A stretch of 64,000 nt of DNA from Pelomyxa schiedti (Eukaryota > Protista > Evosea), in contig JAHLWZ010000277.1 in the NCBI GenBank assembly GCA_020536535.1, positions 80,565 through 144,564 on the forward strand, in the 5' to 3' direction. The position numbers were made by a program, and so were the translations under genes. This document shows positions 1 to 64,000 of this stretch, piece after piece; the first letter of the stretch is position 1, and the number at the start of each line of letters is the position of its first letter. Under the pieces are notes generated by a model. The model was not told where the DNA came from, ran no database searches, and saw nothing but the letters and a program-made list of their open reading frames with translations.

Positions 1-956
1 AAGGAGAAGTTCTCAATCCACCACTTCAGGAGCATTGGGCAGCTACCCCGCGCACAGTGATCAGCAATACAACAAAAATCAGCCAAAGGCTTTGCCAGGC
101 CAAACTCCATCACCATCCACTGTGTGACTGGCACATTCCCAAACAAAATAGCTGCCTGCACCATTTGCCATAGCTCCCAAGGCTGTTTCATGCCCAGCCA
201 CTCAAGAACCCACTTTACAGACTCAACTGGTGTGCCACTGAATCGGAACAGTTTCGAGCGGTACCAGTTGCTACCCTTTAAGTCCTCCCTAATGTCTATG
301 TCCTCTGGTGAGCCTGGTGCCGCCGGCCACCTCACTCCACACTGGTTCCATGTTGAATCAGTGCCATTCACAAGTCCAACGGCCAAGTCCACATGGCCCC
401 CACACAGCAGCCCAGTAAGAATGCTCACACAGACTTTCTTGTTCCTTTATTTTGTATTGTAGCAATAAGTCCATATGAGGGTTTTGTTTTTCAAATTTTT
501 CCTGGTTTTTTTTCCACAATTTATAAAGGCTTCAGCATGTTTATTTGAAAAATGCTTTTGTATGCTATATTTAGTTCGATTGTCAGAGACACACCTCGCG
601 GGCTGGGGGCTCCCATAATCAGCGTACTGGCGAGACGATATCCACCGAATGCACGAGGGCGCGCGGGCCCACGCGGCACACTGGAGCCTGAAGTGGCGCG
701 ACTCCCGTGGGAGCAGCTCCGCCGCGAGGGAGCACGCGCGCGGCACCAGCGGGAACAGCCCCCCGGCCACGCGGTACAGAGCCACCGCCGCCGCCTCGTC
801 CGCCGCCTCCTCCGCCTCCCTGGTGCCCGCCGTGGGCGCCGCGGCGCCCAGAAGCCACCCCGGCGCCACCACCCACTCCCACACAGCACGGGACACGGCC
901 AGCACCCGCCAAACTGGGTCCTCGTCGCCGCGGTTATGGGACGGGGCTGCGCCCAT
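1..956 (-). CDS. Hypothetical protein with degenerate ankyrin-like helical repeats (3' end runs off the window)
   Basis: ATG at 956 (MGAAPSHNRG...WEWVVAPGW). An intron at ~594-445 joins an open frame running to base 1 (LCGGHVDLA...VKWVLE...FGNVPVTQWM...LLKWWIENF). The G-H/N-x-x-x-x-x-W pattern resembles degenerate ankyrin repeats. Confidence 0.65.
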
Positions 957-1135
957 TGCGGAGCTGCCCGGCGCAGAGATGCGATGCTGGGTTTTCTTTT
1001 TGTTCAACGACGAGGAATTCTGGTTCCTTGTAGAAGAGACGTCTCTTCGAGGAAAAGAGATCCGAAAAATCTGTGTGATTGTAGTTGTTCCAATCAAGTG
1101 CCGGGAAAAATATAAAAAAACAACAACAGCACAGG

Positions 1136-2731
1136 ATGCTGTCCCCGGCAGTAGATCGCGGTGTCGGTTCCGGCGTTGGTGTCGTAGTTCAGCACCGCAC
1201 GAAGCAATATACCGCTCCTACTCGCCATCGTGAGGTGATTATCCCTTGTTTTTTTTTTCTGGTTGTAATTTTTTTATTTCCCCCTCGTCGCAGCCTTCCA
1301 GCCCTGACACTGACCTGGCAGGGTAAAAGACTTTGTTTTTTTGTTCGGTTAAATTATATTTTAACTTATATTCAATTTTAGGCATCGGCCGCAAAAAAAA
1401 GGGTCTTGGACCCCCGAGGTTTATTTTCTAACATCACGTACCACTCACATTTACAAAAAAAAAGGAGGATGCCATGCTACTTGTGCTTGTGAATGGGAAT
1501 GGCCCAACACCGGATTGGTCTAATATAGCCTCCAAGATTGAAGGTAGAATAGGAAAGCAGTGCCGAGAAAGGTAACCACTTTCCATACGAAATAGAATTG
1601 GCTAATCACCACAGATATTATAATCATCTGGCACCAGAAGTGCGCAAGGATGCGTGGACCACAAAAGAGGATGAACTTATCATTCAAGCTCACAGTAGCT
1701 TGGGAAACAAATGGGTAGAGATTGCAAAGATGTTGCACGGACGCCCTGCTAATGCCATCAAAAATCGCTGGAATTCAACTCTTAAGGTTGTTGTTTTCTT
1801 CAAGCCTTTCTGGCTAAGTCTGTGCAGAGGAGAGTCGGTGCCTTGGGATCTCCTGCAGTACCTGCAGTGACCCCCTCTGTATCATCGATTTCAAGTCCTT
1901 CCTCTGTGCTCACTCCATTGAGAACTGGCGTTTGCAATCAAACTACAGAGAACTTGGAGACCCCGGTCAATCAAGATGAATCAACCTGTCCTCTCAAACG
2001 TGGTGGATACAACCTTGATGTTTCCACCCCAAAGAAGCCTCGCAGTCAGTCTTTCGATCCCCCTACCCAGGTAAAGCAAGGTAAGGTAACTCCTTTTGTT
2101 AACAGTATGGCAGGTGGAACCTGTCGCTGTACCTAACCCTGCATTTGTTGATCCTCTATGTACTCCAGGAGGAACGGACTCCATCACTACCTTCCAACCT
2201 GTTTTTGTACCCCCAGTCAATCAGTTTCCATCTGTGGTTTCCACCCATCGGCACCATAGGCACCACCATCATCATCACACTGATGAAAGTGACAGCAACG
2301 TGGATGGGACTTATCCGATTCCATATCAATGTGTAAATACCAGCAACGAGGCCCTAGCTGAGCACCCTTTAAAGCAGGAACAAGTTGTTGAGGAGACCCA
2401 GGCTGAGGATGACCAATACCAGCCACCGTATCAGCAGCCACATTACCCCAGACACTTTTCCAGCCAACCATCTAACACAGAACAATTCACCTTCAGCCAA
2501 CACAATTGTCTGTCAGCTCCAGGATTTCCTGGAAATTCATGGCCTTCTGGGCTTGCACAAGGCCAAACAGAGCAGAATCCTGTCTACCCCATGCACATGC
2601 CACAGCCATTCACATACCCCAGTAACACCATCCCGTCTCCTCTACCCTTGGAACAATTCACAGTACCTGGAGGAGATAGTATTGTAACACAAGCCTATCT
2701 CAATGATTGGGCAGCTTTCTATGTATTTTAA
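1136..2731 (+). CDS. Myb-family (two-repeat, R2R3-type) transcription factor
   Basis: Spliced exons give [13 protein letters not shown]...[76 protein letters not shown], followed by a Pro/Gln/His-rich tail ending at TAA 2731. The start exon is inferred. Confidence 0.92.
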
Positions 2732-3064
2732 CCGGCATTGCTGTATATATCCCTCACCATAACTTCAGGAAACCTCAACAAGACCCAACGTGTCTCCAGA
2801 CTATTTCCTAAGTGGAGACATGTCTACAATGGGGTTCATACCATGTAAGTTCTCTTTTTTTCCCCTTTTCCTCAACACTGCTCAGGTGACATGCCCTCTT
2901 TCCCTGGGTTTTCTTGATTGTCCTGGCAAATGTCTCCTTTGTAACTTAAGGCTGTATTTTTGTTTGAATGCCATCAAACACAAAAAGGGAAAAAAAAAAC
3001 GAGTACATATTTACTTCCACCACCAAAAATACATAGTGGGTCTGTTTTGGAATTGCACAATGAC

Positions 3065-4773
3065 CTAAGGGTTGTACATATTGTCAGAGTCAACAGCATA
3101 AAGGGCACGGCCACCATCTCTTGGGCTGTAAATTGTTTAAAGAGGGCTGGTACTTAACACAGTAAAACAGAGAGTACCTTGTGTAGTAGGAGCCATCAGA
3201 TTTTTCTCTCCCTTCATTAACAAGCCACAGGTGACCACTCCCTGTAGTGCTAGCATAGGTTCCCTCGGGGTAATAAGACCAGGTGCTTGCACCAACGTCG
3301 TACTCTTTCCAACCAATGGTCAAGCTCACAAGGAACAGGGAGCCATAGTCCCTTGAACTTGCCAATCTGTAGTCATCCCGGTCTGATGTCTGTACAACTG
3401 GAGCAGCACCTTGCACATTGCGTTTGTTCATGGTGTAAGCACGCTCGGCAACAACAAGGCCACTGTCTCCAGCTATCAGTTTGCCGTTACTGTCATAAGG
3501 CCAACGATACATCCGTCCCCCCATTCCTGGGGCAGAGGCTGGGTCAGCTGTGCATGGGCTGCTACCATCGTTGCAATACTCGCCACTCAAAATAACTCCT
3601 TGTGTTTGAGTAGAGTCTTTCCCAAGCCAAGAAAACTGTCACAGCAAAAGTAAGAACGCAAGGCATTAACGAGTGAGATACACGAACCTTAGCAAAGCAT
3701 ACATCCGTGTCAGGCAACGAGCTGTTGTCAATTTTGCTCACCAAGTACTTGGTCAGCTCTGGAACAGCATACTTATACCCGTACGCACACCACACCCCTG
3801 TGGAAACCTGGCCAATCTTATCACTGCATGTGTCATCAGTGCTCATTGCTCGAATATCACTCAGGTCGAAGACTCTCATTCCATTATTTGTATCAGCAAG
3901 GTAAAGAAAGTTTTTTATCCACACAACGCCGCCAGCATGATTAACCACTGTTGCTTCTTTAAGTAAAACGAAGATTTTCGAGCATTCAAACCTGGTTCGT
4001 AGGTACCAGTACCAGTTGGGTGAACTAATAACAGATGGCGATATTGCGTTGTTACCCCTGCACTGGTCTGGCTAATATTGGCAATGGAGATTCTGACGCC
4101 CTTGTTTGAATAAGGACTCACAGGAGGGTTTGGATCGCCGCTCGGAGCATCACTGTTGTAGTACCAACTGGTAATGGCATAATAATAGTCTCCAATCTTA
4201 CCCTGTGTCATACCCTGAGGAACCCCTAAATCCAAAGTGGGATTTGATTAACCGAATCTAGAATGAATACAAGCTACATACAGTATTCCACGGATTGGTC
4301 ACCACTCTCCCAAGTGTATCCATACAAATAAGCCCCAGAAGGTGCCATTGGAGTCGCGGAAGAAGCTATTGCAGGTGCATTCCTGTTGAGGTCGCTCACC
4401 AGCGTATCCAAGCTGACTTTGCCCTTGCCGATACTCGCGCCCCATTCGGCCCAAGTGTTCCAAGTGCCCTCATCCTGTTTGTGTGTGACTAAAGTACTAG
4501 GTGTTATTACCGTATATTAATGCATATTCACAACTCTGTGCCAAAAGTTTATAATATATTGATATGTGAAAATTCTACTTTACAAGGGGGAAAAAAAAGG
4601 CTCGGCTCGGGACTTACCCTGAGGTACATGCACGATGAGTACGTCTTCATTGGTTGGTCCTCCCCTTCAGTTGGTGTGAATCTCAGCGTCTTCGTCTCCG
4701 CGTCGCTTGAACGAACGCCGCACACGACACCGACTGCCAACAGCGCCGCCGAGATCCACTTGCACCACCACAT
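3065..4773 (-). CDS. Secreted protein of an uncharacterised family that I recall mainly from Actinobacteria and fungi (probable beta-propeller)
   Basis: Signal-peptide-like start MWWCKWISAALLAVGVVCGVRS. Motifs across several short-intron exons: VPQGMT, KGVRISIAN, YRHLLLVHP, HAGGVVWIKNFLYLADTNNGMRVFDL, YGYKYAVP. Confidence 0.7.
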
Positions 4774-5082
4774 CAACAACGAGTTTGATTTTGGGAAATC
4801 TGCGGGAGGCGAACGAATCCCTCAATCTGATTCGCCAGTATCCAATCTTGGTAACAACGAAGTGTTGCGCCACGCGGACTCCAGGTTTAGGCCGAAACAT
4901 TTACATCCGTTACAAACCGAATTTTAAATTAGAACAGCACTTTTTTGCGCGGCCATTTCCTCCCTTTATAATCGGCCGCACCACCATAAAAAATTTAAAA
5001 TCGCAATTCGGCTTCTCTTTTGTCCTCGAAAAGAAGGAACCTCGCCCTGCCTCTTGAGTGACGACGAGTGCACGCGACCAAG

Positions 5083-8000
5083 ATGTGCGACAACGAAGAC
5101 ACGCCGTTGCTCTCGCAGGACGACCCTTCTAGTCTCTGGTACAATTCGCTGGGAATTGAGGTACTCACAGACCAGCCGTTAGTTGTTGGCTTAATGAAAT
5201 CGAAAGCAATTGCGCGCCTCTGTTGCGTGTGGTTTGTGTCTCGAGTGCACTCGTCTGTGTTCCACCTTTTCCTGATGTGTTTTTTTTTTCTTTTTCTTTT
5301 CTTTCCTTCCCTTTGCGAAGTGCACGAACCGCAAGAGACCCAACCGAAACAACGACGTGGAAGATGATCTCAGGGCTAATGCACTCAGCGTTTGTCCCAC
5401 AAGTCACTTCTTATGTTCTCAATCTCCTCCAGAACTCGCAGGAGGACGACGGCGATGACAACGGCAATGCGCAGCCCCGCGCACCCATAAATAAGAAACA
5501 CAGATACGGATCACCTACCCCTACGCCGACGCCGACCTCGACGCCTACACCGTCGCCAGGCACTGCTGGCAGGAAATCTCCTGTAAAACCAAAAGGGTTT
5601 TCGAGTCAGTCTCAGTCTCAATCTCAATCCCAATCCCAATCTCATTCTCATTCTCAATCTGGGTCCCCCTATCATCTGTCAGCAGTTCAGCCCGCACAGA
5701 ATCAATTCCTACAACCATCGACCCAGAATCTATCTCCATCCAAGGTTGATTCCCTTTCCTTTTTTCCCTCTACTGTTGTGTATTACATTCTTGCACTTAA
5801 TACATGAATGCACTTCAGAACGAAATCACTAACAATAGCATGTAGAAGCCTCGAGGTAGCATTGTGCAAGGCACACAAGAATGCAGCTCAAGTCCTTCTG
5901 TAGAAGAATCTCCCGCAACAGAGGCTGTTCCAACAACCCAGCCCATTGGCACCCAAGCTATTCCAACAACGCAGCCCATTGGCACACAAGCAATCACGTC
6001 AACACAGCCCGCTGGTACCCAGGCTGCACCCCAAATCGAGTCGGATGGAAACCAACGGGTATGGGGGTGGGGAGGGTGAAATACAATTTGATGATTATTC
6101 AGCGAAATCCCGAATGGGCAACTTTGGCTCGTCCTGTTCCAGGAGCGACCCAAGTGGTTGGCAAAATAACAGGTAGCAAACAGGGAGTTTGGCCCTTGAC
6201 TTAACTTTTTCTGCTTAGAAGTTCGCACCACTTTTGGTTCGGGACCTACATGTCAGGTTAGATGTGATCACCCAGCAGTGAAGCCACTTCACTTCACTTT
6301 GGAGATGCGGAATTGGGATGGAGGTGACTGGGAAACTGAAGGAAACAAGAAAAAGTTTTGCAGAGGATTTTTGATGTAAGAACAGCCTAACATTTTACTC
6401 TTCCTGGTAACACTGTATTCAGTTGTCACGAACCTGTAATAGTAGGTCCCAAGCACATGAAGCCAGGGGAATCAACGCTGTTGCTAGAGTCCGAACCAAT
6501 CTGGATTGAAAATGAAGGCATAAGCGCCTCAAATCTTGGTTGTGTTAGACATCTAACAAGACTCCAGAATTCACATTTACTAATAATAGACACATGCAAA
6601 AAAAAATTCATGGGAATGGAAGGACTATAGAAATTAACAATCGAATTGCATCGTATGTCACTTTTTGATGGATGGAAACATTTTCATATTTTCTTCCCAG
6701 TGGGGAGTTTGGGGCAGTATGGACAGGTTTTGATCACTTGTTGAAAAGGGCGGCTGCTGTGAAGGTTATATCTTACAGTTGAACTGTTCCTAAAATCTTT
6801 TAGATAGTTGATCTCGCACGACTTCAGAAAAAGGATCCCGACCTTAAAAACGATCCCAAATTTAGAGAAAATATTCAAAGGGAAGATAAAATCCTAGCCA
6901 AGTACTTGGTTTTCCCCAAAAATATCTTGTTAATTTCTCTCTAGGCTTAACCACCCCAACATTCCAAAGCTATATATGACCTACGAATCCAAGCACGGGA
7001 AACATTACTATATAGGGATGGAATTGTTGTACCCATTTTGTTCTACAACTTTACCTAACGAAAGAAGTATCCCAGGGCGCACTTTGCATAAGGTTATACA
7101 TGATAGCCCTGACAAGTGTCTCTCTGAATGTGAAATCAAAGAAATCTCCAGACAAATATTTTCTGCTCTTGAGCATGTACATAAATCTGGTTATACTCAT
7201 CGGGATATCAAAGTGAGTACTTATCCTGATTTGGATTCCCCCTCACTGTGATCGCAGCCCGAGAACATAATCCTACGAGAGCAGCCTCCGAATGCAGCTC
7301 AGGACCCAATACCTATACCTGACCACACACCTTATATAGTTGACTTTGGGCTGGCAAACAAAACCAAGGAAATGAAATCTATGTGTGGTACCCCAAATTA
7401 CACAGGTACACTTGAAATTTTCTGCCAGTTCCCAACATTCTCCAGCCCCTGAAATGCTGGAAGGAAAACCGTGCACAGCCCTAGTGGATATGTGGTCTAT
7501 GGGGGCTGTACTGTGGTATTGGTGAGTTTCCTCCTTTCGCACTCTTTTCTCCCTTTTCACAACTCCATGGAAACAGTTTCACGGCAAACGCACCTTTCAA
7601 GAACCTCTCAGAAATTAAAGTTGGCAAACTGGATTTTTCTACTCCATATTGGCAGAATGTCTCTGGACCTGGTAAACCCCACCTTAAAACAAAAAGTTAC
7701 AATTCATAGCCTTGCAGCCAAACTGCTGATAACAAAACTACTTTCCTGCAATCTGGATGAAAGACCCAATTCTTCTCTTGTTTTGCAAGACCGGTGGTTT
7801 CAAGCAGAACCTCTTCCTCACAATCTTGATTCCGTTGCAAAGGGGGACAGCAGGAGTGCCGTTCCCAAGGCAAAGATACCGGACCCTCCAACTACAACCG
7901 TCAAGTCAGTGGAGGTAACAAAGACATCGACATCTGATGTACCCATGGAAGGGGTTCCTCCTCTTAAATCTGCGTCTATAAACTCCCAACAGCCTGCTCC

Positions 8001-9684
8001 AATCATAAAAAGTTCCCAGCACCAACACCATCACCGCCAGCGCCATACCCACACTGTAGTAAACAAAACAGATGTTCTCTCAACGAAAAAGAGAGAAGAA
8101 ATACCCCCACCATCATCAAAGCCACAAACAGATGACGTACCCATGGTACAAGTACCGGAGGAAGAGGACAAGTTTGAGAAAGCCTTGCAGACTCCTACTT
8201 TCCCTGAATTCAAAGCACCCTCCTCTGGGCGTAGTGAAACGCCTGTAAACGCCACTTCCGCATCGAGCGTGCCACGCTCTGTGCCTGATACAACGCGCCC
8301 AGAAACCAAGCATTCCCTCCCACAGGAGGCCAAAGAATCAAGCTGTGGCCATCAACTTCGGTTCACAGCTCCACAGCTCACGGAGTCTACTCGCCACAAG
8401 CATAGACACAGCCCATCACCCGAACAACCCACAGAGGGGAGTGCGCCGGCACCACCAACGGCCAAACAACACCATCACCACGGCAGCACACAGCCGCACC
8501 AGAAGCAAGTTTCCTCGTCACAACCGCAAACCTCCGTTCCCCCAAATGCAAACAAGCACCACCAAGAGCAGCACAAGACCGAGCAAGAGAGGCCCGCCGT
8601 CTTCTACAGCCAACAACCAAACACAGCCGCAGCCGCATCCACAGCAACAATCACCGTCGAAAACAACTGGAACTCGAAGATGCCTCCGCCGCCCTTCCCG
8701 GCCTCACCCGCCACAACACAGCTCCAAGAAGAAGAGGTGACCACTCCCCGCAAGCTCCCGCAAGCTCCGCTCGTGCCTTCCGCGTCAACCCACACGCCAC
8801 AGGAGCCCCTGTACCACGTCAACAGGCCGGCAGCAGCCCCTTCTCCACCGCCCCTCCTGCCAGAAACCAGCGTGGGCAGCAGCGCGAAGAGCAGCAAGCC
8901 GTATTCCAAGCACGGCGGGGGCCACCACGGCCAGCACCAGGCGGCACTTACCCCACCAGCCCCGGGGTCTACTCAAAGCCAACAACAAGCCAGCCCTGTT
9001 GCCAGCGCCAGCCTGTCGGCCTGGGACGAAGCGCGAAGGAAGCAGGAGCAGCTGATAGCAAAGAGCTCGGGCAAGTGGCTCAACACGCCGAGCCACATCT
9101 CGGGCGCCAAGACCAAGAGCAAGAGCAGCAAGGCCGGGGCGCCCGGCCACAAGAAGCAGCTGCCCATCGAGCCCTCGGGGGGTCGCACCCCAAGCCCGAG
9201 CCTAAGCCTAAGCCTGAGCCCCGGCCTGAGCCTTAGCCCGAGCCCGCCGAGCCAGACGCAGACGCAGCCGCAGGCCCAGCCCCCGTCGCCGTTCCCCTGC
9301 GCGAGCCCCGGCCCCAGCCCCTTTGGCAGCAGCGCCAGCCCCGCCCCCAGTGTCACCTCTTCCCGCCGGTACCCCTCGTCCTCGTCCCCGTCCTTGCCGT
9401 CCTCCTGCTCCTCCTCCTCCTCCTCCTCGTCGCCGTCGTCGTCCAGCATCATTGTGGGGGGGACTCTGAACACTTCATCCACGTCGTCGTTGGCGAGACC
9501 TCACCGTTCCGGCAAGATTAGCGCCGTCCCCTCATCTCCATGCTTGGTGGACGTGGGCGTCAAGAAACACCAGGCCCGTATTTTGGCTCCATCATCACCA
9601 ACAAAGTCAGAGGCGTTTATCAAGGGGCGTGGGTCAGTGCTAGCATCAGAGTCTGACGTCGATGATATCCTGAACGATTCATGA
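5083..9684 (+). CDS. FHA-domain Ser/Thr kinase with SQ/TQ cluster (Chk2/Rad53-like) and a long disordered C-terminus
   Basis: SQSQSQSQ run (~5603-5660) and TQ repeats; FHA-like exons (6105-6520); kinase motifs SGEFGAVW, AVK, HRDIKPEN, DFGLA, CGTPNYTAPE, DMWSMG; ~650-aa P/S/Q/H-rich tail to TGA 9684. The 5' exon is inferred. Confidence 0.8.
5925..6030 (+). repeat. Three ~33-nt coding tandem repeats (PTTQPIGTQAI) in the kinase SQ/TQ region
   Basis: ccaacaacccagcccattggcacccaagcta / ccaacaacgcagcccattggcacacaagcaa / tcaacacagcccgctggtacccaggct. Confidence 0.8.
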
Positions 9685-9908
9685 GAGACACCTCGTCCCC
9701 TTGCTCAAAACAAAACCATCCACAAATACCCAAATACAAACCCAAACACACATGGAGTGGCCTGGTGGTTGTAATAACAAAACCCCGGTACCTCCTGTAC
9801 CTCCGTACCAGACCTGAAGGAAAAGAAATAATACCCTTTTCCCCTGCTCATCTGTCTCCCTTTTTTTTAACCTAAGTTATTACGCGAGATTAACAAAAAA
9901 TAAAAAAA

Positions 9909-11662
9909 ACGAAGGGCAGAGGGACACAGAGGCGAGGTACGTCGGCCAGCGACACAGCGGCGGCCGCGTCATCGACAAGCGACGCAGACGTGGACGCGTC
10001 GAATGCAGAAGAAAGCGCGGAAGGCAGCGAGGCACCGGTTGACAAAGTAAAAACTACCAGCAAATTGCATTTGGCTGCCGTAACGGGCGACGTAGATTCT
10101 GTGAGTTTTTTTTCCTCCCCCCTCGCACCCTTTTCTTTTTTACTCACATCATGCTTGCTGTTTTTTGTTCATTAGCTTGAAAAAATGTTACGAGGGAAGG
10201 ATGTTGTGGACTCTTGTGATGAATTCTCTCACACTCCGTTGCATTACTCTGCGATATTTGGCATCGTGGAGTCAATGAAATGCCTTGTTGCTGCTAAGGC
10301 AAATGGTTTCTTTTGCTTTTAATCTTTCCTTCCTTAACCAAACAACTAAAAAGTTAACCGCACTGCTCCTCAGGAAGTCACCCCACTCCACTTCGCTTCT
10401 CGAAATGGACACTTTCAATGTGTAGACCTGTTGATTAAAAGTGGGGCCAAAGTAAATGTCAAGGATAGTGAGAGTTGGACTCCCCTCCACTATGCCTGTT
10501 TTTGGTATTACACCTTTCTCTTATTATTTGTGTTAATGCCAAGGCCAGGGGGCACTTGAAAGTATGTAGGGTTTTACTGGAAAATCGAGCATCACTGGAC
10601 GGTACAATTCTCTTACTTGGCGTTATCAGCCAACTAACTGCAGGTGCTCCTCTTAGAGAAGACCGAACAAGGCCAGACCCCTCTTCATCTTGCGTGCAAC
10701 AAGGTAGTCCCTGGATTGGATCTCTCCACCTTCTAAGTAATCAACCAGTCAATAGGGGTATATTACAATAGCTTCTGAACTGATAACCGCGGGTGCAAGT
10801 ATTGAATGTGTAAATAGTGAGGGCGCTTCTCCTCTTGAAACTATTCCTCTAGCTGGTTTCTTTCCCCATAATCATGCACACACCTTGAAGTTAACTGCAA
10901 TACAGAAATGAGAATGCCCGCTGACAGGCCTTCTTCAACAGCTTCAATGCGGGCACTCTTGAATAATGGGCTGTACAGTGATATCACCCTTGTCTCAGCC
11001 GGAATTGAAAAACGAGGGCACAAGTGTGTTCTGGCGGCAAGGAGCCCCTACCTCCTAGCTTGGTTCAACAAAAATCCGGGTGCTACATCTTTTCAATTTC
11101 CAGATTTGAAGTACTCTCTCACTCTTGCTTCGCCATTTAACCTTACTAGGGAAAATATTTTTTCTGCGTTTGTTGAATGGATTTATACAGATGAAAATCT
11201 TGTGGCACTTCTTTCCCACTCTGACCGAAGCGAAACTAGTGCTTCCAGTGATGTTGGATCTCAAATGTTCCGCGACGTGAGTCAACTTTTGTTCACTGCA
11301 CAAACCTATGAAGTAAAAGAGCTCAAGGTATGTTATTTGAGCTTGTTGTTCTGTATTATTGATGGTCCTTTTGGTCAGGATTTATGCATCGCCTACTTGT
11401 GTCGAAATTTGAGTCAATCAAACATTGTGTGGCTATGGAATCAAGTAAAAGCTTCGTACAATGATTACCCAGAGCTAATTACCCAATCAGTTGTCTTTTT
11501 CCTCAAGTATTTTTTTTATCAACCTTTTCCTTTCTCATGTGTCTACCTAGGCACGCAGGATCCGTTGGCCTCTCTTTTATTCAGCAACTTCCCCCGTCCG
11601 TCCTGGCCTCTGTTATCCTCGACCTACCCCTCAAACCACCCCCAGAAAAGAGTGGCAACTAA
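9909..11662 (+). CDS. Ankyrin-repeat + BTB/POZ protein (Cullin-3 adaptor-like); start uncertain
   Basis: Ankyrin repeats LHLAAVTGDVDS, TPLHYSAIFG, TPLHFASRNGHFQCVDLLI, WTPLHYA and QTPLHLA, then BTB YSDITLVSAGIEKRGHKCVLAARSPY. Spliced stop TAA at 11660-11662. Confidence 0.88.
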
Positions 11663-11941
11663 TTCAACAAGCCCAGTCACTACACTGTTCATACATTCAC
11701 CCCTAGGTTTTGTTACCTACTACTACTCATCCATATTTAATGTCATCCATCCTGGACTCTTCCACCAAGATGTTGCTCAGTTCTAACTAAAGCTATATAT
11801 CCCTGTGATTCTATGTGTCAAAGACTTTGGCACACCCGACTCACAGGAAGATTTCTTTTCTAAGAAGCAGTTGCTGGGCGAAGAAAAATACTTAGATTTG
11901 TTTAAAGAAAAACAAAACAAAATAGGTAAAAGTCGTAAGAC

Positions 11942-13089
11942 ATGGTGTGTGCGTGTGGTATGTCGTATTTACCACGTCACTAATCCGCGAGTACAGTCTT
12001 CACGGTCACGCTCAAGATCTAGATCGTCCTCTGGTTCTCCTCAACGTCGCAGGTGTGTCCGTGCATTTTGATACAAATACGCCTTTACTTGTCCTGACAA
12101 CGTAATTCTTCTTCGTAAGTGGTGTACTCATTTCTCTTTTAGGTCGCCCATACGTGGCACTAGCCGCGAGCGAATGCACTCAAGGTGCCTCTTTGTGGGA
12201 AATCTTCCGTATAGCTTCAAAGAGCGAGATTTAGAGGACTTGTTTGAACGTTGTGGCGCAGTGAAGAACGTTACTGTGGGAATGAATAAGCAAACTGGGC
12301 AGAGCAAGTGTTACGCGTTTGTGGAGTTTGAAGACAGACGCGATGCTGCTGATGCCTTGGCCAAGTGTGTTGGATGTGGTTTTTCTCCTTCAATTTTTTT
12401 CACGCTGATCCTTAAAGTATTATTGTTTGTCCTCTTTGCCCTCTTCTCTCAACAGACCTGAATGTATACTATTGGAATAATTGGGATGGGATGGGGAGAT
12501 AGAAAAGATAGAAACTACTTGCTTCTAAGAAACGACATATTTTGTGCGTGTTGTGTTTGGAGGGAGAAGTGCCATGTCTTTTTTTCTTTCAGTTTTTTCC
12601 GCCTGCTAATTTTCTATTATTATCACAGGTACAATGGATATGACATAGAAGGACGGAGACTCAGAATTGACTGGGATATTGGTCTGCAAACAAAAATGCA
12701 ATACTATGGCACAAGACGGCGAACAGACAATAGACGACCAAGGTGGCAGTATTTCTTTAACAAACTTAACCAATACCTGCAGTCAAAGGTCACGGAGCCG
12801 TTCTTCCTCATCGCGTTCTCGGTCACGTTCTCGTTCACCTTCGTACTCTAGTTCAAGTTCTCGGTCACGTTCACCAAGAAGAAGCACCTCCAGGTCTCGT
12901 TCGAGGTCCCGAGGCAAGTCCGGGTCACACCACAGACATCACGCGGGCCACAAGCATCACTCTAGAAGTGACCGAAATAGGTCTGTCTCCAAGTCTCCTT
13001 CCACTTCCACTGCCACCACAAATACTACACTTCCCCCGAGTACAATTCCCCCCGAACAAGGCCCAACAATGCCCCCCGGAGGCCATTGA
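11942..13089 (+). CDS. SR-family splicing factor (RS-RRM-RS, Tra2-like layout)
   Basis: RRM LFVGNLPYSFKERDLEDLFERCG...KCYAFVEFEDRRDAADAL...YNGYDIEGRRLRIDW, flanked by RS dipeptide tracts. The first coding exon is probably ATG only (11942-11944). Confidence 0.9.
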
Positions 13090-13307
13090 TACCAGACACA
13101 CCGTAACATCGTTGTTTCATAATTTTAGTCTTTTCTAAGTAAAGTGGCACTGTTCTTCCTAGAAACAATTTCGCGAAACACCAAGTAAAACCGAAGCACT
13201 TTGGATTGATGATACACCAACGAACGAGTACGGGTTGGTCGGGGGAAGCAGTCGACAACACAGGCGACTACCAAGGCGAACAACCGGAGCGATTCGACAA
13301 CTACAAA

Positions 13308-38657: not shown

Positions 38658-40360
38658 TCAGGTCTTCTTGCTCTTGCCGTCTGCCTTGCCGCGCTTGCGT
38701 GAAGGGGATTTGGCTTTGCCACCGTCACTGGATTCCTCCTCACTCGATTTCGCCTTTGACTTGTCCTTGGAACGTTTCTTCCCGGCCTCCTTGTCAGTTG
38801 TCTTGGTGGATTTGGTCTTGTCCTTCTTGGATGGCTTGTCTGACTTGTCGGACTTGTCTGGTTTGTCTTTCTTGTCTGACTTGTCGGATTTGTCTGGCTT
38901 GTCTTTCTTGTCTGACTTGTCTTTCTTGGATGACTTGTCTGACTTGTCCTTCTTTTTGTGGGTGTGGGCTGGCTTTTCCCCAGATTCTTCTTCAGAGGAA
39001 TGTGCCTTGTGGTGCTTCTTCTTGGACTTTGATTTGGGTGGCTCTTCTTCAATCTCTTCTTCCTCACCTGTGCTTTTCGGCTTGGCTTTTTCTGTTGCGG
39101 GCTTTTCCTTGGCAGCTGTGGTAGGCTTTGGCGCAGGCACTTCCTCTGCAGGGTGCTTGTCTTTGGATTTCGGCTCTGGTGCGTCTGCTTTGGGTGCGTC
39201 CGGTTTGGATGATGGTTTGGGTGCTTCCGGCTTAGATGAAGTTGTAGAAGTTACGCTTGTGGTGCTTGATTCCATAGGCTCCAGTGGCTCTAACTCCTCA
39301 GGCGCATCCTTTTCCTTCTCTTCATCATCATCCTCATCCACCTTCTTTGCCTTCTTTTTCCTTGACACTTTCTTTTTCTTTTCCGTACAAGACTTATCAC
39401 CTTTGTAAAATGCAATAATTCTACTGATCACATTTGCTTTTTTCCCATACGACTTGACTTTATGAGTTCTACACCACTTCCTCAATTCCTCTTTTTAAGG
39501 TAAGGGTTTATACGTTATATGTTGAATGTAAACCTGTAGTATAATGTTGAAAAAGGTCCTGTGGAGTAATATCTTCGTTGATTGGGGGTTTCGATTTGCT
39601 GATATGCAGCTTGGGCTTCTTTTCTGGCTCTACTAACTGCCATTGCAGGGTTTATTTGTAGAATAAGGAGAATGACAGGGTCACCTCTCCTGTGGCCATA
39701 GCATCAAGTATCTGTTGCTTTGTGTGATGCTTTGTTATAGGTATATCCATAGCCTTAGCGCATTTACGAAGAAGTACGTGATCACACTGTGTTTAGAATT
39801 AGGGCTAATTGAGGTAGTTGAAGTGCACAGTTCGCATAAAGTTTTCAATTCCACGGGCGATAATTTCCTCTGCAATGAGTTGCCGAACGGCATCAGGGGA
39901 TTTGTCTTCAGTCCTATAGTTGGTGAGGGAGGAACTGTCGTTTTGAGGGCAGTGTACTCGTTCATTCCGAGGGCTTCCGTGAACAATTCCAGTTTGTCGT
40001 CCTCAACGTGTGCAAGGTATTTCTTGAGTTGTGGTGAAACGGTAAATCAAAAAGCAAGGGTACTACAGTCAATCCCACGTGCTCTACGTCGCCAACAAGA
40101 AACCGTGCGTAAGCCGCCTTCGTGGAGTACCTCCGGCTGTCGTCGAAAACGACCACCGATGCCATGTGCTCCTTCGGCATATTAGAGCAGAGGTACGTCG
40201 TGCCGATGTGCACGATTTGCTGCCGAATGTTGTCCACGATCTCGACCTCTGTCATTTTCTCATCCAGTTTGACCTTCGAAGCAGCCAAGATCTCCTTCTT
40301 GAGGCGCAGTGGTAAACTCAATATCGCCGCTAAGTGTGGGTCCTGGTGCCCGCGCGACAT
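38658..40360 (-). CDS. SAP-domain protein with helical repeats and a Lys/Asp/Glu/Ser-rich tail (chromatin-associated, DEK-like layout)
   Basis: ELRKWCRTHKVKSYGKKANVISRIIAF is a SAP motif; KDKSDK/KDKPDK tandem tail; ATG at 40360. Confidence 0.65.
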
Positions 40361-40579
40361 CCTTGCGTGTTTTATGGTTTTTTAATGTTTTCTGTGCTTG
40401 TGTTTTTTTCTTTTACCTGCCAGTTTCGGTGGCAGTTTGTTTTCGCGCAAATCTTAAGGAAAAAGAGACTGTGAGACTGAGGAAGGCGTCGCAACACAGA
40501 CAGACAAAGGTGGTTCTTTTCGACGCGGCTGCTGGTGTGCTGCGGTGGCTTTTTGGTTTTGGTTGTCCACTCCGCCCAG

Positions 40580-41056
40580 TCAGGTCCTCTTTTGTGCCAT
40601 GTCGTCGAGGAACTTTCGGCGCAGGTGAAGAACCTTGGTGTACAGATCCACGTCGAGCCCCTCCACGCTCCTCACAACACGCGCAACCAGCAGCAGCTTC
40701 TTTCTGTTAGTAGTCCTTGTTGTTGCTGTCCCATTGCCACCGCTGCCATCACCACCACCATCACCATCACCAACATTGCCCTTGTCTACTACCTCCTCGT
40801 CCTCCCTCAGCTCACCAATGACCTGCACGAGCTCGTTGGGGGACGCCCTCAGGGCGCCGATCTGGGCGAGGCCCACGGAGAGGCACAGGTCCGCGGCCGA
40901 GGGGTCCTCGACCACCGCCACGTTGCGCGACGCCAGGATCTCCCGCAGCCTCCCGGTCACCCGGACGCTGTCCCCGGGCCCGCAGCCCTCGCGCCCCACG
41001 ATCTCCTGCACCGTCACGACGCGCCCGCTGCGAACGGCCAGCGGCGACGCCCGCAT
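40580..41056 (-). CDS. TEN1: CST complex subunit TEN1 (OB fold), intronless
   Basis: GDSVRVTGRL...LVQVIGEL...LVARVVRSVEGLDVDLYTKVLHLRRKFL is the characteristic TEN1 pattern. Confidence 0.85.
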   Translation of the reverse strand: MRASPLAVRSGRVVTVQEIVGREGCGPGDSVRVTGRLREILASRNVAVVEDPSAADLCLSVGLAQIGALRASPNELVQVIGELREDEEVVDKGNVGDGDGGGDGSGGNGTATTRTTNRKKLLLVARVVRSVEGLDVDLYTKVLHLRRKFLDDMAQKRT

Positions 41057-41261
41057 TGCCTGCCTTGCCTTTGGGGTTTGGTTATTGGCGTTGTTGTCAT
41101 GATTTAATTTTTCTTTGTATCTGGTATCTGTTCGCTCAGTCTGATTGGGATTTGTGGAGAAAAGGGCCATCGATAACAAACAGTCAAACTTTCAAGGGAA
41201 GCAGGCTCTTGGCCTTTCATTACTTTTTTTTTTGTTGTGGAGAACTTTGGTATATGGGTTT

Positions 41262-42906
41262 TTAGACACCAAAGGTGTTAAGTACGTCCAGCATTTGTGT
41301 GTACCAGGTTCCATCCATGGAGAACACAAAATCAGCTGTACGGGAAAAAATTAGTGCTGTGGAAGGAAGTGGGCTAAAATTGGGTGTACCATGGTTCCAC
41401 ATGGGAATTTCAGTGGGCGGTATAACATACTCTACACCAGAAAGGGACGGAATAAGGGAGTTGACAATATCATAGGCAGTGACAAGAGTATCATGGCCTC
41501 CATAATACAACGCCATCTTGTTCTTTATATTCCACAAGGGGATAAGTGGTGGCTCGGGGTCCCCGTAGTGCTGAATGTTCGTAGCATTCTGGCAGAAATG
41601 TGAGTATTGAAAAAGTCACAAAAGTACGTGTACATCGTTGTAATCATAATAAGCAAAGAGATTTGTAGCCATGGCTTCAAAGCCATGTTGCAGATTTCGT
41701 GTAGATGTGCTGTCTGTCAGCTCCAAATAAACTGGCATACGAGTAGCATTACAGTTGCTCATATCCCAACCCATTATCACCTAAAGAATTTTTGGGACCA
41801 GCCTATGTAAGGACAAGGAATGTATACCTCCATAGTCATAGCACAGACCTCAGGGTAAGATACGCAAAAATCAGATAACAATATTTCTGCAACTAGTTAA
41901 CGAACTTAACAGGAAACATAAAGTTCACCTTCAAGCTTATTTAGGCCCTTCATGTGCCATATGTTATGATCATATAACCAATTCCCCAGGTCCAATTTAA
42001 GGCCAATGACAGCAGGTAAACTTGTTGTGTGACCCACATAAACCGCCGGAGCTGGAAAGAGAGGCAATTAGTTCCACGATTTCCACTAGTAAGCTATCCA
42101 TACCTAAAGCCATATAGAATCCCACCTTCGCTGCATAATCCGGAAGTGTGCTGAGAGCAACCAAAGAATTGGCGCAGCCTTCACTGTGACATACAACAGT
42201 AAGTTGGTCATGCCCTGTGTAATCGAGCACGTAATCAATCATAGCTGGAACATCATACGTTCCCATTTCAGGCCAGCTAGAGACCCAATAATGAATGCTA
42301 GAAATTAATTGAGGGTCGAAACCTCCACTCCCAGAATTTTTCTTCATCGGCAGTGTAATTCGCATTATAGTAGGAATACACAGTTCCCCTGAAATTTGCC
42401 AACCAGACGTCCCAACCCGCGTCATGAAGCATGAAAGCTAGGTCCTGCCAGTAACAAGTTAAGCAAAGGGACGAGCAGAACAGAAGAGACAAACATTAAA
42501 AGGAAAGTTAGCGACCCAGCAGCCGGCGTTGGTGAACACGCCATGCATCATGAGAACAGCACGAGCTCCAATTTTAGTGGGTGGGATTCGCTGCATGCCG
42601 ATTTGAAAATTATCAGCAGTCCACGTGTTATGCATCTCTGCTGGGTAGCTACAGTATTGTAAGAATTACCTTACTTAATAACACAGAACACAAAAACAAA
42701 CAAGCAGCCTGGGTGACAGGCTGAAAAAAAACCATAATCGACCCATGAGTTTGAAGAAACACTTACCCTTGTCCTACAATTAAATCAGTGGCAGTTAATA
42801 ACGGTTGTGCGCCACATTTCAGCCATCCGGCACCACAAGTCCACAGAATGGCAACGTTGAGCAACTTGCGTAGTACTGACTTGCAATCTTGCAATGATGA
42901 CACCAT
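41262..42906 (-). CDS. Lysosomal/gastric-type acid lipase (alpha/beta hydrolase)
   Basis: GYPAEMHNTWTADNF...MQRIP, VLMMHG, LAFMLHDAGWDVWLANFRG, YDVPAMIDYVL, nucleophile elbow CHSEG, GGHDTL, WNHADF. Confidence 0.93.
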
Positions 42907-43326
42907 CTCTTTCACTCTATGTTTGTGGTAACAAGCTCACGGGTTTTTTTTTTGTTGTGACTGTTTTGTGGCTTTTTGCTTTAGCTTTAAATGGGGGGGA
43001 AATGCCGATTGAATTTTACGAAGAAGTTACAAGTTCCGTTACGGGATTGCCCCAATCGGCAACATCACTTTGTTCACAAAGGTACCAAATCTTTGCTGGG
43101 AGATACGTTGCGGTAGCAAGCAAGCCTCTTGAGCTCACTCCTCCTTAGATTAGAGTTTCAAGTGGACTCCTCACTGCAAAGCTGCAGGTATAATCGACCT
43201 CAACTCAACAACGAAAGGAACGGGCTTTTGATTGCGGGGAAAACAACTTCATCAACGAAAAGTACGATTTAAAAGATTTTCCCCGTGTGTGGTTTTTTCC
43301 AGTGACTTCTCGGAATCCCCAATGAG

Positions 43327-43661
43327 CTATTCTTCATTGGCGCTAGACCACTTCGGGGAATGCATCCACTTCGGGGAGTGCATCTGCCTGGTGGCGGCCT
43401 TGTTGGCCCACTTTGGGGAATGCATCCACTTCGGGGAGTGCATCTGCCTGGTGGCGGCCTTGCTGACCCACTTGGGTGAATGCATCCACTTTGGGGAATG
43501 CATCCACTTAGGGGAGTGCATCTGCCTAGTGGCCATTGGACTTGCCTGACGAGAAGCATCAACCTCCTGCACAGTATTACCAGACAAATAAAAGGAGTTA
43601 ACTGTACCAAAATAATGCAGCAAATAAGCACTACAAGGAACAGAATATATAGTGGCGACAT
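43327..43661 (-). CDS. 97-aa secreted repeat-peptide precursor: signal peptide + 7x MHSPKW
   Basis: Exon 1 (43661-43608, MSPLYILFLVVLICCIIL), a 41-nt GT-AG intron (43607-43567) and exon 2 (43566-43327) give EVDASRQASPMATRQ(MHSPKW)3VSKAATRQ(MHSPKW)2ANKAATRQ(MHSPKW)2SSANEE*. Repeat variation is entirely synonymous in this frame. Confidence 0.85.
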
Positions 43662-43728
43662 AGCTGTCAGTATTCGGTTTGTTGTTCGCTTGTTTCTTTC
43701 TTGTTTTGTCGTGGTTTTTCCGATCATC

Positions 43729-43734
43729 TATATA
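43729..43734 (-). promoter_or_regulatory. Putative TATA element of the peptide-precursor gene
   Basis: TATATA about 70 nt upstream of ATG 43661, followed by an A-rich leader. Confidence 0.4.
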
Positions 43735-44181
43735 AGCACGAGATGTGCAACTGCGCACTGGAAAAAAGCTGATAAAAACGCCAGAAACCCGGCCCCAAAA
43801 CAGACGTTTTTTTTTTCTCGAGAAGAGTGAAGATCGGGTGGATATAACGATTATTAATCAAAAACCCCATCTGCTCCGAGAGTCTCGGAGAATCTGCTCT
43901 TTCGGCTAATTCTACTGAGAAGTCGAAAGAAATGGCTGAGCGACGATAACGAAAATGACGGCGTTCCGGTCTGTTGATTATTTTATTCAGCCATTAATGG
44001 CTGCATCAACACCCGAACTTTTACCGTCGTCGCAGGATAGGTCTGGCGTTTTTTTTCTTCTGCCATATGTTTGGGCCAAACAACCTCCAGTAACAAGCTT
44101 TTCTTCGTCGGTAGGTTAGTGTGTTGGGGCTGCAGAAATAAGCCTCTCGACCTTCTGCGTAACACCTTTCACATAATCAAA

Positions 44182-45845
44182 ATGGATATTGACGTTCGCC
44201 CGACACCAGCACAACTCCTCGACGCAATCGAGCAGTGCCTCGCGTCGGGCGGGGGCCCCCCCGGTGTCGACGACGATTTCCTCAACGACTGCGACGACGA
44301 CGACGCCGCCGCGGCCGCCTCGGACGCGGTGAACTGCGCCTCCGCGCCCCCGTGCGCCACCCCCGCCGCTCTGCCCTACGCCTCCGCCTCCGCCTCCGCG
44401 TCTTCTGCTTCTTCTTCCGCCTCCTCCGCCCCCACATGCGGCGCCCGCTCCAAGTCCGCCGCGGGACCCCAGGGCCTCTCCTCCCCCTCACACGCATCGC
44501 CTTCGGCGTCTTCTGCTTCCTGGGGTAATTATGGGACGCCGGGTGGTGGTGGTGTTTCGGGGGGGAGCGGGGCTGCGGACACTGAAACGAACCAAATGAC
44601 AATTTTGGCTGAATTGATTTTGGCGTGCCCTCCGGAATCATGCTGGCGAGCTTTTTTCTATGGTCCGGGGTGGATTTGTTTTATTTGCTATAGCTGTGTG
44701 TCGAGTTCCTTTCATTTACTCCCATCCCATGTACAGACGATGAAGCACTCCAGGCAGTTCTCACGGCGAATGAGGCACAAACCACTGCACTGGCACTGTC
44801 AATAGTGGAGTCTATACCGCTGCCTTCCCTTGTGGAATTGTAAGCCAGTACATCACAGGAGGGGAACTGGGTGGTAATATACTAATCAAAAGGAAGATTA
44901 CGCGTTTGTACACCAATACTGTTTGAGAGGTTAATCAAGAGTTATGTGGACATGCAAATCAAAGATAGCAATCAATCACTCGGTAATATAGTCACAGCAG
45001 ATGCAACTGGTACCCTTATACCACGATTTTCTTGTTTTATGCAGGTTCAATGCACCCAAGTCCACATAGTTTTCCTAACTTCAAAAGCCATTAAGTAAAA
45101 ACTCCAAGTTTTTCTTGACATTACTGTGTATAATATCATCATACTGGAATGCAAAATCTTCCCCAGACTCAATTACCACACTAGACGTTATTACCTGTGA
45201 CATTATTCCATTTGTAATTGCAGTCAGTATATACCCCTCACATTATAAATCTAAACCTGATCTGTACCAGGTTCCTGAAAGATATTCAGATATGCATTGG
45301 CTGGTGACCAAAATTACAGCTGATGCCTCTACTGTACTTGTAAATGACTCTCTAACCAACACCGCAACCTCAACTTCAAGCTCCTCCACTGCCACATCCC
45401 CGCCTTCCACCCAGCGGGAGCTAGTATGCATAGCAACAATGTGCATTCACCAGGTAGCATATCTGCTGCGGCAATTCCATCTGGTCGGACACGGAGATAT
45501 AGGCCTCGGGACATGCCAGCATGTACACTTCCCCTCATCCCCTTTTAGATTCTGCGAAACACTGACCCTCTTCCTATCTATCTATCTATCTATCTATCTA
45601 TACAGGTGCCCATAGCTGCGTCACTGCACTTCGCGGATAATTTATTCCGGTGTCTACCTCAACTTCCACAAACATTTCAACAACTCGTCACGGCGGCCCT
45701 CACCAAGCACCCTGATTTACTACGGCTTTGTGCAAACCAGAGGGGTGATGAACAGCACGAACAAGTTGCCGAGTCAATCTCGCAGTCATTGCACTTACAT
45801 TGTGGAGAACCTCTTGTGTCACTCTATGCCTCCTTCTCTGTCTAA
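44182..45845 (+). CDS. Hypothetical protein (low-complexity N-terminus, probably helical body)
   Basis: aaaATG at 44182 and several exons with GT-AG introns ending ...LYASFSV* at 45845. No recognisable domain. Confidence 0.6.
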
Positions 45846-46214
45846 ATATCAATAGTCCAACAGTGCATGCAACAAACTCTTTTTTTTTAGTTTGCGGGTC
45901 CGTTGTACCTCCTTGTGCAGGCACACTGTTGGCTCTATCAAGTACCCCAACTCCACAAACTCTGAAAGAAAATTTTGAAATTCCACAGGGTTCCCTGGGC
46001 TTCGCTTGGTAGGTTTTCGGCCGCGATGATCTGAGGTTTTCCACGAAAATCAATTTTTCCCTGGGCTATTGCCTACTTGGGCCATCGTTCCCAGCTCGGC
46101 GACCGAACACAGCTAAGGGAAACAATTTCTTTGTTTCTTTTAGTCGCAGTGAAAGATCATTTAGTTATTGTTTTTCTTTGGCACCGCAAGCGTTCGCCTC
46201 GTTGCCGTACCTCA

Positions 46215-49200
46215 ATGAGTGGTGGTGGGAAAGTGTCATCTTTCCGCGATGTGCACGGTCACAGGAATGAAACAGCTGCCACTACTACAGCGACTGCTAC
46301 CACTACTACTACAACAACAACCCCCACCGTGCGTGTACAACCGCCCTCGGAACCAACCACGCCACACCGACAAAGGCCGAGGCTTCCGAACGACGTCCCT
46401 GTGGCCAACGTCGTGGTCGACACGAGAGGCGGGAGCTTCCCCGTCGTTGGCGCCTGGACTTCTTCTTCTGCTGCTTCTTCCTCTTCTTCTCCTCGTAGGA
46501 CTGGTGCGCCCGCGACGGTCGTTCATGTCAGGCCAACGACCTCCTTGGCATCACAACATCCCGGCGTCAATTCATCCCTCCCAAAAGTACGCCCCGCAAC
46601 GTCGCCCGACTGCCAAAACGCGCCGCCCGCGACCTTTGCTCCCATCTCCTCGTCGTCATTTGACCCGGGCGAGATACCGCCCCCGTCGCCAAAAACCGGG
46701 GGCGGTGGCAGTGGCAGCAGCAGGAGCCACAGGACGCACGGCTCCAACAAGGCCATTCACACTCTTACAGTCGACACCACCATTGCGTCCGTTGCCACGG
46801 TGACAACCACGACTCCAGAGTCGACAAAGACGGAAGTTCTGTCAACAACAAGCACAACGACGAGAACAACGACGCCCCTCAGAGCTAAGCACACATCTGC
46901 ATCTGTAATATTAAAAACCACTGTAACAAGTTCCACTGATTTGAGTGTTGCTGCAACACCGGACTCTACTGTTCCCCAACAAGCAGTCGAACCGCAAAAC
47001 ATCACTGAAGAGGCTGAGGCTGATTGTACGAATCAGACACTTAATACTGAAAACCCGCTTTCCCTCAATGTTTCAGGAATTATTGAAGAACCACTTCAAA
47101 AAGAATTGTCAGGAATCGAATTAAACGAGGTTTCAACAATGGCAGCCATGGCTTCCTCTGCTGCTAATGCTCTTGCTGCTACCGTAAACCCCCGGGACGC
47201 AAAGACTCCACACTTTGAGGAAGAACCTGATGTTCTTTCTGCCACCGATGTTCTGGAAGCAGCTCAAGTAGTAATGGCTCCTCCAAAAGTCATACCTCCG
47301 GCCCAGCTAGCAGCTGAGGCTGCATCTGCAGCAAGTAAGTTAGCAGCAGAGAAAGCTGCCAGCCATACTGGGTGGTTACGGAGGGCCGATAATGTCACAC
47401 GGTTTCTTTTTTGTTGCCCAACAAACCAGCTTCTCAAAGAAGTTTTTATTGCACTAAAAATGGGCTGGCCTGTGTGCCTATGCTACTTATTCCAAACGAT
47501 ACTGACTTCAATCAACCTTACATTTGTGGGGCACATAGGAGAGGATGAACTTGGTACGTACTTCCTTACTTGAGTGATGTTAACTCCACTGCTCAGCTGC
47601 GACATCCCTTGCCCTGATGGTAGTAAATGTTAGTGGATTTAGTTTTGGAGTTGGACTTCTCGGGGCCATAGATACACTTTCGTACCTGTGATATTTTGAT
47701 TAATTTATAGCTCACAGTGCATCAATTGAAAAAAAAAAAATAGATCCCAAGCATTTGGTGCTGGAAACTGCAGAAGAGTCGGGATCATTCTTCAAAGAGG
47801 TACGACCTTTCAAGGATATTTTTTTTCCTTAGGATATTCCCTAAGCGGTTTTGATGCTTTGGGTCTATTGTATCCCAGTAATTGGCCTTTGGTGCAGTGC
47901 CGAATATATACTCATTCTTGCAAAGCAGGCACTTTACAAAGCTACCCCTCACTACCTTACACTTGAAATAAGGACCCAGATATTGTGAAAATGGCTTCGA
48001 AATATGTCAAAATACTCATTCCTGCTTTACCATTCTACTTTCTTTTTGAGGCCCTAAAAAGAACCCTTCAGACACAAGGAATCACATTCCCCATGATGGT
48101 ATGTTTGATGCCACTGACCCCTGATTGACGGAAATAGGTAATTGCTCTTGTCTCCCTTGGAATTTTGGCTCTTTTCAACTACATTTTCATCAATGTTTTA
48201 AATCTTGGATTTATTGGTGCGCTTACCATTTTTTCTCGTCAGAGCTGAATTCATGTTTGTTAGGATCTGCAATTAGTCTCGATATAACATGGATCTCTAT
48301 GCCTATCATGTTAATAATCTGGATCCTTGTAAGAAAGCTCCACTTAAAGTTTGTACTTGTTTTCTTCCTTCCTGCTTAATTCTTTACTTAGGATGTGGAA
48401 AGGATTTTCAAAGGAAGCCTTGAAAAATTGGCCCACATTTTTATCTTATGGAATACCTGGTGGACTTATGTCGTGTGCTGAGTGGTAATTCCCGTTTAAC
48501 CGGATTGTGGACTTCGTACTGATTTCCTCCAGGTGGGGTTTCGAAATAGTCTCAGTACTCACTGGTACTCCTCTTTTGTGAAATCTCTTATAGTCACTAT
48601 CCCCGTAGGGATAATTGGCAAAACTCAATTAGCCTCTAATATGGTTGGAATGAATACATTGTCCATCTTGTTAATGGTTTGTCAAAACACATAACTGGTA
48701 TAACCTAACAAGCAAGACAAGGTTCCACTTGGAATGAGTACTGTAGGATCCACTCAGATTGGCAACTGCTTGGGTGCAAACGATGGCAGCAGGGCAAGGT
48801 AAGGGAAATTCCCGTATAAGTAACACAGAGATTTATTAGGGTTGTCACACGAGTAGCAATGGCCATTACTGTAATTGCTGAAGTCATCCAAATACTCGCA
48901 CTTCTTGGACTCCGTACTGTGTGGGGAAAGATATTTTCCGATGATCCCGATGTCATAAAACTCGTATTACATATTCTCTTCGTTTACGGGTTTGTTTCTC
49001 ACCCAACAACAACAAAAAAAAAGGTTTCCCAGTTGCTTTTATTGTCCTGTTCTTTCATTATGTTTGACGGGTTACAAACATATGGTTCGGGAATCCTCCG
49101 TGGGTGTGGAAAACAGAAGATCGGAGCTTTAGGAAACCTCGCTTCATTTTATGTAGTAGGAATACCCATTGGTGCCGTACTTGCTTTTGTTGTTGGAATT

Positions 49201-49446
49201 GGGATTTTTGGGCTTTGGATTGGAATTGGGGTGTGTTAACCAACCCTTTGTGAATCACTCCCAACGTATTTGCTCTAGATTTCTGTCTTCCTTACAGCAC
49301 TTTCGTTTTCCCTAATCATTTACAAAACGAAATGGGACAAACTGGCACAAGAAGTACATGAAAGAGAGGCCTCCAACCCTGACGAATATGACCCGGGACT
49401 CTCTCGGGCCCTTAGTGATGCCTTCATCCAGTCTACTGGTGTGTAA
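46215..49446 (+). CDS. MATE family multidrug/toxin efflux transporter with a ~400-aa disordered N-terminus
   Basis: FVGHIGEDEL, GAIDTLSSQAFGAGN, ILQR, QDPDI, LQTQG, EWWGFEI, IGNCLGAN, FDGLQTYGSGILRGCGKQKIGALGNLASFYVVGIPIG, GLWIG. Confidence 0.96.
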
Positions 49447-49663
49447 ATACCACTCCAACAATTAGGAGTGCAGGCCAGTCATTTTGCCACTTTTCCACCA
49501 CCATCATTATACATACGCCTTTTTGCTGTACCAATAATGAGGATTGTTTAATAGTGGTTCTTCCTTCAGTTCTTCCACACCTTTTTGAGATTTCTCTGGG
49601 AAATGACTTCCCCGGAACGACGTTTCCAGTAACTTACGGAAGAGAGAGAAAAAAAAACAAAAA

Positions 49664-50738
49664 ATGGCAGGGACAAGCAGCAGCCACCCGCATTACAAAC
49701 TAACGATTGTGGGATGCAAGACTTTGCTCCCCGCTGACCCTGATGGCAACTCTGACCCGTAGTTCTTTTTTTTTCCCCCATCGCTCGCTCAATCGCTTTG
49801 GGTTTTTGTAGATACGTTAAAATTGCTGACGATTTTGGGCATCACTTCCAAACACACCCAATTGAAAACAACCTCAACCCACAATGGAATGAAAGCGACA
49901 ATGTCGAGGGCTATGACATAAACGTTACTGTTTATGACCATGATCTGTTGGGTTCATCCCCCCTTAGAAACTATTATTCTTTGCTATTCTCGACTCGTGG
50001 CATTCTTTCTTTGCTTCTTTTTCACTCTCTTTCTCTGTTCATATTTACCTTGGAAATGATATTCATTCCACTCACTAAACTGTACATATAGGATCAGTTC
50101 AGATGACGTTTTGGGTCACGTACGCATCAACCTCGAGACGCAACTTAATGAAGTTGTTGAGGTTCCCCTTACCGGAAAAGTAGATGGAAAAGACAACACT
50201 GGCAAATTCTTATACAAGGCAGAGCTTCTTAGCGACCCTCCCCAGTAAGTGGCGTCTCACACTATTTTTGCATTTGCTAAGCACACAAAATCCAGCTGGG
50301 ATCCTGCACTACCAAAGCCAAAGCGTGTCTTAAAGGCTGAAAAGAACAGGACCATGTATTCAACAATGCTTACCAAGCTCGGACCAATGGTTCCTCATGG
50401 AGCTCATATGCAACTGTGGTACGGTGAATATGAGCTTTTTGGAACCAAAACAGACTTCCACTGCATGATGGAGGTCGCAAAAGGAGGAACGCTGAGGGGT
50501 GTAGGAGAGGATGAAGTTGCCAAGTTTGAAATAAACGGTACCAATTTTCTGCACAACTTCAGCTAACATGAACCAAGGAACCTGGGCTGGAGGAAAGGTA
50601 AAATTCACAAAGCAATATCTTGGAAGGCATAAGATTGAATACACTGGAACCCTTGGGGATGAAGGTTTCACAATCAAGGGAACGTGGGAAGGACAAGGGG
50701 CTGAGGGTTCATTTGAGCTCAAACAATACATTCCATAA
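49664..50738 (+). CDS. C2 domain fused to a small Gly-rich beta-barrel domain
   Basis: C2: IVGCKTLLPADPDGNSDPYVK...NNLNPQWNE...VYDHDL...DDVLG. C-terminal domain: LRGVGEDEVAKFEINGTW...VKFTKQYLGRHKIEYTG...IKGTWEG...GSFEL. Confidence 0.85.
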
Positions 50739-50784
50739 AAAAAAAACATCCCCAAAGAAAGAACATGCTTTTTTTACCCTCCAC

Positions 50785-53700
50785 TCAACAAATGAGACAG
50801 TCTTTTTTTGTTGTGGTGTTGATCGTAGTGAGTGGCTTAGCTGCGATATCCTTTGTTTGTACACCAAGGTGTGTTGCCACTTTGAAGGCTAAGTTTACAT
50901 TGAATGACATTTTGCTGCTGGTTTCCACATAGTACACTTCTGGTACGGGTTTGCCGTCTAAGTCCTCCTCTTTGTCCCGCTTGATAGCTGCACACAATTC
51001 TTCTATCTACGAACAACATTAAGATAAAGAGAGCAGAAAGATAACAAGAAAAAATGGTCCAAAAGGATGTAACCTCCTCAGCTGAAATAACGCGGCCAGG
51101 CAAATCAGATTTCATGCCAACCAGAAGTTCCATTACAGTCTACACAGGAAGAGCTGTTAAATTATTTGGAGAGGGAGGAGATATCGTACGACAGGTGCAT
51201 ATCTCCGTACTTCCATGTGCCACTGCTTAAGGTTTCTAAATGATACTCTGTCTAGAGCAGTTTAGTTTTTGTCCTGGGAAGAGAGCACAATGACCCACCC
51301 GTAAGATCAAAGCAAAGCATGGCCACAGTGAGCCCTCTGTAAATATAGCTCATGTTGCGAGTCCTAAAACTGTCGTAGGCAAAGTACTTCCAGACTTATT
51401 CAGCGTTTTAAAAAATTAATTCAACACAAGGGAATAACCTTGAAGTTTGACAACCTGAACAAAATGTCACTGGGAAAGATAAAATGCCTACACACCTTCC
51501 CATTACATCTAACAGTAGTTATAGCATTTTCGGATCCCTCTGAAATGGGGCTTTGACAGAAACCTTCAATCAAACCTTTCTTGCCCACGTTTCTATCACC
51601 TAAAATATGGTCGGTTGATTGTATTAGAAGAACCTGTGAAGGTAACCAAGTATGACTATTTTGATGAAATAGTCATAGTCTGGGATGTAGGTCCCATCGG
51701 CCCGCATTGCTGGGGTAGTTGGTGCTGTACTCTTTGGGATTATGAAATCTTCCAATCCAGATGAAAATTGATGGTAGACTACAGCAGAGTTTACAAAACA
51801 TTCTTTTGAGAGGTGCAAAGCGGTCCAGTAGCTAGGGCGTGCAACAATTTCGTCAACAATAGCGCGGAAATCCTTGGGAATATCTTACACGGGAATTACA
51901 AAGTAGTTCTAACCTTGCAAACTCTTCTACACCTATATAGGTCTCTTGGGGGGAGGAGGGAAAGTATTTCCGTTACCGTATAGGCGGGAATGAGAAGAGT
52001 CTTTTTTTTTGTTTGATTGTCAGTAATAAGCCACTTAGAAATTGGGTGTGAAAAAAGGGATTCTGGGACCTGTGTAGCCTTTTGGAAAGCGTCAATCCAC
52101 TCCGGAAGTCCCGTTTGCATCACCATATCAAGTGGGATTCCAACAGAACTTTGTATCTAAACTAGTGTTTATAATTCCTACCTTTGGGTAATTTGTACGC
52201 ACAGTGGGATTGGCTCCATTAGCCTAAATTAAAAAGTTAAAAAGAAGGGGAAAATAGTGGCTTACCAGAAGTATTTTGGCCATATCAAAGTTGTGTGTGC
52301 ATACAGCAATGTGCAATGGAGATAAGCCACGGGAGTCAAAGGTATTTGGATTCATTTGGCAAATTTCCAGAAGTTCCCCCAATGCCACTAAATTGCCTGT
52401 CTTTGCCGCAAGTAGCAGGCAGTGGTCCCCTTATTCTCGGTGACAACTGTTGTCAGATTAGGGGGAAAAAAATACCACTGCTTGAAGCGGCTTTAGGATC
52501 AACACCGGATTTATAAAGCATCTTGAACACAGTACGATAACTTTCATTTGGAGTACTTGGGGACCCAGAAATGGACTTCAATTTGCACATGTAATGCAGG
52601 GAATGAGTCCCTTCATCAGACGTTACAGAGGGATCTGCTCCTTTCTGTAGCAATAGAAGAGCAATCTGAGATAGATGATCAGTGCCCTGAAAGGAGTATT
52701 GGATGTGAAGGTTGAAGGTACATCAGTATGTCCGTTACTAAGAGCAGAGAGAAGAGGTGTCCATCCATGCTTGTCAGGGCTTTCTAAATTTGCTCCTTTA
52801 CCCAGTAACCACTTCACAAGTGGCATATTCCCCGAATGACTGGAGAAGTGTTAGTTTGACATGGGAACAGTGGGGTACCAGGCAGCATGTAGAAGGGTAG
52901 TCCCAGTTATATCTGCTTGATTTACTCCCCCGTGGGCAATGCAATGGGAAGTATTTCGCTCCAGTTCAGGGGTAAGACTAGGTGGAGAAGCTTCGACCAA
53001 TTGTATGAGTCCTGCAACTTTACTATCAACAACAGGTGGTGCAAATGCCAACCAGTCCACATGAAACTCAGATTCCTAAATGCATTGAATATTAGTCGGC
53101 TTTAATAACTGTACCCAGTCAGAACCAGGAGTCACTTGGAACCCAGTTCGAGTTATATTGGTTATTGAGGATTGAGGAATCTTGTGGATTGTCGAAGTGC
53201 CCATGTTCGTGACCCACGCTGTAATCCTCGGGATATCAACAAACGACTTGGCAAAAATAAGAGGGAGTGCTTTAGCACCTCCAGTGGTATGTAGGTGAGT
53301 TCGCCCACTTTCAAACATCATGGTTTGCGTGGGAAGTGAGCGCAATATATCTAAGGATGACGGTGAATCTTACTGCGTCTTCAAGATGGTAAATACCTTG
53401 TAAACAGACTCTTAGTTGATTGGAAGCTGCTCTCTCCCTGGCAACCAATTGTTTTTCTACAGAAGTTAGTTTAAGGGTAATAGTGAGTGGTACAAACTTA
53501 TGTCAAGCTTGTCACGCAGGCAAGTGACTACAGCTTCCATTTGAAGAGCATCCTTCTGATTTTCAGCCAACTAAGTGGAAAAACAAAAAATAGATGGTTT
53601 AGTTTTGTGGGGTTCCACTCTGACTTAACCTTCGCGGTCAAAATCCGATTCTGCTCCCGATATTGCTGGATTTCTCTCAAATGAATATCTTCCCTTTCCT

Positions 53701-53903
53701 AAGTAATGTGTTTTCGTTGGTCAGGCATTTCTACCTCAGCCAACCCCACATCAGGCACATACCGACGCCACTGTATTAATGTAACTCTGAATGTTGCACA
53801 CCGTTTCCTCGTCGATGCCATTCCATGGTTGTTCTATGGTTGTTATACAACTACTTGTGCTTGTTGCTGTTGAGGTTTCTGCAGGTTGGGTTGATTCAGT
53901 CAT
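50785..53903 (-). CDS. Fusion protein: coiled coil + H-type-lectin-like domain + ankyrin repeats + F-box + degenerate Rab-like GTPase with C-terminal CLIC
   Basis: FAKSFVDIPRI...NITRTGF...VDWLAF; ankyrin repeats (GWTPLLSALSNGH, GTTATCG..RQAI region); F-box VTEILSLLPPRDLYRCRRVCK; YDYFIKIVILGDRNVGKK...CFDLT...SFRNLKQW...LVGMKSDL...YVETSSK...NVNLAF...DCLIC*. Confidence 0.82.
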
Positions 53904-54098
53904 GTTTGGTTCTACAAAATAAACGAAAAATGTAAAAAAGATGGAAAAAACTTGGTTGTTTGATGGGTGCTATAAAAGTGATAGTATTTCTTTAGTTTAA
54001 ATTACAAGGGAATGGAGGAGGTCAGTGTGCTAACTGCCTGCTTCCAATAAAGAGACCCTAGTGCAGGAGTTTGTGTTTGGTGTGAAAATGGGGCCTAG

Positions 54099-57000
54099 TT
54101 AGTTCTCCTTTGGTGATGTTTTGGACTTTTTCTTGTCACTTGTGCTGGTGCTGTTGTCTGGTAACAGGTTGGGCTCCAAATTTTCGGTTGATGATTTCGC
54201 ATCAGTTTTCTTGTTGCTGGTCGTTTTACTAGCTTCTTTGTGAGTTTGTGTGTGAGTGGTTGTTGTAGCTGTGGCCTCAGTTTTTCCCTGAGAAGATTCC
54301 CATGGGAAGGTAATGCTGGGCAATTCAAAGCCAAATACTCTCCTCTTTGGGGTAACTTCTACTACAGGGACTTCCTTTTTCTCACTGGAAGAAGAACTAC
54401 CTTTTCCCTTCTGGCGTTGTATGGCTATGACTAAGTCAGAAGCTTTCTCTCCAGAACTGGAGGTCTTGGCATTGGGTTCCTTTTCTAGGCTGTTTGGAGA
54501 CGGTGTTGATGATGCAACTTCCGCTTCCTTCTTCCCCAGCGCCACACTAGATTTCTCTCTTGCAGGAGAAGTTGTGGTGCTGGAAATAGATTCCAGGGCA
54601 CGAGGGCTAATTGGAGGGGAGCTTGCCTTGGGTTTGGGTGAGCCGAACATGGAAAATAAGCCCGATTTGCTGCGCTCGATTTGCAGTTCTGACTTGGCAA
54701 CATTTTCCTCACGCTTTTCATTTTCACTTGAGGAGCTATGCCTTCCTCGTGGAGGAATAGCGATTTCAATCTTGCTTGCCTTGGCTGCACTGGACTCGGA
54801 TGTTTCCTCGGATTCATCGGTACCAACCTCCTCATATGATACATATAACGGAATGCAGCAGAGCATATGCGTGTGCCGCTTTAAGCCAACAGTGTCACCT
54901 TTGTTCTTATTATTACGGGCAGCAAATATTATCTGTGTCTCAGCACGTGCCTTTGATATTCCAGCTGCCACAACTTCCTTTGGCTTGGATTTATGCTTTT
55001 TTGCTTTTACTGTTGGTTCTGGTTCAGGCTTTGGTTGTTCAACTTCAGGAATCTCGGGAGCTTGTATGCATTTATCCAGCATCTCCGGTTTTGGTCGGTG
55101 CCTATGCCTGTGCCTTGGCCTTGGTCTAGGCCTGGGCAGGTTCGTCTTCTCTGAACTTTGAACAACAGGTGGGAGGGTCTCAGGTACTTCAGTGATGGGT
55201 GCCTTCTTTTTACTACTTGATGAGGTTTTTGTGACAAGCGGTTCCAAGGGTGGCATTTCTTGGTGGGATTCGATGACGGGTGGAATGTCTGCATCATGGT
55301 CTATTTGAGGTTCAGTTGTGGTAGATACGTCATGTGGGTTGGAATCTTCTGCACAGGTTGTTGAAGCTGGTTCTTCTGTTTGGGGGATCTCCACGATTGG
55401 TTTGCCTTCTGTCACTTCGATAGAGTAGGAATGAGGTTCTGGTTTAATTTCTGGTATCACATCAATTATGGGCTCACCTGGACTTTCAACCTTCTCCCTA
55501 CTCACCAGTTCAGGTTCGTGTGCTGCCTCTTCCTGAATTTCAACTTTAGGTTCAGGTAGTGGCTCTTCTGGTGTTTCAACTTTCGGTTCAGGTTGTGGTT
55601 CTTCTGGTGTTTCAACTTTAGGTTCAGGTTGTGGTTCTTCTGGCGGAGTTTCAACTTTCGGTTCAGGTGGTGGCTCTTCTGGTGTTTCAACTTTAGGTTC
55701 AGGTTGTGGTTCTTCTGGCGGAGTTTCAACTTTTGGTTCGGGTAGTGACTCTGCTGGTGTTTCAACTTTAGGTTCTGGTTGTGGCTCTTCTGACGTTTCA
55801 ATTTTCGGTTCAGGTTGCGGCTCCTCTGGCGTGTCAACTTTAGGTTCAGGTACGGGTTCGGTTGACACTTCTGGTTCACATGGAGGGGTGACTTTTGCCT
55901 CCTCGTCAATCTGGCGTGGGAGTTCAAGACTCTCAATAGTTATTTCTGGCTGCTTCAGTACTTCAGGTTCAGTAGGGGGTTCAGGTGTGGATTCAATTTC
56001 AACTGTTGCAGTACTTTCCACTGTAGGACTGTCATCGACGGACTTCGGTGTTGCTACTTCTGCTTCCAAGGGCTGAACGGGGATTTCCACTGGTAAGGAT
56101 ATCCCTGGTTCAGGTATTCCTTCGTCTTTGGGAATTCTAGGAGATTTTGCGCTGGTACTAGAGTGCTTCCTTTTCTTGTGACTGGAAGAGGATGATTTAT
56201 GGTCAAATCTTCGCTCAGTAACTAAATTATGAATTCTCATCTTTTTTGCCTCAAGTTGTGGCTCGAAAACTTGTTCGGCTTCTGGTAGTTCATCAAGTGT
56301 AGGAAAATCTTCTTCCTTAGGAACTTTTATTACTTCCTCTGCATCTGTAGTATCAGGGTGCTCCGGTCCTGTTTCCACTGGAACCTCCACCTGAGGAAGT
56401 TCGACAACAGGATGCTCGTCGGTATTTGCAGTGTCCACTGGCTCAACTTTCTTTTTTCTACTTGATGAAGAGCTCTTAGAAGAGGATTTTTGCTTCTGCT
56501 TTTTACTGCTACTGCTCGAGCTTCCTTTTTCTTTCAAAGGTACCTCAACTGGTCTTGGAGACACACTCTTTACTTCAGACTGCGAATCCTTAAGATCAGA
56601 AGGAACCTTTAAAAAGTCAAACATGTTTAAGCCACCGTCACAAAAAGCAAGAAGAAGAAATAGGGAGGGACTCTGGGATTCATACCGGGGTTTTACCAGA
56701 CCTAAGAGGCCCATTCAAGAACTCCGGATCAGGAACCACAACATCCTCCGTCTTGAAACCCCACACGTCGGCCGCCGGCGCCATCTCCTCCTCCTCCTCC
56801 GGCTCGGGCTCCTCCACCTCCAGCTCGACCACCTCGGCTTCCTCCAGCTCCAGTTCCAGCTCGGGCTCCCCGTCGGTGACAACGGCCACCCCGCGGGCCT
56901 CGCCCACGCCGTTGCTGACCTCGCCCGAGAGCAGCTCCGCCCCCTGCTCCTGCACCAGGTCGCTCATCATCAGCGCCTCGCCGGCGCCGACGACCGTGGC

Positions 57001-57302
57001 GGTCTGCTTCTCCAGCTTGGCGAAGTCGCTCCGGAGTATGGAGACCCGCCCAGAGCCGGGGAGCGGGGTCGTGCGGTCGAACTGCGGGGTGAGGTTCATC
57101 TCGTAGAGCGAGGTTGAGGTCGTGCGGTTCATCGGGGGGCTTAGGGAGCGCCCGCCGCCGACAGACACGGATCTCTTCACTGACTTGTCACGTTCTGAGG
57201 ATGACGACTTCTGCAAGACGTTGGGTTATGCAAGGGGGCATAGCAAAGGAAAGTGTCGTTGTAGTAGCATTTACTCCGGGAGGGAAGACCTACCTTCGAC
57301 AT
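54099..57302 (-). CDS. Large Pro/Glu/Ser/Lys-rich low-complexity protein
   Basis: ATG at 57302 (MSK, intron, KSSSSERDK), an exon near 57210-56690, and an ~830-codon terminal exon to TAA 54099. No globular domain recognised. Confidence 0.7.
55540..55850 (-). repeat. 36/39-nt coding tandem repeat (PEPKVETP[P]EEPQ) with about 8-9 copies
   Basis: Repeated ggtgtttcaactttaggttcaggttgtggttcttct units on the plus strand. Confidence 0.9.
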
Positions 57303-57795
57303 GGTTGGTCCACTTCAGGTTCGTGCTTGTTGGTTTTTTTTATGTTTGGTTGTTGTTGTGGAGCACCAACGACGTCAGATGAATTGATTAATTAGGGTAT
57401 CGACGTTTGTAACAAAACACGAATGGTACTGTCTTCCTGTAAGTACGAACTGGAAAACACTCATAGCAGATTCAGTTGAGGTGGTGGTTTTGTTGAGTGT
57501 GATGTGTGAAGTGGTGCGCCACGCTATTGAGGAAAGTGGTGAAAACAGAAGGAGAAGAGTTGGTTGATGACAAGGAGGTGTAGTGGGAACAAACAGTATA
57601 TCTACTCCCAAATCTCGCTTTTGAAGAAAGGAGTCCTTGCATTCGTCTGATTTGAAGTGCACTCTCCCCGGTCTGGAAAGGATAGACCTGAACTTCGTTA
57701 CCCTGTAATCCTGCTGGTGCGAAGATTAGGGAAATACAAAAGCAGCACCTTTTTGTTCGTTGGCGCCAGCAATTACACACCCTCACCCCCCGAAA

Positions 57796-60583
57796 ATGGG
57801 CTCGATCGTCGTCACCAACCACCACGCGACGTTGCCCTTAGCCAGCGGCCACCCCAGCCGCCGGTCGCTGGCCTCGTCCTCGCCCCTCACTCGGCTCCCG
57901 CCCCTTAGCCGCTCCTTGTGCAGCGCCGCGGTGGCGGCCCCCGGCGGCGACTGCACCGCCTCGGACACGGCCGTCGTCGGCAGCCACCGGATATCCAACT
58001 CGTGGCCCAAGTCCACGACGCGCCCGCGGTCGTCCTCGCTGCAGTCCCCGGACCACGCGTCTCTGCTGGAGCAGCAGCAGCGCGGGACCTCGCCCACGCG
58101 CAGCTCCCTTGCCCTCTCCATCCCAGTGGCCGACGCCCAGTCCCCGCGCGGGGCTTCCAGCCGGGACCCCGACGGCGGCGGCGGCGGCGAGCCGCCCGAC
58201 GCCACCACGACCACGCGGCGGCGGCGGGCCAGCAGCGGGAACAGCGCCACGCTGCCGCCGCTCCCGCCGTCCCTGCACATCAGCGGCAGCCGCTCCGCGG
58301 TGCCCTCGCCGCTCGCGACGTCGGTCCTGCGCGAGCCCTCGCCCTGCACCTCGCCTACGGACTCCATAAACACAAAGACAAACACAAACACATGCACAGG
58401 CACAAGCACAAGCACAGGCAGCACGACGGGCTCGGCGGAATCGCAGGCCCAGGTGCTGCCGCCTCGGGACCGAGACATCGCCGCAGCGCTGCACTCTCAC
58501 CCGGGGCGGCCCAGTTCCCCACTGCAGGGCCGGTCGTTCCCTCTGAGGTCGGGGTCTCCTTACCAGCAGCAGCAGCAGCAACAACAACAACAACAGCAAC
58601 AGAACTCGACCCCGAACCCCCAGCTGCCGCCACTACCTGAGAAGAAATCATATGTGGGCCCAGTCGGTGCAGTGTCCAGCAGCAGCAGTGGCGTGTGCGT
58701 CGGAGCTTCCTGCGTGGCCTTGGGCCGTGCGCCTTCTCCATTGCCGCAAACCAGCCCGCCGCACCAGCGGGCGTCCCCTGTTTCGAATTCCTCGGCGTCT
58801 TCGGTTTTGGCTCCGGCTGCAGCTGTCGAGTTTGGAATTCCGACTCATCCTTCCTCGCCTCCTCTGTGTGGCAGTACCTCACCAACCAAACCTCATATCT
58901 CGGTTCAGCTTCCTTCAATCACGAGTCCAACAAGAGGGAACACTTTTAGGCCGTCTGGAGATTTGGAATCCATGGATCTTAATGAGACCTTATCATTGGT
59001 GTTAAATATTAGCTGCAATGCAACGGATCCTGTGGTATCAAGAAACGAGTTCATTGGTATTCCCTTTCCTCTGACTCCGCTATTGACCACTAGATGACTA
59101 AACAGTTAGTTAGGCCCCCCCATTCCCTGGATGGTCTATGAACTTCTGCAACTCATACCAAACAATCTTATTCTTCAAATAGTAACAAATAGTGCTGTCA
59201 TGAAACAACAGTTATTTACAGTTCTGGAGTGCCCCCATGTGGCTGGATTTCGGGCAATCGCTGAGTTTTGTTGCCTGCTAGCTACAAGTTATCCTTTGCG
59301 CGCAGTTACACGATTTTTTGTTGAAAACGAGCCCCTGTTGTGCAGTTGCATAGTAAGAAACTGCGACTCAGAAAGGGTTTTTTTGGCAATCAATGCTCTC
59401 CTTGTGCAGACACGATACTTTTCAGATACATGTGGCTTTTCTTTGGTTGTATTAAAGGCTGTTCTCCACCTGTCACTTCGCCTTAGCCAACTGAAGAGGA
59501 GCCCCAGTACTCATTCCCACACTAGTCACCAACACAAGTGCCAAGTAGGTCATCAAGCTGTTCAATCTCCACTGCAACAACCACAGCCACAACTCGACCA
59601 AACCTTCAGCACTTCACCGCCCACACACTTTTCTCCATCTCCATCACCAAATGCATCCCCAAGCCCATCTCCTACATCATCACCCAACACTTCACCTTCA
59701 GCCTCTCCACCTCTCTCCCGCCCAGAAACACCGAAGGCGCACTGCCCTTATCCCCCTCTTTCTCATATCATCACACTAATTCATTCCTCTGTATTATGTT
59801 TCATGCCATCCGACGCTGAGACCTTTAGTGTCACACCGGTTTGCCTTTTCTTCCACAATTTTTTTTTCTCACAGGCCAACCTCCTGCATTCAGGAACCAC
59901 TCAGAACCTCTGAGATGTCACCAGAAATGCTAAACACACTTTTAGAGAATAAACTGGTCTTTTCCAAGCTCTTTTCCAAGGTACCTCAGCGTTTCATTAC
60001 GCAAGACAATAAAATTATCTCCTGAAATATTAGGCCTTCAACTCTGAATTGTCTTCATCTCTGCTGTCCCTCATATGTGATGTGGTTTTACTCACACCAC
60101 CTCAGCATATATTATTTAGTTCGCTTTTCCATTTAGTCCTTGCTGAGCTGAAATCACTTCATCAACGGAAACAATATCAGTTTTTAACAAGTCAGGCTAC
60201 ACAATCACTTGCGTCTCTTACTCTGGCCTTCCTTCAAAAAGTTGATAGACTAAATGTGGTGTGTATTCCTTCAGTTTTAAATTTTGACCTTATTTAAATT
60301 CAGGAAGTGGTAAAAGACAGTGGAGATATGATTGACGTATTTTTTGACTGCCCAATAGATAGCAAAACTTATCCAATTGCTGTACAAATAGCAAAGTGAG
60401 TTTTCTCATATATCCTCCAAGCACTAACTTTGTGACAACAGATGTATTTTACTCAGGCTACCAAACCTGCAACAAAACCTCGCAAAACATCGAGAATCCT
60501 CACAGATTCTTGCGGATTTATCACCCAAAACGGTGCACTTCGCACCTGCACCCAAAGTGTTTCAACCAAAAAAATTGTATTAA
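57796..60583 (+). CDS. Hypothetical protein: ~390-aa S/P-rich N-terminus plus a leucine-rich, probably helical-repeat C-terminal half
   Basis: aaaATGGGC at 57796 and continuous spliceable exons ending ...VFQPKKLY* (TAA 60581-60583). Confidence 0.65.
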
Positions 60584-60636
60584 CCCTCCTTTTCATCCTT
60601 GGAACCAAATTCAAAGGTAAAGTTTTCTTTGTTTTG

Positions 60637-63207
60637 CTAGCTCTTTTGTTCTGGAATGCTTGTTACACTCGATACAACATTTTGGTTGTCACTTGGTGCA
60701 GAGGAGGTTGGTGTGGGGCTGTTTGTTGTTGTTGTAGTAGTAGGAGGACTTGCAGTTGGATTGGGAGCGGGAGTGGGCTGTTCATCAGGGACGAGTGCCC
60801 GAAGCCTGGTTTTCTTGTTCGTGTGCGCGGCGGTGATTTCTTTTCCGGGGTTGTGATAGCAGTGCGAGAGAAAGATGCCCACNNNNNNNNNNNNNNNNNN
60901 NNNNNNNNNNNNNNNNNNNNNNNNNNNNNNNNNNNNNNNNNNNNNNNNNNNNNNNNNNNNNNNNNNNNNNNNNNNNNNNNNNTGGGAGCGGGAGTGGGCT
61001 GTTCATCAGGGACGAGTGCCCGAAGCCTGGTTTTCTTGTTCGTGTGCGCGGCGGTGATTTCTTTTCCGGGGTTGTGATAGCAGTGCGAGAGAAAGATGCC
61101 CACTCCGGCTGCATCATCGAGGGCACAGTGGGCCTGGGGTGGTAGGGCGCGGTGAAATTCGCATCTGTGAGAGGAATTGGGGTAAATTCGAGGAGAATAT
61201 GCCGGCCGGGAGGAACTTACTTGTGAGAGTCCGCTTCCCTGAGAGAATGATAGTGGTCTCTCAGGAGGCATTCTGATGGACATGGAGTGGATTTTGGAGT
61301 ACCAAGGGATGCGTGAAGTACCCCAGACAGGTAAATTGCATCATAGCACTCCATTGTGATCGGGCAGTGAACACTCTCCTGCAAGGCACTCTTTATGATC
61401 CACTTCAGACATAAAATTTCCGTATGCACCCCCTGTCACAATTACATTGTGATTCACAATAATGAAGTCGTCAAACCATTGCAAAAAGATAGACTGGATT
61501 GTTATCAGTATTGCGGTGAAAAAAGGCAAGTACTTCATTCAACAAAATACCCATGTCACTCACAGCACCCTCAACACCATCAAGAGGAATGCCGTGAATG
61601 TACTTATGGGTGTAGCGGGCCCTCTTTTCACATCTGCGAAATTGTAAGGTGAGTTGGAAGAAATTGGGGGTCTACGCAGGTGGGATAGGCCCTGCATTTA
61701 TAAATCGATGGTAGTGTTCTTTTAATCCGTCTTCGAGAGTAAAAGCATAGAGTGCGATCTCATTGGGGAGACACTCTGGTATTATCATGAAAAACAGTCA
61801 CCACATGTCACATACCAGGCGTTACAGAGATACACTCAAAGTCAATGGCAAAAAGGGTTGTGTGAGGCTTCAAAGATTGGTACCAGTTGGTAGCATCAAG
61901 TAATTGCTGGTCCCATACTCCCAAGTGAGGTAGCATGCATGCTATTGACTTGAGTATTGTTTTATCTGCCGTTGTAGGGAATGGAAATCAACCCAGTGGC
62001 ACTTTTTCAGCGCGATTGACAGTAATTCCTTGGGTCTTAAACGGAATCAATTGGTTCAAGGCATAACACACCTAAATTTTGATTGATTTGAGAAGGGTTA
62101 ACTCGATCAGAAAGGCGGATCGTCTGAAGATATTTAACATATCAGATATTATTTGATGTTACAAGATGTTGGAGCATACACGATTTGCAGCATCCTTTTC
62201 GGTATATAACACCTGATTTGGAATAAGGTAAAGGCACTACAAGCTGGAGGAAAACAAACCACAACAAACGAGAGAGGTTTTTGCTCAGCAGGTGTGCTGG
62301 GAGCCCATAACGCCGGCTTTGACGTTACTTCAGAAATCACAGAGAACGGGGGCAAAAAATCTTTTCTTAAGAACAGTTCCAGAGTCGCCAAATTCAAAGG
62401 AATAGCAGGGTTCCAAACCAAGTCCTCTTTCCTAAAACTGTGCCCAAAGTGCCCCGGACTGTCACCAAACTCCTCCTCATCCTCCTCCTCACCACCGCAC
62501 TCATCCCCCACTTTTGACTTATTCTTCTCCCCATCAGCAGAAGCAGAAGCAGAAGCAGAAGCAGAAGCAGAAGTAGAAGTAGAAGTAGAAGTAGAAGCAG
62601 TAGCAGAAGCAGGAGTGGATTTGCCCGACTTCTTTTTCTTCTTCCTACTGCCACCAACAGAGCCATGCCTTGTACCGCCAGGCTTACTTGCGTTACCGTT
62701 GGAAGTACTGCTCACAGCAGGCCCAAGCCCAAGCCCCCAATAATCACAAATCGAAGAGTCCGCGGCGTCCTGTGGCGGGAACGGCGAAACAATCACGCAG
62801 CACAAGTGCCTCGGCGCCACCACCGACCGGTCTACAACAGCCGCCGTTGCAGCTGCGACCGCCGCTGCCGATTCCGATTCCGTTTCGGCGGCCGCGGCGG
62901 CGGTGCCTTGGGGTGCTTCCGCTTCATCGGGAGTGTGTGTTGGCTGGAGTGCCGAGATACAGGCACAGCCACAGCTGGAAGCAGAACCGGAGGACGCCGA
63001 AGCCGCAGCAGTGGTTTCTGATGGCGGCGGTGGGGTTGTTGTGGTAACTGTTGGGTCCGTGATTGTGATTGTGATTGTGGCAGTGGCCGGGTGTATTGGA
63101 GGGTTCTCCTTGGGCGCCCCTTCTATCTCCCCAGATCCGCTGGCTAGCTGCTCGGCCGCCTTATCACCACCGCGGGGCGGGGTTTGCTCCTGGGGCACGT
63201 CCGACAT
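60637..63207 (-). CDS. MAEL: Maelstrom (MAEL)-domain protein, DEDDh exonuclease fold with ECHC zinc motif
   Basis: Spliced: TLFAIDFECIS...CLPNEIALYAFTLEDGLKEHYHRFINAGPIPP...THKYIHGIP...ILLNEVLAFF...EILCLKWI...CEFHRALPPQAHCALDDA. The last exon is interrupted by the N gap. Confidence 0.85.
60883..60982. other. Assembly gap (100 N) flanked by a duplicated 121-nt overlap
   Basis: 60762-60882 is identical to 60983-61103. Confidence 0.95.
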
Positions 63208-63284
63208 CGCCGAATTACGGTAGTACCTCTTCCTTGGCGCGATACGAAACGAGAAACAGCGACTTAATTTTTTGATTGGCCGCG

Positions 63285-64000
63285 ATGGGTGATGAGTGCG
63301 AGGTGACCATCAGCGGGAAGATGCCGGAGCGGCCCCCGAAGCGAGTGCAGAGCCCGCCGCCCGCCGCCGCTTCTCGGCGAGCGCTGGCTCGGGAGGAGGC
63401 GAAGGAGGCCAGGCGCAAGGAGCGGCACGAGGCGGCGCTAAAGGCGAAGAAGGTGCAGCAGGTGATCGCACTCGCCGGGGAGGTGCACATCAGGACAGGG
63501 TCGTCCGCGGTCATCCCGGACCAGAGGGACGAGGTCACCAACGCCACGCTGTACGTGAGGCCCCGGGGCGGCGATGGCGACGGCGTCCACGAAACCAGAC
63601 GCGCACATGCCAGTGAAAGCCAAAGCGCAACTGCAAGTGAAAGTGCAAATGCAAATGCAAATGCAACTGCAACGACAACTACAACCTCAAGTACTACTAG
63701 TGGAAAGGGAATGGGATTGGTGGGGGTTTTGAAGGCAAAAGGGGTGGGAAAGAGGGGAGCGCCGTTTGGGGCTGCGGGGGCTGCGCCAAACCCAAAGAAG
63801 AAGTGTGCAGAATCGAGGGCACTGACAGCGCCGAGGTTGCAGCAGCAACAGGGGCTGGAGAAATTTTACAGGCCGATTTCGGGGAAGACCAGTCTGATCA
63901 GAAGAGCCAAGGGAGAGAAACGAATAAAGATGCACAAGTCACCGCCGGTCGATGCCATCATAACGCTTGTGCAGAAGGCCCTGAAGCAGATACAAACACC
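63285..64000 (+). CDS. Hypothetical protein, 5' part (runs off the window)
   Basis: ATG at 63285 opens an uninterrupted frame to base 64000 (MGDECEVTISGKMPERPPKR...AIITLVQKALKQIQT). Basic and low-complexity; no domain recognised. Confidence 0.6.
   Translation, partial: MGDECEVTISGKMPERPPKRVQSPPPAAASRRALAREEAKEARRKERHEAALKAKKVQQVIALAGEVHIRTGSSAVIPDQRDEVTNATLYVRPRGGDGDGVHETRRAHASESQSATASESANANANATATTTTTSSTTSGKGMGLVGVLKAKGVGKRGAPFGAAGAAPNPKKKCAESRALTAPRLQQQQGLEKFYRPISGKTSLIRRAKGEKRIKMHKSPPVDAIITLVQKALKQIQT

Follow-up and report, generated by a model that had tools for sequence, protein, structure and literature searches.

A two-exon gene for a predicted secreted repeat peptide in Pelomyxa schiedti and a sister locus with two ancient alleles whose repeats are unalignable

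The window analysed here, a 64,000-nt stretch of the genome of the anaerobic amoeba Pelomyxa schiedti, carries on its minus strand a small two-exon gene whose start codon lies at 43661 and whose second exon ends at 43327 (Table 1). The layout proposed in an earlier note on this DNA, namely an 18-codon hydrophobic exon, a 41-nt GT-AG intron (43607-43567) and seven copies of MHSPKW, was found exactly as described. The first exon encodes 18 hydrophobic residues with a mean Kyte-Doolittle value of 2.86. The neighbours of the gene are a lipase-like hydrolase, Ten1, an unknown gene and a MATE exporter, the last of which (46077-49239) starts about 2.4 kb upstream and has a long Thr/Ser-rich N-terminal extension.

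Table 1 Features of the repeat-peptide gene and its upstream region in the window.
Feature	Position	Strand	Remarks
Exon 1	43608..43661	-	18 codons of predicted signal peptide; conserved part of the family
Intron	43567..43607	-	41 nt, phase-0, GT-AG; position matches both relatives
V-D-A, predicted signal-peptidase -3/-1 site	43555..43563	-	Predicted from the -3/-1 rule; V-D-A and A-D-A in the relatives
Exon 2	43327..43566	-	79 codons and stop; predicted mature chain 75 aa, pI 11.6, no Cys, no predicted fold
Repeat block 1	43468..43521	-	3 MHSPKW copies
Repeat block 2	43408..43443	-	2 MHSPKW copies
Repeat block 3	43348..43383	-	2 MHSPKW copies
Upstream motif CAGTTGCA	43729..43754	-	In 3/3 copies of the family; a TATA-like stretch follows, degenerate in C1619
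Internally deleted copy of a ~90-nt high-copy MITE	43931..43995	.	About 270 nt upstream of the start codon

Among the seven MHSPKW cores the variable columns are third codon positions only (6, 9 and 12), which bears out the earlier observation that all core differences are synonymous and is consistent with selection on the peptide; the crude chance of five changes all being synonymous is 7e-5, for copies that are not independent of each other. The unspliced frame and a plus-strand frame are also open over the repeat, and the same core changes alter residues there. A degenerate pattern for the hexapeptide matched seven places in the 52-Mb genome (52,367,397 bases in 5337 contigs), all of them in this gene, and the reversed control matched none. 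The CAGTTGCA motif occurs once in the window (0 in 100 shuffles) and, together with the TATA-like stretch, is likely to represent the promoter. The MITE copy further upstream is probably incidental. This element has terminal inverted repeats GGCTGAATAAAA, a 4-nt A-N-N-T target duplication in the seven copies read and 340 candidate places on many contigs; the window copy (43931-43995) lacks most of one arm. Collectively, these data support a real, selected two-exon gene that would encode a small secreted repeat protein in this amoeba.

The earlier note had suggested a search for paralogues with the same leader and other repeats, and DNA searches of the genome revealed two, on contigs C476 and C1619. 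Both share with the window gene the leader exon, a 40/41-nt intron at the same codon, a small-Asp-Ala motif immediately after it and the upstream CAGTTGCA motif. The C1619 gene is deposited as a spliced protein of 101 aa (Pelo_18072), and the unspliced frames of both relatives end early at stops. Because both relatives keep the 40/41-nt GT-AG intron at the same codon and one of them is deposited in spliced form, the splice of the window gene is very likely real. The leader is likely a signal peptide, since it fits the -3/-1 rule and a small-x-Ala motif (V-D-A, V-D-A and A-D-A) is found in all three copies. The leader exon is well conserved among the three (pN 0.07-0.17), and the second exons are unalignable beyond chance, save for a marginal match between the window gene and C476 (57/1000 shuffles). 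The C476 product is an Arg-rich chain with two copies of a unit containing RWQSARG; that of C1619 consists of five uninterrupted 11-residue units around RWGLK. The plan of cores and spacers in the precursor layout proposed earlier is absent from the relatives; a segment once read as a spacer in the window gene resembles the repeated piece of the C476 allele.

The three second exons are alike in composition. Their predicted mature chains are 75-85 aa long, lack Cys and have hardly any acidic residues; basic residues recur every few positions, the pI is 11.6-12 and the net charge per residue is 0.15-0.24. A Lys or Arg directly precedes 14 of the 15 Trp across the three chains, and Gln accounts for 18 of 83 residues in the C1619 chain. 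A basic composition with Trp next to basic residues is typical of Trp/Arg-rich antimicrobial peptides. For the window gene, AlphaFold predicted coil for exon 2 alone (pTM 0.14; a single-sequence prediction and weak evidence), the helical hydrophobic moment is modest (0.43), and every repeat unit contains a Pro.

Searches beyond this genome revealed no relative. Protein searches used exon 2 alone, with Pelo_18072 as proxy for the family, the 18-aa exon being too short. Exon 2 found nothing in a collection of 5.8 billion proteins, and against 1.84 billion representatives it gave eight weak repeat matches, none of which is a short secreted protein of the same plan. The Pelo_18072 leader matched itself alone in the protein collection, a search of the ESM Atlas gave no usable match, a metagenome scan for the leader pattern gave zero, and one with the kinase exon of the sister locus (see below) gave a single spurious bacterial match. 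Pfam returned nothing significant for the peptide, no sequence match to a known antimicrobial family was found, and the spacer pattern of the window gene occurs elsewhere in the genome at chance level. The protein collection holds one of the three copies, the C1619 allele, and neither the window gene nor the C476 allele. A model of the leader also gave weak matches at C320:4385-4760, C4921:386-530 and C830:53615-53796 (E 2e-12 to 8e-6), which are either further members or A/T-rich noise.

The C476 and C1619 genes are alleles of one locus, distinct from the window locus and called here the sister locus. Apart from the repeat exon, all 4224 nt of contig C1619 run collinear with C476:32746-36919, and the contig shares exactly 121 identical nt with C476 at each end. 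Seven amplified single cells were co-assembled for the published genome, with 121 as the largest k-mer (PMC8887013), so identical ends of exactly this length mark a bubble of the assembly graph. The identity of the two contigs falls from 99-100% at the bubble ends through 93% to 62-75% around the peptide gene, where the repeat exon becomes unalignable. Directly downstream of the peptide gene, the first exon of a primase large-subunit gene shows pS 0.63 and pN 0.10, with pS about 0.2 further off, indicating that most of the divergence in the flanks is silent and of long standing. The locus was also examined in four single-cell DNA runs from the sample (X1-X4), over 5,900 nt (L040:2001-7900). 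X3 carries the C476 haplotype alone, on one 35-kb contig with no differences, X4 the C1619 haplotype alone at low depth, and X1 and X2 both; all 25 variants listed inside the bubble match C1619, and X2 carries the C1619 haplotype on into the same flanks at 1.3-2% difference. A tandem or segmental duplication is ruled out by the k-mer-length identical ends, the shared flanks in X2 and the single haplotype in X3. The haplotype differences among the runs may reflect mixed culture genotypes or amplification dropout; contigs cannot show absence. At the start of the C476 scaffold, C476:1-741 is a 98% copy of C476:37327-38067, a placement like that of the segment C277:1-6881 described below; alternative haplotypes may have been attached to scaffold ends by RNA-based scaffolding.

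Alleles with a divergence peak that decays into the flanks, a feature of long-term balancing selection, are thus present at the sister locus, and such selection may be the cause of their age, an argument that in a single strain rests on one haplotype pair. Long asexual divergence or introgression could have produced the deep divergence instead; the sharpness of the peak argues against a genome-wide cause. As a control, about 80 kb of the window and C476 was surveyed with nine 9-kb queries. One more collinear stretch of deep divergence emerged, between window 17215-24068 and C277:1-6881 (76-84% identity). It covers a 1754-aa helicase-RING/IBR-PARP-WWE gene, which looks defence-like. The C277 copy is possibly an alternative haplotype, and allele and paralogue both fit. 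Such divergence is hence not unique to the peptide locus, and its recurrence falls on a defence-like gene. In the same region, C2082:1-121 and window 17912-18032 have exactly 121 nt in common, a match that suggests a further branch.

On the other side of the peptide gene, the sister locus encodes a single-pass receptor kinase (C476 about 35594-39000, plus strand; L040:5594-9000) with a signal, WIF-like, EGF and CUB regions, a transmembrane segment and a kinase domain. The peptide and the kinase start on opposite strands, their start codons lying 169-178 nt apart on either side of one conserved upstream motif. Between the alleles, the kinase ectodomain shows 15 mostly conservative differences in about 395 residues (about 96% identical), with dN 0.01-0.03, dS 0.2-0.3 and dN/dS of about 0.1. 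The ectodomain is nearly constant while the putative ligands are unalignable, so the two do not look like a co-diversified ligand-receptor pair. Tight linkage of a polymorphic, predicted secreted ligand to a receptor kinase is found at the sister locus only. Furthermore, kinases are very abundant in this genome (1137 candidate places), so the adjacency may be a matter of chance.

The window gene represents a second locus. Its leader is present in 4/4 runs, the X3 and X4 contigs both break at 43433, exactly as the first repeated 31-mer predicts, and neither an alternative contig in the genome nor a second allele, including in the four runs, was seen. The different neighbours, the presence in all four runs and the break shared by X3 and X4 rule out a third allele of the sister locus. 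The intron of the window gene matches that of C476 at 30/41 positions, against 25/46 between C476 and C1619, and at synonymous leader sites the window gene and C476 (pS 0.15) are closer than the two alleles are to each other (pS 0.38). We infer from these comparisons that the window gene probably arose later, by duplication from the C476 lineage after the alleles had split, and the numbers are small enough that gene conversion could also account for the closeness. The simplest account would be a DNA-level copy, promoter and intron included, followed by amplification of another short piece. A lipase paralogue on C721 has an importin-like gene upstream and no peptide gene there. C721 also has four matches to window 12141-42897 at 67-79% identity, inverted but collinear across about 30 kb, and two matches link C830 with C476; both sets of matches possibly reflect an old segmental or genome duplication in Pelomyxa.

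The earlier note had seen kinship with Kex2-processed repeat proteins and dikaritin RiPPs, and this claim fares poorly. What defines the fungal proteins is a KR, RR or KK pair separating the repeats (PMC6339444). The predicted mature chain of the window gene has near-identical internal repeats and no KR, RR, KK or RxxR, and each relative has one dibasic site, outside the repeats. UstYa/DUF3328 had no match in the genome, a weak result since the control genomes gave none either, and no tailoring gene was found among the scanned neighbours of the window gene. The absence of dibasic sites largely refutes the fungal-type reading, in which cyclic or cross-linked peptides would be released. It keeps in its favour the identical repeated units behind a predicted signal peptide and the MATE exporter gene, which has no counterpart adjoining the sister locus, and we regard it as hardly credible; the wider reading of the gene as a precursor or RiPP is a weak one.

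Discrete peptides might be set free by cleavage at single basic residues. All seven His of the window chain lie three residues after a Lys or Arg, and only if the chain were cut after a single Lys or Arg would a free Xaa-Xaa-His N-terminus of the ATCUN type arise. A programmed multi-copy precursor could in this way yield hexapeptides in the register [Q/W]MHSPK, with His at position 3 as a Cu/Ni site for metal capture or metal-assisted killing. Xaa-Xaa-His N-termini do bind Cu and Ni (PMC7701195), the seven cores are identical at the protein level, the C476 allele has one similar R-Q-I-H, and the genome contains a proprotein-convertase P-domain above the Pfam cut-off (C976:13159-13308), a candidate kexin/furin-like protease. 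However, a single event was copied to give the seven His, the C1619 allele lacks the motif, pyroglutamate at Gln would block the metal site, no dedicated protease was found nearby, and dibasic and RxxR sites are lacking here too. We consider such a precursor quite unlikely. An equally low probability attaches to a role in the cell coat, mucus or cyst wall as a structural or adhesive protein: the disordered chain, cationic and rich in Gln and Lys, would be used intact and would condense with polyanions or be cross-linked. The disordered repeats, their fast turnover, a composition rather than a sequence held in common and the Gln content of the C1619 chain agree with it; the chain is nevertheless very short for such a role, every core residue in the window gene is strictly conserved, and the role alone predicts no ancient allelic peak.

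A further reading is a self/non-self or mating-type signal, in which the peptide would be a ligand, possibly for the EGF/CUB kinase, the alleles would mark cell types, and the window copy would provide a shared signal from a second locus. The closeness of the two start codons around one conserved motif, a divergence that peaks on the peptide and looks ancient, as at compatibility loci, the different allele content of the runs and a duplicated multi-allelic pheromone locus in Euplotes crassus (PMC10393739) all speak for it. Against these stand the nearly invariant kinase ectodomain, the sheer number of kinases, the lack of a receptor-kinase neighbour at the window copy and the dropout to which allele differences of amplified single cells may be due. 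On balance we hold a recognition signal to be unlikely, and its bolder form, an archamoeba self-recognition or mating-type system with an ancient two-allele ligand locus sharing its promoter with the receptor kinase and a duplicated ligand common to all cells, to be decidedly improbable. The window copy might also be a silent duplicate, with the sister locus alone in use. Its absence from the protein collection, which holds the C1619 allele, would fit, but the C476 allele is likewise absent; the frame, splice sites and upstream motif of the window copy are intact and the cores amplified in it differ by synonymous changes only, so that a silent duplicate is very improbable.

The reading that we tentatively prefer is a family of secreted, disordered, Trp/basic peptides for defence or symbiont control under balancing selection. 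The composition, the constant leader with a variable body, the old alleles and a host that lives among prey and three endosymbionts favour an antimicrobial effector. P. schiedti feeds on bacteria, and one of its three endosymbionts is probably parasitic (PMC10579272); divergent balanced alleles are known at a frog antimicrobial-peptide locus (PMC2582982). The defence-like gene under the other deeply diverged stretch also agrees with this reading. A small Pelomyxa family of secreted, unstructured and strongly cationic chains would thus have kept its leader and had its mature part rebuilt by repeat amplification. If expressed, the chains would most likely serve as membrane-active or polyanion-binding effectors against microbes (prey, parasites or endosymbionts), either uncut or once loosely cleaved at single basic residues. 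The sister locus would keep its two very old alleles by balancing selection, and the window gene would have been copied from the C476 lineage into another neighbourhood before its repeat was replaced. The modest hydrophobic moment, the Pro in each unit and the lack of a second allele at the window locus count against the effector reading, as does the low synonymous diversity of the frog locus, the opposite of the deep linked divergence seen here.

The value of the case lies in the family, in which a locus for a predicted secreted peptide has ancient alleles that cannot be aligned and a second site carries a duplicate. Limited full-text searches turned up no paper on Archamoebae that describes a balanced peptide locus or a family of secreted repeat peptides. 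A common leader joined to repeat bodies that cannot be aligned points to a gene acting at a biotic interface. Short as they are, the chains can be synthesized, which makes the control of bacterial and archaeal tenants by Pelomyxa, as well as self-recognition or mating, directly testable; a recognition system, if true, would be the first genetic handle on compatibility in Archamoebae. Small alternative-haplotype contigs of the assembly mark such genes, and gene catalogues miss them (1/3 copies found).

Among known systems, the cationic Trp/Arg-rich antimicrobial peptides share with the Pelomyxa chains the net positive charge, the Trp beside basic residues and the short length. The precursors of frog skin peptides have a conserved leader. 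Frog brevinin-1 loci resemble the sister locus in having several highly divergent alleles at one effector-peptide locus and a variable cationic mature part (PMC2582982). Each frog precursor carries a single helical peptide along with an acidic spacer and a dibasic site, and silent diversity among the frog genes is low; the Pelomyxa genes have neither spacer nor such a site, and show unalignable repeat alleles, very high linked silent divergence and no sequence kinship with them. The KEP, alpha-factor and dikaritin precursors of fungi likewise place near-identical short repeats after a signal peptide, here a predicted one (PMC6339444, PMC7329392), but the Pelomyxa chain lacks both their dibasic pairs and STE13 dipeptides between repeats, and no DUF3328 gene was found. 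The mat-locus pheromones of Euplotes are likewise small proteins secreted by a protist, with several alleles at one locus and a second, duplicated one (PMC10393739). These pheromones form helical globules rich in disulfides, their alleles can be aligned and their role in mating is known, whereas the Pelomyxa chains are Cys-free, disordered and repetitive. Short islands of extreme divergence in a low-divergence background are known from the hyper-divergent haplotypes of C. elegans (10.1101/2020.07.23.218420), where the evidence is population-scale, in contrast to one haplotype pair from one culture in Pelomyxa.

At the Brassica S-locus, a small polymorphic secreted protein (SCR/SP11) lies next to a single-pass receptor kinase (SRK) within an ancient allelic divergence, and the SRK ectodomains diverge with their ligands. 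The sister locus of Pelomyxa is similar in that a polymorphic peptide gene adjoins a single-pass kinase gene within ancient divergence, and differs in its nearly identical kinase ectodomains and in a peptide devoid of Cys. The pattern of a constant leader with old, divergent alleles is one that defence peptides and self-recognition signals have in common.
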